Source: an uncultured virus (IMG/VR IMGVR_UViG_3300013132_000045)
Lineage: Duplodnaviria; Heunggongvirae; Uroviricota; Caudoviricetes
DNA length: 64,000 nucleotides
Strand: one strand, 5' to 3'
IMG/VR virus record: IMGVR_UViG_3300013132_000045
Shown here: positions 1-64,000 of the stretch, one piece after another
Numbering within the stretch: the stretch's first letter is position 1
Layout of the letters: each line of letters opens with the position of its first letter
Notes under the pieces: model-generated
The model's database searches: none
The model's input: only the letters and a program-made list of their open reading frames with translations
Told to the model about the DNA's origin: nothing
Made by a program: the position numbers and the translations under genes

Positions 1-1
1 A

Positions 2-373
2 GCCACGCATAAAGCCGTGGAAGTGATGCCAGTTGAAATTGATGGGCAGTGGCAGCAAGCGTGGGAACTGCAAGAGCTTCCACCACCATTAGTGGTGCCG
101 CGCTGGGTGGATTTCTCAGCCATCATCATGGCTCTCCCTGCCGCCAATGCCATGCTTGGCGCCGTGCTGCAAGCAGCTCCAGGGCTTTATGGCGGCCTGG
201 TGGTGGGGCTGCAACAGGCCAGCGAAGGAGACAGCAGAGTATTCCTGAACTCCTGGAACGCTGCCCTTGCCCTAGGGCTGATCTCGGCTGAGCTGATCGT
301 CGCCGTGCAGGAAATTGCTAGCGAATACAACCTGCCAGAAGCCTTTATTGAAGCGTTGGCCCCAGCAGCATAA
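2..373 (+). CDS. Tail-fibre-associated/assembly protein, 5'-truncated by the window edge
   Basis: Frame is open to the window start (ATHKAVEVMPVEIDGQWQQAW...); the GQWQQAW motif is typical of phage fibre-assembly-like proteins; precedes the lysis genes. Confidence 0.5.
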   Translation, partial: ATHKAVEVMPVEIDGQWQQAWELQELPPPLVVPRWVDFSAIIMALPAANAMLGAVLQAAPGLYGGLVVGLQQASEGDSRVFLNSWNAALALGLISAELIVAVQEIASEYNLPEAFIEALAPAA

Positions 374-407
374 AGCGTGCTATAAAGGGGGCAATTATTT
401 CATTCCC

Positions 408-605
408 ATGGAAAGCCTTCCTCCGCAGTACGATCATCGTGCTGCGCAAGTAGAAGCCATTGCTGATGCCTTGCAAGAGCTTATGAATGAAGGGCCTTTC
501 ATTGCTCATGCTGCCATCCTTGAAGCCATAGATCAATGGTATGATTATCATCAAAAGGAAGCTTCACAATGGAAAGCACTGAAAATGACCTTGGGCAATG
601 GTTAA
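408..605 (+). CDS. Hypothetical protein
   Basis: ATG 408 (MESLPPQYDH...) within track ORF 315..605; helical; overlaps the next gene. Confidence 0.6.
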   Translation: MESLPPQYDHRAAQVEAIADALQELMNEGPFIAHAAILEAIDQWYDYHQKEASQWKALKMTLGNG

Positions 606-949
606 ATTCTCCTGAACTGCAAGCATTGCGTGAAGCATGGGCAGCAGCAGAAAGAAAGCAAAATGCTGAAGATGATGCCTGGTGGGATAGTTTAACAATG
701 GAAGGAAGAGCACAAGCCTTCAGGCAAATTACTAAGCTCATTCATAAAGCTGACATTCAGGACAAAGGCTCCTATCGCTATGCCATGTATGACATTTTCA
801 ATTTAGACTACAGTGATGGCTTGTCACATTACATAGACATTCACAATTTTATTTATCGCGGCTTGGAGCAAAATGCGCCATCTTATAGCGAGAAGACTGA
901 GAATGGGGATGACAAGGATGCACCCATTGATGATACAAGCGGCCAGTAA
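569..949 (+). CDS. Hypothetical protein
   Basis: 126-aa ORF with a GSYRYAMYDIF motif typical of phage hypotheticals. Confidence 0.65.
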   Translation: MESTENDLGQWLNSPELQALREAWAAAERKQNAEDDAWWDSLTMEGRAQAFRQITKLIHKADIQDKGSYRYAMYDIFNLDYSDGLSHYIDIHNFIYRGLEQNAPSYSEKTENGDDKDAPIDDTSGQ

Positions 950-1019
950 GGGCTAGTCCAGTGGAAAGTAAAAATAGGCCTACTACAATTTCCATGATCA
1001 TCAATGAAGATAATTCATT

Positions 1020-1418
1020 TTAAGAGGGCAATTGCCAAGTGATACGCAATTCCCCACCAAGCGCCTTCACACCTTCACTGGCACTTTCATCAGCTTCATG
1101 AATGATCATCACAGAGGGCACAATGGCATCGGGCAGTGCTGTCACAGAAGCTTCTGGAAATAGCTCTTTAGCTTTTGTTGCAAGAGCTTCAGCGCGTTCT
1201 TGACGATCCTCCACTTCCCATTGCCTTACTATTTCTACGGCTTGTTTATCAACAGCTTCAATGGTGACTTTTATTTTCCATAGCTGCCAATATGGACGAA
1301 GAGTGTCCATAATATTGATGTAGCCTGGCGCAAGTGGAAGCCATGGCCAACGCTTTGCTGCCCATAGTCCTGCTTCATATAGTGAATAGTAAAAGAACGA
1401 TTCAGGAGAGGGTTCCAT
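1020..1418 (-). CDS. Hypothetical protein (lysis module)
   Basis: 132-aa ORF starting 3 nt after the endolysin stop. Confidence 0.65.
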   Translation of the reverse strand: MEPSPESFFYYSLYEAGLWAAKRWPWLPLAPGYINIMDTLRPYWQLWKIKVTIEAVDKQAVEIVRQWEVEDRQERAEALATKAKELFPEASVTALPDAIVPSVMIIHEADESASEGVKALGGELRITWQLPS

Positions 1419-1421
1419 GAT

Positions 1422-2360
1422 TTAACCCTCCTGAAACACTGAACAAAATACCGTGCCTTGTTTGTAAAGAGGAAGAATTCTATTGATAAGGTCAGAATTT
1501 TTACAGCGCACGCAGCCGTGAGTGGAAACAAGCTTTTGATTGGGCGCCCAAGCCCCGGGCCATCCAAGTGCACTTCCGCCTCCATGAATGCCTACACCTG
1601 CGCGTCCGTTGCCTGCTTCTTGATTTTCTAGTTCAATTAAGTCGTAAAAAGCCCAACCGTAGGCCAAAAGAGTGCGATCATACATGCCCTTATCACCATA
1701 TAGGGCATAATCGTTATATAGCCTCCCAAGCTTGTAAAGCCCTGGTGGAGTGTCAGAACGTTGAATTTTCCATTCATCATCAGCATATTGCCCACGCGCC
1801 AAGCATGGCACTTCCCACAAAAGCTTCCCTTCAAAAGAGAAAGCTTTCATGGTTTCGCTAATGTCATTAACAATTAAATGAGAGTCGCCTTTCTTGAAGC
1901 CAAAATCTTGTGGGCGCTTTGTTGGTCCTACCATGGCTTTCGTGCTTTCTGGCGCATGTTGTTTCATTAGCCTACTAAGTTTTACTGGATAGTCAGGATC
2001 AGTGGCATAACTCTGTTCTTTTAACATTCGCGCAGCAGCGTAACGATTGGGCGCATTATTAACGCCCTTAAAGCGTTTGTAGTCTTTATACCATCTTGTA
2101 ACTAAATATTCCACGCAAGCAGCAAGACTGGGAAAGTCTATAAAGCCTGCCTTAATTGTCACCCACTGGCCATCGTAGAATTCTTTTGTGGAAACAGAAC
2201 TTCCACTTCCCTTTAAGCCGAAAATATTATTTTTCCCAGAGAAATGCTTGCCAAAGCCACTTTCCAAAGCCCATTGTGCTGCAACAAGCTCAGGAAAACG
2301 AGCCCCCACGCGACGAGCATGGGAGCTTATACCCTCCCAGGAATTAGCAATGTCAGCCAT
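1422..2360 (-). CDS. Endolysin: N-terminal GH73 glucosaminidase-like domain plus C-terminal YkuD L,D-transpeptidase-like domain
   Basis: AQWALESG...NNIFGLKG...YATDPDY (GH73); TPPGLY...GIHGG...STHGCVR (YkuD His/Cys motif). Confidence 0.85.
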   Translation of the reverse strand: MADIANSWEGISSHARRVGARFPELVAAQWALESGFGKHFSGKNNIFGLKGSGSSVSTKEFYDGQWVTIKAGFIDFPSLAACVEYLVTRWYKDYKRFKGVNNAPNRYAAARMLKEQSYATDPDYPVKLSRLMKQHAPESTKAMVGPTKRPQDFGFKKGDSHLIVNDISETMKAFSFEGKLLWEVPCLARGQYADDEWKIQRSDTPPGLYKLGRLYNDYALYGDKGMYDRTLLAYGWAFYDLIELENQEAGNGRAGVGIHGGGSALGWPGAWAPNQKLVSTHGCVRCKNSDLINRILPLYKQGTVFCSVFQEG

Positions 2361-2366
2361 GATGGC

Positions 2367-2516
2367 TTATTTCTTGCCGCCAACGCGGAAGATGGTCTTC
2401 AGCCCTTCAAGCAGCACTTGCAGCACGTTGTTGCTTTTCCAGGGAGAATATTCAATGAGCTGGTCAAGAGCACCAACGACGATGCCACCAACAACAAACC
2501 ATTCAACAGTGCCCAT
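2367..2516 (-). CDS. Putative holin, 49 aa (not in ORF track)
   Basis: Hand-translated MGTVEWFVVGGIVVGALDQLIEYSPWKSNNVLQVLLEGLKTIFRVGGKK; hydrophobic N-terminus, basic tail; ends 6 nt before the endolysin ATG. Confidence 0.65.
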   Translation of the reverse strand: MGTVEWFVVGGIVVGALDQLIEYSPWKSNNVLQVLLEGLKTIFRVGGKK

Positions 2517-2545
2517 GATAGGAAGTTATAGATGATGATATAAGC

Positions 2546-2755
2546 CTAGCGCCTAATCTCCAAAGAGCGCACGCGACTTTCCAAATCCTTAATGTTTTCT
2601 GTCAGGGCATTAAGCTTTTCCGTGATATTTTCTATTTGAGTGTTAATTTTCACTTGCTGATGGCCAATGCTAACCATCATTCCACCAGTGGCCAGCAACA
2701 TGCCAGCAGTGATGCTCACGGCAAAATTTGTCAAATTGTCTTGCCACTCTTTCAT
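2546..2755 (-). CDS. Membrane-anchored coiled-coil protein (lysis accessory)
   Basis: One hydrophobic segment followed by heptad repeats (LNALTENIKDLESRVRSLE). Confidence 0.6.
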   Translation of the reverse strand: MKEWQDNLTNFAVSITAGMLLATGGMMVSIGHQQVKINTQIENITEKLNALTENIKDLESRVRSLEIRR

Positions 2756-2844
2756 GGATTGGTAGCCTTTTTGCCCATTCTAGGCACATTCTCCATTCTT
2801 CCATGGCACCAATTAAGCTATAAACAGGCCAGGCAATTATTGCT

Positions 2845-3321
2845 ATGGGGAAACGAAATGGTGCTGATGATCTTCTTTATTCTCTTTCTGAGTTACGCCC
2901 TGGAGAAGCAAAGCGTCGATTTCGTAAAAGTATTTTTGAAGACTTTCCCACTAAAGGACCATTGGGCCATTGCGCTTGCGCCTATTGTGGCAAATGGAAC
3001 GAAAAGCTAACCATTGATCACATCGTTCCTAAAAGCAGCGGTGGACCACATTTTGCTAAATATAATTTAACGCCAGCATGTTTTTCATGCAATGCATCAA
3101 AAGGAAGCCAGCGTATTTTTGAATGGTGGCGACCAAAAGAATTCTGGACAGAAGAAAGAGAGCGCGTATTATTGGCTTGGATATATGCGCATAGTTTTAT
3201 TAGTGCTCACACTGACGTGGGAAGCTGGGAAGAATGGATGGAACGCACACAACGCACTTTACCAATAAATGAAAAAGCAATTATTAGCCCCTTTCTTTTA
3301 GGGGAATGGTGTGCTATTTAA
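2845..3321 (+). CDS. HNH endonuclease
   Basis: CAYCG...TIDHIVPKSSGG...NLTPACFSCNASKG. Confidence 0.85.
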   Translation: MGKRNGADDLLYSLSELRPGEAKRRFRKSIFEDFPTKGPLGHCACAYCGKWNEKLTIDHIVPKSSGGPHFAKYNLTPACFSCNASKGSQRIFEWWRPKEFWTEERERVLLAWIYAHSFISAHTDVGSWEEWMERTQRTLPINEKAIISPFLLGEWCAI

Positions 3322-3689
3322 TGATTATCAACTAGCGCAAACATGCTTTCTGAAGGCCCTTGACGCACATTTGGCAATGGACAGAAGCCATCAGGGCAAC
3401 CACTTGGCTTTAAGTAATCATCGGGATCGTAGTTTGCACTAGGCATTTCTTTAATGATTTCTTCAATTGCCTTTCCCATTGCTTCTTCTTTCTCAATCAA
3501 TCGCTCAAGATACCATTGAGCTTTTTTAAGGTCTTCAGCACCGTTTTTCTTTGTGAAGCGCCACAAATACTTTTGGCAATTACCACGAAGATAGCCCTTA
3601 AATTCTTCCGTGCTCATGGAAGCTTCAATGGCATCAATACATTCAATGCTGCTGTCGGTGTAGTGCGAAGGATTGATAGGGTCGTGCAT
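3318..3689 (-). CDS. DUF3310-family protein (T7 gp1.7-like nucleotide kinase)
   Basis: DPINPSHY...IECIDAI...GNCQKYLWR...KNGAEDLKKAQWYL. Confidence 0.85.
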   Translation of the reverse strand: MHDPINPSHYTDSSIECIDAIEASMSTEEFKGYLRGNCQKYLWRFTKKNGAEDLKKAQWYLERLIEKEEAMGKAIEEIIKEMPSANYDPDDYLKPSGCPDGFCPLPNVRQGPSESMFALVDNH

Positions 3690-3707
3690 GGTCAGAATTG
3701 GCAGTTG

Positions 3708-3944
3708 TTATTTCGTGGAAGAATGAAGGTCAATGAGCACAAAACGAATGGTTACCACCACCAACACCCACTGCCAAAAACCAAGAGCAATGGTAGGGGC
3801 GAATAATGCCACGACCAAACTTAATAGCCAAGCACGGGCGCAAGCAAGACCCAGCCCACCGGCAAAGGCTGCTGCCAAAGCTCCAATGGCCATAGCCGTA
3901 TTTTCAATAGTCGGAATCGTAACCGTTACCATGTCCTTATTCAT
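3708..3944 (-). CDS. Small membrane protein
   Basis: Two hydrophobic segments. Confidence 0.6.
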   Translation of the reverse strand: MNKDMVTVTIPTIENTAMAIGALAAAFAGGLGLACARAWLLSLVVALFAPTIALGFWQWVLVVVTIRFVLIDLHSSTK

Positions 3945-4330
3945 TGTGGAAGGAGAGCGATGGGGCGAATGCGTTGAATTGCCACTATATCAGAGATGAG
4001 AGCATCTTCTCGGTGCCAAACGACCACTGCTGCTTTTCTTCCATTGCTCCCTCTTGTAAAGCCCTGGAAGGTGCCGTAGATGCTGGATGGCACCATACCA
4101 GCCCCTGTGAAGGCGACCAGCGCCACTGTCTCACCAACGGTCCATTCATAATTCTTTGGCAACTGAGGCAGTCTATGCCTTTGGCTCAATGGATGCAAGA
4201 CTTTCGGGCAGTCCGAACCATTCTTTTCGGCATTTTGCCCATCATTCACTGCCCTTACAAAGCTCTTCCGCGCATCATTTCGCTTTAGCCTAAGAACAAC
4301 AAAAGAGCTTTTTATCGTGGGCTTTATCAT
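3941..4330 (-). CDS. Hypothetical protein (start uncertain)
   Basis: ORF with an SH3-like beta pattern at the C-terminus; ATGA overlap with the next gene. Confidence 0.5.
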   Translation of the reverse strand: MIKPTIKSSFVVLRLKRNDARKSFVRAVNDGQNAEKNGSDCPKVLHPLSQRHRLPQLPKNYEWTVGETVALVAFTGAGMVPSSIYGTFQGFTRGSNGRKAAVVVWHREDALISDIVAIQRIRPIALLPQ

Positions 4331-4376
4331 TCCAGTGGAATTAAGGGACTACAATGGCAGAAGCACTAAGGCTGCC

Positions 4377-4679
4377 ATGGGTCCGTTTGAACATTCACCA
4401 GAGCGTGAATTTGCGCTCACTGTCAATCGTCGAGCCATTGATGAATGCACGAGCTTGGAACAACTCAAGCCAGTAACTAAGAATTTGCTTGAAGGCTGGA
4501 GCAGTATGAATACAGCCATGCAAAGAATGATTCTGGAAAACATTCAACTTCGTCAAGCCTTGGCCATACGCGATATAGACTTAAAAGCTGCAGAGGACAT
4601 GCTTAACGAAGCTGCGGGCATCGTGCAAGAATGTAGTCAGAAATCAAAGAGTGCCAAAAAGCGTCTTTGGCCATGGTAG
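4377..4679 (+). CDS. Possible NblA-like helix-loop-helix protein with coiled-coil extension
   Basis: SPEREFAL..NRRAIDEC.SLEQLK....NLLEGW resembles the NblA pattern (SLEQEF.L...EQLK..L); TACAAT -10 at 4350. Confidence 0.4.
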   Translation: MGPFEHSPEREFALTVNRRAIDECTSLEQLKPVTKNLLEGWSSMNTAMQRMILENIQLRQALAIRDIDLKAAEDMLNEAAGIVQECSQKSKSAKKRLWPW

Positions 4680-4980
4680 AAGTGAGAAGAAAAATGGTCC
4701 ATCCACTGGTATAAGCAAGATTGTACTTTTTACAATCTCTTTCATAGCCGCTGCCGGTAACATGACGACCTTTCATATATACTCCCCCTTGTATTTCAAT
4801 GCCAATACAAGATGCAGGATGAGCAAAATCAAGACGATATTTCTTAGAGCGTTTGCTTTTTAGAAAGCGCTCTTGAAAATCAACATCCCATGCAGGAATA
4901 TCAGAAAATTCTCGCTCTAGCTTTATTTTAGGAAAATGAGCCTGCCACAAGCCAAGAAATTGATCTTCAAGAGCACTCAA
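4603..4980 (-). CDS. Vsr/DUF559-like endonuclease (possible resolvase)
   Basis: YRLDFAHP...IEIQGG...GRH...GYERDCKKYNLA...GW. Confidence 0.75.
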   Translation of the reverse strand: MSALEDQFLGLWQAHFPKIKLEREFSDIPAWDVDFQERFLKSKRSKKYRLDFAHPASCIGIEIQGGVYMKGRHVTGSGYERDCKKYNLAYTSGWTIFLLTSTMAKDAFWHSLISDYILARCPQLR

Positions 4981-4983
4981 CGA

Positions 4984-5574
4984 TTAAACAGCAGCTAGTT
5001 TCACCTTAGCGTCTTGATGCTGATATTGGCCGGAATAAGCAATGGCCACGTTGTGGTCAAGCTGATAAAGCATCACTTGTACTATGCCTTCATTGGCATA
5101 TATACGAGCAGGAAACGCAGTAGGATTAGCAATGTGCATAGTTAAATAGCCACTCCATCCAGGTTCAATTGGCGTCACATTGATAATGATGCCACAACGA
5201 GCATAAGTGGATTTACCATCACATAGTCCAATGATGGAAGGTGGCATGGAAATTAGCTCTAAACTAACTCCTAGGCCAAAGCTATGAGGCGGAAGTTCAA
5301 AATAAGAACCATTTTTACCATGGTTCAATTCTGCCACATAAGGAATGGTTGGATCAGAAAGCTTTGGATCAAGAACGGCATGACCATACAATGGGTCGCC
5401 TTCAAACACTAAAAAATTACTAGGCGATAGACGAATGTCATAACCTGCCTGGGAAAGGCCATACGAGATGGCCTTTGTCCCACAGTCCAACATTCGTCGC
5501 TTTTCGCCTACAAAGGGAAAAAACACATCCAGCTCTGCAAGGGCTTGAATTTGTTTATCGCTGAGTAAGCTCAT
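4984..5574 (-). CDS. dcd: dCTP deaminase
   Basis: ISYGLSQAGYDIRL, GKSTYARCGIIINVTPIEPGWSG, IYANEGIVQ, YSGQYQ. Confidence 0.93.
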   Translation of the reverse strand: MSLLSDKQIQALAELDVFFPFVGEKRRMLDCGTKAISYGLSQAGYDIRLSPSNFLVFEGDPLYGHAVLDPKLSDPTIPYVAELNHGKNGSYFELPPHSFGLGVSLELISMPPSIIGLCDGKSTYARCGIIINVTPIEPGWSGYLTMHIANPTAFPARIYANEGIVQVMLYQLDHNVAIAYSGQYQHQDAKVKLAAV

Positions 5575-5577
5575 AGT

Positions 5578-5832
5578 TCAGAAGGGGGCTTCGTCATCGT
5601 CGAGGAAAGCATTCACCCATACGCTGGCATAGCCTTTTGCGCCGTCTCGTTGTCCTTTTACTCTGGCAGTGCCAGTGTATCTAGGGGCTTTATCAGATGA
5701 TCGCTTTTCATTGGGCCATACAGCCACATCAAGCGAATAGTTACCCCGCTCGTTTGGACCAGCTTCCTTAAGGCTCTTAAGAAGATCAATGGGAAGGTCG
5801 AGAGCGGCGGTGATTGGAGGCCTAGTGGCCAT
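5578..5832 (-). CDS. Small ssDNA-binding-like protein
   Basis: KRSSDKAPRYTG motif and acidic-aromatic tail DDDEAPF; lies in the recombination module. Confidence 0.55.
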   Translation of the reverse strand: MATRPPITAALDLPIDLLKSLKEAGPNERGNYSLDVAVWPNEKRSSDKAPRYTGTARVKGQRDGAKGYASVWVNAFLDDDEAPF

Positions 5833-5882
5833 GGTGTTTTCTCCTTGGGAGTGATGGAGCCCTTGCTCAGGGCTTGCCCATC

Positions 5883-6647
5883 CTACCCCTTATCCGTCGT
5901 AAGCGCAAACGCTTTTCTTCCTGGGTAGAACTGGTCGAAATACCGAAGCACAGTGTCTTCCATGATGCGTTGCTGCTGCACCAGTTCAAAGCCGTCTATT
6001 TGCAGCACTTGCAACTCAGCTTCGCGCTCTGGCTCTTCAGGGTCGTATACGCTAATCACGCAGAAAGCTTGCTCAACATCTAAATCGTACATTTGCTCTG
6101 CCGCAAGACTATAAGCGCCAAGTTGTTTTTTATAGTCAGCTAGTTGATAATCAGGCTTAATTTTATAGCTAGTTTTCCAATCCATAAGTGCAATAGAACC
6201 ATCGGCCATTAGTGCTAATTGATCAAGCGTACCTGCATAACCAATTCTTTCTCCATCGTTCCACCATGCCACTGCGCTTTCAGCAAGAATAGGCTTTTCA
6301 ATAAGCTCTAGGAAAGGTTCAATGGCGGAGAAATATGGTTGCCATTCAGGGCGATGCTCAAGATGATTTTCAATGTCTTCCCCATTGAACAAGTCTTCAA
6401 TCACCTCATGCATCCAGGTGCCGCGATTAGCAGCAAGACGGGTGCGTCTATTGGCCTCTTCATCTCCCACACGCTTACGCCAGTTGATGAGCGCCATGAT
6501 CTTTGCCACGGAAGCCATGGAGGAAAGCACAGTAGTGACAGAGGGCAAAAGCATACCCTCTGGCACATTTGGGAACTGGCTGCAGGTGTAGTGTCTTTTT
6601 CCGTCTAAAGAGATCCGACTGGGGGCGTAACGGGCCAGGGAAAGCAT
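5883..6647 (-). CDS. PD-(D/E)XK exonuclease (RecB/Cas4-like)
   Basis: PSVTTVLS, RGTWMH, YAGTLD, MDWKTS, QLGAY. Confidence 0.88.
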   Translation of the reverse strand: MLSLARYAPSRISLDGKRHYTCSQFPNVPEGMLLPSVTTVLSSMASVAKIMALINWRKRVGDEEANRRTRLAANRGTWMHEVIEDLFNGEDIENHLEHRPEWQPYFSAIEPFLELIEKPILAESAVAWWNDGERIGYAGTLDQLALMADGSIALMDWKTSYKIKPDYQLADYKKQLGAYSLAAEQMYDLDVEQAFCVISVYDPEEPEREAELQVLQIDGFELVQQQRIMEDTVLRYFDQFYPGRKAFALTTDKG

Positions 6648-6706
6648 TTAACAATTAAGACCAGACAAGCCACTATACCATTAGTAATGCAGGAAAAAAC
6701 GGACTT

Positions 6707-6958
6707 TCAATGCTGTTTTTGTCGGCTCAAATTCACCTTCGGAAAGTCCATGATGGCGCCAGTGCTACGGTTCCAAGTGGTAAAGCAATCAGGGCATTGA
6801 TAGGCAAAGCAACGATCTTGCTTCCACGAAGACAAAGCAATCACGCGACTGAACCATTTGGAGCCGCCAAACAACTCTTGGCTGGCTTTTGGAATGGGCT
6901 TATCATGCCAAAGACTGCCGCATTCAGGGCAGTGCTGGAGTTCGTCAAAGCGAGTCAT
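6707..6958 (-). CDS. Zinc-ribbon protein
   Basis: CPECG...YQCPDC; ATG at 6958 overlaps the end of the upstream gene. Confidence 0.65.
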   Translation of the reverse strand: MTRFDELQHCPECGSLWHDKPIPKASQELFGGSKWFSRVIALSSWKQDRCFAYQCPDCFTTWNRSTGAIMDFPKVNLSRQKQH

Positions 6959-7271
6959 CAAGGGCCTCCAGTGCGCGGCGGATGGCATTCTCGTGGGCGG
7001 CATCAAGGCCGCAGTCGTCCAGAACTGCCAGCGCCTGCTGCTTCAAACTCAGTGGCTTCGGCCGGCGGGCGGCCTGCACCGCCTTGGCCCACCTCGGGTG
7101 CTGATTATCAATTGACCACTGCACGCACGCCTCCAGCTCCTGGTCGGCGCCCCATTGGGCAGCTCGATTGGATATTCCTTGAATTACATCTTCACTGGCG
7201 TCATCTGCTGATGCATACCAGTTCTCTACCAGCTCCGGCGGTGGGGTGATTGAGGAAAGTTGTTCGGTCAT
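6945..7271 (-). CDS. Hypothetical phage protein
   Basis: ITPPPELV..W, AAQWGADQELEAC, ARRPKPLSLKQQAL. Confidence 0.7.
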   Translation of the reverse strand: MTEQLSSITPPPELVENWYASADDASEDVIQGISNRAAQWGADQELEACVQWSIDNQHPRWAKAVQAARRPKPLSLKQQALAVLDDCGLDAAHENAIRRALEALDDSL

Positions 7272-7374
7272 GGTTCTTCAGAAAAAGGGCTTCCATCATT
7301 GTTGTAAATAACTGTGCCCGCAAAACTTAAAGCAAACATTGCTGCTGCTTGGTCTATATAAGGCACAGTCTCAT

Positions 7375-8313
7375 TTATTGCTTTTTTGTCCTTTTATATT
7401 CCTCCGCCCATTCAATGGCAGCTTCCACGCTTTCTTTACAAGCAGCTTGCAAACAATCAAGCTCTTTTGCCATTGCTGCTTTTGTAATTTTGATGCCTTC
7501 TTCTTTTGTCCAAGAAGTGACAATGGTGGAAACAACATTAGCAAACATGGCTTTGTCTTTCACTTCTTCACCTTTGGCCAAACCAAGACTTTCAAGGGCT
7601 GCTCTGCCTGCCATCAAGCTTGTACGTTCATCAGCATAGCCAAGGGGATTGGCTTTGCAGAAAGCAAGCAATGTTGCTTTCCCATCAAACTGAGAAGATG
7701 GTTCTTCAGAAATGCCAGTAGTAGTCTCCTCGGGGGAAGGTGCAGCCATCTTGGCCACAGGGGCAGACTTTGGGGCATCTTGCTGCAACGGAAGCTTAGG
7801 CGGCTCTTTTTCATCGCCCCTGGGAATGTCTTCGCCAGAATAAAGTTTCAAGCCAAGGCCAGTAAAAGTGGCAATGCACTTCACGCTAGCCCGTTGAATG
7901 TTATCGCTCACTGCACGAGCATTAAGTTCAACAAGCGCATTGTGCTTATTGTCCATCAATGGAAAAACCAAGGCAGGAGTGCGGCGGCAACCATCAGTGA
8001 GGAAAGGACGAAGAAGCCAGCAACCTTCCTTTCCGAAAACTGGCCAGCCGATTGTGCTTTCTTCAAACGCCACAAAGAACGTCGGGAATTGTTCCTTAAG
8101 GTGGCGGAAGGCAAACGGCCAAGATAGGTAGGAAAGGCCTTTGTAGTTCTTTTCAACATGTTCACCAATGGGCAGTTCGTAAGCTGCAGTAAATTTATCA
8201 GGGGGAATTTCAAGAGCAGCGAAAATGCCGTTCATGCGATCAGTGAGAGCCATTGATGCAGGAGTGTCCATGAAAAAATCAGCAGGATTGTAAGTCAGGA
8301 GAGAGTGTTTCAT
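7375..8313 (-). CDS. Sak3/DUF1071-like single-strand annealing protein
   Basis: GLSYLSWPFA, PLMDNKHNA, IQRASVKCIA..GLGLKLYSGEDIP; next to the exonuclease. Confidence 0.8.
   Translation of the reverse strand: MKHSLLTYNPADFFMDTPASMALTDRMNGIFAALEIPPDKFTAAYELPIGEHVEKNYKGLSYLSWPFAFRHLKEQFPTFFVAFEESTIGWPVFGKEGCWLLRPFLTDGCRRTPALVFPLMDNKHNALVELNARAVSDNIQRASVKCIATFTGLGLKLYSGEDIPRGDEKEPPKLPLQQDAPKSAPVAKMAAPSPEETTTGISEEPSSQFDGKATLLAFCKANPLGYADERTSLMAGRAALESLGLAKGEEVKDKAMFANVVSTIVTSWTKEEGIKITKAAMAKELDCLQAACKESVEAAIEWAEEYKRTKKQ
7381..7387 (-). other. Putative -1 ribosomal frameshift site A_AAA_AAG
   Basis: In-frame heptamer one sense codon (CAA) before the stop; -1 frame is open to TGA 7268-7270, which overlaps the next ATG. 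Confidence 0.65.
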
Positions 8314-8573
8314 TGCTCAATGGAAGAATCAAGCTTGTAATGGTTGTCGTAGAAGATGACAAGCTTTTTAGGCTTCTGGCCCTCATAGCTGACAAGACTT
8401 GTACCAGGCAACGGCCAGTCTTCCAATATGCGAATGTCACTAATGCCTTCAGTAGCAGTTTCTTCATAGCCCTCTTCGAGGGCTGCCTCTTCAAATGCAA
8501 GAAGAACAGGCAGATCAGGGCCATATTGAGCTTCAGCTTTATTTAAGATGGCGATCAATTCAGAAAGGATCAT
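8310..8573 (-). CDS. Hypothetical protein, paralog of 8570..8818
   Basis: MILSELIAILNKAEAQYGPDLPV...LPG. Confidence 0.65.
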   Translation of the reverse strand: MILSELIAILNKAEAQYGPDLPVLLAFEEAALEEGYEETATEGISDIRILEDWPLPGTSLVSYEGQKPKKLVIFYDNHYKLDSSIEQ

Positions 8574-8818
8574 CGGTCGCTGTAGAAAAGGGTAAGGAAC
8601 AAATTGGGCTCAATATCAGACTTACCAAGCAAATCAACGCCTGGCAGTTGCTGCTCAGAAGAGCAAAGGTAGGAAGTCATCACACGCAACGACACCTCCA
8701 TAAGATCTTCTGGCTTGCTCAGTTCGTAGCAATACTCCGCAGAATACGCTCCCACTGGCATGTCGCCAAATTTATTTTCTGCTTGTTGTAGCAAGGAGAT
8801 AAGTTCAGAAATTTTCAT
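8570..8818 (-). CDS. Hypothetical protein, paralog of 8310..8573
   Basis: MKISELISLLQQAENKFGDMPV...LPG. Confidence 0.65.
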   Translation of the reverse strand: MKISELISLLQQAENKFGDMPVGAYSAEYCYELSKPEDLMEVSLRVMTSYLCSSEQQLPGVDLLGKSDIEPNLFLTLFYSDR

Positions 8819-9047
8819 TTAAAGGAAGAGCAATGGTATGGTCAATAATATCAGGCCAAACGGCATCCGCAAGAATGCCAGCTTCGTAAAAGCTGAATGC
8901 CCGTAAAATGCGCTCCAATGCTTCCGACTTGCTTAGGCGAGCTTCTCCTGCAATTGCAGCAAGATGGGCATGGGCTTGGTCGGAAAGCGTGAAGTGGCGG
9001 CGTTGCTTGCCGCCTTCATAGTGGCTTTTGGCCATGATACTATTCAA
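8805..9047 (-). CDS. Ribbon-helix-helix-like DNA-binding protein
   Basis: KQRRHFTLSDQAHAHLAAIA....LSKSEALERILR. Confidence 0.65.
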   Translation of the reverse strand: MNSIMAKSHYEGGKQRRHFTLSDQAHAHLAAIAGEARLSKSEALERILRAFSFYEAGILADAVWPDIIDHTIALPLNENF

Positions 9048-9057
9048 AGGCCTCCTG

Positions 9058-9153
9058 AGTGTAGGCCCGCCAAGGGCCCCTGCAAGCTTTTTCTGCCATT
9101 AGCATTTCTTATGGCTTAAAAGCTTTGCAAAGGCTCGCGCTGGCTGCCATGAT
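9058..9153. promoter_or_regulatory. Divergent promoters with palindromic box CCATTAG-N5-CTTATGG (9096-9114)
   Basis: Minus-strand TACACT at 9063-9058, plus-strand CATGAT at 9148; the box recurs elsewhere in the window. Confidence 0.6.
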
Positions 9154-9176
9154 GGTTCCGATGTCCCTGCGTCTTC

Positions 9177-11168
9177 ATGGCATTTAACATTCTTGATCAC
9201 CTTGAGCAACTGGAGGACAGCAACCAAAAAGGAAAATTTCTTTGCCCTGCATGTGGCGGAAATGATTTCACAATTAACAAAGGCAATGGTGGCTATAACT
9301 GTTGGCATGACACTTCTGCTGCTCATAGAGCTGAAATTCGCAATATTTTGGCACCATTAGTGCGATGGGAGAAACCAGCCAGAGCAACTGGTCAAAGGAA
9401 TTTTTCTTATTACAACAAAAAAGGTGAAAAAGTAGTTATTGTCCATCGAGATGATTTTCATGGCTCCAAGCGCATTTGGCAAGATTTTCCTACCATTGCT
9501 CCTGATTCTCCTAGTCATAAAGTTGATTTACAGGAGATGAAGGCTGGTATATTGCCCTATAAATATACGGAGGCAATAAAGCACAGTAGCGATAGTGGAC
9601 TGCCTATTTTTATTGTTGAAGGGGAACCAGCTTGTGAAGCGTGCTGGGAGATAGGACTGCCTGCAGTTACTTTTTTGGGAGGCTCTAAACAATATCGCAC
9701 TAATGGTGACTACAGCCAGCTTTTCAAAGGAAAAAAGATTGTTCTGTCGCCTGATAGAGATGAGCAGGGTGTGGCATTCATGGCAGAAATTGCCAATGAT
9801 AATCCTGGTGCATCATGGTTATATGCTGATCCGCGTTCATGGGAATGGGAAAATCTTCCTTCTGGTAATGGCTATGACATAGCTGACTACATTGAAGAAG
9901 GGGCAGCTAAAGATGAATTATTGTCCTCCATTGTTTCTAAAAGTCGCCATAAAAATCAAGATGGTAAGCCCTCGTATGAAGAAATCATTTCAACAGTAGA
10001 AAACTTTATTGGTCTCTATGCCAATGATGCTCGCATTGCTTATGAAACCAGTCAATGGTTAGAACAACGAGCAGTGAAGATGAATCAGCAAAATATTGAT
10101 AAAATCATTGTAGAAGCACGCGCCAGAGTGCATGGCAGGGAAGGCATTGAAAGCATTGATGCCCTTACCATTGCAAGCTCTGATAAGGCTAGAGAATGGT
10201 TGATTGCTGGCACCATTCCTCTAGGAAGCGTAACGCTTTTAGCTGCTTCAGGAGGCACGGGAAAATCCAGTTTGGCATACAACTGGGCATTGGATATTGG
10301 TCTTGGTAGGCGATGGAGCGGGAGAAGGTGTATGCAAGGAAAGACATTGATTTGTCAAAGCGACGAGCCTTTGCTTGATACGGCAGAGAAACTATCCGTC
10401 ATTGGCTATCAAGACACCTCTTTGCAGCCTGGCACTGTTGAATTCTGGGAAACCTGGCGCTTTGCACACATGCAACAGCTAGAACACTACATCAGAAAAG
10501 AACGTCCTATTTTTGTGGTGATTGATAGCTTGACGGCTTGCCTTGCTGGGATGAATGTGGATATGATTAAAAGCAATGCAGGAGATGTAATTTATGGCCT
10601 TAGAGACTTGGCTAACACTTATCGTTGTTCTGTGCTCATTCTTCACCACCTAAACAAAAGTGGAGGCCTGCGTGATTCAACTAGCTTCGTAGATAATGTG
10701 AGTGAGGTGGTGAAACTAACTCGCCCTGAAAATAATTTTGATGGCAATCAATTTATGCTGGAATGGATGAAGAGCAGAAGCGGGCTGTCTGGTCAGCACA
10801 TGCTTCGTCGTGATCCATTGAACTATGGCTGGGAATATGCAGGAGCAGCAGCAAACGGCCTGGAAGAGCTGGAGCGCATTGTAGCTGCATTAGACCGCAT
10901 GCCTAGTCAACGCTTTACTAGGCAGCAAGCAGCGTCTGCTGCAGGGTCACGAGACATTGCTGGTGCAGGAAAGATGCTGGAAGTGGCTCGTAGACAGGGC
11001 TTTATTACCAGCTCTTTTAACAATGCTCCTGATGGCTCTAGGGTTCGACTATACCATTCTTGGGACTATGAAGAGCCAGAGCTTGATTTTACAACTCATC
11101 ACTCCCCTTCCATTGATCCCCCTGCAACCAATAGCTCTCCTAGCTCCCTAGATGATGAATTTTTTTAA
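9177..11168 (+). CDS. Primase-helicase (Zn-binding, TOPRIM, RepA/AAA_25 helicase)
   Basis: CPACGG...CW; IVEGE...PDRDEQG; AASGGTGKS; VVIDSL; ILHHLNK. Confidence 0.88.
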   Translation: MAFNILDHLEQLEDSNQKGKFLCPACGGNDFTINKGNGGYNCWHDTSAAHRAEIRNILAPLVRWEKPARATGQRNFSYYNKKGEKVVIVHRDDFHGSKRIWQDFPTIAPDSPSHKVDLQEMKAGILPYKYTEAIKHSSDSGLPIFIVEGEPACEACWEIGLPAVTFLGGSKQYRTNGDYSQLFKGKKIVLSPDRDEQGVAFMAEIANDNPGASWLYADPRSWEWENLPSGNGYDIADYIEEGAAKDELLSSIVSKSRHKNQDGKPSYEEIISTVENFIGLYANDARIAYETSQWLEQRAVKMNQQNIDKIIVEARARVHGREGIESIDALTIASSDKAREWLIAGTIPLGSVTLLAASGGTGKSSLAYNWALDIGLGRRWSGRRCMQGKTLICQSDEPLLDTAEKLSVIGYQDTSLQPGTVEFWETWRFAHMQQLEHYIRKERPIFVVIDSLTACLAGMNVDMIKSNAGDVIYGLRDLANTYRCSVLILHHLNKSGGLRDSTSFVDNVSEVVKLTRPENNFDGNQFMLEWMKSRSGLSGQHMLRRDPLNYGWEYAGAAANGLEELERIVAALDRMPSQRFTRQQAASAAGSRDIAGAGKMLEVARRQGFITSSFNNAPDGSRVRLYHSWDYEEPELDFTTHHSPSIDPPATNSSPSSLDDEFF

Positions 11169-11200
11169 GAAAATTATGAACAATTATGAACTGGCTATAA

Positions 11201-11359
11201 TTATGGCTTTTGCTGATCAAGAAGCAAGCGTTCTATAGCGATAAGGCGATTGTTAATGGCAACTAACATTGCAGTGAGCCCTTCAATTTCATCATGCAAA
11301 TCTTGATGATGAAACCGTAAGGGCTTTTGCAACCATCTACGCAATTTAGTCTTTTTCAT
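11201..11359 (-). CDS. Small coiled-coil protein, 52 aa (not in ORF track)
   Basis: Hand-translated MKKTKLRRWLQKPLRF...RLIAIERLLLDQQKP. Confidence 0.45.
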   Translation of the reverse strand: MKKTKLRRWLQKPLRFHHQDLHDEIEGLTAMLVAINNRLIAIERLLLDQQKP

Positions 11360-11606
11360 CAGCGTTAGGATTGGCACCCTCTAGCTCGTCAGCAATAGCG
11401 AGCAGTCCCTGCCGAGCACCGGCAGCGCCAGCTAAGAAGCCTATTTCCCACAGTGTCACCCCAGAGCACTCGCCATTGGTCACGGTGAGTTGATCCGCAG
11501 CAGCACGGAGCACCGCAGCAGCCGTCAACCCGTCTTCTATCGGCGCGGCCTGATAAGCATCCAGCACCGCCTGCGCGGCAGGGCTTAGTGGGGTGAGGTC
11601 AGTCAT
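11346..11606 (-). CDS. Hypothetical protein, LSPAAQAV family
   Basis: LSPAAQAVLDA...AAVLRAAADQ...LLAIADELE. Confidence 0.65.
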   Translation of the reverse strand: MTDLTPLSPAAQAVLDAYQAAPIEDGLTAAAVLRAAADQLTVTNGECSGVTLWEIGFLAGAAGARQGLLAIADELEGANPNADEKD

Positions 11607-11805
11607 TGAGTTGCTCCAGTGCGCGGCGGATGGTGTTGTGGGTGGTCTCAACGCGATTTAGGCGATCTTCTAAGTCGCCTAAATGATTAAACAGTCGCTC
11701 AAACACTAAGCCTCCATCCCTCATTAATTGCTCAGCTACACGCCGACCTGAATCGGTCAGCGCTGGTGAGTTGAGAACACGTTCTTTAGTTGACTTACTA
11801 AACAT
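11599..11805 (-). CDS. Hypothetical protein
   Basis: 68-aa ORF ending IRRALEQLND, like 6945..7271. Confidence 0.55.
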   Translation of the reverse strand: MFSKSTKERVLNSPALTDSGRRVAEQLMRDGGLVFERLFNHLGDLEDRLNRVETTHNTIRRALEQLND

Positions 11806-11837
11806 GACGCAATGTGCAATGGGGTGATTGATTGAGG

Positions 11838-12086
11838 TCAGTCATACAAGGGCACCTCCTCCAGCTCGGCGGCGATGGCGAGGAGCTTCAAGCCGTCAGC
11901 AAGGCTGTAAAGGTACGATTTCGAGTGGTGGCTGCTCATTTGATCCGCAGCAGCACGCAGGGCGGCAGCGAGCATGGTGCGCTCATTGACGACCCATACG
12001 CCTTCTACGTACTCACCATCACTGGCGTCGCCAAAGGCATCCATCACCGATTGCGCGGCTTGGCTTAGTTGGGTGGGGGTGGTCAT
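11838..12086 (-). CDS. Hypothetical protein, LSPAAQAV family
   Basis: LSQAAQSVMDA...AAALRAAADQ...LLAIAAELE. Confidence 0.65.
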   Translation of the reverse strand: MTTPTQLSQAAQSVMDAFGDASDGEYVEGVWVVNERTMLAAALRAAADQMSSHHSKSYLYSLADGLKLLAIAAELEEVPLYD

Positions 12087-12239
12087 GGTTGGTTTTAAGG
12101 GCCTGCCCATCGTAGCCATCTTTCGAGAAATGTCAAAATGTGCCAGTTAAAAAATTGTCCATTTTTATTTGGTGGGGGTGTCTAGAATCGTCCAGCGCAT
12201 CATCGCATGCACCACTCCCTCTCAACGAAGTCTCTGACA

Positions 12240-12530
12240 TCTACGCGCCTGGGGACACCAGCCAGTAGATACCCTGCGGCGCTACCAAGGGGATAGGGAC
12301 AATGGCAAAGGGAATTAGTTGGTTTCCTGATAACTGCCTGTTATTCGGAATCCTGATAAGCTCCCTTCGCTAGAGCGCCATCGAGCAGGAGGCCCCAAGG
12401 CCGTCGTTTCCAGGGCGCTCTTTAATTTTCTCTTGCATCCTTCTTGCATCTTCTCTTAAAAAAGACTATTGTGGTAAGGCCGCTCGCGCAGGCGAGCCCC
12501 TAGGCGAGCTTTATTCAAGCGGCCTTTTCT
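12240..12530. repeat. Hairpin-rich non-coding element homologous to 27590-28045 (candidate origin or structured element)
   Basis: Three shared motifs and stem covariation; see findings. Confidence 0.6.
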
Positions 12531-12542
12531 TTTCTTTCTTCC

Positions 12543-12773
12543 ATGCCTAAGGCACCTCCCATCCCTTATCGCTTTCCCGATTTGGAACACAATGGAAAAA
12601 TCATAGAAGCTTACGAGCACTATGGCTTTGCCATTCCTGATCGAGGAGCTAAACCATCAAGCCGCATTTTATATGCTGCTCGTGATGATAATGGCGAACG
12701 CCATTGGAGAAATTCTTTATCAGCCATAGAGAGTCTCATTGATGGTGGTTTTATTGTTTCTCAACAACTATGA
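12543..12773 (+). CDS. Hypothetical protein
   Basis: 76-aa ORF; ATGA overlap with the next gene. Confidence 0.6.
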   Translation: MPKAPPIPYRFPDLEHNGKIIEAYEHYGFAIPDRGAKPSSRILYAARDDNGERHWRNSLSAIESLIDGGFIVSQQL

Positions 12774-13093
12774 CAATGGACAAAGAAAAGCTAATCATCT
12801 TGCTAAAATCTTTAGAAAAGATTAAAGCAGATCAACGATTACTGGCAGAAAAAGAAGAGCAATGCAGGGAAGCAATTTATGCTCTCATGCAAGAGCTTGC
12901 TCTTGAAAAAGAAGAAAGTCCTTATGGCACCATTCGTTTGCAGCGTAGAGCACAGAAAGACTATGGAGAAGCCATCAAGATGTTGGAGCGTCAACTCAAG
13001 GAAGCTAAAAAGCTAGCTGAAGACATGGGCGACTATGAAATCACTGGCTATAAAGAAAGCCTTGTGTATGTGCCTCCCATTGATCCTTTCTAG
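12770..13093 (+). CDS. Coiled-coil protein (Gp157-like, tentative)
   Basis: Helical N-terminus, SPYGTIRLQRR. Confidence 0.5.
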   Translation: MTMDKEKLIILLKSLEKIKADQRLLAEKEEQCREAIYALMQELALEKEESPYGTIRLQRRAQKDYGEAIKMLERQLKEAKKLAEDMGDYEITGYKESLVYVPPIDPF

Positions 13094-13101
13094 CTTCTAC
13101 C

Positions 13102-13251
13102 ATGCTTACTAGGGAAGAAATTATTGCTCTCATTGATCATAAAATAGTGCAGCATGAAATAAGAGTGGCAATTATTAGTGGCATTGCTGGTATCATTTTT
13201 CTTCCTTTTTTCACTTTTATTACTGTTTTCTTTTATTTACGCTGGCTATGA
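13102..13251 (+). CDS. Small membrane protein, 49 aa (not in ORF track)
   Basis: MLTREEIIALIDHKIVQHEIRVAIISGIAGIIFLPFF...; ATGA overlap. Confidence 0.55.
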   Translation: MLTREEIIALIDHKIVQHEIRVAIISGIAGIIFLPFFTFITVFFYLRWL

Positions 13252-13427
13252 GTGCTCCCTTTGTTCCCTTCCCATTGCTCTCCATTGAAGAATGGAAAGA
13301 ACTTAATGCATTGCGTTTAGCTATTTCAGAAGCGCCTTCTACAGTGGTGCCAGAAAAGCAGGAACGCTTCACTGCTTTATTTGCCAGAAGCCTTTTAGGC
13401 AAAGGTGATGTTCCATTGTATTATTAA
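13248..13427 (+). CDS. Cyanophage-type small protein, 59 aa (not in ORF track)
   Basis: EEWKELNALRLAISEAPSTVVPEKQERFTALFARSL. Confidence 0.6.
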   Translation: MSAPFVPFPLLSIEEWKELNALRLAISEAPSTVVPEKQERFTALFARSLLGKGDVPLYY

Positions 13428-13435
13428 AAGCAATC

Positions 13436-14185
13436 ATGCCATTGCCAGAAATTCAATTTAATAATGCAGAAGACCAGTTGAAATATGGCGCAAAAGTGCT
13501 AATGGAAGCTGGTTTTTCTCCGCAACAAATTGAACAAATTAGAGAGCGATTGGGCAGTGGTCCTAATAAAATTCCTTATACCAAAGAAAGCACTGGTATG
13601 AGGCGATATATGGTGCAAGAGCTTTTAGCAGCTAATTTAAGCAATAGACAAATTGCTGAAGTGTTGCAATTAAGCAAAGAAACAGTTAGTGCTGATCGTC
13701 ATCATAATCGTAATTTATGGACTGCTCAAATTCTGCAAAGTCAAGATGCCTGGCGGGCTAGATTGATTAAAGAGCAGCAGGAACTGAAAGAAGTGGCCCT
13801 TGAAAGCTTTTTAAGCAGCAAACGAAAGGTGGTAACCACTACTAGAGACAATGGTGATGAAATTGTACGAGTGGAGGAAAGTGCTGGGGAAAGTGGCTTC
13901 TTGGGAGTGGCACGTAGCTGCTTGGAGCAGCAAGCTAAGCTCATTGGCCTTTTTGATGTGAAGCCACAAACAGAAGAAAAAAGTGGTTACAAGGCTTTCC
14001 TGGACAACCTTAGTGCTGAAGTGAAGAAGATTAAAGAAGCAGAAAAGAATAGTGAAGATAGGGCTTCAGCCATTGAAACCAAAGCAGAATTTGATGACAA
14101 TGGAGAGCCCACGGGCAGTAGTAAACCAATGTTGCCAATAGAAGCTCTTGACAATGCCGCTAATGAGCCGGCAGAATGCCCCTGA
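13436..14185 (+). CDS. HTH protein, terminase small subunit-like
   Basis: LSNRQIAEVLQLSKETVSAD HTH, coiled coil, QQAKLIGL. Confidence 0.6.
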   Translation: MPLPEIQFNNAEDQLKYGAKVLMEAGFSPQQIEQIRERLGSGPNKIPYTKESTGMRRYMVQELLAANLSNRQIAEVLQLSKETVSADRHHNRNLWTAQILQSQDAWRARLIKEQQELKEVALESFLSSKRKVVTTTRDNGDEIVRVEESAGESGFLGVARSCLEQQAKLIGLFDVKPQTEEKSGYKAFLDNLSAEVKKIKEAEKNSEDRASAIETKAEFDDNGEPTGSSKPMLPIEALDNAANEPAECP

Positions 14186-14199
14186 GCCTTTCTTTTCCC

Positions 14200-14682
14200 A
14201 TGGACTTTTCTTCTGTTGATGATTTTCTACAACGTGCTGCAGCAGCTAAACAAGGGGAGCGTCGCACCATTGCAGATAATTTAGAGCCATGGCTGGAAGA
14301 TGATTCTGTTTATGCATTGCCGCCACAAAGCGCTGCTTTGCTAGAAGAAGCCATCACGGAATATGGTGATGAAGCATTAAAGCAGTTTGTTATTGTTTGC
14401 CTTGGTAAGTGGTGCCAAATTCATGAAGGCTTCTTGAAAGAACATGCAAGCATGAATAAAATAGACCAAGCATTATTAACTTGTGCTGATCTTACAAAAA
14501 TAGCTTATGCCTTGCAGATGGTTTCTTCCATTGGTAGCTTTAGTGGAGATGAACACTATCGCAAGGCAATGAAGCAGCAAATTGGTCAAGCAGTGCTAGA
14601 GCAAATAGAAGAAACAGGCATGTCAGTAGGGGATATATTTCATGACGATGGAAATGATAAATTTAGTGATCCGCTGCTTTGA
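14200..14682 (+). CDS. Hypothetical protein
   Basis: 160-aa helical ORF. Confidence 0.65.
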   Translation: MDFSSVDDFLQRAAAAKQGERRTIADNLEPWLEDDSVYALPPQSAALLEEAITEYGDEALKQFVIVCLGKWCQIHEGFLKEHASMNKIDQALLTCADLTKIAYALQMVSSIGSFSGDEHYRKAMKQQIGQAVLEQIEETGMSVGDIFHDDGNDKFSDPLL

Positions 14683-14683
14683 T

Positions 14684-15025
14684 ATGGCTGCCCCTGCTGC
14701 TTTTCCCATTGTTCTCTGCATTCCCCCTGCATTGCGGGAAGAAGCAGAACGTTTAGTTTCTGAACAGCCACCAGTACATCCCGCATGGTCTAAAGTGCAA
14801 CAACGAGGAAAGCATTATTCCCTGCGCACTTCTTCCATTGAAGATTTAGAAGAACTAGCAGATTGGGCTTATAGTTGGCTTACGGAACCGTCTAAACCAT
14901 TAAATAAGCCACAACGTCAAGCTTTTCAAACTGTTATTTCTAGGGCATGTAAGCATGTGCATTTAAGAAAACTAGGAGGCAGTCACTACCAGGCAATTGC
15001 ATGGAAGGCTTCAGCATCATGCTGA
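14684..15025 (+). CDS. Hypothetical protein
   Basis: ATG 1 nt after the upstream stop. Confidence 0.6.
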   Translation: MAAPAAFPIVLCIPPALREEAERLVSEQPPVHPAWSKVQQRGKHYSLRTSSIEDLEELADWAYSWLTEPSKPLNKPQRQAFQTVISRACKHVHLRKLGGSHYQAIAWKASASC

Positions 15026-15079
15026 TAAGCAACGCTGATGGCTTTTTCCATTGACCTCTGCTGACCATGGGCTTACCAT
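15023..15079 (+). promoter_or_regulatory. Sigma70-type promoter with upstream palindromic box
   Basis: TGATAAG-N5-CTGATGG 15023-15041; TTGACC 15051, N17, TACCAT 15074. Confidence 0.65.
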
Positions 15080-15444
15080 TAGTGAGTTCTTTCCTTCACA
15101 GAACCTTGACTGCCATCATCAACCACGACCACTACGGCCCTTCAGCTTTCATTCGTTCCGACTACGGCACGCAAGTGATCATGAACGGCTCCGTCCCAAC
15201 CGTGGAGTGGAGTTTTCGCATTAAAGAGCTGGAGAACTGGCTCACCACCTTGGAAGAGGCCATGAAAGAAGCCATGGCTGGCGATAGTTATGGTCAACTG
15301 CGCGGCCTGGAGGGCATTTATTTCAGCCTCAAGGCAGCTTATAAGAAGCATCAAAAGCAGCATCAAGAAGTGGTGAGCGAAGCTCCCACTGCAGACGACC
15401 TCATGGCCTACTTGGCTGCCTACACCGAGGCAATGAGCAAATGA
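15067..15444 (+). CDS. Hypothetical protein (true start probably further downstream)
   Basis: Helical ORF; the promoter overlaps the track start. Confidence 0.6.
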   Translation: MGLPLVSSFLHRTLTAIINHDHYGPSAFIRSDYGTQVIMNGSVPTVEWSFRIKELENWLTTLEEAMKEAMAGDSYGQLRGLEGIYFSLKAAYKKHQKQHQEVVSEAPTADDLMAYLAAYTEAMSK

Positions 15445-15507
15445 CTCTTTTCGTTGTTTGGGCAGTGCTTGCGAGCACTGCTCTTTTTTTGAATTACGCC
15501 ATTCACT

Positions 15508-15810
15508 ATGGTGACAATGATGACTAGCTTTTCTCCAGCCACATTAGCTATTTTGCAAGCTTTTGATGATAAGTATGAAGCTAATTTTCATACTATATAT
15601 TGGCAGGCATCATGCTTGTCTGCTGTATTAAAAGCCTTAGCAGCAAGAATAAAGGGCAGCAATGACATTCGCCAAGATATTCTTGATATTGCAGAAGAGC
15701 TACAAGCTTTCCCTGATCCGCGTAATGTAAAAACTTATGATACGTTTGAATATGGCACTGAGCCATTGCCAAATGATAAGCTTTGGGCTAACCATCACAA
15801 AGGCATATAA
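15508..15810 (+). CDS. Hypothetical protein, divergent LSPAAQAV family member
   Basis: FSPATLAILQAF...SAVLKALA...ILDIAEELQ. Confidence 0.6.
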   Translation: MVTMMTSFSPATLAILQAFDDKYEANFHTIYWQASCLSAVLKALAARIKGSNDIRQDILDIAEELQAFPDPRNVKTYDTFEYGTEPLPNDKLWANHHKGI

Positions 15811-15825
15811 AGCACTATAAAAGCT

Positions 15826-15861
15826 AAAAGAAAAGGGGCCTTGCGGCCCCTTTCTTGCTTT
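15826..15861. terminator. Bidirectional intrinsic terminator
   Basis: AAAAGAAAAGGGGCC-TTGC-GGCCCCTTTCTT; GCAA loop plus U-tract on the minus strand. Confidence 0.8.
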
Positions 15862-16023
15862 GAGGTTCCGATTGGAAGGCTCCTGCGTATCACGATGCAG
15901 GGATCAGTCTCCTCACCCATCCATGTATGGTGGCAAGCCTCGCAGCATTGCCAGACTGATCATCCCATGTCCACCCTCACGGCTTCAACGAAGGGGCTTA
16001 CGCCCAGGACCACCTCAAAGCTC
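15826..16023 (-). ncRNA. Candidate structured ncRNA (~200 nt), family unknown
   Basis: 10-bp and 9-bp perfect stems, GNRA loops on the minus strand, promoter TTGCCT-N17-TATGCT, terminator. Confidence 0.65.
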
Positions 16024-16125
16024 ATAAAGCATAACATACGAAACCATGCAAGGCAAAGAGCTTTTGTGGTAGGGTTGACCCTGCTAGGAGACTGGCAGGC
16101 CTCACTACTTATTTTTCTTAAAACA

Positions 16126-16479
16126 ATGCTTAAACTCTCTATCCTCGCTTCCATTGCCATTGGTGCCTGTGCGCCTGCTGCAGTGGAGGCCGCTTCAGCG
16201 TGCGGAATTGGCTCCTACTATGGTCCAGGCTTTCATGGTCGCTCTACGGCTAGTGGCGAACGCTTCAACTCTCAAGGTCTCACTGCCGCCCATCGCTCCC
16301 TGCCGCTTGGAAGCCGCGTAAAAGTGACCAATCAGGCCAATGGCCGCTCTGTGCTGCTTAGGATCAATGATCGCGGACCGACGTATGGCAGTCGCATCAT
16401 TGACTTGTCAGAAAGTGCATTTGCTCGAATTGCTAGCTTAAATCAGGGACTGGCAAGAGTCTGCTACAACATTGCCTAG
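16126..16479 (+). CDS. rlpA: RlpA-family lytic transglycosylase (DPBB) with signal peptide/lipobox-like N-terminus
   Basis: SYYGPGFHGRSTASGERF, TAAHRSLPLGS, RINDRGP, RIIDLS. Confidence 0.9.
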   Translation: MLKLSILASIAIGACAPAAVEAASACGIGSYYGPGFHGRSTASGERFNSQGLTAAHRSLPLGSRVKVTNQANGRSVLLRINDRGPTYGSRIIDLSESAFARIASLNQGLARVCYNIA

Positions 16480-16498
16480 TTTGTTGGAGGTGATAAAC

Positions 16499-16524
16499 GG
16501 GCGGGTATGCACCCGCCTTTTTTA
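16499..16524 (+). terminator. Intrinsic terminator
   Basis: GGCGGGT-ATGC-ACCCGCC-TTTTTT. Confidence 0.8.
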
Positions 16525-16583
16525 TGCGCTATTATCTAGAAGTCATCCGACTGGATGGCCTTTCAAGTTCGCTAATGTGAGCT

Positions 16584-16835
16584 GTGCGGTTACTAAGGAG
16601 CAAAAAACAGCGTTATTGGATTTGGTCGTCGCAAAATGGACATTGCGCTCATTGTGGCACGTTCATTGATTGTGACGAGACTTATCACATTGACCACATT
16701 CAGCCTTTTTCTAAAGGCGGTGTAACTAAGCTTTTTAATCTCCAGCTTCTTTGCCCTTCTTGTAATCTCAAGAAAGGCGTTAGCGAATTTGAAGGACCTT
16801 GCAGCAGTGGCTGCACCTTTAACTTTGCTACTTAA
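16584..16835 (+). CDS. HNH endonuclease
   Basis: CAHCG...HIDHIQPFSKGG...NLQLLCPSCNLKKG. Confidence 0.85.
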   Translation: MRLLRSKKQRYWIWSSQNGHCAHCGTFIDCDETYHIDHIQPFSKGGVTKLFNLQLLCPSCNLKKGVSEFEGPCSSGCTFNFAT

Positions 16836-16837
16836 TC

Positions 16838-18970
16838 ATGAAGCTTGATTCTTTAATTTATGACTACGAGGATGCTGGTCGTCCTGAAATCCTTGAAGCC
16901 GTTAGCGCCGCAATGAGGCGTTATCTCAAGGGCGAAAAATGCACTGGTTTGCAGCTTGCTCCGCGAGTGGGAAAACAGTCAATTGCTGTTTTGATTGCAA
17001 ATGAAGCAAGGGCTCGAAATGTTCCTTTTGTTCACATAATTGTACCTTGGACCAATTTGAGTCATCAAATTGTTGACGTAAAAAAAAACAAGCGCACGTT
17101 TGATTTTTACAAGGCTTATGGCACCACTGAACCTTTCCGCGCTGACATCGTAGAAACCGTCCCTCACCATAAGTATTACACTAGCTACACAAATCGTCCG
17201 ACTTTGTTTGTGTCAACAGTTCAATTGCTACTGCATAATATTAATGTAATAGTTAAAGCCGTTGAATACGCCATTCAAACCACGAGAATGCGCCCAGTGT
17301 TCATCATTGACGAAGTCCAGTTGATGGGGGCGGGAATGCCTTGGTACGAAATGATTGAGAAGCTTATTGGAGCGGGAGCATATATCATCTCAATGACAGG
17401 CACCGAGCGCCGTTTAGATAAGAAAAATATTATTGGTTTTGAATTTCGAGAAGTTGAAGGATCTAAAAAAGATCCTTCGGCGCATAAAATCCTCAAGGGG
17501 GTCAAAACAGATGACAATGGCGACAAAATTGCTTCCATAGCAGTGGGCACTCTTAGCTCTGTTGAGTATGAAATTATTCCCACTGGATCCACTCCTGTGC
17601 CAATTTCAATGGCTTTTGATCGGGGATGGTGCGTGGGAATGGATGTAAAAACTTTTGATTTTAAATTTGTTGATTTAGCCACCGGCAAGCAATCTTCGGT
17701 CACTCAGGCATCACTGGAAAAAACTCGGTCTCATCTTAGCGATTGGCTGCAAAGTGACGAATGTATTTTCATGGCTGTTCAACACGTTCTCAGCGATTTA
17801 ATTCGACGACGAATTGGTTTAAATCTTAAAGATGCAAAAGCCATGTTCATTACATTGTCAGACACAGATTCAGTTAAAAGAAGCAAAAATAAACACATTG
17901 ACGAAGGAGCAAATTATCATGCCCGTAAAATTAGGAATGAATTTAATAAGCAACTTTCCTTGTTGCCTCAATTAATTCGTTCCAGGCTTGGACGTGTAAA
18001 TGCAGAAATTTGTACTTCCATGCTTTCAAGCGGAGAGCCTGATAAAGCAGCCATGGAAAAGTTGAAACGATTTGCACTTATTGAAATGGATGTCAATGGC
18101 AATGAACCAATTGACGTATTGTTTGTTAAAAATATGGGAGTAGTAGGGCTTGATGTGCCAGAATTAAAAACCATGGCTAATTTGTGTAGCAATTCTGCAG
18201 ATGCGCCTACCACTATTCAAACTAATCTGCGAATTGTCACAAAATGGGAGAAGAGTGATGTAAATGCTCTGCTTATACTTCCTGCTCATTATCATTCGCT
18301 TCAATTTCGCGACATGTGCGGAAAGTGGAGTAATAAAATTCGAGTGAGCACTTTTGAAGAAGATAGTGATTATGAAAAGATAATTAAAGAAAAGGAAATT
18401 GAAGACTGTCCGGTGGTGGACGGGTCTGGCAAGGTCCACTCGTATAGTACTCATAATGGTAATATTATTGAAACCGATCTAGAAGCTACGTTGGCTGCGG
18501 CTCGCCGTAAATATAAAATTGCAAACACTTTAAGTAATTATCAGCTCATTGAAAGCATAAAAGAAGGGGCGTTTCCTTTAGCTGATGAAGATTTTGATGA
18601 GGCTTTGAATGATAAGCGTGACAACGTTTCATCTTCAGGGGTAGAAGTAATTGATGTAAGTGACGAAAGAAATAAGATTGAAAAAGACAGCGAATCGTTT
18701 GGGTCAAAAGCAAATAGGCTTGCTAGTCAAATCGTAAAATACAATGACGACCCCAAGGAATGGCTGAGGATTAACAAGCAATTGATTGCAAAGGCTAAAT
18801 TTAAGTGTAATATTAGCCAATATCAAAGCAAGCAAGAAATTGTAGACCCAGAGGTGCTTTTTCAATTGGTAAATGCTTTGGATGAGGCATATATTGACAT
18901 TAAGGCGGAGCAGGATCGCCGGCAAGGTCAAGGGCGTTTTGTTGCTGAATATTATGCGGAGGTTGAATGA
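16838..18970 (+). CDS. Divergent superfamily-2 helicase/ATPase
   Basis: APRVGKQS (I), FIIDEVQ (II), SMTGT (III), MGVVGLDVPELK (V), QTNLRI (VI). Confidence 0.75.
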   Translation: MKLDSLIYDYEDAGRPEILEAVSAAMRRYLKGEKCTGLQLAPRVGKQSIAVLIANEARARNVPFVHIIVPWTNLSHQIVDVKKNKRTFDFYKAYGTTEPFRADIVETVPHHKYYTSYTNRPTLFVSTVQLLLHNINVIVKAVEYAIQTTRMRPVFIIDEVQLMGAGMPWYEMIEKLIGAGAYIISMTGTERRLDKKNIIGFEFREVEGSKKDPSAHKILKGVKTDDNGDKIASIAVGTLSSVEYEIIPTGSTPVPISMAFDRGWCVGMDVKTFDFKFVDLATGKQSSVTQASLEKTRSHLSDWLQSDECIFMAVQHVLSDLIRRRIGLNLKDAKAMFITLSDTDSVKRSKNKHIDEGANYHARKIRNEFNKQLSLLPQLIRSRLGRVNAEICTSMLSSGEPDKAAMEKLKRFALIEMDVNGNEPIDVLFVKNMGVVGLDVPELKTMANLCSNSADAPTTIQTNLRIVTKWEKSDVNALLILPAHYHSLQFRDMCGKWSNKIRVSTFEEDSDYEKIIKEKEIEDCPVVDGSGKVHSYSTHNGNIIETDLEATLAAARRKYKIANTLSNYQLIESIKEGAFPLADEDFDEALNDKRDNVSSSGVEVIDVSDERNKIEKDSESFGSKANRLASQIVKYNDDPKEWLRINKQLIAKAKFKCNISQYQSKQEIVDPEVLFQLVNALDEAYIDIKAEQDRRQGQGRFVAEYYAEVE

Positions 18971-19689
18971 CGATTGAGCTTAATGATGAAGGGCGTATTG
19001 TTTTCAGTCCATTCTTGAAGCCTTACACGTCTTATCCCTTTAATACGGCAGAGGCGCAAGAGGCTTTCTGTCGAAGTGTTCAATCTGAATTTGACAGGAT
19101 GCAATTTTCTCACCCTAGGCATTTTGCCAGTCTTTTGGTGAAGGCTGTCAATACCAGTTGTAAGCCTTGGGAAATTTGGCCAACAGAAGCCAAGAAAAAT
19201 CCCGATCAATGGTTCAAGCTTGTCATTGGCTGCTCTTGGGCCAGTGCCAGACAAACCGTTATTGGACAGGCGGGCGAAGAAGGGCGAAAATGGTGCGCTG
19301 TGATTGATGGGGCGTTACAGGAATGGGAGGCTGAGCGTCGGACTGACGGGAACCCCACTGGTAACAACCAGTACAAGCGAGTTGGTGGAACCGGGGGTGA
19401 CACCCCCAGATCCTCTGAGCCCCGCGATCACAAGTCCGCCCGAGGCATCCGCCGCCGCCTTCAAAAGCGAGCAATCGCTGGAGACGACCAGGCCCAAAAG
19501 ATTGTCGCCAAGCTTGCTACTGGTGAACTTACTCCTAATGCAGCAGCAGTTGCAGCAGGGATGAGGGAGAAATATATACGCATTTCCCCATCGCCCCCCA
19601 AGGCCGCCAAGGGGCTTATTACTAGACAAGGAAAAGAATGGTGCCTGGCCTTGCTGGAGGAGCTTTCAGAGCTTGTGCTTGCTTCGTAG
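18967..19689 (+). CDS. Uncharacterised putative DNA-binding protein coupled to the helicase
   Basis: GNPTGNNQY; IRRRL...GELTPNAAAVAAG; ATGA overlap with the helicase. Confidence 0.6.
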   Translation: MTIELNDEGRIVFSPFLKPYTSYPFNTAEAQEAFCRSVQSEFDRMQFSHPRHFASLLVKAVNTSCKPWEIWPTEAKKNPDQWFKLVIGCSWASARQTVIGQAGEEGRKWCAVIDGALQEWEAERRTDGNPTGNNQYKRVGGTGGDTPRSSEPRDHKSARGIRRRLQKRAIAGDDQAQKIVAKLATGELTPNAAAVAAGMREKYIRISPSPPKAAKGLITRQGKEWCLALLEELSELVLAS

Positions 19690-19755
19690 GCATTTACTCA
19701 CAGAAGCTTGCAAGGGCTTTAATAGAGAGGCAAAATGAGGGAGAGAACGATACCG

Positions 19756-19783
19756 AGGCGCTCGCAAGGGCGCCTTTTTCTTT
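19756..19783 (+). terminator. Intrinsic terminator
   Basis: AGGCGCTC-GCAA-GGGCGCCT-TTTTCTTT. Confidence 0.75.
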
Positions 19784-19806
19784 GCCCCGGCTAGCACTGT
19801 AATACA

Positions 19807-19834
19807 TTGACGGGCACGGCTGGTGCGGTATTAT
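19807..19834 (+). promoter_or_regulatory. Sigma70-type promoter
   Basis: TTGACG-N16-TATTAT. Confidence 0.55.
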
Positions 19835-19855
19835 GCCTCTAAACCCCTCCCCCTC

Positions 19856-20032
19856 ATGCGCCCTTTTTCTTCTCCCATCGCTTTTTTCTCAATCAGCATC
19901 GGCATTTTCACGCTCGTTGGTGCCAGCATAATTCCATTTCCAGAACCTGCAAAGGACGCATTGGCTTATGGAAAGTGCATCAAGCTCCATCCACAAAGAT
20001 ATTGCGCCATCACATATATGGGCGCTAAGTGA
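19856..20032 (+). CDS. Small membrane protein
   Basis: Hydrophobic segment followed by CIKLHPQRYC. Confidence 0.55.
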   Translation: MRPFSSPIAFFSISIGIFTLVGASIIPFPEPAKDALAYGKCIKLHPQRYCAITYMGAK

Positions 20033-20247
20033 ATCTTCCCCCTGGCACAATTGTTGATCTTAATGATCGGCTATTTGGCTGGAGAGGAAAGTATAAAATA
20101 ATGGAGCAAAAGGCTAATTTTGATTTAGTGCGCATTCAGAACTTACAAACCAACTCTATACAATTTGTCAGTCCTGACAGACTGCGCCCCAGCATCCTGC
20201 CGCAGTTCCGCCTGAAAAGCTTGCTGCCAGACCATAAGAAAGACTAA
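20029..20247 (+). CDS. Small SH3/KOW-like protein
   Basis: PGTIVDL...GKYKI...VRIQN...FVSPDRLRP. Confidence 0.55.
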   Translation: MNLPPGTIVDLNDRLFGWRGKYKIMEQKANFDLVRIQNLQTNSIQFVSPDRLRPSILPQFRLKSLLPDHKKD

Positions 20248-20327
20248 TGGCCCAAAGCCTTTACAAGGGCCATGGAAAAGGCAACAATGGGAAGCAACGA
20301 GGCGAGAGCCTCTCAACCACCATTCCC

Positions 20328-20627
20328 ATGGCAAAAGTTCTCAAGCCCCAAACCAAAACTGAACTAATCAAAAGCTTCATTTTTGATGCTGGCAGCAGCA
20401 TCGTCAGCGTAGAGTTCATCAAAGTTGATGGCTCCCTGCGCAAACTGCAGTTCAACCCCCGCGACACGCAGGAGATTAAGGGCACGGGCCATGCCCTAAA
20501 GAATCCTTCTATCGTTAGGTGCAGGGACTTCTCCATTGCCCGCAAGGAAGGCCAAGGTGCCTGGCGTTCGTTTGATTGCGAACGCGTGGTAAGCATCAAA
20601 GCCAATGGCATTGCTCTCTACGTTTAA
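20328..20627 (+). CDS. WYL/DUF2693-like SH3-Sm barrel protein
   Basis: VSVEFIKVDGSLRK...GAWRSFDCERVVSI. Confidence 0.7.
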   Translation: MAKVLKPQTKTELIKSFIFDAGSSIVSVEFIKVDGSLRKLQFNPRDTQEIKGTGHALKNPSIVRCRDFSIARKEGQGAWRSFDCERVVSIKANGIALYV

Positions 20628-20635
20628 TTAAACTA

Positions 20636-20847
20636 TGGGGCAGAGAGGAAGAAACGCCTTCCTAAATGTGCGCTCCCTGAACATGCTGGCCACTATTCGG
20701 GCCATACGGTGGATGAAAGAACAATTGTTTCAGCAGTTGTTAATCTAGCCTCTGTTCTGTAAAGGGTCTCGTCGAAGACTGTAGGTGGTGCCAATGTAAG
20801 TATGTGCATGTGACGGCCTGCAGTAAGCGCATTCTCGTAAGTCCCCA
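20636..20847 (+). ncRNA. Candidate multi-junction structured RNA (~210 nt), family unknown
   Basis: About 9 nested stems; G-U pairs consistent with the plus strand; no sense-strand ORF in the track. Confidence 0.6.
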
Positions 20848-20873
20848 ACCACAAACCCTCAACCATTTCTACC

Positions 20874-21056
20874 ATGCCAGCAACACTTACTAGAGACGAC
20901 GTATATAGCCTGTGGAGCAGAGGCGAAGGCCAGTGGCATCACATGGCTACTAGCAGCGATGAAGCTGAACTGCAGCTAAAGGCACAAAGCCTACGAAGGC
21001 TTTTCACCAATAGGCGTTTTGTCGTGATACCAGGTGCTTCGGCCCCAAGGCCATAA
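20874..21056 (+). CDS. Hypothetical protein
   Basis: 60 aa, ACCATG start context. Confidence 0.55.
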   Translation: MPATLTRDDVYSLWSRGEGQWHHMATSSDEAELQLKAQSLRRLFTNRRFVVIPGASAPRP

Positions 21057-21143
21057 GCAAAGATGATGCTTCAAGGGGCTGGCAACAGCCCCTTTTGGCT
21101 GTATTGTAAGGAAGTTCAGGCGAGAGCCTCTTTCTTCAAAACC

Positions 21144-21380
21144 ATGACCCGCACCATCGACACCACGAACTGCCCTGGCTGGGGCGATCTCACTAAGCTC
21201 TCGGACCGAGCAGTGGAAAACGCCCTCAACATTGCTTGGAGCCGTAAAAAATACGATGCCACTTGCAGGGCCGCCCTTTCATTCCTGCAGGCAGAAGATC
21301 TGCGGCGCTGGGACAATGGAGGCAAGGCAGAATTTCAGGCCATGATTGAGCGACAGTTCGGTCGTCCTTCTGTTGTGTGA
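21144..21380 (+). CDS. Hypothetical early protein
   Basis: Follows a promoter-hairpin module; AAACCATG start. Confidence 0.6.
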   Translation: MTRTIDTTNCPGWGDLTKLSDRAVENALNIAWSRKKYDATCRAALSFLQAEDLRRWDNGGKAEFQAMIERQFGRPSVV

Positions 21381-21469
21381 AGCTTTGTTGCGGAGGAGGC
21401 TTCGGCCTCCTCCTTGGATTTATTGTTCTTTTGTTCGGAGGCGAGAGCTTCCACTCTTTCTTCAAAGCC

Positions 21470-21673
21470 ATGACTGTCTTTCCCCTCACTCTTCGCACCT
21501 ATACCGTTCACTTCTCCTACCGCTACGGAGTGGACAAGCAATATATCAGCTACAACTCCAGCGTGGTTGATGCTGTTGATGAAGCCGCTGCGGCCTACAT
21601 TATTCGCGACCGCAATTGGATGCGCGATGTAGAAGTAAGTTTGGTGAAACGTCACGAATACGCTGCTTGGTAA
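21470..21673 (+). CDS. Hypothetical early protein
   Basis: Follows a promoter-hairpin module. Confidence 0.6.
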   Translation: MTVFPLTLRTYTVHFSYRYGVDKQYISYNSSVVDAVDEAAAAYIIRDRNWMRDVEVSLVKRHEYAAW

Positions 21674-21713
21674 TTTTTCCTTTCGTTCCTTTCTTCCCCA
21701 TTGATTTCCTCCC

Positions 21714-22004
21714 ATGACTTCTTCTCTTTTTGGCATGATCACCATCCCCACCATTCATCTCAACGGAGACTCTGCTGAAACGTTAATGCGTGAATATCGC
21801 GCAGCGTATGAAGCCATTGATAAAGCTATTGATGCTTTAGCTGCTACCACTTGCAACGGCAGGAATTATTACACTCAAGGCGGCAGTGCGTTCTACCGCG
21901 CTCGTGATGAACGCCAGGCAGCTCTTGATAAACTGCGTGATGCGCAAGCCTATTGCGGAGAAATCTGCATGGGCATCGAGGAGCAGCAGGCCCGCCGCCG
22001 CTGA
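21714..22004 (+). CDS. Hypothetical phage protein
   Basis: PTIHLNGDS...NGRNYYTQG..AF..ARDER. Confidence 0.65.
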   Translation: MTSSLFGMITIPTIHLNGDSAETLMREYRAAYEAIDKAIDALAATTCNGRNYYTQGGSAFYRARDERQAALDKLRDAQAYCGEICMGIEEQQARRR

Positions 22005-22047
22005 TTGTTGCGAATTCTGACAAGGGCGCTTTTGCGCCCTGCTCCAT

Positions 22048-22076
22048 TTGACTTTTCAGCTTTCTTCCGCTAACTT
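22048..22076 (+). promoter_or_regulatory. Sigma70-type promoter
   Basis: TTGACT-N17-TAACTT followed by a leader hairpin. Confidence 0.6.
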
Positions 22077-22116
22077 TCTTTCTGTACCGGGGCACTGCCC
22101 CTCCTCTTCAAAAACC

Positions 22117-23112
22117 ATGGCCCACCAATTTTCTTCCGGCGCTTTTTTCAACGGCCAAGCCGCCTGGCATGGCCTCGGCACTGTGCTTGACGGCACGTTG
22201 CCTGCTCGCGAGGCTTTCGCTCTGGCTGATGCTGATTGGAGCGTGCTCAGCACGCCCATCTTTGACCCTGCAGGCCTGCCCATTGATGGCTATCAAGCCA
22301 TCACCAGAGCAGACAATGGAGAAGTGCTAAGCGTTCAATCGGCTTCGTATGCCATTGTGCAAAACGAGCAGCTCATCCGCCTGGCAGAAGCACTTCATGA
22401 AGATGCTTCCATGGATGCAGTGGTGGTGCTGCAGGAAGGTCGGAAAGTTGCTTTCACTGCTCGCATTAAAGGAGCAGAAGGCGATGTGGTGAAGAACGAT
22501 GCCATCAATCAATATTTTGTTGGCACCACTTCTCATGATGGCTCTATTGCCTTCCAAGCCATCTTCTCGCCTATTCGCGTGGTGTGCATGAACACTCTTT
22601 CTGCCACTCTTCGCCATGCTGATAGAGCTGCTAGCAACAAGCGCATGAGCATTCGCCATACCACCAATGCCAATGCTTTGATTGATCGTTTGCCTGAAAT
22701 CATTAGTTTCAAGCGGCAACAATTTACTGCCACTATTGAAGAACTGAAGATCATGGCTGCCAAGCCTTGCACTTCTGCTCAATTCAAGGCATATATCCAA
22801 GGCGTGTTCAGTGATCAACTGGCAGGCATGGTCAATGACAAGCGAGGCGATGCTTCTACTGCTCGCCAGAAGGTGGTGCAGGATCTTCCTCAATGGGACA
22901 CCCTCTGCAACAAATTCGCTGGCGATGCCATTGGCTCTGACATTAAAGGCGTGAAGGGCACCTACTGGGGCGCCTACAACACCGTCACTGAGTTCCTCAC
23001 GCACGAAGCTGGCCGTGATGGCACAGACGCTGCTCGCAGGCGCCTGGAAAGCCTTTACTGGGGCAATGCTGCTGCCACGCTCAACAAAGCTCATGCTCTG
23101 GCCCTTGCCTGA
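22117..23112 (+). CDS. DUF932-family protein
   Basis: AWHGLG, YAIVQN, TSHDGS, PIRVVCMNTL, IRHT, GTYWGAYNTVTE. Confidence 0.9.
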   Translation: MAHQFSSGAFFNGQAAWHGLGTVLDGTLPAREAFALADADWSVLSTPIFDPAGLPIDGYQAITRADNGEVLSVQSASYAIVQNEQLIRLAEALHEDASMDAVVVLQEGRKVAFTARIKGAEGDVVKNDAINQYFVGTTSHDGSIAFQAIFSPIRVVCMNTLSATLRHADRAASNKRMSIRHTTNANALIDRLPEIISFKRQQFTATIEELKIMAAKPCTSAQFKAYIQGVFSDQLAGMVNDKRGDASTARQKVVQDLPQWDTLCNKFAGDAIGSDIKGVKGTYWGAYNTVTEFLTHEAGRDGTDAARRRLESLYWGNAAATLNKAHALALA

Positions 23113-23210
23113 ACCATAAGCAAAGATCATACAAGCAGGGGCTGGCAGCAGCCCCTTTTTAGACTATTGTTGTTTCAACGGGCCGAGAGGTCCACCATTC
23201 CTTGAGTATC

Positions 23211-23570
23211 ATGATCACCATTTCATCCCCCCGCGTTTTCCAGGTGGCAGGAGTGCCTGCCATTCAAATTCCGGCTGGCGCCAAGGAAGTCCGCATAGCG
23301 GGCGAAATTTCTTATGTCGTGGGAAACAAAGTCGTTTTCCAAGTGGGAAGCGCCATAGGAAAGTGCGGCAATGGACAGCCTCACAAGACGCATTACAGGC
23401 GCGTCGCAGGCGAGCCTATTCAAGAAAACATAACTGTAAACCGCCGAGGCAGCGCGGCCTCCATTTCTATCGTAATGCCGGAAGGTTTCGAGTTTGAGGC
23501 GCGGGGCTACTCGCGCAACGCCGAATGGCAGCGCTTTCGATTTAATGGTGAAATTGTGGCGAGAGTGTAG
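23211..23570 (+). CDS. Hypothetical protein
   Basis: Beta-rich ORF after a promoter-hairpin module. Confidence 0.55.
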   Translation: MITISSPRVFQVAGVPAIQIPAGAKEVRIAGEISYVVGNKVVFQVGSAIGKCGNGQPHKTHYRRVAGEPIQENITVNRRGSAASISIVMPEGFEFEARGYSRNAEWQRFRFNGEIVARV

Positions 23571-23574
23571 AGGC

Positions 23575-23736
23575 ATGAACGTTCCTAACCATCAGCACAA
23601 TAGTGGCAAGCCTCCCAAGCGGAGGCTTAAGCCTCAAGCCTTAAGGGCCGCCAAGGCCCGCCGCAATGCTCTCCTCCATCGTCTCCTCTCTCATGGAAAC
23701 CATCAACCTTCTGGCCATCAGCAACAAAGGCCGTAG
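23575..23736 (+). CDS. Small basic protein
   Basis: HQHNSGKPPKRRLKPQALRAAKARR. Confidence 0.5.
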   Translation: MNVPNHQHNSGKPPKRRLKPQALRAAKARRNALLHRLLSHGNHQPSGHQQQRP

Positions 23737-23806
23737 CCGCATTGGCACCACTATCACTACTGCCATTGTTGAGCAGGACCACCATGACAAAATGTTTGAA
23801 GATTAA
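23693..23806 (+). pseudogene. Probable truncated gene remnant (37 aa)
   Basis: METINLLAISNKGRSRIG...HDKMFED ends abruptly. Confidence 0.35.
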
Positions 23807-23846
23807 TTATTTCCTTTCCCATTGATTCTTTATTCTCACAGTTACC

Positions 23847-24143
23847 ATGATTACCATTCGCACTTATTCTGATAATGGGCCGTATTGGCCCTCTACAGTG
23901 ATGAAATATCAAGCTGCTTGCTTAAAGGACGTAATCTTTCACACTCGTCTTGCAATGGAAGAAAATGAGCAATATATCGGCGCCTTCAACGAGGATGGCA
24001 CCTGCTACGGCTTGTGGGAAGAAGATGGTGAGCCTGAGCCTGATGGTGAAGGCGGTTGGTGGAAACCTCGCCATTACACCTTCAGACGGCCTGGAGGGCG
24101 CTCTGCGAAGGCCTTCGTAATGATGGCGGAGAAAATGAAATGA
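23847..24143 (+). CDS. Hypothetical protein
   Basis: 98-aa ORF. Confidence 0.6.
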   Translation: MITIRTYSDNGPYWPSTVMKYQAACLKDVIFHTRLAMEENEQYIGAFNEDGTCYGLWEEDGEPEPDGEGGWWKPRHYTFRRPGGRSAKAFVMMAEKMK

Positions 24144-24352
24144 CCGTTTTAGAACTCCTGCATTGGCGCATTGATCCCGACCATTTCACTGGCACTGTGC
24201 AAGCCCTTGTCGAAGAAGATGATGATCCTTTCTTTGCCAAAGCTTCCTTTGCTTTAGCAGAGCTTGAAGGCTGGCCAGATAATGACAAAGAACGGCTTGC
24301 TTTTATTGAAGCGCTAAAGCTTGATTGGACTTTCGTAAACGATTCCTTTTAA
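24140..24352 (+). CDS. Hypothetical protein
   Basis: ATGA overlap; acidic 70-aa ORF. Confidence 0.55.
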   Translation: MTVLELLHWRIDPDHFTGTVQALVEEDDDPFFAKASFALAELEGWPDNDKERLAFIEALKLDWTFVNDSF

Positions 24353-24356
24353 TTAC

Positions 24357-24828
24357 CATGACTATCATTGCCTGCCTTCCTCCATCGCTCTTTTGAAATG
24401 AACTTCTATCTTCATGCTCTTGCCTGCTCTCATTGCGGCCATGCAGAAGAGCCCTTACACCTAGGAAAGAGTTCTGCAGGATGGTGCTTCAGTCTTCACA
24501 TATATCCTGAAAAGCTTCTCTCTGACTGGCAAGACATTTGGAGCCACATTGATGCCTTAGTTGAAGAAGGCAATCATGAAATTAGGAATGAATATGGCGA
24601 TCTAATAGAGTCTGGCGGTTTCTTTGCTGTTGTTTGGGACAGAAGCAGAAAAAAGCCTCATAGTTTACAGTGGCTAAAAAACAACCATGCTATTCCAGGC
24701 CCTTACGGGCTTGCCAGGCACATTGTTGATGGCAACCATTGCATAGGCAACGCAGGGCTAAATGTTCCTATTGATTATTTTGTTGGAGACTTTTCATGAC
24801 TATCATTGCCTGCCTTCCTCCATCGCTC
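24357..24828 (+). repeat. 34-bp perfect direct repeat (24357-24390, 24795-24828) flanking one gene
   Basis: CATGACTATCATTGCCTGCCTTCCTCCATCGCTC occurs twice. Confidence 0.95.
24398..24799 (+). CDS. Conserved phage hypothetical protein
   Basis: CSHCG...HLGKSSAGWCFSLH...IRNEYG. Confidence 0.7.
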   Translation: MNFYLHALACSHCGHAEEPLHLGKSSAGWCFSLHIYPEKLLSDWQDIWSHIDALVEEGNHEIRNEYGDLIESGGFFAVVWDRSRKKPHSLQWLKNNHAIPGPYGLARHIVDGNHCIGNAGLNVPIDYFVGDFS

Positions 24829-25428
24829 CTTTGGGCTGCTTCACTAGCAGCCAGCACTGATCCCGGCAAAGGCCCCATCTGCGCCATTGAGGCCCGCCAG
24901 AGCGGCTCTAAGCTGCGTATTGCTGCAGTGGACGGCCATCGTGCCTTCCGCTGCCTCCTGCCGCCTATAGAGGGCTTCTTCCTGCCTGAGGAGCCCATCA
25001 GGCTTCTTCCTAAGGCTTTCAGCAAGGCACCATCACGCAAGACTGTCAAAGCAGAATTGGATGATGGAGGAATAGTAACCTTCAAAGATAGAAATGGGCT
25101 AGTAGTTAGTTCCTGCGTGTGGACTGCTGATCCTTGGGCATTGTCTGAACAAGCCTTTCCTAATCTTGATCAACTATGGCCTACGGAACTATCTTGCAAG
25201 CCTGGCACCTTCGTAGCGTTCAATGCTACTTATCTTGCTGATTTTATGAAAGTGGCAGATAGGCTCGCAAGCAATAGCGTGGTGCGCATGTATTCTCAAG
25301 ACAGTCCCATTGCTCCTATTGTCTGGCAAGCAATGTTTGATAAAAGCTGGTTGGGTGATGGAGAAGAAATTGAAGATGATATTGTGCTTGACTATCTCAT
25401 CAGTCCTGTGCAAGTGAGGGGGCAATAA
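24796..25428 (+). CDS. DNA polymerase III beta-clamp-like protein (two domains)
   Basis: IAAVDGHRA, FPNLDQLWP, AFNATYLADF, YLISPVQ resemble DnaN domains 2-3. Confidence 0.65.
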   Translation: MTIIACLPPSLLWAASLAASTDPGKGPICAIEARQSGSKLRIAAVDGHRAFRCLLPPIEGFFLPEEPIRLLPKAFSKAPSRKTVKAELDDGGIVTFKDRNGLVVSSCVWTADPWALSEQAFPNLDQLWPTELSCKPGTFVAFNATYLADFMKVADRLASNSVVRMYSQDSPIAPIVWQAMFDKSWLGDGEEIEDDIVLDYLISPVQVRGQ

Positions 25429-26805
25429 GTGTTTAATGCTGATTTCTTTCCCACTCCAGCAGAAGTAGCGGCAGATATGCTCGATTGCTTAGACTTGCGC
25501 GGCAAAATAGTGTTGGAACCTAGTGCAGGTTCTGGCAATCTCATACAAGCCTGTCTAGAACGTGGTGCTCAAGAAATACTATGGTGCGAGCAAGAACCCA
25601 AGCTTCAAAATATTCTGAAGCCGATGGGCACCAAGCTAAAAGATGACTTCTTGCAAGTAGAAGCTGCTGACATATCACACATTGATCTAATCGTAATGAA
25701 TCCTCCATTTAGCGCTGATGAAAAGCACATTCTCCATGCTTTTTCCATTGCCCCTCCTGGTTGTCAAATAGTAAGTCTTTGCAATTGGCATACTATTGAT
25801 GGTCGTCACTGGGGGCGTCAGTTAGAACTGGCTAAAGTCATTGAAGCCTATGGAAGTAGTGAAAATCTTGGTGAATGTTTCACTGATGCAGAACGATCTA
25901 CACGCATAGAAATAGGCTTGGTGCGCCTTACGAAACTAAACACCAATAAAGAAGAGCAGTGGGAAGGCTTTTTCATGGGCAATGATGACATTGAAGCGCA
26001 GGGGCAGGGCATTATTCCTTACAGGCGCTCTAGGGATATTGTCAATCGTTACGTGGAAGCCTGCAAGCTATTTGACAAACAACTTCTTGTTGGACAGCAA
26101 ATGCACAATGTTCTTGATGGTTTTTTTGGTAAAGATTTGGGTTTACAAGTGACAGTTGAAGGAGCACCAGTTAGTCGCAATCGCTTTAGAAAAGACCTAC
26201 AAAAGGCAGCGTGGAAGCATGTGTTTGATGAATTCTTGCCTGCCCAAATGGCTACTAGCCAGTTACGTTCAGACATCAACGTATTTGTAGAAAAACAAAG
26301 TTGCATACCATTCACCGAACGTAATTTATTTCGTATGTTGCAAATTGTGGCAGGCACACAAGAACAACGTATTGACAAGGCAATAGAACAAGCCGTTGAT
26401 GCACTTACAAAACACACAAAAGAAAATCGCTTTGGACTAGAAGGCTGGGTGACAAATAATGGCTATATGCTCAGCCAAAAGTTCATCAAGCCGTATATGG
26501 CAGAATTGTCATGGAGTGGCAATGGCATAAGGTTGCATAATTATGGCAGTGCTTTTGATGAAATTCAAGACCTAATCAAAGCACTATGCTATATTACTGG
26601 CAAAAATTATGTTTTTATGGGGCAGCCATCAAGAACTGCTGATGGCACGTTCTGGCCTGGGGAATGGTATGATTGGGGCTTCTTCACCTTCAAGGTCTTC
26701 AAAAAGGGCACTGTTCATTTCAAATTCAAGAACAAAGACGATTGGGCCATGCTTAATCAACGTTATGCAAAAATTAAAGGGCAAACACTGCCGGAGGTTT
26801 TATGA
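25429..26805 (+). CDS. SAM-dependent amino-DNA methyltransferase with DUF4942-like C-terminus
   Basis: DFFPTP, VLEPSAGSG, MNPPF, KVFKKGTVHFKF. Confidence 0.85.
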   Translation: MFNADFFPTPAEVAADMLDCLDLRGKIVLEPSAGSGNLIQACLERGAQEILWCEQEPKLQNILKPMGTKLKDDFLQVEAADISHIDLIVMNPPFSADEKHILHAFSIAPPGCQIVSLCNWHTIDGRHWGRQLELAKVIEAYGSSENLGECFTDAERSTRIEIGLVRLTKLNTNKEEQWEGFFMGNDDIEAQGQGIIPYRRSRDIVNRYVEACKLFDKQLLVGQQMHNVLDGFFGKDLGLQVTVEGAPVSRNRFRKDLQKAAWKHVFDEFLPAQMATSQLRSDINVFVEKQSCIPFTERNLFRMLQIVAGTQEQRIDKAIEQAVDALTKHTKENRFGLEGWVTNNGYMLSQKFIKPYMAELSWSGNGIRLHNYGSAFDEIQDLIKALCYITGKNYVFMGQPSRTADGTFWPGEWYDWGFFTFKVFKKGTVHFKFKNKDDWAMLNQRYAKIKGQTLPEVL

Positions 26806-26870
26806 TTCTCATTGACTATTTCACTGATGCTTGCTGCAAAGGCACAGAGCTTATTGAGGGCTGGTATTGA
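26802..26870 (+). pseudogene. Truncated gene remnant (22 aa)
   Basis: ATGA-coupled start MILIDYFTDACCKGTELIEGWY, then an immediate stop. Confidence 0.4.
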
Positions 26871-26974
26871 TGCTGATTTCTTGCCTGAGACTACGGCCAA
26901 CTAATGACCATGCTAAGCGCCTAGGCTTGCCAGTGATCTAAGCTCGCAAGCCCGACAGGTTGCGCATTACCTTT

Positions 26975-27002
26975 CCCCCGCCTAATTAGGTGGGGTTTTT
27001 TT
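26975..27002 (+). terminator. Intrinsic terminator
   Basis: CCCCGCCT-AATT-AGGTGGGG-TTTTTTT. Confidence 0.75.
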
Positions 27003-27066
27003 GTTGGTTGAGTTGGGGAAAATTCGCCCAAGCTTCCCCCCGTATCCATAAAAAAAACCTTCCTAT

Positions 27067-27097
27067 AAAAAAAGAGCCCCTAATTAGGGGCCCTTTT
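27067..27097 (-). terminator. Intrinsic terminator (probably bidirectional)
   Basis: AAAAAAAGAGCCCCT-AATT-AGGGGCCCTTTT. Confidence 0.7.
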
Positions 27098-27107
27098 ACT
27101 ATACTTT

Positions 27108-27287
27108 CTAGAGTTTGTATAGTTTCTCCAGCTTGTTTCGCTGGTTATCTATAGTCTCCAGGGACTCTAGCTTGTTTGTCAGTTCCCGGATCTTGTCTAA
27201 TCTTGACTGTATTCTTTTATTGTTAATTTCATCCAATTTCCTTAAATTATTGATCGCATCTTCAAAGAGGTTAGCTACGTTTTCCAT
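27108..27287 (-). CDS. Small coiled-coil protein, 59 aa (not in ORF track)
   Basis: MENVANLFEDAINNLRKLDEINNKRIQSRLDKIRELTNKLESLETIDNQRNKLEKLYKL; TATACT -10 upstream, terminator downstream. Confidence 0.65.
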   Translation of the reverse strand: MENVANLFEDAINNLRKLDEINNKRIQSRLDKIRELTNKLESLETIDNQRNKLEKLYKL

Positions 27288-27529
27288 GGGAGCGTAAAGT
27301 ATAGAGAATTGGCGGAATCGTTTCCGCTTTCCTATTGTTGCAAAAACTCCCGCCAGGATCGGCGAACTTTAGAAAAACTTTACAATTCATTGATTAGTAT
27401 TTCTTATGGGGAGCAGTAGTACGGGCGTACTAGCGCGGCGGCGGGGGCTCACCCCCTCCCAAGCGGAACACTATTTTCAAACGACTTTTTTGCCCCTAAG
27501 TATAAACAATTCCGCCTCTTTTTTCGCTC

Positions 27530-28045
27530 ATTATAAAGAGCGCTTCGCGCTCTGTCAGAACATCTTCAATGTTCCTCTTTATAGCCCAAAAGCCAGTAGA
27601 TACTGCCCGAACGGTTATTCTTCAATGGACGGGAGTGAGGGCATTAGATTGTTCGCGCTGAGGAAAGTGCCACGAGCGAGCGAGCCCTCAAGGCGAGCTT
27701 TATTCAAGCACTTTCCTTTCCATAGTTTTTTTGTTTTTTTGCAGTAGTTCTGTTATGAAAGGAATTATGGCTGTTTTTTCATGCTCCCCCTGGCTGCGCA
27801 CACTATCAGCGGCTAGTGACTATTTACTAGCTTGTAAGCCAAGAAAAGAAAGTAGTTTAGAAGATGGTTGTTAGGAAGAGGCCCTAGGAACGAACGCCTT
27901 GGGGGCTATTGCGCGTACGGGCCTCTGAGCGAAGGGAGCTTAAGAAAAGCTTTTTGAAAGGGGCCAGAGGAAGGCCGCAGGAATGACGCTCTTGGGGAGC
28001 TACCTTCGCGAAGCGGCCTTCCGCACAATGGCTAACAACCATCGT
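27530..28045. repeat. Hairpin-rich non-coding element homologous to 12240-12530
   Basis: Perfect 10-12 bp stems and shared motifs; see findings. Confidence 0.6.
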
Positions 28046-28161
28046 TCCTGCTGGAAATGGCAGGTACGACTTTCAGCCGAGGCTGCGCCATGAGCCTATC
28101 GTATATCAGCCTGTGAGTCAGAGTATGCTACTATTTAAGAGTGTTTACGAAAAAAAGGACC

Positions 28162-28854
28162 ATGATTCAGAATTGTCTGCTGGTGTTGGCATGGGCTAAT
28201 GCTCCAAACAAGGTGCGGCTTATTCCTTGTCAAAATGAGCAAGAAGCCGTTAGTGAAATTGCAAGCATGGTGCTATGCAGCTCTGAAGATTTGCAAGTGA
28301 CAGCTTTTGGCTTTATTGATGATGCTCATCGTTTTAGAAGCCAATGGTCTTCTATTGCCAAGGAAGAATGGTTTGATTTTTCTCCTGCAATGAAGGCGCT
28401 GCTCCTGGACACCCTGGATAATCGGCGTAAAGTTCTTAAAGCTGTTATTCCCTCTTCCATTGACAATTATTTGCGATGGCCCGAATGGAACATTTCCCAT
28501 GCTGAACGTCGTCGTCTTAACATTGAGGCAGGGCGCCTGCCAAGCTTTGTACAAGATGCCACTGATTATGTGCTATGGGCCGTTGCCGCTGTTAATGCTC
28601 AACGCAACTATTGCTGCTCTCGTGATATTGTTCGCCATCCTGCAAATGATGGACTTTACAATTCAAGTACCATCTACAATGTCCTTGCTGAAAGCAAGAA
28701 AAAAGGCCTCATCAAAGAAGATATTATCGCCACTTCTAAAGTATTTTCGCTCACCAATGCAGGCACAAAGTTTTTGAAAGAAACAGAAGAAGTTTCAAAA
28801 ACGCCTCGTCTACGCAAAAGCGCTAAAAGCCTTTACGGAGGAATTGTTTCATGA
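28162..28854 (+). CDS. Hypothetical protein with C-terminal winged-helix-like region
   Basis: STIYNVLAESKKKGLI...FSLTNAG; N-terminal EEWF. Confidence 0.55.
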   Translation: MIQNCLLVLAWANAPNKVRLIPCQNEQEAVSEIASMVLCSSEDLQVTAFGFIDDAHRFRSQWSSIAKEEWFDFSPAMKALLLDTLDNRRKVLKAVIPSSIDNYLRWPEWNISHAERRRLNIEAGRLPSFVQDATDYVLWAVAAVNAQRNYCCSRDIVRHPANDGLYNSSTIYNVLAESKKKGLIKEDIIATSKVFSLTNAGTKFLKETEEVSKTPRLRKSAKSLYGGIVS

Positions 28855-29099
28855 GCTATAATCTCCCCTATGAAGGCTTTGCAGAAATAAAGGCTATATG
28901 GCGCATTCACACGCCTAGTAAACGCTATAAAAATAAAATATTGGCTATTTTTGAAAAGCTTATGCAGCCTGCTAAAACCAGCTTTTATAAAATTAGTTTT
29001 CCAAAATATGATGGCTATCAATTTGATTTAATGAGCTTGACCATTGAGCATGAAGACGCTACGATGCCATCGACCATGCCTTCCTACCCCGACTGGTGA
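28851..29099 (+). CDS. Hypothetical protein
   Basis: ATGA overlap. Confidence 0.5.
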   Translation: MSYNLPYEGFAEIKAIWRIHTPSKRYKNKILAIFEKLMQPAKTSFYKISFPKYDGYQFDLMSLTIEHEDATMPSTMPSYPDW

Positions 29100-29518
29100 C
29101 CACCATGCCTTCTTCTTTTAATGATTGGAGCCGTCTCGTCACAAAGCACGTTCTGGACGACCCTGCAGGCTTCAGCGAGCTTGTAAACCGCTTGGAAGTG
29201 TGTGAGCACGCTGGCAGCAAATCTGCCGCAGCAGCCATGGGCTTTCTTCTAGGAAAAGCAGGAAGCATCCCTGAAAAAGAAGAGCCTTCTGTTTACGATG
29301 ATGTGGTGGATGTTCTTGACCAAATGGGATGGAGAAGCGATGGCAAGGGCCTAGAAGCCTGCGAAGCTGCAGATAAAATCTTTGGCATTATTTACCAATG
29401 GATTGATAAGACGCTGGAAGAAGATGGCTATCCCGAAGCAGAAGAAATGACGGAGGCCGAATGGAACACAAGGAAAGTGATCATGGAAGCATTTGCCAAT
29501 AAAATGCCGCCTCTGTAA
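29096..29518 (+). CDS. Hypothetical protein
   Basis: 140-aa acidic ORF. Confidence 0.6.
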   Translation: MTTMPSSFNDWSRLVTKHVLDDPAGFSELVNRLEVCEHAGSKSAAAAMGFLLGKAGSIPEKEEPSVYDDVVDVLDQMGWRSDGKGLEACEAADKIFGIIYQWIDKTLEEDGYPEAEEMTEAEWNTRKVIMEAFANKMPPL

Positions 29519-29589
29519 CATTCCTTACTTATTTCCCCTCCATTGTTCTCCTTCTTGCCCTAGTCTTGCTAAAAGGCTGGGGCTTAATT

Positions 29590-29778
29590 GTGTTTGACGA
29601 TCTTCCCGCTCCGTTTAATGTGGGGGCCATTAAGATTTGGCCCGTCCATAGTCGCCCTGGCTTTGCTCATTTCATTGCTTTTGAAGGCAAGCCTTTTTAC
29701 TTTCGTTCTCGTGCTGAAGCCATGCTTTTTGCCAGGGACAAGCAATCTGCGCACGATCCTGAAAACATTTGCGACTAG
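29590..29778 (+). CDS. Hypothetical protein
   Basis: GTG start; FIAFEGKPFYFRSRAEA. Confidence 0.55.
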   Translation: MFDDLPAPFNVGAIKIWPVHSRPGFAHFIAFEGKPFYFRSRAEAMLFARDKQSAHDPENICD

Positions 29779-29927
29779 CGGAAGGGAAGGGCTTGGTTTG
29801 CGCTAGCCTGCTTTGGTTGGTCGCGCTCCGCTTGGCGGGGCTTTTGTTTTCATGACGTTTAAGGAACAAGCAAAGGCTGAAAAAAGTGATAGGATTCCCT
29901 GTATCTCGTCACGGAGCTTGCCCCACC

Positions 29928-30449
29928 ATGTCGCCTCCAGCCCATTTGCCACTCGACATCGAAAGGATGGCGAGTAAGTTACTTGTTGATCCATCCAGTC
30001 CAACAGGCTTAAGGTGGAAAATAGACCACTGGAAAATGAGGGCCGGCGACATTGCTGGCACCATTAAAGACACTGGTCACTGCATCGTCAATTTTTACGG
30101 CAAGCGATTTCACACCCATCGCATTGTTTGGGCTCTGCATAATCAACAAGATCCTGGTCCCTATACTGTTGATCACATTGATCGCAATCCCGCAAACAAT
30201 GATCCCGCGAATTTAAGGCTGGCTACTTACGAAGGTCAGATGCGCAACACGCGCCCCAAAAAATCTAAATATGGCAGGGGTGTGAAAAAAATTGACAACA
30301 GGTACTACGCCCGAATTATTGTCAATAATAAAGACATTAGCCTAGGCGGATTCGCCACAGCCGAAGAAGCCCGGCAGCGGGCAGCGCAAGCTCGCGAAGT
30401 CTATGCACAGCAAAATCATTCGTCCCTTTATCCGACTCTTGAATCATGA
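29928..30449 (+). mobile_element. Free-standing HNH-AP2 homing endonuclease
   Basis: SPTGLRWK, HRIVWALH, VDHIDRNPANNDPANLR; AP2-like YYARI...LGGFATAEEA. Confidence 0.85.
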
Positions 30450-31885
30450 ATCTCAAAGAAAAAGCTCGTTGCACTCCCATTGCCCGCACTGGGCGCGTAC
30501 AGGATTGGATGGACAATCCCGAAAATCGTCACGCTGTTAGCTGCACCACGTTTGTAGTAGAAGATTCAATGGAAGGGAGAGATGGCATTGAAGCATCTTG
30601 GCGCTTTACTTCCCATGGGCTACGAAATGGTGCTGGCGTGGCTATACATTTGTCTAAACTGCGCGGTAAGGGCGCAGAAAATGGCAAGGGCCTTGTTGCC
30701 AGTGGTCCCGTAAGCTTCGGTAAAATCTATTCCACGCTCAATGAAATCTTGCGTCGTGGTGGCGTCTATAAGAACGGCGCTGTAGTTCTTCATTTGGACT
30801 ATGACCACCCTGATCTTCTTGACTTCATCACTGCTTCCCGCAGCGAACTTCCCTGGGCAAAGCGTTGCGTAAACGTAGATCAAGACTTCTTGGAAAAGCT
30901 TCCAAGCGGAGTTATTGATGCCTTGCTGAAGTCGATTGCCAATGGCGACGTATGGTTGATGAAGAAAAGATGGAACAATAAAGGAGAGCGCATTTATGGA
31001 AATGTGTGCCTTGAAGTGTTACTTCCTTCTCGCGGCACTTGTCTATTGCAGCATGTCAATCTTGGTGCCTGTTCGCTAGGCGATATTCGGCCTGCTTTCG
31101 CTGAAGGCATGACACAGCTCTGTGAGCTTCATGCTCGCACTGGCGTTGGCGACACTGGCGAATATCTTTTTCCTTCCATTGATAAGCAAGTGGGCCTTGG
31201 CATTCTTGGCTTAGCTAATTTTCTTTCCATCCATGGCATTTCTTATGAGGATCTTGGTGATGCTTTAGAAGCCTATTTAATAATGGACCCTGATGAATGG
31301 CTTTACACTTATGAAGAATCATCTGCTGGAGAATTTGTCTGGGCTTTAGACCAAGGCATCAAGAAAGCTGCCTTTGTAGCAATGCAGCATGGCATGGAAC
31401 GCGCCTTTGCCATTGCTCCTACTGCCTCCTGCTCCTATCGCTATCTTGACTCTCGTGGCTTCACCACGGCTCCTGAAATTGCTCCTCCCATTGACCGTCT
31501 TGTAGATAGGGACAGTGAAACAATGGGAGTGGAACGGTTTGATTATGGAGCAGTGGAAATTGCTGAAGAAGTGGGCTGGAAAGCATTTCGTAAAGTGGCT
31601 GATGGCATTTGCACTTTGCTTGAACGCACTGGTCTGTTCCATGGCTATTCCATGAACTGGTGGGCTGATCAAGTGGTGTGTGATGAAGCTTTTATTAAAG
31701 AATGGTTGGATAGTCCTCAAACCTCCATTTATTATGCTTTGCAAGTGCAATCTGGCACACAAGCTAAAGATGATGTTGGGGTAGAATTAGGGGAGAGCCT
31801 AACCAGCTTCTTTGGGCTGGAAAATGAAAACGAGCCTTTGGCTTGTTCTATAGAAACAGGCTTTTGCGCCGCCTGTTCCGAGTGA
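30446..31885 (+). CDS. nrdA: Ribonucleotide reductase alpha subunit, minimal cyanophage class I type
   Basis: ARTGRVQDW, VSCT, GPVSF, LRRGG, NVCLE, IAPTASCS, IYY, C-terminal CAAC; beta gene adjacent. Confidence 0.88.
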   Translation: MNLKEKARCTPIARTGRVQDWMDNPENRHAVSCTTFVVEDSMEGRDGIEASWRFTSHGLRNGAGVAIHLSKLRGKGAENGKGLVASGPVSFGKIYSTLNEILRRGGVYKNGAVVLHLDYDHPDLLDFITASRSELPWAKRCVNVDQDFLEKLPSGVIDALLKSIANGDVWLMKKRWNNKGERIYGNVCLEVLLPSRGTCLLQHVNLGACSLGDIRPAFAEGMTQLCELHARTGVGDTGEYLFPSIDKQVGLGILGLANFLSIHGISYEDLGDALEAYLIMDPDEWLYTYEESSAGEFVWALDQGIKKAAFVAMQHGMERAFAIAPTASCSYRYLDSRGFTTAPEIAPPIDRLVDRDSETMGVERFDYGAVEIAEEVGWKAFRKVADGICTLLERTGLFHGYSMNWWADQVVCDEAFIKEWLDSPQTSIYYALQVQSGTQAKDDVGVELGESLTSFFGLENENEPLACSIETGFCAACSE

Positions 31886-31966
31886 TCATTTCTTTCATTG
31901 TTTCTCATGGGGCTATATTTTTAGCCCCCTATTTGTCGTCCATTATTTTCATTGCTTTAACTAAAA

Positions 31967-32695
31967 ATGGCTGTTCTTGATTATTTTGCTGCTGTTGCTC
32001 GTAAGCGTCCATGGCAAGCAGTGCCTGTGACAAAAGGGGCGTTGACTCCTGGAAGTGAGGAGACTATTTTTCGTGCTCTTGCCATTCGCCACCTTGAACT
32101 TCCCGTGAAGGACATGCTGCTGCAGGGACTAGAGCGTGATCTGCCTGATTCGCCTGGTCTCATTGAAAGCATCTATAGCAACATGGCTGATGAAGAGCGC
32201 CATGACGAAGCACTTGGTTATGTAGCTGCTGCTCATGGCATGGACGACAAGGTCGAAGCGGAGGCTATGCGCATTCGTCAGGCATGGATTGATCATCCTG
32301 CCTTTCCCATTGTTAAAGTTGCGACAATTGAACGAAGCTTGTTTTTTACAATCCTGCCGTTTTTTCGTTTTAATGGCGACAAAGGATTGCGCACTGTTGC
32401 CAGTGACATCTCCCGCGATGAAATTTGCCACTCTTTTTGCAATACAAAGATCGCGGAAGAATCTGGCGAGGAATATAGCAATAGCTTGAATAAGTTGCGT
32501 AAAATGACTGCGCTGTGGATTTATGACAAACTTGGATCTTCATCCAACAAATACCTTGACAAGGACTTCTGGCTGCGTCAAAGCGACAGTCTGTTCCTTA
32601 GCGGGAAAGCTCCAGAGCTGAACGAGACACGAGCTAGCACAATGCCATGTTTCTTTGAAAGCAATGCGCTAAATCTCCCAGCGTATGGTAGGTAG
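31967..32695 (+). CDS. nrdB: Ribonucleotide reductase beta subunit (ferritin-like)
   Basis: ELPV, DEERH, IER, DEICH di-metal ligands; LPFFR. Confidence 0.8.
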   Translation: MAVLDYFAAVARKRPWQAVPVTKGALTPGSEETIFRALAIRHLELPVKDMLLQGLERDLPDSPGLIESIYSNMADEERHDEALGYVAAAHGMDDKVEAEAMRIRQAWIDHPAFPIVKVATIERSLFFTILPFFRFNGDKGLRTVASDISRDEICHSFCNTKIAEESGEEYSNSLNKLRKMTALWIYDKLGSSSNKYLDKDFWLRQSDSLFLSGKAPELNETRASTMPCFFESNALNLPAYGR

Positions 32696-32790
32696 AAATA
32701 CTTAGTGCGCGGGGTCTTGCAAAGTGCTTGCTCAGGCTTAAACTACTGACGCCTCCCGCTGCAGAAAGCGTAACCACCAGGTCAGAGCCC

Positions 32791-33345
32791 ATGACAGCTT
32801 TTATTATTGCAGACACTCATTGGAGACACGCTAAAAGCTTGTCTTTCATTCAGCCCGATGGTTCCCCATTGCGTCCATTTGATTCTGTTGAAGAAATGGA
32901 TGAGACAATGGTGGAAAAATGGAATTCAGTGGTTAAAGCTAAAGATATTGTATATCACCTAGGCGATGTAGCAATTCCTCGCAGTGGGCTAAAGCACTTG
33001 GCCAAGTGCAATGGGAGAAAGATTCTCATTCGCGGCAACCATGACACCTTCAAGCTTAAAGACTATGCTGAGCATTTTGAAGACATTCGTGGCGCTCATT
33101 TTCATCAGCCAGGATCGTTAATGCTTGGTGGTCTTATTTTCACTCACATTCCCGTGCATCCCGATAATTTGCAAGGACACTATCGAGGCTGCGTACACGG
33201 ACACCTTCATTGTCATCTAGTCTTGAAGGACGGACAGATTGACAAAAGGTATTTTAATGCTTGTGTAGAAAGAAACAATTTCACTCCAGTACCGTTGGAA
33301 AAGGTGATTGATTATTTCCATCATGGAAGAGAGGCGCACGTTTAA
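32791..33345 (+). CDS. Calcineurin-like metallophosphoesterase
   Basis: DTH, YHLGDV, RGNHD, THIP, HGHLH. Confidence 0.9.
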   Translation: MTAFIIADTHWRHAKSLSFIQPDGSPLRPFDSVEEMDETMVEKWNSVVKAKDIVYHLGDVAIPRSGLKHLAKCNGRKILIRGNHDTFKLKDYAEHFEDIRGAHFHQPGSLMLGGLIFTHIPVHPDNLQGHYRGCVHGHLHCHLVLKDGQIDKRYFNACVERNNFTPVPLEKVIDYFHHGREAHV

Positions 33346-33523
33346 TACTCCCATTAGAGAGCCATGGAATCCCATCATTCATCATTGCCTAAAAGCCATT
33401 GATGAACACATGAGCCTATACCTTCGCCATCGTGACCCTTGGCATCTCCAGAAGGCTGCTTTTTTGCGAAACTATATGAAAGAGCTTAAAACCTACATCC
33501 ATAGAAAGGAGGGCAAATTATGA
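33323..33523 (+). CDS. Hypothetical cyanophage protein
   Basis: FNTPIREPWNPIIH..LKAID.H. Confidence 0.65.
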   Translation: MEERRTFNTPIREPWNPIIHHCLKAIDEHMSLYLRHRDPWHLQKAAFLRNYMKELKTYIHRKEGKL

Positions 33524-33681
33524 CTGTTCTCCAATATCGAGGCATTGCCTATTCAATGGAAGAAGAACATCAAACTTTTTCTAATTGGTGGCGTTTCATT
33601 CATCGCCCCACTTTATGGTTGGCCTATAGAGGCTTAAAATACAGACCATGTCAAGCTGATAAACAAGCCTGGAAAAGCTAA
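33520..33681 (+). CDS. DUF4278-like small protein, 53 aa (not in ORF track)
   Basis: Two L-x-YRG-x-x-Y motifs (LQYRGIAY, LAYRGLKY); ATGA overlap. Confidence 0.6.
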   Translation: MTVLQYRGIAYSMEEEHQTFSNWWRFIHRPTLWLAYRGLKYRPCQADKQAWKS

Positions 33682-33860
33682 TTGCAACTAGCCTGTCCTA
33701 AGGTTAGTTCTTTATATTCCTCTTCCCATTGCTCCTTGGCTGCCCTTGCAAGGCGAGCTTCTTCACTCATGGGGCCATAGGCCCTTCCAGCCTCTTCAAT
33801 GGCCTCAGAGGCTTCTATAGCGTTCTCCCAGGCTTCTTCTGCAGCGCGTGATAAGACCAT
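33678..33860 (-). CDS. Hypothetical protein
   Basis: 60-aa helical ORF with upstream TAGACT. Confidence 0.5.
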   Translation of the reverse strand: MVLSRAAEEAWENAIEASEAIEEAGRAYGPMSEEARLARAAKEQWEEEYKELTLGQASCN

Positions 33861-33917
33861 GGGAGCAAAAGCTTGTTGCCTTGAGTCTACCTAGCTGGAG
33901 CTTATGTTGCTTCAAGC

Positions 33918-34106
33918 CTACTTTGCTGGGGCTTGTAAATTGCTCATTGCTTTTAGCACTTTTTCTGCTTCATGCAATTTAGGCAATAATTGAGGCTTAT
34001 AGGCATGTTCCGCTGCAAGAAGCTGCAGAGCAGTTTGTCTAGTGCTTTCCAGCAAGGCTATTAAAAAAAGTACTTCCTGCTTGGAAAGATCAATGGCAAT
34101 GTTCAT
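33918..34106 (-). CDS. Hypothetical protein
   Basis: 62-aa ORF with upstream TAGAAT. Confidence 0.5.
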   Translation of the reverse strand: MNIAIDLSKQEVLFLIALLESTRQTALQLLAAEHAYKPQLLPKLHEAEKVLKAMSNLQAPAK

Positions 34107-34147
34107 TTTTTACGAAAAAGGCAAATTCGTGAAAATTCTAACCGTGA

Positions 34148-35521
34148 TCAGCGAATGAGACTATTTATCCAGTCGATGCTATCTTCTTTAGTGGCTTCAA
34201 GAATGGCAGCAGCAAGCGCAAAGCAATAGTCATCAATTGAACTTTCCTTCCCCCCAGTTACACTCCATTGTCCGCTTTGCCTGTATATCACACCAAGGTT
34301 TTTAAGCTGTTTAATTGCTTCTTTATGATTGGGAAGTTCAATAAGTCCTGATTGTAAAAGCTCCTTGAGCTTACCAAAAGCTTTCATTTTTGTACTCACT
34401 GACCAGGCCAGTTCCGACACGGGAAAAGACTTAGAAAGTGATTGAATGGTAGAAGCAGAGTTGTATTGGTCAAGAACAATGCTTTCAAAATCATAAAGAC
34501 GATGCTGTTCTGCAATCCAAAATTCCACTTCTGCAATATTCACTTCCATCTTGCCTGCAATTTCAAAATTAGCATCAAATTGATGAAATTTATCGCAAAC
34601 TAGTCGCTCCCCTTCATAATGCACAATGCAGGCCACGTATGAGTCGCGGCCTTTGCCTCCTCGTGCAGGGTCAAGAGCAAGTACATAGGTGCCTCGTAAC
34701 TCTCGTTCAGGAATGGAAGTGGTGCGTTCTTTATTTACTGCTGCATCTATAATTTCTGGCGATACTAATACTGAATTACTTTTCTTAAATTCAGCTCCAA
34801 ATTCCACCCAGAAGTTCTCAGGATCTTTTTTTAGTGCATTTTGTAAAAAATCACAATCAAAAGGAAGACCTGGATTCACCTCCCAAGTGGGGATTTTTTT
34901 AGCGGACATTCCCTTAAAGTCGCCACTCTCAGCTTGGGCAAAATGTTCGTAAAACACGCCATCTGCTATCCAAGGAGATGAGAGTTCAAGAATTTTACTA
35001 TGAGGAGCAAACTGTGCAATGGAGGGAGAAATGGCATCAAACAATGCTTTAGTGCCTCTATTTGCATCGCCTTCAATACCAAAAGCACATTCATCAAAAA
35101 TTGCCATTGATATGGCTTTACCTCGCGAAGCTCTAGCTGATGCAGGTATGGCTTGAAATACGCAGTTGTTAGATAAGGTGATGTCAAAAGCTGTTTCTCT
35201 AACAATTTCTTGCTCTAAAGGACTGTTAACTAGCAGTTGACGAATAAAATCAAGAGCAATTTTTGCCTGCTTCAAATCGTTAGCCACTGTGCAAACATAA
35301 TAGTTTTCCCCTTTTCTCACTTTTCTGCGAAAATAATCTTCTTGACAAAAAGCCATGTAAACGGCTGCAACAGCGGCGCATGTGCTTTTTCCTGATCTAC
35401 GCCCAAGACACCAAACGCCGTGGTTAATTTTTTCTTCAAACAATTGATTAAGAATTTGTTGTTGTTTGGGCCAAAGTTCTAAGCCTAAAACATGTTTAGA
35501 AAATTCCGAGCAGCGAAGCAT
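34148..35521 (-). CDS. terL: Terminase large subunit
   Basis: LWPKQQ, GRRSGKST, AIFDE, LSSP, ALDPA, C-terminal DDYCFALA. Confidence 0.9.
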   Translation of the reverse strand: MLRCSEFSKHVLGLELWPKQQQILNQLFEEKINHGVWCLGRRSGKSTCAAVAAVYMAFCQEDYFRRKVRKGENYYVCTVANDLKQAKIALDFIRQLLVNSPLEQEIVRETAFDITLSNNCVFQAIPASARASRGKAISMAIFDECAFGIEGDANRGTKALFDAISPSIAQFAPHSKILELSSPWIADGVFYEHFAQAESGDFKGMSAKKIPTWEVNPGLPFDCDFLQNALKKDPENFWVEFGAEFKKSNSVLVSPEIIDAAVNKERTTSIPERELRGTYVLALDPARGGKGRDSYVACIVHYEGERLVCDKFHQFDANFEIAGKMEVNIAEVEFWIAEQHRLYDFESIVLDQYNSASTIQSLSKSFPVSELAWSVSTKMKAFGKLKELLQSGLIELPNHKEAIKQLKNLGVIYRQSGQWSVTGGKESSIDDYCFALAAAILEATKEDSIDWINSLIR

Positions 35522-36005
35522 TTGCTATTTCCTCCATTGCTCTTAACTTTGATTGTGGCATGAAATATGCAGGTCTGCCTCTGGCATAATCGGCCCAATA
35601 CTTTTCATCCATTGCTTCATGTCCCCAGCACCAGCCGTGAATTAAAGTTTGCTGGTTTTCAATGGTAACAAGTACAAACTTTTTCTCAGCCTTCTCGTTT
35701 CGTTGCACTATGAGATCGTAAGAATGCTTGCTTCTGGTTTTCACGTCTATTCCTGGCAAATCATCGCTGCCACGCTTGGCTTCAGTTTCTTTGAACAAAT
35801 GGTGCTTCATTCCCAAATGTGATGCCACAGCCACTTCCCCTGCTGCACCAAGCAAATGAATTTCCAAGGCTTTATCTCCTTTCCACACTCCCCTGTTCCT
35901 TCCACGTAAGCCTTTTGCTTCATTCACTCGCTGCCTCCTCATGCCTTCCTCCATGGCAATCCTGCGTTCTTCTTCCGTGAAGGTGAAAACAATGGGAGTG
36001 GGCAT
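35496..36005 (-). CDS. Putative PD-(D/E)XK-like nuclease upstream of terL
   Basis: GAAGEVAV...DDL..IDVKTR. Confidence 0.55.
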   Translation of the reverse strand: MPTPIVFTFTEEERRIAMEEGMRRQRVNEAKGLRGRNRGVWKGDKALEIHLLGAAGEVAVASHLGMKHHLFKETEAKRGSDDLPGIDVKTRSKHSYDLIVQRNEKAEKKFVLVTIENQQTLIHGWCWGHEAMDEKYWADYARGRPAYFMPQSKLRAMEEIANASLLGIF

Positions 36006-36069
36006 AAATAAAAAGCGTCAGTGCCATCTTAGCCACGTTTAGAATGGTAGCAAGCACATAAATGGGCAA

Positions 36070-38163
36070 ATGTCGGAAGATTTGGTAAATCTCGGTCACA
36101 ATGGCAATGAAAACTTGCGTATAGACGGTCTGGTTAATGCCCTCACTGGCATGGGCACTGGACGAGACAAGAGTCAATACACCACTGCCACTCCCATTGT
36201 CTTCCTCACTCAAGAAGAACTGGAGAATCTTTATAGCCAATGGATTCCTAAGCGCGTCATTGATATTGTTGCAGAACAATCCACGCGTAAAGGCTTTAAG
36301 GTGCTATTTGGCGGGGAAGGCGCAGCAGCGGAGGAAGTGACTGGCATTGAACAAGTGATTGAAGATTTATACATTCTTGAAAGCTTAAATTTGGTTTCTA
36401 AAAATGCTCGCTTGTTTGGAGGGGCAGTTATATTGCTTTACATTGATGATGGGCGTTCCGCTGATCAACCAGTGGACTATAAAAACATTCGTTCCATTGA
36501 AGGCTTGGAAGTGCTTGATAGATGGCAAATTGCGCCTGTTATCAATGAAGATGCACTATACGACTATTCCAAGGCAACACACTATCAAATTATTTCTGGC
36601 GACCTCATTCGACAGCCACAATTAGTAAAAATTCATAAAGACCGCATATTACGGTTTGATGGAGAGTGGCTGCCCTATCGCATTAGGCAAAGAAACTATG
36701 GATGGGGAATGAGCACGCTGCAGACTGTCTATGACAGCTTTCGCTTCTATTCCACTGGCATTAGTTCTGCTGCAACATTATTAACGGAGTTTGATATTTT
36801 TGTGCATAAACTACGCGGACTCGCTTCAATGCTTGCTGCTGGTAAAGAGAAAGACGTGAGAGATCGTTTAGTGCTGAATGATATGAGCAAAAGCATTTAT
36901 CGTGGCTATGCCATTGACGCTGAAAAAGAAGAGCTTGAATTTATTAGTCGTAACTTTGGCGGCATTGGAGAAATCTTAGAAAAGCTTCGCATTGATATTA
37001 TTGGCGCTTCGCAAATTCCCCATACTATTTTATTTGGAGAAAGCCCTGGAGGACTTGGCTCCACTGGTCGCAGTGAGGAGCGTGATTTTGCCAAGCATCT
37101 TGGTGACTATCAAGCTTCTCACTATAAGCGTCCTCTTCAGCATTTGATGAAAATAATTATGCTGAGCAAAGACGGTCCCACCAGTGGAAGATTGCCTGAA
37201 TCTTGGCGCATCAAATTTAACGATCTCTTTGAGCTGAACGAGCGCGAGAAGGCGGATGTGAGAGCCCGCGTGGCCGCCGTGGATGGGCGTTACATTCAGC
37301 TTGGAGTGCTCCATCCGCAGGAAGTGGCAGATGCCCGTTATGGAGGCTCTGAGTGGTCAATGGAACTCACTCTCGACCCATCGCTCCCCCGTGAACTGCC
37401 CCAGCAAGAAAATAGCCCCACCCAAGAAGGGGGTGGTTCCACCCAAAAGAGGGGTGGTTTAGCAGTGCCTCCTGGTGGCCGCGATCCACTAGACGAAGAA
37501 AATGGCACGCTTCCCATGGATGGAAGCAGAGAAGTGGAAGATAGTGCTGGCCTTTATCTGCCCCGTGATTTGGAGGAAGTAAGAGGAGATGTCGTCACTT
37601 TTGTCGATAAAGAGCTTCATCAACGTGCTGTTTCGGCAGCAAAGGCGAAATTCAAAGTATGGCCGTCAGCTTATGCAAGTGGCTATGTGGTGCAACAGTA
37701 CAAGCGCATGTATAAAGAAAAGCATGGTTCCACTTCTGGCGCGTTTAAGGGAGATGCTGGTGAAATTCATGCTGATGACCTGGACAAATGGTTTAAGGAA
37801 GAATGGGTGAGGATTGGTGCCAATGGTGAAATCATGGGGCCATGTGGAGCACGAAAAGAAAGAGAAGGCAAGCCAAAGTGTCTCCCCAAGGCAAAGGCAC
37901 AGGCCATGGCAAAAGAGGAGCGTGAAACTATTGTTGCTCGTAAGCGCAAAGCCGACCCCGATCCTGAAAGGAAGGGACCAGCCAAGATGGTTAGCAGCAA
38001 AGTGGACGCTATTGAGCCCATGAAAGTGGAAGGGCTCATTCTTGGCAACATTGATGAAGAAGCCTTCATTTCTGAAGAGGACATTGACAAAGCCTTAGAA
38101 GAATGGAAGCAGGAGGCACCAGCACGCTTCAAGGACCTCTTGGAAGCTGAAGATGCTGAATGA
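36070..38163 (+). CDS. Portal protein (DUF1073-like) with long C-terminal extension
   Basis: ARLFGGA, IHKDRILRF, IPHTILFGESPGGL.STG, WRIKFNDL; first gene of the head operon. Confidence 0.85.
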   Translation: MSEDLVNLGHNGNENLRIDGLVNALTGMGTGRDKSQYTTATPIVFLTQEELENLYSQWIPKRVIDIVAEQSTRKGFKVLFGGEGAAAEEVTGIEQVIEDLYILESLNLVSKNARLFGGAVILLYIDDGRSADQPVDYKNIRSIEGLEVLDRWQIAPVINEDALYDYSKATHYQIISGDLIRQPQLVKIHKDRILRFDGEWLPYRIRQRNYGWGMSTLQTVYDSFRFYSTGISSAATLLTEFDIFVHKLRGLASMLAAGKEKDVRDRLVLNDMSKSIYRGYAIDAEKEELEFISRNFGGIGEILEKLRIDIIGASQIPHTILFGESPGGLGSTGRSEERDFAKHLGDYQASHYKRPLQHLMKIIMLSKDGPTSGRLPESWRIKFNDLFELNEREKADVRARVAAVDGRYIQLGVLHPQEVADARYGGSEWSMELTLDPSLPRELPQQENSPTQEGGGSTQKRGGLAVPPGGRDPLDEENGTLPMDGSREVEDSAGLYLPRDLEEVRGDVVTFVDKELHQRAVSAAKAKFKVWPSAYASGYVVQQYKRMYKEKHGSTSGAFKGDAGEIHADDLDKWFKEEWVRIGANGEIMGPCGARKEREGKPKCLPKAKAQAMAKEERETIVARKRKADPDPERKGPAKMVSSKVDAIEPMKVEGLILGNIDEEAFISEEDIDKALEEWKQEAPARFKDLLEAEDAE

Positions 38164-38830
38164 TCTAAGCCAGTTCTCTGCTGCCGTTCTGTCCAGCAGA
38201 ATGGACGCCGAATGGTCCTATGACCGCGTTACTGGACGCTATAGGGACGAGCGTGGGCGTTTCTTAAGCAAAGCTGCAGTGGAGCGCATTGTTGATGGAC
38301 GCATTGATAAGCTGGAGCAGTCCTTAAAGCGCTTCACGCGCATGTTAGCTGATGGCTCCATCACCATTGACCAATGGCAAGGCAGCGTCCGGGAGGCGAT
38401 TAAAACGGCTCACATTCAAGCAGCAATTATTGGTAACGGTGGACGAAGTGGTATGGGCAGCGCAGAATATGGACTGGTGGGCCAAAAACTCCGACAAGAA
38501 TACGCTTATCTTCAAAACTTTGCCAACGATCTCCTGGGGCAACGCATCTCGCAGCCAATGGCGCTGGCCCGCATTGGGCTCTATGCGCAAAGTGTTCGCG
38601 GCTCATACTGGCAGGGTAGCGAAATAAGACAGAAGGGACAAGGCTATTCACTGATGCAGCGCATCCTTGATCCACAAGCGCAACACTGCCAGGATTGCCT
38701 TTCCTACGCAGCGCGAGGCATTGTTCCCATTGGTTCATTACCATTGCCTGGCCAACGTTGTGAATGCAAGGCTCGATGCCGCTGTACAGTGAGGTACTTC
38801 AGGCAACAAGCGCCTGTAGTGCCTGTGTAA
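38153..38830 (+). CDS. Head morphogenesis protein (Mu gpF-like)
   Basis: GRYRD..GRF; HCQDC...PG.RCECKARCRC; follows the portal gene. Confidence 0.75.
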   Translation: MLNDLSQFSAAVLSSRMDAEWSYDRVTGRYRDERGRFLSKAAVERIVDGRIDKLEQSLKRFTRMLADGSITIDQWQGSVREAIKTAHIQAAIIGNGGRSGMGSAEYGLVGQKLRQEYAYLQNFANDLLGQRISQPMALARIGLYAQSVRGSYWQGSEIRQKGQGYSLMQRILDPQAQHCQDCLSYAARGIVPIGSLPLPGQRCECKARCRCTVRYFRQQAPVVPV

Positions 38831-38867
38831 ATTTTGCCACTATCATCGGAGGGATTCCGTTTTTCTT

Positions 38868-40091
38868 ATGGCAAAAATTCTTTTCTGTGCGGATGTTGGA
38901 GTACAAACAGGGTTTGGCAGGGTTTCGGAGTATTTAATTCCAGCACTTGCCAAGGAGCATGAAATACACGCACTGAGCGTAAATTGGCACGGCGACCCGT
39001 CGCCCATGCAGAAGCATTGTCAAATGTATCCTGCCATGGCACACGGCACTGATCCTTTCGGCTCCCATCGCATTGCAGAGCTTGTACAGGCAATTAAGCC
39101 AGACGTTGTTTTTATTGTTAATGACATTTGGGTGGCGATCACCTTATACGATCAAATTGAAAAACTGAAAGAAACAATAGGCTTTAAGAGTTGTATTTAC
39201 ACTCCCATTGATTCTTATGGGCTATTTCCTGATTTATTGCCAGCCGTAGATAAATGGGACCAACTCATCACTTACACGGAATTTGGCAAGCAAGAAATTG
39301 AAAAGATGGGCTACACGCGCCCCGTGGAAGTAGTGGGGCATGGCACCGACTTCACTAAGTTCTTTCCCATTGATAAAGCTCAATGCCGTAAGGAACTAGG
39401 CGTGGCGGAAGATGTTTTCATTGTTTTCAATGGCAACAGAAATCAACCACGAAAGCGCATTGACCTAACCATTAAAGGCTTCATTAAATTTGCCAAGGAT
39501 AAGCCTGATGCCAGGCTATGGCTCAACATGGGCAAAAAAGATATGGGCTGGGACATCATCAATTTGTTTAAGAGAGTGGCACGAGATGAAGGTTATGATG
39601 CCACTGGCAAAGTGATTCTTACCAGTCCGCATTTCTCCACGCATAATTGCCTTCCCATTGAACAATTAAATAAAGTGTACAATTCAGTGGACGTGGGCGT
39701 TAATTCTTGTATTGGTGAAGGATGGGGCCTGGTCAACACTGAACATGCCGCTACTGGTGTGGCGCAAATTGTTCCTGATCATACAAGCCTGAAAGAAATT
39801 TTTAATGATATTCCTCGCATTGCTTGCCATGGTTCCGAAACAGATAGAAACTATGGATTGGAGCGAATGCTGCCAGAGCCTGAAAGCCTAGCTGAGCTTT
39901 TGACTAATTATTATGACAATCGCCAGGCCCTTCATACTGCAGGGCAATGGTGCTATAAACGCATCCATGAAAAGCCCTTCACTTGGCCCTCCATCACAAA
40001 GAAAATGCTTGGCATCATTAAGACACTCATTGACCAGCCAGAACAAGAGCCTGAATTCAAGGGCTTTGGTAAGCCTGCAAAAATTGCTTAA
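38868..40091 (+). CDS. GT-B glycosyltransferase (GT4-like)
   Basis: TGFGRV, NRNQPRKRID, GEGWGLVNTEHA. Confidence 0.85.
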   Translation: MAKILFCADVGVQTGFGRVSEYLIPALAKEHEIHALSVNWHGDPSPMQKHCQMYPAMAHGTDPFGSHRIAELVQAIKPDVVFIVNDIWVAITLYDQIEKLKETIGFKSCIYTPIDSYGLFPDLLPAVDKWDQLITYTEFGKQEIEKMGYTRPVEVVGHGTDFTKFFPIDKAQCRKELGVAEDVFIVFNGNRNQPRKRIDLTIKGFIKFAKDKPDARLWLNMGKKDMGWDIINLFKRVARDEGYDATGKVILTSPHFSTHNCLPIEQLNKVYNSVDVGVNSCIGEGWGLVNTEHAATGVAQIVPDHTSLKEIFNDIPRIACHGSETDRNYGLERMLPEPESLAELLTNYYDNRQALHTAGQWCYKRIHEKPFTWPSITKKMLGIIKTLIDQPEQEPEFKGFGKPAKIA

Positions 40092-40099
40092 TTTCTCCT

Positions 40100-40819
40100 A
40101 TGCACGTCTCTATTTCACAAATCTTTTTAAGCGATGCTGGCAATGAACTATCGCCGTTTCTTCAGCATGCTACTGGTACGGTCAAAGCTGCATTTCCCGA
40201 AGCAGTTTATACGCTCTATAACAAGGAAAGTTTAAGACAGTTCATTGTTGATAATTATGACAAAGAAGTGGTTTGGGCTTATGACACGCTCAAGCCCTAT
40301 TCATACAAAGCAGACCTTGGACGTTTTTGCTTGTTGAATAAGCTGGGTGGTTGGTATATGGACATTGGTGTGAGAGTGGTCAATCCAGTGGAAATTGGTC
40401 CACGCATTAAGATGCTGGCCTTTCGGGACATTCAACGCTTTAGCTTCACATGCTGGGCTTGCGCCACCACGGTTCTCTATTCGCAAATAGAAAATCCTGC
40501 CCTGGCGACAGCCATTCAACTTATTGTTAAAAATTGCCATGAGCAATATTATGGCATTACGCCTTTGTGCCCCACCGGCCCGACATTGCTTGGGCAGGCA
40601 TTGGCTATGAATAGTTCCAATGCGAATTTCATTTATGGTGACTACCTAGAACTGACGCCTACGCATGAGCAGAAGAACAGGGCCTTTGTGCTGCCTGATG
40701 GTACGATCATGGCCTGGAGCAAGCCTTCTGGAGGAGGCGACTTGACTGGCTTAGGCGCCAAAGGTGTGAACAATTACAACAAACTTTGGGCTGCGAGGCA
40801 AGTATATGCAACCGTCTGA
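40100..40819 (+). CDS. GT32/OCH1-like glycosyltransferase
   Basis: YKADLGRFCLL...GGWYMDI, PTGPTLL. Confidence 0.8.
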   Translation: MHVSISQIFLSDAGNELSPFLQHATGTVKAAFPEAVYTLYNKESLRQFIVDNYDKEVVWAYDTLKPYSYKADLGRFCLLNKLGGWYMDIGVRVVNPVEIGPRIKMLAFRDIQRFSFTCWACATTVLYSQIENPALATAIQLIVKNCHEQYYGITPLCPTGPTLLGQALAMNSSNANFIYGDYLELTPTHEQKNRAFVLPDGTIMAWSKPSGGGDLTGLGAKGVNNYNKLWAARQVYATV

Positions 40820-41525
40820 TTGCGCTATTTACGCAGTGTGTATTCCTGGCGAAATGGTGCGATATTCATCCCGCGCCCCATTGATTCCCATCATGGGGGG
40901 AGCATGTGATCTAACCAAAGAAGAACGTAAAGAGTTGCGACAAAATGGTTACATTTTTGACGACGAAGGGCAGGCATCTCTTTCTCCATTGAACTCTCGA
41001 TTTGGCGAATTATCGTGCATTCAATGGATAGTAAATAATGCCGAGCAGCTAAATATCGGTAATGCACAGTATCGGCGTAACTGGGTGGAACCAATCAGCG
41101 GTTGGTACAGCGAAAGTACGTTATATGTTCCAGAATTTGCAACATTTGGCTGTAGTCTTGAGCAGCAATTTTATGGTGGGCATTCGGCATTTGATGCACC
41201 ATTGATTACTAGGGCACTGGCTGACACTGGAAAGTGGCTGTTCTCCCGTGAGCAAATTGACAAGATTTGGGCGCAAAATATGTTTATTGGATGCAATATG
41301 GCACGTGGTCCACGAGCCGAATATCGGCTTTTCATGACAACACTGCTTAACGCCTTGTCTCCAATTTGGGAAACGCATAAAAACGCATTTCTTCAGATTG
41401 AAGGCTATGACAAAAGAGCTATTGCTTTCATTGCAGAGCGTTTAATCACTGGCATGGTTTTATACCGGGATAAGCTTTTCCCCGAGATGAACATTGCCAC
41501 TGCCCCCATCGGCTTTATTAAATAA
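40806..41525 (+). CDS. DUF4422-like glycosyltransferase
   Basis: DDEG...NSRFGEL...W; QYRR; CNM; RAIAFIAERL. Confidence 0.7.
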   Translation: MQPSDCAIYAVCIPGEMVRYSSRAPLIPIMGGACDLTKEERKELRQNGYIFDDEGQASLSPLNSRFGELSCIQWIVNNAEQLNIGNAQYRRNWVEPISGWYSESTLYVPEFATFGCSLEQQFYGGHSAFDAPLITRALADTGKWLFSREQIDKIWAQNMFIGCNMARGPRAEYRLFMTTLLNALSPIWETHKNAFLQIEGYDKRAIAFIAERLITGMVLYRDKLFPEMNIATAPIGFIK

Positions 41526-41527
41526 TC

Positions 41528-42058
41528 ATGGCTCACAAAGAACAATCGGACTACATTGCATTGCTTCAGTCCAAGTTTCCTCTTGCTTTCAAGGGGGAAA
41601 GGACCTTAGAAGTAGGAAGCTTAAACATCAATGGCACAGTGCGCAATGCTTTTACTTCTCGTGAGTATGTGGGAGTAGACGTAGGGAATGGGCCAGGGGT
41701 GGATGTTGTTATTAGTGGCCATGAATATGACAGCAAAAAGCCATTTGATTGCTGCATATCTTGCGAGTGCTTTGAGCACAATCCTTTCTGGAAAGAAACT
41801 TTTTTAAATATGATTCGCCTTTGTAAAAGCGGAGGGCTTGTGGTATTCACTTGCGCCACTACTGGCCGTCCTGAGCACGGCACTGAACGCAGCACACCAC
41901 AAGACAGTCCTCTGACCATCGCCAAAGGCTGGAGTTACTACTTAAATCTAACCGCAGAGGATTTTAGTTTTATTGATTTTGACTCTGTTTTTACTGATTA
42001 TGAATTCAGTGTTAATCCCCAGTCGTGCGATTTGTATTTCTATGGAGTAAAGGTCTAG
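41528..42058 (+). CDS. Class I SAM-dependent methyltransferase (glycan-associated type)
   Basis: LEVGSLNING, YVGVD..GPGVD, ECFEH, GRPEHGT. Confidence 0.85.
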   Translation: MAHKEQSDYIALLQSKFPLAFKGERTLEVGSLNINGTVRNAFTSREYVGVDVGNGPGVDVVISGHEYDSKKPFDCCISCECFEHNPFWKETFLNMIRLCKSGGLVVFTCATTGRPEHGTERSTPQDSPLTIAKGWSYYLNLTAEDFSFIDFDSVFTDYEFSVNPQSCDLYFYGVKV

Positions 42059-42076
42059 ACTGAGAAAAAAAGAGTC

Positions 42077-42727
42077 ATGACTAACAAGCAAAAACAGGCC
42101 AAATTGGCGAAAGTGATGCGAGAATTTAAGGCTGGCACTCTTAAAGGGAGCGATGGCAAGCCAATTGTCAGTCGCAAACAGGCGATTGCCATTGCCATGT
42201 CTGAAGCTGGCATGTCAATGGAAGGCAAAAGTGATGCTTATGTAGATGCCTATGTGGATGCTATGTGCTGCATGGAAGAAGAAGGGGAAATGGAAGAAGA
42301 TATGATGGATGAAAGCATTGGCGAAAAGCGCTGTAAGGCTTATTTAAGCACTGTCAAGAAAAACAGAAAAAAAGTAGATAGGGGCGACGCTGAATCGTTT
42401 GCCCCTCCATCGTCTGTTCGTTCTGCAGCCCGTCGAGGGCTTGAACTGCGCAAGAAGCATGGCAAAGGCGGCCTGACCACGCAGGAGGCAGGCAAGCAAG
42501 GCATTGGCAGTGGTGTGGCCAGGGCTGGCGATTTGGCGGGAGGCGGGGGAATTAGCTATGCGACAATTAAACGTATGTCAGCATTTTTCTCTCGCCACGA
42601 AAAAAATAAAAGCGGAGGAGAAGATGATGCTGGCTACATAGCATGGTTGCTATGGGGCGGAGACGCAGGTAGGGCGTGGGCCAATCGCATCATTAAGATG
42701 GTAGAAAGCCGCAAGCAAAAGCCATGA
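42077..42727 (+). CDS. Two-domain putative internal head protein (DUF6496-like N-terminus)
   Basis: KVMREFKAGTL...KQAIAIAMSEAG; RMSAFFSRH...IAWLLWGGDAG. Confidence 0.6.
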   Translation: MTNKQKQAKLAKVMREFKAGTLKGSDGKPIVSRKQAIAIAMSEAGMSMEGKSDAYVDAYVDAMCCMEEEGEMEEDMMDESIGEKRCKAYLSTVKKNRKKVDRGDAESFAPPSSVRSAARRGLELRKKHGKGGLTTQEAGKQGIGSGVARAGDLAGGGGISYATIKRMSAFFSRHEKNKSGGEDDAGYIAWLLWGGDAGRAWANRIIKMVESRKQKP

Positions 42728-43032
42728 GTGAATACGTCCGTGTGATTGAAGATGAAGAAGATGGCATTGGCATCATGAAAGCCTTGGCTGTCCTTTCATC
42801 TAACGAACATCGCAACACTTCCCAATGGCAACTTGTTGAAGAGCAGCATTTCAAGAATGGCCGCCTTGATGAAACGCATATTTTCGTCAGAAGTCATTAT
42901 GACAAGCCTGATGAGCATTTTGAAGATGCCAAGTTTCTCATGTTTGAAGCGGAAGCAATTGCCAAGTCATACATAATGGAAGGCATTGAAGGTCAAATTA
43001 GAGAAATTCAAGACGACGATGATGACGACTGA
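42724..43032 (+). CDS. Hypothetical acidic protein
   Basis: ATGA overlap; 102 aa. Confidence 0.6.
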   Translation: MSEYVRVIEDEEDGIGIMKALAVLSSNEHRNTSQWQLVEEQHFKNGRLDETHIFVRSHYDKPDEHFEDAKFLMFEAEAIAKSYIMEGIEGQIREIQDDDDDD

Positions 43033-43268
43033 GCTGCATATACAACATAATTAGGCATTCCCAGGAGCCATAGCACGGAATAGCCATATAAGCCGCTAAG
43101 AGTGGCTAACTGCACGGCAGATGGCTCGCTAGTTCCCTTTTCAAGGCGACAATAAGTGGCCTGCCCAATGTGTAGCTTTTTGGCTACATAACGCTGCGAA
43201 AGACCACTGTTTTCCCTCAGTTCTTTCATTCTTGATGCCACCAGGATGCGACGCTCAAAATGAGGCAT
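43008..43268 (-). CDS. XRE-family HTH regulator
   Basis: RMKELRENSGLSQRYVA..LHIGQATYCRLEKG..EPS. Confidence 0.85.
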   Translation of the reverse strand: MPHFERRILVASRMKELRENSGLSQRYVAKKLHIGQATYCRLEKGTSEPSAVQLATLSGLYGYSVLWLLGMPNYVVYAAQSSSSSS

Positions 43269-43364
43269 CGTCAATGCATTGGTAGTGCTAGATAAAAAAC
43301 GCAAAATGAATCGCAGATGAATCACTTTATACAATATACAACAAAAGCTGAATAGTATAACTAT

Positions 43365-44558
43365 ATGGATTCACAATCTTGTTTCCGTTACGATGTATCC
43401 CCCATCAGTAGCTATCAAGTTACTGATGAAGGCTATTTGAAAGTTCGTGCTCGCATTGCTCGCACTGGCATTCAATCGTACACAGATGCAAGTGGTGGCA
43501 TCCGCTTGGAATATCGCCCTGAAGAAGAAGTGGCTTCTAAAGAAGCCTTAGATAGCTTCAAGGAGAAGTGTTTGACAAAAGAGCATCCTCCCGTGTTGCT
43601 TGATGCGTCCAACACTAAAAATTATGCCATTGGTTTTACTGGTGGCGATATTTTATATTCCGATGGATATGTTGAATCTACGCTCACAGTCACTGATAAG
43701 GAAACCATTGATGAAATCATACGAGGTAAAATTCGTGAGGTTTCTTGTGGGTATAAAGTAGACTACGTGAATGAACCAGGAACAACCAAAGATGGCCAAC
43801 ATTACGATGGCTATCAGCGTAACATTCGTGGCAATCACGTGGCTATCGTTAAAAGAGCTAGAGGAGGCGCTGATGTGCGTCTAATGCTTGATTCAGCGGA
43901 TGCCGCTGCAATAGAATTATTTTCTCCCATTGAGGATTTTCAAATGCCCGCAAACATTGCGTTTGATGGTGTTTCTTATGAAGCGGATGCAGCCCTTGCG
44001 ACTGCTATTGCTACTGAGCGTGAAGACGCAAAAAGTAGCTACGCCGATATGAAACGCAAATACGATGAAATGATGTCCAAAGCTTCCAAAATGAAGGAAG
44101 AAATGGATGCCATGGAAAAAGAAATGAAGGGCAAATGCGATGCCGCCGAGGGGCGTGCAGATGCTCTTGCTCAAGAGCTGGAAACAGTTAAGGCTTCTCT
44201 TGACGCCGCCCAGCAAGTAAACGTTGATTCGCTCGTTGAAGAGCGCATTGCTCTCATTGATAAGGCTCGTCCTTCTCTTGATAGTGCTTTTGATTTTTCT
44301 GGCAAAACTGCTCGTGAAATCATGGAAGCTTCTATCAAGGCTGTTCGCGCTGATGCTGATCTATCAGAACGTTCTGATGATTATGTGGAAGCAATGTTTG
44401 ACACTCTGGCGAATGTTGCCCCTCGCAACGATTCTGCCACCACCGAAGAACTCCGCAAGGCTGTTGCTTCGCTGGCCACCGTTTCTGCTCCTTCGTCCTA
44501 TATGGATAAGTTGCTGAATGGTTGGAAAACTCCTCTCTCCGTTACCAAGGAACGCTAA
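43365..44558 (+). CDS. DUF2213 prohead protease/scaffold protein
   Basis: EGYL...IARTGIQ.Y, EHPP, EVSCGY, GNHVAIV.RARGG; coiled-coil C-terminus. Confidence 0.85.
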   Translation: MDSQSCFRYDVSPISSYQVTDEGYLKVRARIARTGIQSYTDASGGIRLEYRPEEEVASKEALDSFKEKCLTKEHPPVLLDASNTKNYAIGFTGGDILYSDGYVESTLTVTDKETIDEIIRGKIREVSCGYKVDYVNEPGTTKDGQHYDGYQRNIRGNHVAIVKRARGGADVRLMLDSADAAAIELFSPIEDFQMPANIAFDGVSYEADAALATAIATEREDAKSSYADMKRKYDEMMSKASKMKEEMDAMEKEMKGKCDAAEGRADALAQELETVKASLDAAQQVNVDSLVEERIALIDKARPSLDSAFDFSGKTAREIMEASIKAVRADADLSERSDDYVEAMFDTLANVAPRNDSATTEELRKAVASLATVSAPSSYMDKLLNGWKTPLSVTKER

Positions 44559-44560
44559 TC

Positions 44561-45118
44561 ATGGCTACTTTTTCTTCGGTGAGTTCTGGTTCGGCAGGTG
44601 GCGTGCAACAGACTTATGCGCTGACGCATGTTGCTTTGCTTGAAGGTCAACTCTCCGACATTCGCGACAATACCATTGACACCTATGTCAATGAAACTGG
44701 CAGCGTTATTGCCTTTGGTGATGCCGTAGTTTTTAACAGCGGCGGCACCATTGCCCAAAGCGCCAAGACTGTTTCTGGCACTGCTCTTCCTCTCGCTGGC
44801 ATCAACATTCTCACCTACGTGGATGAAACCGCACTGGACGCCAATAGCCGTCCTGGTGTGAAAGCCACTCAGGCAATGAATGTTGCCGGTGAAGGCGCTA
44901 TTGCCGTTTATGTGCATGGCGCAGTCACTCCCGCTACTACGGTTCGCGTGCAGCACACTACCAGCGGCGTTCGTTATGCAGGTCAATTCTCTGCCGCAGC
45001 CTTTAGTGGGCGCACTGCAGTAGTGGCCAACGCTCGCTATCTCAGTTCCGTTACAGGCTCTGGCCTGGCAATTGTGGAACTGAACGGCCCCAGCCTTTCC
45101 CTCACCGCTGACACTTGA
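44561..45118 (+). CDS. Head decoration/cement protein
   Basis: Lies between scaffold and MCP; NETG..IAFG motif. Confidence 0.7.
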   Translation: MATFSSVSSGSAGGVQQTYALTHVALLEGQLSDIRDNTIDTYVNETGSVIAFGDAVVFNSGGTIAQSAKTVSGTALPLAGINILTYVDETALDANSRPGVKATQAMNVAGEGAIAVYVHGAVTPATTVRVQHTTSGVRYAGQFSAAAFSGRTAVVANARYLSSVTGSGLAIVELNGPSLSLTADT

Positions 45119-45133
45119 TAGGAGGCCCCTCTA

Positions 45134-46051
45134 ATGAATGATTTTCGTATGGATGATGCGGGTCTGTTTCTTGAGCGTCAGCTTGAGTACATCCGCCCGC
45201 AAGTATTTGAAACGGTCTACGCCGACATCAAATATTCGACAATTCTGCCTGTAACCAGCGAAGCTGGTCCTGGCGCTCAAACTTTCACCTACCGCATCAT
45301 GGACTCCACTGGTGAGTTCAAACTGCTTGCGGATGCTGCTGATGATCTGCCTCGTGCTGACATCAGCCAAGTGGAAAAGAGCATTTCCTTCCGTTCCTTC
45401 GGTGGCAGCTTCGGCTACACCGTCCAAGAACTGCGTGCTGCTCAAATGGCCAACATTGCTCTTGAGCAACGTCGCGCTGCTGCAGTGCGTCGTGCTTATG
45501 AGGAGAAGGTGGAAGCAGTGGCCATGTTTGGTGAAAGCTCTGTGGGCTTGGCTGGTTTCTTCAACAACGCCACTGTTGATGTTGTTGCCGCCAACACTTG
45601 GTTCACTGGCGCCACTGCCACTGGCACCACTGCCCAAGACATGCTGGATCTGCTGAATCATGGCGTGACTGCCATCATCAATGCTTCGCAGATGAAGGAA
45701 CAGCCCGACACCATTCTGATGGCTTGGGAAGATTACAGCGTAATTTCCACTCGTCGTAATTCGGACAGCTCGGATGTGACTGTGATGGAATATTTCCTTC
45801 GCACCAATCCCTACATCCGCAACATCGAGCCCATCAATCAGCTTGATGCCAGCAACACCAGCTCTCTGACCAAGAATCGCATGGTGTTCTACAAGCGTGA
45901 TCCCCAGAAAGTGCAATTGCACATTTCTCAGCCGCTTGAAATGTTCCCCCCTCAACAGCGTGGTCTGGAATTTATCGTTCCTGCTCATGCTCGTGTGGGT
46001 GGCGTGGCACTCTACTATCCGAAGAGTGTTCTGTATTTGCAAGCTCCCTGA
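45134..46051 (+). CDS. Major capsid protein (DUF2184-like)
   Basis: FLERQLEYI, YTVQELRAA, GFFN, RVGGVALYYP. Confidence 0.88.
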   Translation: MNDFRMDDAGLFLERQLEYIRPQVFETVYADIKYSTILPVTSEAGPGAQTFTYRIMDSTGEFKLLADAADDLPRADISQVEKSISFRSFGGSFGYTVQELRAAQMANIALEQRRAAAVRRAYEEKVEAVAMFGESSVGLAGFFNNATVDVVAANTWFTGATATGTTAQDMLDLLNHGVTAIINASQMKEQPDTILMAWEDYSVISTRRNSDSSDVTVMEYFLRTNPYIRNIEPINQLDASNTSSLTKNRMVFYKRDPQKVQLHISQPLEMFPPQQRGLEFIVPAHARVGGVALYYPKSVLYLQAP

Positions 46052-46094
46052 GTAAGACGGGGCGTTAAGCTATTGCCAGTTCTCTTGAACATTT

Positions 46095-46481
46095 ATGTTG
46101 ATTGCTTATCGCCCCGATCTTGAAAATCCGCCTCGTGAAGGTGGCTTTGGCATTATTACTGAGATGGGGCTCATCCAACTCAGTCCTGGAGTGAATACTG
46201 ACGTGCCAGATACCAAATGGGAACTAGCACGAAAGCATGGTGCCATTAAACGACTCATGGCCATTGGAGCCATTGAAGAAGTAAAACAAACGGCAACTGT
46301 CCAGGAAATTCCTGAAAGCATTGATACTCTCATTCAACTGCCATTAAATGAAGCCTTTCGACTGCTTGAAATCATGCACGACGAAGATCAGCTTCAACAA
46401 TGGAAAGGACATGAGGGACGCGTGAGAATCAGGAGTGCCATTAGCAAGCGTCTAACAGCATTGAAAGAGGGGAGGGTCTGA
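46095..46481 (+). CDS. Virion-associated hypothetical protein
   Basis: Follows MCP; LSPGVN, EGRVRIRSAI. Confidence 0.55.
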   Translation: MLIAYRPDLENPPREGGFGIITEMGLIQLSPGVNTDVPDTKWELARKHGAIKRLMAIGAIEEVKQTATVQEIPESIDTLIQLPLNEAFRLLEIMHDEDQLQQWKGHEGRVRIRSAISKRLTALKEGRV

Positions 46482-46482
46482 A

Positions 46483-46797
46483 ATGGCCGTCACCTATGCA
46501 AGCTTTTTAGATCGTTTTCCTGAATTTATTCCCCATCCATCGGGAATAGTGAATGGAGCCATTGCAGAAGCCACCTACGATGCAAGTGCAGATGTTTTTG
46601 GAGATCAAGCTGATCGAGCTGTTAAACATCTTGCTGCTCACATTATTGCCATTCAACTAGCACAAATGGGCATTCAAATTGGTGCCACAGAAGGCAAAGT
46701 ATATGGCAAGGGACTTGAAGCCACGCAATATGGCCAAGAGTTCAAACGAATGCTTGAAACCGTTGCAGGATCTACTGTTGTTGGTTTTGTCGTATGA
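46483..46797 (+). CDS. Head-tail adaptor (DUF4054-like)
   Basis: FLDRFPEF, LAAH, TQYGQEF. Confidence 0.8.
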   Translation: MAVTYASFLDRFPEFIPHPSGIVNGAIAEATYDASADVFGDQADRAVKHLAAHIIAIQLAQMGIQIGATEGKVYGKGLEATQYGQEFKRMLETVAGSTVVGFVV

Positions 46798-47183
46798 CAA
46801 ATGGTCTGTCGCCACTCGCTAATGCCTCTCTTGTATGGCAAGTGGCCACGGGCTATGCCGTTGATGCTGACACTGGCAATTACGTGGCTGTCACTAGTGG
46901 CACCACATACTATGCCAGCTTAAAGCAAAAACGCAATCCACAGTTTGATCATTTGCTAGGTGCTGATGCTACTGCCGTATATATGGAAGGGCGTCTCACT
47001 GGACCACTTGCCCTAGTTGGCATCTCTCCTGGTAGCTCCGCTGCTGCCATAATCAATGGGAGAGAAGGACGGTTTGAGCTATTGCCAAATGAGCAAATTG
47101 CTGAGCATTATTGGCAATTTCTTGGCGCTCCAATTAGAGGCATCTTTAGACTAGTTGGCAAAGGAAGCGTGCAAAACGTTTGA
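46794..47183 (+). CDS. Putative head closure protein
   Basis: Synteny; beta-rich 129 aa. Confidence 0.5.
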   Translation: MTNGLSPLANASLVWQVATGYAVDADTGNYVAVTSGTTYYASLKQKRNPQFDHLLGADATAVYMEGRLTGPLALVGISPGSSAAAIINGREGRFELLPNEQIAEHYWQFLGAPIRGIFRLVGKGSVQNV

Positions 47184-47219
47184 CGCTTAACCATTTCTCT
47201 CTCCATTGAGGACTTTCTC

Positions 47220-47798
47220 ATGCTTTACCACCCGACTGAACTGGTCAAGAGTCAAGACGTAATTGTACGTGTTGGCTCCATCTCTGGCACTGGTCGTCCA
47301 GTGATCACTCAGAGTGGCGCTACATTCACTGTTAGCGGCACTCCTACGCTTTATACGCTGCAAGCGGCTACAACGGCTTCTGTGGCCTTTAACGATGGCA
47401 ACACTGAATTCTACCTGCTTGGTGGTGGTGGTTTTGCTGATAGCGTGATTGTCACTTCTCAGGCCACTGCTTCCATCACTTCCTATTTCCAGAAGGATGT
47501 GGATGGCACTGTGTTTGTTCCGAACAGCTTTGATGAAGCTTTCCAGGTGATTAGCGCTGTGCGTTACGATAAGGACCAGGAAGTGTACGTTGAAATCAAC
47601 AAGCAACTTGGCTCTAGTGGCACCACTTTCTACTATGACCGCGTGGCTTTTGTAGCTACTGTGATGAACTATAACGAGAGCTATCCTGCTGATAACCTCG
47701 TTGAATGCACCTTTGACCTTATTAGTCGTGGTCGCATTGGCGTTCATCAAAGTGCTACTAGCTCTGGCAGCATCATCCCCACTGCTCCTAATAGCTGA
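47220..47798 (+). CDS. Major tail tube protein
   Basis: Beta-rich; ADNLVECTFDL.SRG; followed by a terminator. Confidence 0.7.
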   Translation: MLYHPTELVKSQDVIVRVGSISGTGRPVITQSGATFTVSGTPTLYTLQAATTASVAFNDGNTEFYLLGGGGFADSVIVTSQATASITSYFQKDVDGTVFVPNSFDEAFQVISAVRYDKDQEVYVEINKQLGSSGTTFYYDRVAFVATVMNYNESYPADNLVECTFDLISRGRIGVHQSATSSGSIIPTAPNS

Positions 47799-47822
47799 AG
47801 CATTAGCTAAGCTTTTTCTGCT

Positions 47823-47852
47823 AGCCTCTCTTTACGGGGAGGCTTTTTTATT
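47823..47852 (+). terminator. Intrinsic terminator
   Basis: AGCCTCTCT-TTAC-GGGGAGGCT-TTTTTATT. Confidence 0.75.
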
Positions 47853-48257
47853 GTGAACATTGCGCAATTTAGAGACATTGTTGATACTGTGCTTTCGGCT
47901 AGTCCTAATTTAGTGGGCTCCTACACTTTGCCCAATGGCACCACCATTCCTGCCATCTATGTGACGGGCAGACAAGGTGTGCCAGCAGAGTGGAAAGTGA
48001 CAGGCCTAGAAGTAGCGGTGCAAGAATTTCCTCGTCTTTCCCCATCGCCTGCCTTAGGAAAGTTTAAGCGGCGTCAAGAATGGACAATTGTGCTAGTCGA
48101 TTACGATACAAGCTCAACAAAGCTGCACAATGCTGCAGAGCGTATAGCCGCTCGTTTTCCTGATGCTCGTTTCTCTTTCTCGCCTGAAACTGACATTGCT
48201 TATGGTCAATATAGAATTACGGTGCCAGACACGGATATGGGCTATTTGCTGCGATGA
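47853..48257 (+). CDS. Putative tail terminator/completion protein
   Basis: Synteny, 134 aa. Confidence 0.5.
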   Translation: MNIAQFRDIVDTVLSASPNLVGSYTLPNGTTIPAIYVTGRQGVPAEWKVTGLEVAVQEFPRLSPSPALGKFKRRQEWTIVLVDYDTSSTKLHNAAERIAARFPDARFSFSPETDIAYGQYRITVPDTDMGYLLR

Positions 48258-48496
48258 AAAGGAAGAAAATGATTAAAAGCCTTTGCGAGAAGGCTTGGCT
48301 CTTTAATGTCAATCAAGAAGATGATTTGCTAATTGCTGGCTTTGCTTGCTTTTGTCATGGTTGTCCGCTGGAAGTGAAAATGATCATCAACGGGAAAGAG
48401 CGAGCAGTGATGGTGCCATCCAGGGCAGCTAATGGTGCTGTGCCATTAAGAATGATGAACGCTAGACTTTCATTGCTTCCCATTGATGACAAATGA
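48254..48496 (+). CDS. Hypothetical protein
   Basis: ATGA overlaps on both sides. Confidence 0.55.
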   Translation: MKRKKMIKSLCEKAWLFNVNQEDDLLIAGFACFCHGCPLEVKMIINGKERAVMVPSRAANGAVPLRMMNARLSLLPIDDK

Positions 48497-49011
48497 GCAA
48501 ATACTCTGATTTCTTTTTGCTTAGCTCTCCTGATTATGCTGAGATTGGCAAGAAACTGCGCCTGCGTAAATATGGAAGTTGGTTGGCTGAGGAAGCATGG
48601 CTTCGTGAAGAGCAAAATAAAAAGCGTGCTCAGTTCACGCTAAAAACCATTCAACTTGCTCGACAGATTGCCAAGATTAAAGACATTCCAGAAGAGGAGG
48701 CCTTTCAGCTTTTGCAGGGCAATACTGTTGAAAGAGCAGAAATATTAAGTGAATTTTCAGAAGAAACCACTAAGCTGATGGACTTGGTGCCATCAGGAAG
48801 GGAGCAGTTTGAAGAGCTGGTAACAATGTTTTTCCGTAATCGCGGGGAAGTGCTAGACGGCAAAAAATGGCTCCCCACGGATGAATGGGAAAAAGCCGAT
48901 ACAAATAAACTTCCGCAAGAGTTTCTTCAACTGGTGGAAACTTTTATGACCCAAGAAGATGCAGCGTTAAAAGGCGATGATGAAACGGAGGAAGAAGAAG
49001 CCCCAAAATAA
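48493..49011 (+). CDS. Tail assembly chaperone (G-like)
   Basis: Upstream of TMP; ends at slippery C_CCA_AAA_TAA. Confidence 0.7.
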   Translation: MSKYSDFFLLSSPDYAEIGKKLRLRKYGSWLAEEAWLREEQNKKRAQFTLKTIQLARQIAKIKDIPEEEAFQLLQGNTVERAEILSEFSEETTKLMDLVPSGREQFEELVTMFFRNRGEVLDGKKWLPTDEWEKADTNKLPQEFLQLVETFMTQEDAALKGDDETEEEEAPK

Positions 49012-49424
49012 CATTTTTGGAGCGCTTGGAACATAGTTGTGATCAGGCAATCAATCGCTCCACGGATTGGACCAGCATCTACTGTCGCCTTTCATCTTTT
49101 GCCATTGCCGATCCTATTTTTCATGCGGAACGCTTTGGACGACTTCCCATTGCTTTCTTGCAAGCTTGCCTAGAAAATTTATTTGAAACGCATAAGGAGC
49201 AAGTGAATGCGCAAAGTATTTCCACAGCCAAGCTAAGTGGTCTGGTATTTTCTGCATTAGCAGGCAAAGGGAAGAAACCAAGCCTAGAAGACTTCTTGCC
49301 TTATGAAATTAAGAAAGGTGCTAATGATTTGCAAGAAGAAACAATAGCAGCTATGAAATGGGCATTAAAGCATGAAAAAATGCCTCCTGCTATTATTGGC
49401 TTAATTGGCGCTGAACTTAGCTAA
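49002..49424 (+). CDS. Tail assembly chaperone -1 frameshift extension (GT-like)
   Basis: -1 frame open from CCCAAAA (49002-49008): PKITFLERLEH... Confidence 0.7.
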   Translation, partial: PKITFLERLEHSCDQAINRSTDWTSIYCRLSSFAIADPIFHAERFGRLPIAFLQACLENLFETHKEQVNAQSISTAKLSGLVFSALAGKGKKPSLEDFLPYEIKKGANDLQEETIAAMKWALKHEKMPPAIIGLIGAELS

Positions 49425-49449
49425 GATGTGGCAAAGTGCATTGTTTTCA

Positions 49450-49878
49450 ATGCCTGTTCAAGATGGGATTAGCAATCGTTTGGTAACGCTTAAGGGCGCG
49501 TTTGGTCGCGTTTTTGAGGAGGCCATGGACTGGGCAGATGAAGACTTTCAGGAGGAAATTGAAGCAATTGAATGGGATTGGAAAGGAGAAGAATATCAAA
49601 CTGTTCGAAAAAACGGGGAGATTGTGACAGAGCCGCGAAACATTGTGGACACTGGTGACTTAAGGAACAGCCAACGAAGGGAGAATCAAACGGCCATCAC
49701 TACTGATTTTGTCTGGACGGGAGGCGATGGAGAGGAATATGCCTCCATTGTTCATGATGGCTATGTCGGTAAACTTGGAGGAAGATACCCTGCTCGTCCT
49801 TTCACAGATAATGCAATTCAGGAGCTTCCATCCATTGTGGAAACTTTGCTGGTGCGGGAGATAGTTACCAATGGCTGA
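49450..49878 (+). CDS. HK97 gp10-like tail component
   Basis: PRNIVDTGDLRNS, YASIVHDG, PARPF. Confidence 0.7.
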   Translation: MPVQDGISNRLVTLKGAFGRVFEEAMDWADEDFQEEIEAIEWDWKGEEYQTVRKNGEIVTEPRNIVDTGDLRNSQRRENQTAITTDFVWTGGDGEEYASIVHDGYVGKLGGRYPARPFTDNAIQELPSIVETLLVREIVTNG

Positions 49879-52800
49879 ATACAGAATTGAATTTATAGCA
49901 GATAGTAGTCGCGCCAGTCGCACTATCAATCTACTTGAAAAAGCAATTAGCGATGTTACAAAAGAATTCAAAGATGCTGAGATTGGTTCGGGGGATTTCA
50001 TAAAGGCTGCCAGTAATTTAAGTGGATTACAAAGCGAACTTAGGAACGCTCAACGTGAAGTAGTTGATTTAGACCGAGCATATCAACAACTTAGTAAATC
50101 CATGGCCAGCTTCCGCTCTGGCATGGGCGCAAAAGGGGCGATTCCAAATGTTGCTAGCCCCATTCGTGGTACGGCTAATCAATTTGGAAGTCCAGCTTAT
50201 TTTGAAAAACTTAATAAAGATTTAGCAGAAGCTATTGCGGAAGGAAAACGTATTGACGCAGAGATCAGGCAAGCGGCGGAAGAAAGGCAAGATGCAATTA
50301 ACCAGTTTCGTTCTGGCATGGGAGCAATTCCAGGCGTTGCTAGTCCCATTCGTGGCACAGCCAGTCAATTCGGTAGCCCAGCTTACTTTGAAAAACTTAA
50401 TAAAGATTTAGCAGAAGCTATTGCGGAGGGGAAGCGTATTGACATTGAAATAGAACGCGCAGCTCAAAGCAGACAAAATGCAATCAATGAGTTCCGCACT
50501 GCGATGGGGGCAAGTGGCCGCATGTCGGGAAGTGCTAGTCCTGTTCGCGGCACAATCAATCAATGGGGAAGCCCAGCTTATTTTGAGGAGATTAAGCGTG
50601 CGGCTCAGAGCAGGCAGGATGCAATTAACGAATTTCGTACTGGCATGGGGGGACTTGGCGTCGCATCGGGAGAGGCCAGTCCTGTTCGTGGCACGGTGGG
50701 GCAGTTTGGAAGTCCTGCTTACTTTGAAGCTCTTAATGCAAGCTTAAAAGAGGCTATAGCTGAAGGCACTCGCATTGACGCAGAAATAAGGCGAGCAGCG
50801 CAAGAAAGGCAAGATGCAATTAACCAATTCCGCTCTGGCATGGCAGAGCGTGGTGCAATTCCTGGCGCGGCAAGTCCTATTGGTGGTGCTTTTAATATCA
50901 AAGGCAGTCCCTTGTATGAGCAAGTTGGCTCTTTAGCCAAGCTTGATAGGCAATTAACGGGATTGCGAGAAAAAGCGCGACTAATCTCTCCCGACACTAG
51001 TGAGTGGAAGGCCTTAACCAAGGAAATCCTTCATACGGAAAAGAGTATTGACAGAATTAACAAAAAGCAGCGTGGTGGCCCCTTTGCTCAAACACGCCTT
51101 GGCGCTGCTGGAGGAGCTTTTCTTTATGGAGGCGGGCTTGGCGGAGGCGTTGGTAGTGCATTAGGAGGCATTGCTGGTGGCTTGATGGGTGGTGTGCCTG
51201 GTGCCTTTACTGGAGCAGCCGTTGGACAATTGGTAGATAACCTTGGCACATCACTGGCTGGTATTACAAAGCAAGCAGCAGCGGTGCAGCAAATGCAACG
51301 CGGACTTGCTCTTGCCTCCATTGATGCCAAAGATTTTGCGGAATCTCAAGCAACTGTTGCCTCCATGAGCCAACGCTTGTTGATGCCCCTTGAACAAACA
51401 ACGCGCCTCTTCACTCAATTACGAGTGAATACCAAACAATACAATTTGTCCGTGGCAGATACTGCCAAGATCATGGAAGGTACAGCCTTAGCCATTATGG
51501 CTACTGGCGGAAGCTCCGAGGATTTGGAAGGGGCCATGCGAGCCGTTGTGCAAATCTTCAGCAAGGGAGGCGTTCAGGCTGAAGAACTGCGCGGGCAATT
51601 AGGCGAGCGTTTTCCTGGCGCTGTAGTGAAGTTTGCGCAAGCAAACAAGATGAGCTTCGAGGAGCTACAAAAGGGGCTTGAAAACGGAGAAATTGGTATT
51701 AAAGAGTTTGTTGAATTTGCAAAGAAAAATTATACTGATTATGCAAAATTTAGCGAGCAACTTGCCACGGCCCCTGAGTTTGCTGGCAAGCGTTTGCAAA
51801 TTGCATTAGAGCAAAATTCGTTAGAAATTGGTAGTTTATTTGGGCCCATGGGGGCAGACATTCAAGATGTCTTCACTGACATGATCAATAGCGTGGCGCA
51901 GTTTATTAAGGATAATCGCGCCTACATGCGTCAAGCAATTCAAGACTTTACTTCCATTGTTGGACCTATTACCAAGGTCTTCATGGAACTTATGAAGGTG
52001 ATTGCTAATTTTTCAGTGGCAGTTGGCAAAGTATTTCAAGGCCTTTTCTCTAGCATTCGTCAATCTTTGGGCATGGCAAATCTTGGCGAAGCAAAGGCTC
52101 GCCTAGACAAAGCGGCCAAAGCCGTGGCCGGCAAGACGCGACCCACGACAAATGTTAGAGGAGGTGGACCGTTTCAAGAATATGACAAAGCATTGGCCGC
52201 TTATCAGGCCCTAGGCGGAGACGCGGCTTGGGCCAAGGCAAATGCTCCTGCACAGCCCAGTAATTTACAATATGGCGGCCTAGGTGCTGGCATGTCTCTG
52301 GACAGGCAAGGTAAAGATGAAAAAGACAAGAAGGCAAAGGCAGACAGTCTTGAAAGCTTTGAGCGGCTTCGTGATCAACTAGCAAATGCTTATAACCAAG
52401 CAGAAATTGAACGCATTAAGGCACGTCATGAATTAAAAAAACGCTTGCAAGAAGATTTGTTTGACATGCAAGAATTTGGAGCAAATCGTCTCCAAAGGCA
52501 AAATCTTCAGTTTCTTCGTGCGCTTGTTAAAGCTGAGCAAGATCGGCAAACAACAATTTTAGAAGCGCAATTAAACATTGCAGCTAAAGCTGGCAAGGTA
52601 GCGCCTAGCGCTCCAATACTTCCTTCCGCTGGGGGCACAGGCGTTTCAAGCCTTACTACCTTCTCCAGCCAACAACTTACAAGAGCCACGCAAGAAGCCA
52701 GTCGCTTCACTGGTGTTGCCAATATGTGCTCGGAATCAGTGAAAGCTTTTTACAAAAGCTTAGGTATTTCTTTGCCTGGTGTAACTGCATGGGCAGATAC

Positions 52801-54334
52801 TGTCAGGAAGGCTGGTCAAACCATGACCGACTGGTCGAAGCTTCAAGCCGGAGATATTGTGGCTACTGGCCGCCCTGGTGATACTCCGCACGTAGGAGTT
52901 TATACTGGTGGCCAAAATGTATTTCATCAAAGCAGAAGTAGAGGCTTAAGGGCCGGCAATTACCCCGATCTTTCTTATTTCCAAAAACAAGGTTATTTTG
53001 TTCGGCCAAATGTTGGGGCCGGCATGCCAGGCAAGGTAGGAAGCAATCAAAGCCGCGACACTATGGCAGCGGCAGAAACTGATATAGCCAGGCAAAATGC
53101 CAAGATTGCAGAACGCGGAGCGCTTTTAACAAAGGAAAGTGACATTTTGAAGCAACTGGGGCGATACATGCAAGAGACATATAATGTGCCCGACCTGGAG
53201 CTTGATAATCAGTTACTAAAAAAACGTAACGATTTAATAGAGCAAGGAATAGATGAAAATGTAATCAATTATAAAATGCGACTTTTTGAACTTGATCTTC
53301 AATACCAAGGCTTACTTAAGGCATTTCCAGAATTTGCGGCTAAGGCAGGCCTTTCAGAAGGGCAACGTATTAAGATATTGGCAATTTTGGCGGAGGGGCT
53401 TGGCAAGGCTACGCAAGCGGAAAAAGCCAAAAATGATGAAACTTTGCGCGGAATTGCCATTCAGCGCGAAAATCAAATGCAAGAAGCCTTGCGTTTTGCC
53501 ACGCCATTGGGAGGCATGGGACTTAGCGCAGGCTTCATTGGAGCATCGGGACAGAAGTTCGAAGAAGTGTTCAAGGAAACTGACTCTAAGGAAACAGCCA
53601 CATACTTTGCTGAACTTCAAAATCAGCTAACTCTGCTAGAAACGCGCAATGGTGCCATTCAATCATCCATCATGGCCATTGGGGATGCTTTTGGTACTGC
53701 CATGACAACTGGCATTGCAAGCCTAATTGATGGCACAGCTTCAGCTCAAGAAGTGTTTGCTAATTTCCTCAAGGGCATTGGTCAGGCATTGTTGCAGGCC
53801 GCGCAACAAATGATTGCCACTTATATTGCCATCGGCATTGCCAGGATTTTTGCAGGACTTGGTGGTAAGAATCTTAATCCCACCAGTCCAGGGGGAGACT
53901 GGATGAGTGCAGTAGGTAGAATGAATCCCACTTCCGCCTATGCCGATGGTGGGATTGCCCCTGGCGGCTTCACTGCCTTTGCTAATGGCGGCACAGTCAC
54001 CGGCCCTACACTGGGCCTCGTTGGCGAAGGACGCTATAACGAAGCCATTGTGCCATTGCCTGATGGTCGTTCTATTCCCGTGCAAATGCAAGGCGGAGGC
54101 CTTCGTGAAAAAATGAATAACGGCATGGCCGGCGCAACTGCCCCTCCAGTGCTTTCAATGAGCTTCCAAAGTACAACTATCAATGGAGTAGAATACGTTG
54201 ACAGGGCTCAGCTTGAAGCAGCAATGGCTGAAACGCGCAGAACTGCTACTAGTGATGGTGCTAAACGCGGCATGACGATGACCTTGGATCGTTTGCAAAA
54301 TAGTAGCTCCACTCGCAGGAGAGTTGGCGTGTAA
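49871..54334 (+). CDS. Tape measure protein with N-terminal repeats and internal NlpC/P60-like domain
   Basis: [24 protein letters not shown] tape domain; NMCSESV...GDIV...HVGVY; GLVGEG..EAIVPL. Confidence 0.9.
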   Translation: [1487 protein letters not shown]

Positions 54335-54717
54335 TGGCTGATTTTCCTTCATTAAAGCCAACTGGTCGCAGTTTTCAACTTGGCCAATATCCAGTTAAAA
54401 CTTATCGAGCCATGTCTGGTGCAGTGGTACGCCGCAGCTTCGGTAATCGTCCTTTTGGCTATACGCTGGAATTGGAGTTTGGCAATATCTCGGAAACCAT
54501 TGTTAATACCATTATTGATCATTACGACTTGCAGCAAGGTGGCACAATTGGATTTGCTATTCCCTCTATTGTGTTTGAAGGCTATACAAGCGTTTTACAA
54601 AGTAAAGTTCGCACTGCCCTTGGCATTGAATGGCTTTACGCTGAACCTCCAACAGTGGAAAGTGTAATTAAAGGCATTAGCACGGTAATGGTAAAGCTAG
54701 TTGGTGAAATGCGATGA
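54334..54717 (+). CDS. Distal tail protein-like
   Basis: Follows TMP; FPSLKPTGRSF, WLYAEPP. Confidence 0.6.
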   Translation: MADFPSLKPTGRSFQLGQYPVKTYRAMSGAVVRRSFGNRPFGYTLELEFGNISETIVNTIIDHYDLQQGGTIGFAIPSIVFEGYTSVLQSKVRTALGIEWLYAEPPTVESVIKGISTVMVKLVGEMR

Positions 54718-55178
54718 GTGAAATTCGTTTGGCTCAATATTTTTATTTAGTAACTGCCAATAATGTGCAGCATCGCTATCAAAACTTCTTCATACAAGAA
54801 GCGCGAATTTTAGACGGCGCTCGTTACGAATTTGCACCATTCAGAGCAGAAGGAAGCACTGCCAACTTAAATGGTGACAATGGACTAGTGCGAGTGTTAT
54901 TTCCCAATGTGGAATATGCCATTCGCCTGGTTGAGCAAGGTGATGGCAATCGCCTTAGTCGTTTGACTATTACCACGCAATGGCTAAATGCTGCCCTGGC
55001 GCCTTCACGTAGCTATCAAGAACGTTATGTTGGCATTGGCGCAAGCTATTCAGACACTACCATTGAACTACGGTATCGCACTGCCATGGATTCCGTGGGA
55101 GCACAATTTCCAGCTCGCACTCTCACTCGCAGCTTAGTTGGCCCATTGCCCCTCAATGCAGAACTCGTCCTTCAATGA
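54714..55178 (+). CDS. Minor tail protein (L-like)
   Basis: Synteny; YEFAPF, DSVGAQFPAR. Confidence 0.6.
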   Translation: MSEIRLAQYFYLVTANNVQHRYQNFFIQEARILDGARYEFAPFRAEGSTANLNGDNGLVRVLFPNVEYAIRLVEQGDGNRLSRLTITTQWLNAALAPSRSYQERYVGIGASYSDTTIELRYRTAMDSVGAQFPARTLTRSLVGPLPLNAELVLQ

Positions 55179-55542
55179 TTTAATTGGCTTGCCTTATCAA
55201 TGGAGCGCTGCTCCATGGTCAGGCAAAACTGATTGTTTTCAGCTCGCTTGTGAAGTGCATAAGCGGCTAGGCTTTAATGATTATACGGAGCGTTTTGAAT
55301 GGGTGTATGAAATGTATGATGAAAGCACATTTCCAAAATCGCTGCTTGTTAGGTGGATGATTGACAATGGGAAGCGACTAAAAGAGCCATTGGCTGGAGC
55401 GGTGATGTTATTGCCAGCTTCTGTTGGCTCGGCGTTGGGAACAATTGTGGAAGATGGAGTGTTATTTCTTTCTCCTGGCGGCACAGTCGTCAAAGCTTTA
55501 TTGCCTAGAAACATTGGCCATTGTTTTTGGATGAATCAATGA
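55156..55542 (+). CDS. NlpC/P60-like tail tip protein (K-like)
   Basis: DLIGLPY...TDCFQL. Confidence 0.7.
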   Translation: MQNSSFNDLIGLPYQWSAAPWSGKTDCFQLACEVHKRLGFNDYTERFEWVYEMYDESTFPKSLLVRWMIDNGKRLKEPLAGAVMLLPASVGSALGTIVEDGVLFLSPGGTVVKALLPRNIGHCFWMNQ

Positions 55543-58500
55543 CGCGCAAACTTTTGCCTTATGAATATGATTTAATTGATGCGCTAGGCATTAAAAGGGA
55601 AGAGTATTTAGATTTTGTTGCACAACAGCATATTTACAAAGATATAAAGCAAGGCACTGTGTTGGATGCACGCAATGATTTCGGAATCACTGCTTTAATC
55701 TTGACCATTGTGGGCATTCTGTTCCAGGTGGCGTCAGTCCTGTTGATGCCAAAGCCCAAGGCTCCTAAAGAGCGAGGTACGGAGCAAACTAGGGATGCAG
55801 TGCTGGCTCCACGCATTGGTTTCAATGGCGCTCAAGATCTTGCCGTATATGGAGATACCGTACCGTTGGTTTATACCAACACTGCGCAAAATATAAATGG
55901 CGGTGTGCGTGTAGCGAGCCTATTGTTATGGTCAGGCATCCTTAGCTTTGGTAATAATCAATTCATGCGGTTAATGATGACCGTTGGCGCATCCGGCATT
56001 GCCAATATTGATCCAGAGCGCACGGCTCTTGGACAATTTCCAGCTAGGGATTTGGTATTTGGAAATGTATGGCAATATTACAACGAAAATGGTCCCACTC
56101 TGTATCAAAATTTAATTAAAGGAGGAGGCACTGATCCGACAATAACCTTTGGCACTGATACCACTGCAAAACTCAATGGTCTCCCCGGAGCAGAAGAAGG
56201 TTTTAGTCAGGCATTTTCGCCCACCACTGCAAACACTGTAGGCGTGACAGGCTTTATACCAATAGAAGCAGACGTGCTAATTCTCAATGAAGATGGCAAT
56301 ACAGAACGCCGACGTGTTGAAGCACGATTCCAATCCCGCTCTGGTGCATATTGGCCCAATAATAGTGATCGTCCTTTTGTTCCCGTGGGAGATTTCTGGG
56401 ACCTATTTATTGCCCATACCATTGAACTATTACCAACCACTGATACTGCAGGCATTGCACGTCAAGATGCCCTGCGTAATTCAGCTTCGCAAATTGACAA
56501 TGGCACTATATTCAAAGCCGGCTCCGCATTATTTCGCGTGGTTTCCATAGGCTTTGCTGATAATAGTACCAACGGCATTGAGGGCGGTGATTTATATGCA
56601 GGCGTGGAATGTATTCGCACCGGCAAATTGCCACGTGCTAATTATGGATTAGGACACTGGAAAGGAGTGGGAGATCGAATCAATGCGTTACAAAAAAGAA
56701 TTGATAATATTAATGCTGCAATTACAAAGGCACAAGGACTTCGCGATATAGATCAAAAAATCCTAAATCGTGGCTCCGTAGTTTCTTTTGGAAAAGGCGG
56801 CTTTGGCTCTCAGCGACTCACACAAGCAGAGAAAAATCGCTACCAATCAAACGTAAATAACTATAATAATGAAATTGCTGCATTGCAAAATGAAAATAAT
56901 GCTTTGCAGGATGAAATTAACAGCTTGCAAGGACAAGGGGGCCCAGAATCATTCCATGTGAAGGGCTTGGCGCGTATTGAAGAAGCCGCCTACGCTAGCG
57001 TCACTAAATGCAATGTTTTAGACATAGCTTTACGGTTTCAAGTGTATAGGCGTCTCAATGGTCGCGCCAATGTTTATGGCAAGAATCAAGTTAATTATGG
57101 TCATAGTGCATCAGATAATGGTGCCAAGGCACGTACTGCCATGTTCGCCTTGTGGTATCGCCTGGACAACTCAGGCGAATACATTAGATTGCCGTATATT
57201 TTTTGCTGCCGTGGGGTAAACCAACAGGAAACATTTGCCTACCTAAAATTAATTTCCCGCAACGCTGGACCACGATTTATTGCAATTAAGCTAGAGCCCG
57301 TTGTTGACACTTACATTGAAATTCGCACCTTCCACACTCGTGGCTACTGCTATCTCAATCCAACTGGTCCATTGGTCACTCTTGGTTCTGACCTAACTGA
57401 AAATGACAATGTAGAAGTGTATTTCAATGGCTCAGTGTATCGAGATGGGGGCAGAGGCGACTATCCTCCGTTTAATAAATCTCCAGCTAATACCACTGAA
57501 TTTGATTTGTTTAATTACGACGCATTTTCTAACACTTCTTTTTCTTTTGATTCGTCCGCTGAAATTAAAATTACAGCCGTAACAGAACAACGCATTGAAT
57601 CGTGGCAAAACTATGGCCCTAGCCTGTACAGCGGCCTGTCCACTCTTGCCGTGCATGTTGTCTCAGGGGCTGGCACTCAGGATTTGCGAAGTGTTAGTGC
57701 TTACGTGACGGAAGGCAAGCGCGTGCGTCTGCTGCCAACAAGCCAAAATTATTTTGGCAATGAAGCAACAAACGTGCCTGATGATGCGGCCATAACTAAT
57801 TTTGCAAATAGCGCACCAAGTAATTCCACTTCTTTTGCTGCGGATATTTTCTTAGATACAATTTTGGATGGCATCAATGGCATTGGTCGCTATGCAAGTT
57901 TGCATTCAGTGGATGTGATGCAACTGGCGCAAAGTAAAAGATTTTGCGAACGCAATGGTTTATTCATGGACGGTGTGATTGCAGATGCCAGGCCGTGGCG
58001 AGAGTTTTGGGCGCAAGTAGCACCATTTAGCCTGCTTGAACTTGGCAAGATTGGCGGGAAAGAAACGCTGGTGCCTGCATTGCCTTATGAAAAAAATACT
58101 GGCGCCATCACTCGTTCAGTGTCAATCACTGCACTTTTTAATCAAGGAAACATTCTTGAAGAAAGCCTTAAAGAGGAATTTATTGACTATGGCACAGGCG
58201 TTCAAGATGTAATTGTCACTTTGATTTATCGTGATGTAGAGCGCAATGGTGTGTTTCCGCGTAACAACAGCGTAGAGGTTAAACGCACTGACACGCAAGA
58301 AGCCAATGCCGTTCGCGAAAGCCTTGACATTTCACAGTTTGTCACCACTCGCGCCCAGGCGATCTTACTGGGCAAATATCTTTGCAATGTACGGCGTTAT
58401 AACCGCCGCGCCATTGAGCTGGTCACTTTCCCTACGGACATCTTTGTAATGCCTGGTAGTTACGTTTATGTGGAAACCAGCAATAATCAATGGGACGGCA

Positions 58501-58862
58501 TATATACAGGCAGAATTGAAGACGGTGGAGCTTTGAACGTGCCCTTACAAGGCATTCCCAATGGCACCTATAACGTGCTCACTTATGGCAGCACTGATGG
58601 CACTCGTTCCCTTAATGGCGTGACAGTCGCCAATGGCACTGCTCCAGCTCTTGCTTCACAAAGTGGTAATTTGTTTGTGCTTGGTCAAAATGTGCGCTCT
58701 AAGCGTGTGTTTCGCGTGACGGAAGTAACAATGGAAGAAGAAGGAGAAACAACTGTTCGCGCAGTAGAACATCCTTGTGACGCCAATGGTCAATCTTTTA
58801 TTGCGGAAGGACTTTCTTCCTATGTGAATGGATTGTTTACCATTGATGGCGCGGCAGAGTAG
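55539..58862 (+). CDS. Tail tip/central fibre protein (I+J-like)
   Basis: RKLLPYE, GDTVPLVY, LFNQGNI, LGKY; 1107 aa. Confidence 0.75.
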   Translation: MTRKLLPYEYDLIDALGIKREEYLDFVAQQHIYKDIKQGTVLDARNDFGITALILTIVGILFQVASVLLMPKPKAPKERGTEQTRDAVLAPRIGFNGAQDLAVYGDTVPLVYTNTAQNINGGVRVASLLLWSGILSFGNNQFMRLMMTVGASGIANIDPERTALGQFPARDLVFGNVWQYYNENGPTLYQNLIKGGGTDPTITFGTDTTAKLNGLPGAEEGFSQAFSPTTANTVGVTGFIPIEADVLILNEDGNTERRRVEARFQSRSGAYWPNNSDRPFVPVGDFWDLFIAHTIELLPTTDTAGIARQDALRNSASQIDNGTIFKAGSALFRVVSIGFADNSTNGIEGGDLYAGVECIRTGKLPRANYGLGHWKGVGDRINALQKRIDNINAAITKAQGLRDIDQKILNRGSVVSFGKGGFGSQRLTQAEKNRYQSNVNNYNNEIAALQNENNALQDEINSLQGQGGPESFHVKGLARIEEAAYASVTKCNVLDIALRFQVYRRLNGRANVYGKNQVNYGHSASDNGAKARTAMFALWYRLDNSGEYIRLPYIFCCRGVNQQETFAYLKLISRNAGPRFIAIKLEPVVDTYIEIRTFHTRGYCYLNPTGPLVTLGSDLTENDNVEVYFNGSVYRDGGRGDYPPFNKSPANTTEFDLFNYDAFSNTSFSFDSSAEIKITAVTEQRIESWQNYGPSLYSGLSTLAVHVVSGAGTQDLRSVSAYVTEGKRVRLLPTSQNYFGNEATNVPDDAAITNFANSAPSNSTSFAADIFLDTILDGINGIGRYASLHSVDVMQLAQSKRFCERNGLFMDGVIADARPWREFWAQVAPFSLLELGKIGGKETLVPALPYEKNTGAITRSVSITALFNQGNILEESLKEEFIDYGTGVQDVIVTLIYRDVERNGVFPRNNSVEVKRTDTQEANAVRESLDISQFVTTRAQAILLGKYLCNVRRYNRRAIELVTFPTDIFVMPGSYVYVETSNNQWDGIYTGRIEDGGALNVPLQGIPNGTYNVLTYGSTDGTRSLNGVTVANGTAPALASQSGNLFVLGQNVRSKRVFRVTEVTMEEEGETTVRAVEHPCDANGQSFIAEGLSSYVNGLFTIDGAAE

Positions 58863-58886
58863 AATGCAGACAAATGGTTAATTAAA

Positions 58887-59384
58887 ATGGGCTTTTATAC
58901 TGGTCGCACTGGCAAGCTTTACCTTTATGGTATTTTTCCTCCATCTTTTGGCTCTGCATTGACCCCTACCGATACAAATGCTGTATTGAAAATTCGCGAT
59001 TGGTCCCTTGACACAAGCCTAGAACTTTTGGAGACCACCACTATTGACACGGCAGTGAAAACATACACGCCTGGCATGGTCAGTTCCACTGGTTCAGCCA
59101 CTGTCATGTACTATCGGGCAGAGCCAGGCGACGTAGGCATACAGTTTGAACAATTGCTTAATAAAGTGATGAAAACAAGCGGCGCTGGCGTTACGGAAGC
59201 AGACAAAGTAGGAATGATGCTGCGAGCCGGATCACAACCAGGGGCTGGCGTAGATATAAAGGATGACATTGGCTTTAATGCTTATATTACCAATGCAAGT
59301 ATCACTGTTGGCACTGGAGAGCTGACTAGCGTATCGTTACAATTTACCGTGGATGGACCATTTATAGAACTAATTGACGCATGA
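58887..59384 (+). CDS. Tail-tube-like structural protein
   Basis: YTGRTG, IRDWSLD...LETTT, FTVDG. Confidence 0.6.
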   Translation: MGFYTGRTGKLYLYGIFPPSFGSALTPTDTNAVLKIRDWSLDTSLELLETTTIDTAVKTYTPGMVSSTGSATVMYYRAEPGDVGIQFEQLLNKVMKTSGAGVTEADKVGMMLRAGSQPGAGVDIKDDIGFNAYITNASITVGTGELTSVSLQFTVDGPFIELIDA

Positions 59385-60265
59385 CCTATTTTGTTGGGCG
59401 CATTGGTAATGTAAGACTTCGACGCAATAACGAAGGAATATTTTCGGCAATCGTCAAAGACGCCGACGTTACTATCGTCTTGAATCGAGTGGGTTTTGAA
59501 GGGGCTCTTGATAATTTGCTAACTGGAGATAAAATTACAATTAGCACTCCAGACCCGCGAGGATTGGTGTTTTTTACAACTCCCAGTTGGGTGGATGGTG
59601 AAGGCGTTGAGCAGCGTAGCTTTTCAGCTTTTATTAATGTCAACGCCGCTGGTGGTTTGCGGTTTTTCCCAACTTTTGCAGATGCTGTAAATAACAATCG
59701 CGCCGCCGAATTTCAAATAAAAAACTTTGAAGGAGAGCCATTGCTTGTTGAATTAGTGGTGCGAGATGTATCTCCAAATGTGTTGGGAGATGTGACCAGT
59801 TATACTTTCAACACTGATCGTGAAGGCTTAGATGCTACCACGCTAAATGATAAATTTAAGCGTATGTATTCGGCAGGCCTTATCAGCGGAAGCGGATCTA
59901 TTGACTGCTTGTTTGATAATACTACTTCTGGCGTAAAAGAAACGCCGCTATTAATGTTACAGCTTATACATCGCGTGGATATTGGCAGCGCATTTGATTG
60001 CCTGCTGTCAATCACCGACCCATTAAATGACCCAGCACTTTCGGCTGACGACAATATTTACTATGAATTCACTGCAATGGTCACGCGGTCCGGCTTGGAA
60101 CTGTCCGCTTCTGATTTAATTTCGTGTAGTATAGATTTTGTAACCACTGGTGAAATTAAACTATTAGTGGGTCGTCCATCTGGTTACGTCCTGAAAGAGG
60201 ACGAAGATCGTCTTGCTCTTAACCAAAATAGTCTAGAGTTCCTCCTTACGGAAGTGGAAGACTAG
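59381..60265 (+). CDS. Structural protein with tube-like C-terminal domain
   Basis: YTFNTDREGLDATTL...GLISGSG...IDFVTTGEI. Confidence 0.6.
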   Translation: MTYFVGRIGNVRLRRNNEGIFSAIVKDADVTIVLNRVGFEGALDNLLTGDKITISTPDPRGLVFFTTPSWVDGEGVEQRSFSAFINVNAAGGLRFFPTFADAVNNNRAAEFQIKNFEGEPLLVELVVRDVSPNVLGDVTSYTFNTDREGLDATTLNDKFKRMYSAGLISGSGSIDCLFDNTTSGVKETPLLMLQLIHRVDIGSAFDCLLSITDPLNDPALSADDNIYYEFTAMVTRSGLELSASDLISCSIDFVTTGEIKLLVGRPSGYVLKEDEDRLALNQNSLEFLLTEVED

Positions 60266-60290
60266 AATGTACCAAAAGAATTTATAACTC

Positions 60291-63200
60291 GTGGCAGATC
60301 AACGTATTACGCAGCTAAAAAAGCTGAGTCAAGCTGATGTTGCAGCTAATGATGTGCTGCCCATTGTTGACGTGGGTAGTAGTATCACCAAAAAGGTGGA
60401 GGCCAAGGATCTATTCCAAGCTGCCGCTGATTTGGCTGACAATAGCAGCATTAATTTAGCAAAGCTTAATCAAGCCAGTGCGACCAAACTTGGCACTGCC
60501 GCATTAGCTGATGATGCCATCACTGCTGCAAAATTAGCAAATGATAGTGCCATTGCTTATGACTCAGTGGCGCCTACCATTGATAATTTTGAAGGAAGGG
60601 GCTATGTAAATAGCACTAGCAAAAATTTGCAAGTGTGGAATGGTAGCGCCTTTGATCAAGTGGTGATGCCTACGGCTGGCATTGCAGACCTAGCTGTGAG
60701 CACTGCCAAGATTGCCAATAATGCAATTACCACGGCTAAAGTTGATATTGCCGGCCTTGGTCCTACTGCCATTGCCACTAATGCCATCACGACAGCCAAA
60801 GTTGTTGATACAGCCATCACTACTGACAAACTGGCTTCATTGTCAGTTACCACGGCCAAGATTGCTGCTAATGCGGTCACTGCTGCTGAGCTAGCAAACG
60901 ATGCCGTAGACACCGCTGCCATCCAAACTCTAGCCGTCACTAACGCCAAGCTGGCTGATGCCGCTGTCACCGAAGCCAAGATTGCCGATGGTGCGGTAAC
61001 GGTAAACAAAATTGCCAATACCAGCATCACTTATGGCAAACTCAATCTTGCTGATGGTTCCGTACCAGGTGCCAAGCTGACTGATGCTACAGTTACCAGC
61101 GCTAAACTTGCCGCGGATGCTGTAACAACACCTGCCATTACTGATCTTGCTGTTACCACCGGTAAGCTGGCAAACTCAGCAGTCACCAACGGCAAAATTG
61201 CTGATGGTGCAATTACCACTGTCAAGGTAGATGCTGCTGGTCTTGCTGCTGCTGCTATTGCCACCAATGCAATTACAACAGCCAAAGTTGCAGATGATGC
61301 CATCACTGCCGCCAAAATGGCTGATGATAGTACCACTATTGTACAAGCTGGCACACCAGCGGGAAGCGGCGCTTTTGAAGGGCAGCATTGGTTTGACACT
61401 AATACCAGCGTTGAATACATTTGGGACAGCACCACGTGGGTGAGGCAGGCGGCCGTTAATGTTATAAATTTCACTGATTCCACTCCCATTGCATTTTCCG
61501 TTGCCTATCCAAATAATCACACTGCTAATATCACCACTTCTCTTGACACGCAAGTAGCTAATCGTGCATTTCTTGGTCCCGCTGCTGGTGCTGATGCTGC
61601 CCCCACCTTTCGCACCATTGTTCCCAATGATTTGCCAGATGCCACGGCTTCAACTAAAGGCATCATCCAACCAGGCACTGGCTTAGTTGTTAATGGCGGC
61701 ACGCTAAATCACAGCAATAGCGTCACCACCGGCACATATACAAAAGTAACAGTTGACACGCAAGGGCATGTCAGCACGGGCGCGTTGCTTGAGGCCTCTG
61801 ATGTGCCAAATATTGACGCAGCTAAAATTACAACTGGCACCTTGCCCACTGATCGCATTGCTGATAATGCCGTCACCATTGATAAACTATCAGACTACAG
61901 CACGGCTTCGCTGGGAGAAACTTTCCCCACGCCTAGTTTTATTGGACAAATCCACCTAAATCCACTGGACAAATCGTTCTTTATGTGGGACGGTAATGTT
62001 TTTGTGCCAATTGGCATTTCAGCGGGACAAATTATTTTTGCTGGTACTTTCAATGCAGCTACGCCTTCTGGCACGGGGCAAGTTGCCAGTATCACGCCTG
62101 AGGGAGCAGCAGCAGGCTTTACTGTGGGCAGTGCATTGCCGGCCTCTGCGCCTGGTAACAATAAGCATTATTTAGTCGTTAGTTCAGGGGGAACAATCAC
62201 CACTGGTAACGCGCCAAACGCTACATTGGCACCTCCTGATTTAATTCTTTCCGTTTATAACAGCGCCAGTCCTGGTTGGGTGGAAATTGACGTTAGTGCG
62301 GGCGCTGGTGCTATTGCCGCCTCACAGGTTAGCTTTGCTGCTGTTGGAGATATTGGCAGTAGTAATGTACAAACTGCCATTGAAGAAGTTAGTAGCGAAT
62401 GTCGCAACGCAACGAACATCACTAGCGGCACTCTCGCCGTAGCGCGTGGCGGCACCAATTTATCTAGTTATGTCAAGGGAGATATTATTGCGGCCAGTGG
62501 AACAACGGTATTAGCTCGACGTAGTGTTGGCACCAATGGTCAAGTGCTGACTGCTGATAGTGCTGAAATTACTGGTCTTAAATGGGCCACGCCCACTGTT
62601 GGTACTGTCACTGAAGTGACCAGCAGCACTGCTGCATTGACTGTTGCATCCGGCACTAGCACTACCACGCCTGCGTTGACGATTCGCTCAGCTACGACTA
62701 GCGGCGATGGCATTGTCCAGCTTAGTGATAGCACTGGCACTACCAGCAGCATTCTGGCTGCTACGTCCACTGCCGTTAAAGCAGCTTATGATTTGGCTGA
62801 TGCTGCGCTGCCCAAGGCGGGAGGCACTGTCACGGGAGATATTACGCTTGGCACAAATATTGGCATTCAGTTTGAAGGCACGACGGACGATGCAAATGAA
62901 ATTCGCTTAATTGGTGCTGATGCCACCGCTGATAGAACCATTACGCTTCCGAACGTAACTGGCACGGTGGTTACAACCGGCGACAATGGCACTGTCACTA
63001 GCACAATGATTGCTAATGATACTATTGTCAATGCCGATATAAATGCTTCTGCTGCTATTGCCTATAGCAAACTTGCACTATCCAGCGGCGTTGTCGATGC
63101 CGACATAAATGCTTCTGCCGCCATTGCTCTTTCTAAGCTTGCAACTGGTGCTCTTCCAACAACCATTACGATTGCTTCCGCGAATATTGTTGACGACACT

Positions 63201-64000
63201 ATTGTCAATGCCGATATCAATAATTCTGCTGCCATTGCTCTTTCTAAGCTTGCCACGGGAGCATTGCCTTCTGGCATCACTATTGCAAGCAGCAACATTG
63301 TCAATGACACTATTGTCAATGACGATATAAATGCTTCTGCCGCCATTGCTGGTACGAAGATTAGCCCTGATTTTGGCAGTCAGAATATTGTTACTACTGG
63401 TATTTTTAACCACGCTCTTGGTACTGTTAGTGCTCCAACTATTGCTTTTACAGGAGACAGTAATACAGGCATCTATAGCCCTGGTGCTGATGCAGTTGGT
63501 GTGACGACAGGCGGCACCGAACGCCTGCTCATCGACTCCACTGGGGAACTCAAAATAGCTGCAAAAGGTAACGGAATAAATAACGGGATTATATTTGATA
63601 TTCCTTATACAGGCGGGCAATCTAACGTTGTATCACAAGCTCTACAAGTTGCCACAGGAGGAGCGGCTAATGCCTTGGCTCGCATCAATATGGGGGCTGT
63701 TAACCTTTCAGCCAATAACGGAAGTTTTATTAGCTTTGCCACGTCACCAGGTGGATCAGGTGCTCCGTCTGGTGACTTAACAACCGAGCGCCTGCGCATC
63801 GACTCCGCAGGCAACGTGGGCATTGGGACCAGCAGTCCTACCACGCTGCTTGATGTGAATGCTGATACCATGCGACTCCGTACTGCACGTACTCCTGCAT
63901 CTGCAGGCGCTACTGGTGCCGTTGGTGAAATCTGCTGGGATGCAAATTACATCTACGTCTGCACGACAACAAATACATGGAAGAGGGCGGCACTTAGCAC
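60291..64000 (+). CDS. Long tail fibre protein, 3' end beyond the window (absent from ORF track)
   Basis: GTG 60291 MADQRITQL...; many AITTAKIAD-type repeats; in frame with the terminal GEICWDANYIYVCTTTNTWKRAALS. Confidence 0.85.
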   Translation, partial: MADQRITQLKKLSQADVAANDVLPIVDVGSSITKKVEAKDLFQAAADLADNSSINLAKLNQASATKLGTAALADDAITAAKLANDSAIAYDSVAPTIDNFEGRGYVNSTSKNLQVWNGSAFDQVVMPTAGIADLAVSTAKIANNAITTAKVDIAGLGPTAIATNAITTAKVVDTAITTDKLASLSVTTAKIAANAVTAAELANDAVDTAAIQTLAVTNAKLADAAVTEAKIADGAVTVNKIANTSITYGKLNLADGSVPGAKLTDATVTSAKLAADAVTTPAITDLAVTTGKLANSAVTNGKIADGAITTVKVDAAGLAAAAIATNAITTAKVADDAITAAKMADDSTTIVQAGTPAGSGAFEGQHWFDTNTSVEYIWDSTTWVRQAAVNVINFTDSTPIAFSVAYPNNHTANITTSLDTQVANRAFLGPAAGADAAPTFRTIVPNDLPDATASTKGIIQPGTGLVVNGGTLNHSNSVTTGTYTKVTVDTQGHVSTGALLEASDVPNIDAAKITTGTLPTDRIADNAVTIDKLSDYSTASLGETFPTPSFIGQIHLNPLDKSFFMWDGNVFVPIGISAGQIIFAGTFNAATPSGTGQVASITPEGAAAGFTVGSALPASAPGNNKHYLVVSSGGTITTGNAPNATLAPPDLILSVYNSASPGWVEIDVSAGAGAIAASQVSFAAVGDIGSSNVQTAIEEVSSECRNATNITSGTLAVARGGTNLSSYVKGDIIAASGTTVLARRSVGTNGQVLTADSAEITGLKWATPTVGTVTEVTSSTAALTVASGTSTTTPALTIRSATTSGDGIVQLSDSTGTTSSILAATSTAVKAAYDLADAALPKAGGTVTGDITLGTNIGIQFEGTTDDANEIRLIGADATADRTITLPNVTGTVVTTGDNGTVTSTMIANDTIVNADINASAAIAYSKLALSSGVVDADINASAAIALSKLATGALPTTITIASANIVDDTIVNADINNSAAIALSKLATGALPSGITIASSNIVNDTIVNDDINASAAIAGTKISPDFGSQNIVTTGIFNHALGTVSAPTIAFTGDSNTGIYSPGADAVGVTTGGTERLLIDSTGELKIAAKGNGINNGIIFDIPYTGGQSNVVSQALQVATGGAANALARINMGAVNLSANNGSFISFATSPGGSGAPSGDLTTERLRIDSAGNVGIGTSSPTTLLDVNADTMRLRTARTPASAGATGAVGEICWDANYIYVCTTTNTWKRAALS

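Follow-up and report, generated by a model that had tools for sequence, protein, structure and literature searches.

Only a small number of stand-alone structured RNAs encoded by phages have been described, and a role is known for fewer still. The stand-alone structured RNAs of bacteria and phages whose function is known mostly have protein partners. In riboswitch aptamers, conservation is typically clustered in the junctions while the helices covary. Most self-cleaving ribozymes are unlike single-copy genes with their own promoter and terminator, and we know of no established class of RNA sponges for small molecules. Among the much larger structured RNAs, an association with phages is stated for GOLLD and ROOL (10.1101/2024.12.08.627333).

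In this study, we analysed a 64,000-nt stretch of DNA of an uncultured tailed phage (IMG/VR record IMGVR_UViG_3300013132_000045), referred to here as the window. Sequence comparison indicates that its minus strand very probably carries a stand-alone gene for a highly structured non-coding RNA of about 195 nt, which founds a new family in S-CBS4-like cyanosiphoviruses. The family is new in that it is without a relative in Rfam 15 or in the literature searched, and this claim of novelty covers the RNA family, not its mechanism. We define the family by a three-way P1-P2-Px junction with AUCGGA, CC-GNRA-GG in P2, nested P3 and P4, an extended -10 element and an intrinsic terminator.

Results

The locus and its homologs

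The window bears tailed-phage genes (portal, terminase, tape-measure protein, primase/helicase and ribonucleotide reductase), and the nearest cultured phage by portal is Synechococcus phage S-CBS4 (63.6% identity). The RNA locus is a 315-nt gap between a 100-aa ORF (15508-15810, plus strand) and an RlpA-like DPBB gene (Table 1). A first-pass annotation, made from the sequence alone, had proposed here a stand-alone, undescribed phage RNA on the minus strand, and each string that it quoted (stems, GNRA loops, promoter, GCAA hairpin and U-tract) is present where it had placed it. The covariance model R1, built from 14 sequences, matches the window with 132.1 bits and finds one copy of the RNA in it.

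Table 1. Positions of the predicted RNA, its signals and its structural elements in the window
Feature	Position	Strand	Basis or remark
Predicted transcript, ~195 nt	15826..16021	-	R1 match 15853-16030, 132.1 bits; ends predicted
-35-like hexamer TTGCCT	16051..16056	-	17 nt upstream of -10; sequence only, weak
Extended -10 TGTTATGCT (TGnTAnnnT)	16028..16036	-	Conserved in homolog flanks
P1 5' strand GCUUUGAGGU	16012..16021	-	Pairs with 15857-15866
Unpaired junction base G16011	16011	-	
P2 5' strand GUCC	16007..16010	-	Pairs with GGAC 15969-15972
P2a GGGC-GUAA-GCCC	15994-16005	-	Abuts P2b
P2b CUUC-GUU-GAAG	15983-15993	-	Abuts P2a
P2c mini-hairpin CC-GUGA-GG, then GU	15973..15982	-	Core block CCG-YRA-GG
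P2 3' strand GGAC	15969..15972	-	Pairs with GUCC 16007-16010
Px 5' strand GGGA	15963..15966	-	Pairs with UUCC 15874-15877
P3 5' strand GAUCAGUCU	15953..15961	-	Pairs with 15902-15910
P3a hairpin GGCAAUGCU-GCGA-GGCUUGCC	15932..15952	-	Independent folding of 3' domain
P3b hairpin CCAU-ACAUGG-AUGG	15917..15930	-	Loop bears conserved CAUGG
Purine-rich junction strand GUGAGG, unpaired	15911..15916	-	Alignment; family consensus GNRAGG
P3 3' strand AGACUGAUC	15902..15910	-	Pairs with 15953-15961
P4 hairpin CCUGC-(10 nt)-GCAGG	15882..15901	-	Length variable; per-sequence folds
Px 3' strand UUCC	15874..15877	-	Long-range partner of GGGA
Junction strand AUCGGA, unpaired, near-invariant	15867..15872	-	Homolog alignment
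P1 3' strand ACCUCAAAGC	15857..15866	-	Pairs with 16012-16021
Intrinsic terminator GAAAGGGGCC-GCAA-GGCCCCUUUU, then CUUUU	15822..15854	-	Terminator scan, both strands
RlpA-like DPBB gene	16126-16479	+	Pfam E 2e-23

Related RlpA-like genes led to three loci bearing a divergent version of the element, in which compensatory changes were visible. Patterns taken from the conserved blocks gave 8 IMG/VR, 16 genome and 86 metagenome loci. Of the 86 metagenome loci, 70 were recovered by R1, as were 2 of the 16 genome loci (102-157 bits), the genome loci having come from an exact-pattern scan of 185,579 species; the remaining metagenome and genome loci were discarded as high-GC, coding-like chance matches without an R1 score. 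With a looser pattern, IMG/VR yielded 74 loci, 59 of them real (R1 at least 48 bits). Two matches with 22.8 and 12.7 bits (L206 and L195) were rejected as chance, being high-GC or coding-like and having neither promoter nor terminator.

Since the search patterns impose part of the invariance, loci were also fetched through the neighbouring protein c7, with no RNA pattern involved. The RNA was present in 8 of 8 loci reached in this way (23.8-113 bits). Five of these form a divergent clade in which GGUCC is changed to GGCUC or GGCCC and GGAC to GAGC or GGGC, the two sets of changes compensating each other. In the main set, GGUCCUG and AGGGUGGAC are invariant partly because the search patterns demand it; both vary in the clade reached through c7. 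In total, 87 distinct cores were found, which are only 53-72% identical to the core of the window.

S-CBS4 has a copy on the minus strand of NC_016766 (64534-64735, 147.8 bits), where it lies in an unannotated gap between gp092 and gp093, a 'lipoprotein precursor'. In four further cyanophages with an rlpA gene, R1 did not detect the RNA (best score 11.9 bits). A blastn search of cultured phages with the intergenic region returned only short terminator-like stretches, the same search with the S-CBS4 copy as query returned S-CBS4 alone, and E. coli genomes gave no match. The only two real matches in bacterial genomes are L034 and L039, contigs of 9.3 and 5.8 kb that carry the labels of a Bacteroidetes MAG and an Aquiluna MAG. 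Because both share the phage gene order of the window, they probably represent phage sequence mis-binned into MAGs and give no evidence of a host. As far as seen, the family is restricted to S-CBS4-like cyanosiphoviruses of fresh and estuarine waters, for which we infer a cyanobacterial host from the nearest cultured phage.

Strand and transcription signals

The locus folds better than shuffled sequences on both strands (z of -3.31 on the minus and -3.74 on the plus strand), and therefore folding energy alone cannot pick the strand. The good plus-strand fold would suit a cis element of that strand (a leader or riboswitch of rlpA, or the 3' UTR of the upstream operon) or a DNA site such as an origin or packaging site. 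However, in the paired columns of the homologs G·U cells number 199 and A·C cells 5. This settles the minus strand, since the same 199 cells would be C·A mismatches on the plus strand. GNRA or UUCG loops also arise on the minus strand only, with the GNRA loops of the window exactly as first quoted, and the conserved promoter and U-tract are likewise minus-strand features.

The 5' end of the RNA would lie about 7 nt past the -10 element, flush with P1, and the 3' end in the U-tract. The promoter first proposed, TTGCCT and TATGCT separated by 17 nt with an extended TG, stands in part. TGnTAnnnT was found 6-8 nt ahead of P1 in 46 of 46 distinct upstream flanks, whereas the -35 hexamer showed no conservation across the upstream alignment of the homologs. 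A generic sigma-70 scan did not call the promoter of the window RNA, because it scores 8/12. Downstream, an explicit rule of stem plus U-tract (a GC-rich stem, then 6 or more U within 8 nt, on the RNA strand) held for 56 of 56 distinct flanks. A test for the terminator in minimum-energy folds (17/56) was dropped, since the U-tract pairs with the A-rich linker in such folds. The GCAA hairpin with its U-tract is present in the window as had been proposed, but it is bidirectional: it reads as a terminator both for the minus-strand RNA gene and for the convergent plus-strand operon that ends at 15810. One run guessed to be RNA was uninformative as to expression, as it gave two contigs of a relative that span both genes. 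No conserved ORF was found in the RNA, the core of which varies in size from 149 to 184 nt.

Between the RNA promoter and rlpA lies a further hairpin, CCTGC-TAGGAGACTG-GCAGG (16080-16099, plus strand). In the homologs, its stems compensate (CTGCC/GGCAG, TCAGG/CCTGA, CTGG/CCAG and others) and the loop core GG(A/C)GAC is kept. Just ahead of it, the plus strand has a conserved TGnTAnnnT-like box, TGGTAGGGT (16067-16075). Because this box directly precedes the hairpin, the hairpin is probably the 5'-terminal stem-loop with which the rlpA mRNA begins. The promoters of the RNA and of rlpA would then stand back to back, about 37 nt apart.

Secondary structure

The predicted fold nests three three-way junctions one inside another, and in each of them a long strand, either conserved or rich in purines, lies on the 3' side. 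From the 5' end, the order is P1, G, P2 (enclosing U, P2a, P2b, P2c and GU), Px, AUCGGA, P1' and the terminator. Px encloses U, P3 (with P3a, P3b with its CAUGG loop, and the GNRAGG strand), P4 and an A-rich strand.

The comparative data bear out most of the stems that were read from the window at first. The closing stem GCTTTGAGGT/ACCTCAAAGC is P1, in which each of the inner 5 pairs shows compensatory changes, and the 9-bp internal stem GATCAGTCT/AGACTGATC is P3, with compensatory changes in 8 of 9 pairs. The GTCC/GGAC stem corresponds to P2. It is 100% paired in 40 sequences, and two of its pairs have compensatory changes (U-A to C-G in 5 sequences, C-G to U-A in 4). RNAalifold instead paired UCC of GGUCC with GGA of AUCGGA, together with GA and UC, and this pairing had been part of R1; it was rejected, as it is broken in 5 and 4 sequences. 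In the divergent homologs, GGUCC and GGAC covary together while AUCGGA stays constant. Since the rival pairing is broken and GGUCC and GGAC compensate, the P2 helix stands and AUCGGA is conserved but unpaired. AUCGGA was found in 58 of 58 full-length IMG/VR members, obtained with a search pattern that did not demand it. A local hairpin of TTCC and GGAA, also proposed at first, did not survive the comparison: UUCC belongs to Px, where 5 of 5 pairs show compensatory changes, and GGAA to the unpaired AUCGGA strand.

For other elements, the evidence comes from folding the segments separately. Folded alone, the P2a/P2b segment gives exactly two hairpins that abut each other in 56 of 57 distinct homologs, even though its sequence and length differ among them. 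The 3' domain takes the consensus shape in 46 of 56 sequences when folded by itself, and in P3b all 4 pairs have compensatory changes, with CAUGG conserved in the main clade. The CCTGC/GCAGG stem of the first reading is P4; the family alignment is poor there, so its support comes from per-sequence folds, which bear it out. The two C-G pairs of P2c are invariant (40/40 and 38/40 sequences), which leaves no covariation possible, and P2c is thus a predicted pairing. The outer hairpins of the RNA end in GNRA or UUCG loops. Minimum-energy folds of the whole RNA gave the full consensus shape in just 19 of 56 sequences.

Covariation among collected homologs had been named as a check on the RNA, and it was found. 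Among 57-58 distinct sequences, 98.7% of the paired cells were complementary, compared with 75.4% after column shuffling and 40-46% with slid partners. Double changes occurred in 23 of 31 pairs, a count that keeps the row of the weak match L079 (18.7 bits), which was left out of the other script counts. The IMG/VR and mixed alignments (A5 and A6) were similar; across the sets, 98% of cells were paired compared with 70-75% in shuffles, and 23-24 of 29-31 pairs compensated, in alignments (A3, A5 and A6) that were fitted to the model and lean towards its own structure. An alignment made by MAFFT from sequence only already had compensatory changes in 22 of 32 pairs. All helices that are able to vary covary. 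The conserved letters, about 30 nucleotides, lie in the junctions: G, CC-GNRA-GG, AUCGGA and the purine-rich strand.

Two natural variants are reduced. The copy in L228 (5938-6096, minus strand) is without P2a, P2b and CAUGG, its P3b loop being different, and has UGCGGA in place of AUCGGA. The copy in L229 (6193-6380, minus strand) is without P3b and its CAUGG. Both retain the promoter, the terminator, P1, P2, CC-GNRA-GG, Px, P3, P4 and CGGA. These natural 'deletion mutants', lacking P2a/P2b or P3b, delimit the minimal core of the RNA.

Genomic context

The RNA was the sole gene on its own strand at every locus examined; in the window and at the homologous loci, the flanking genes all lie on the opposite strand, in agreement with the first-pass annotation, which had it transcribed against all neighbours. 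Convergent to the RNA is a conserved block of primase/helicase, c7, c5 and c4 (followed by c1 and c3 in some), seen in 8 of 8 loci reached through c7. In the main clade, 60 of 60 loci with sufficient flanking sequence have an RlpA-like gene upstream of the RNA in divergent orientation. This constant neighbour, and the position of the RNA at the end of a helicase-primase module, would suit a cis element or DNA site. However, the divergent arrangement with rlpA, which had been noted from the window, does not hold throughout: rlpA adjoins the RNA in 3 of the 8 c7-reached loci, and the RNA is kept without adjacent rlpA in the other 5, which belong to the divergent clade. At one c7-reached locus, a DUF2786 protein takes the place of rlpA upstream of the RNA. 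Since the RNA is kept without it, the link to rlpA is one of synteny and not a requirement.

No RNA-binding family, and no other informative family, was found among the neighbour proteins scanned (Pfam, PHROGs and PDB sequence searches, with an Atlas look-up for c5). An AlphaFold model of c1 (pLDDT 78.5) had no fold match in PDB by Foldseek. The module protein c7 is a conserved protein of 249 aa (13436-14185, plus strand) with the homolog gp086 in S-CBS4. Its homolog is labelled 'RNase E' (S-CBS4, PHROG 645); the c7 of the window has a weak GerE/HTH match over residues 56-87 and no PDB relative, and the RNase E label looks unreliable.

Some further genes of the window are recorded here. A 710-aa protein just past rlpA (16838-18970, plus strand) has no Pfam or PHROG family, and its sole PDB sequence match is weak (helicase-loader, E 0.004, residues 9-150). 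The ribonucleotide reductase gene (30446-31885) starts within the last 4 nt of an HNH endonuclease ORF (29886-30449, plus strand; PHROG E 5e-42), and another HNH gene is found at 2845-3321. Both may be homing endonucleases beside a conserved gene.

Discussion

The case for an undescribed, stand-alone phage RNA on the minus strand is made by covariation, strand-specific G·U pairs and conserved signals, together with the lack of an Rfam 15 match. For its role, the best explanation overall is a structured RNA gene that acts in trans through its folded core, a view whose chances we regard as evenly balanced. The RNA would act through the three-dimensional core formed by its junctions. This reading is preferred because the junction strands are conserved while the helices drift by compensation and the periphery is capped or dispensable, and because the RNA has no long unstructured seed, conserved ORF or switchable expression platform. 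More specifically, but only tentatively and with somewhat less than even confidence, we propose that the folded core binds a protein and does not act by base pairing. It would offer a specific binding site, and the RNA would serve as a ribonucleoprotein scaffold or as a decoy. A protein partner is ranked first by analogy with stand-alone structured RNAs of known function. The RNA may be made early in infection, since its promoter looks like one of the host sigma-70 type.

The same pattern of conservation, centred on the junctions, would fit an aptamer or a ribozyme as well as it fits a protein partner. It is fairly unlikely, in our estimate, that the junction core is a ligand pocket or catalytic centre, that is, that the RNA is a free-standing aptamer or sponge or a new trans-acting ribozyme. 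If this were true, it would define a class of phage counter-measures, or of tools for taking over the host, that consist of RNA only. A small-molecule aptamer, a free-standing RNA that would sense or sequester a metabolite or a nucleotide used in immune signalling, is unlikely. It would account for near-invariant nucleotides that cluster in multi-helix junctions, for helices that covary with loops that are merely capped, and for a core that survives the loss of peripheral hairpins. However, no Rfam riboswitch was matched even at E<=10, and the RNA has a self-contained terminator, no expression platform and no downstream gene on the same strand.

A ribozyme, either self-cleaving or acting on other RNA, seems improbable. 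The complex fold with its conserved junction nucleotides is of a kind that it would need, and the GNRA loops could lock a tertiary fold; however, none of the self-cleaving or other ribozyme families of Rfam 15 was matched, by inspection the lengths of the junction strands (1, 0 and 6 nt) are not those of a hammerhead core, and the RNA comes from a single-copy gene with its own promoter and terminator. We consider it quite unlikely that the RNA is a base-pairing sRNA or sponge directed by its purine-rich strand or CAUGG loop at host or phage RNA. The strand GUGAGGAG of the window is complementary to 8 nt of the conserved motif of the Yfr1 sRNA, and intrinsic terminator ends are typical of stable sRNAs. 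Against this, the purine-rich strand varies (GUAAGG, CAGGAG, GCGAGG, GUUUGG and others) without a common complementarity, CAUGG is missing in L228 and L229, and the conserved stretches are short and sit within junctions. A cis element of the plus strand or a DNA site is highly improbable given the minus-strand G·U pairs, loops and signals, the persistence of the RNA without rlpA and its absence from the four other cyanophages that carry rlpA. The probability left after these readings goes to other roles that are not listed here.

The trans-acting RNA that we prefer lends itself to study. The family comprises about 90 distinct natural variants, its secondary structure is well determined, and since it occurs in a cultured pair, S-CBS4 and Synechococcus sp. 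CB0101, its function can be tested in the laboratory. To identify the partner or action of the RNA would reveal an unrecognised step in the infection of picocyanobacteria by cyanophages.

Comparison with known RNAs

The RNA had been called undescribed at first sight, and a comparison with the 4227 models of Rfam 15 agrees with this: no match reached the gathering threshold in the whole window. At E<=10, the best match in the region 15600-16300 had 22.3 bits, compared with a cut-off of 50, and lay on the terminator. In seven homologous loci, there were 23 sub-threshold matches and no family that recurred on the RNA body. ARAGORN found no tRNA or tmRNA gene in the window, which confirms that the RNA is neither. 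A literature search with the core strings, S-CBS4 and cyanophage non-coding RNA found nothing relevant, and 'rlpA' and 'rare lipoprotein' are absent from the main text of two motif catalogues (PMC2864571 and PMC5737381). Several likenesses were dropped as short strings with no model support: AGGGUGG, which resembles the T-box sequence, GUAAGGGUG, which resembles part of RNase P RNA, and GGUCC, which resembles the GGUCCGA of Y RNA.

With 6S RNA and Y RNAs, the RNA shares a similar size, paired 5' and 3' ends, a 3' end derived from a terminator and a conserved element at the base of the closing stem. The first-pass annotation had set 6S RNA aside, and rightly so, as there is no Rfam match and the consensus shape is branched, in contrast to a rod with a central bubble. 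Unlike Y RNA and YrlA, which combine a Ro-binding helix with a tRNA-like module and are mostly encoded beside an rsr (TROVE) gene, the RNA is without such a module or an Rfam match, and Pfam found no Ro/TROVE family among 20 + 8 proteins of the window.

Riboswitch aptamers (for example the lysine and purine classes) share with the RNA the junction-centred conservation, the covarying helices and a periphery capped by tetraloops. In contrast to them, the RNA is free-standing and antisense to its neighbours, with no expression platform or regulated gene downstream. It lies opposite to all flanking genes, a self-contained terminator hairpin follows it in 56 of 56 flanks, and no conserved alternative pairing with P1' was seen by inspection.

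The pRNA of phi29-type phages, about 170 nt long, resembles the RNA in that a phage encodes it as a separate unit under its own promoter, in that a helix of the 5' and 3' ends closes it, and in its three-way-junction core. However, there is no Rfam match to it, the loops here are GNRA, UUCG, tri- or variable loops, and no conserved loop-to-loop complementarity that could form a pRNA-like ring was found by inspection. In addition, the phage here is a siphovirus with a terminase, whereas pRNA belongs to phi29-like podoviruses. GOLLD, ROOL, raiA and OLE share with the RNA strong covariation, many helices and a function that is at most partly known. In contrast to these, the RNA has no sequence or structure match in Rfam 15, its core is far smaller (about 150-185 nt compared with several hundred), and it belongs to one cyanophage lineage.
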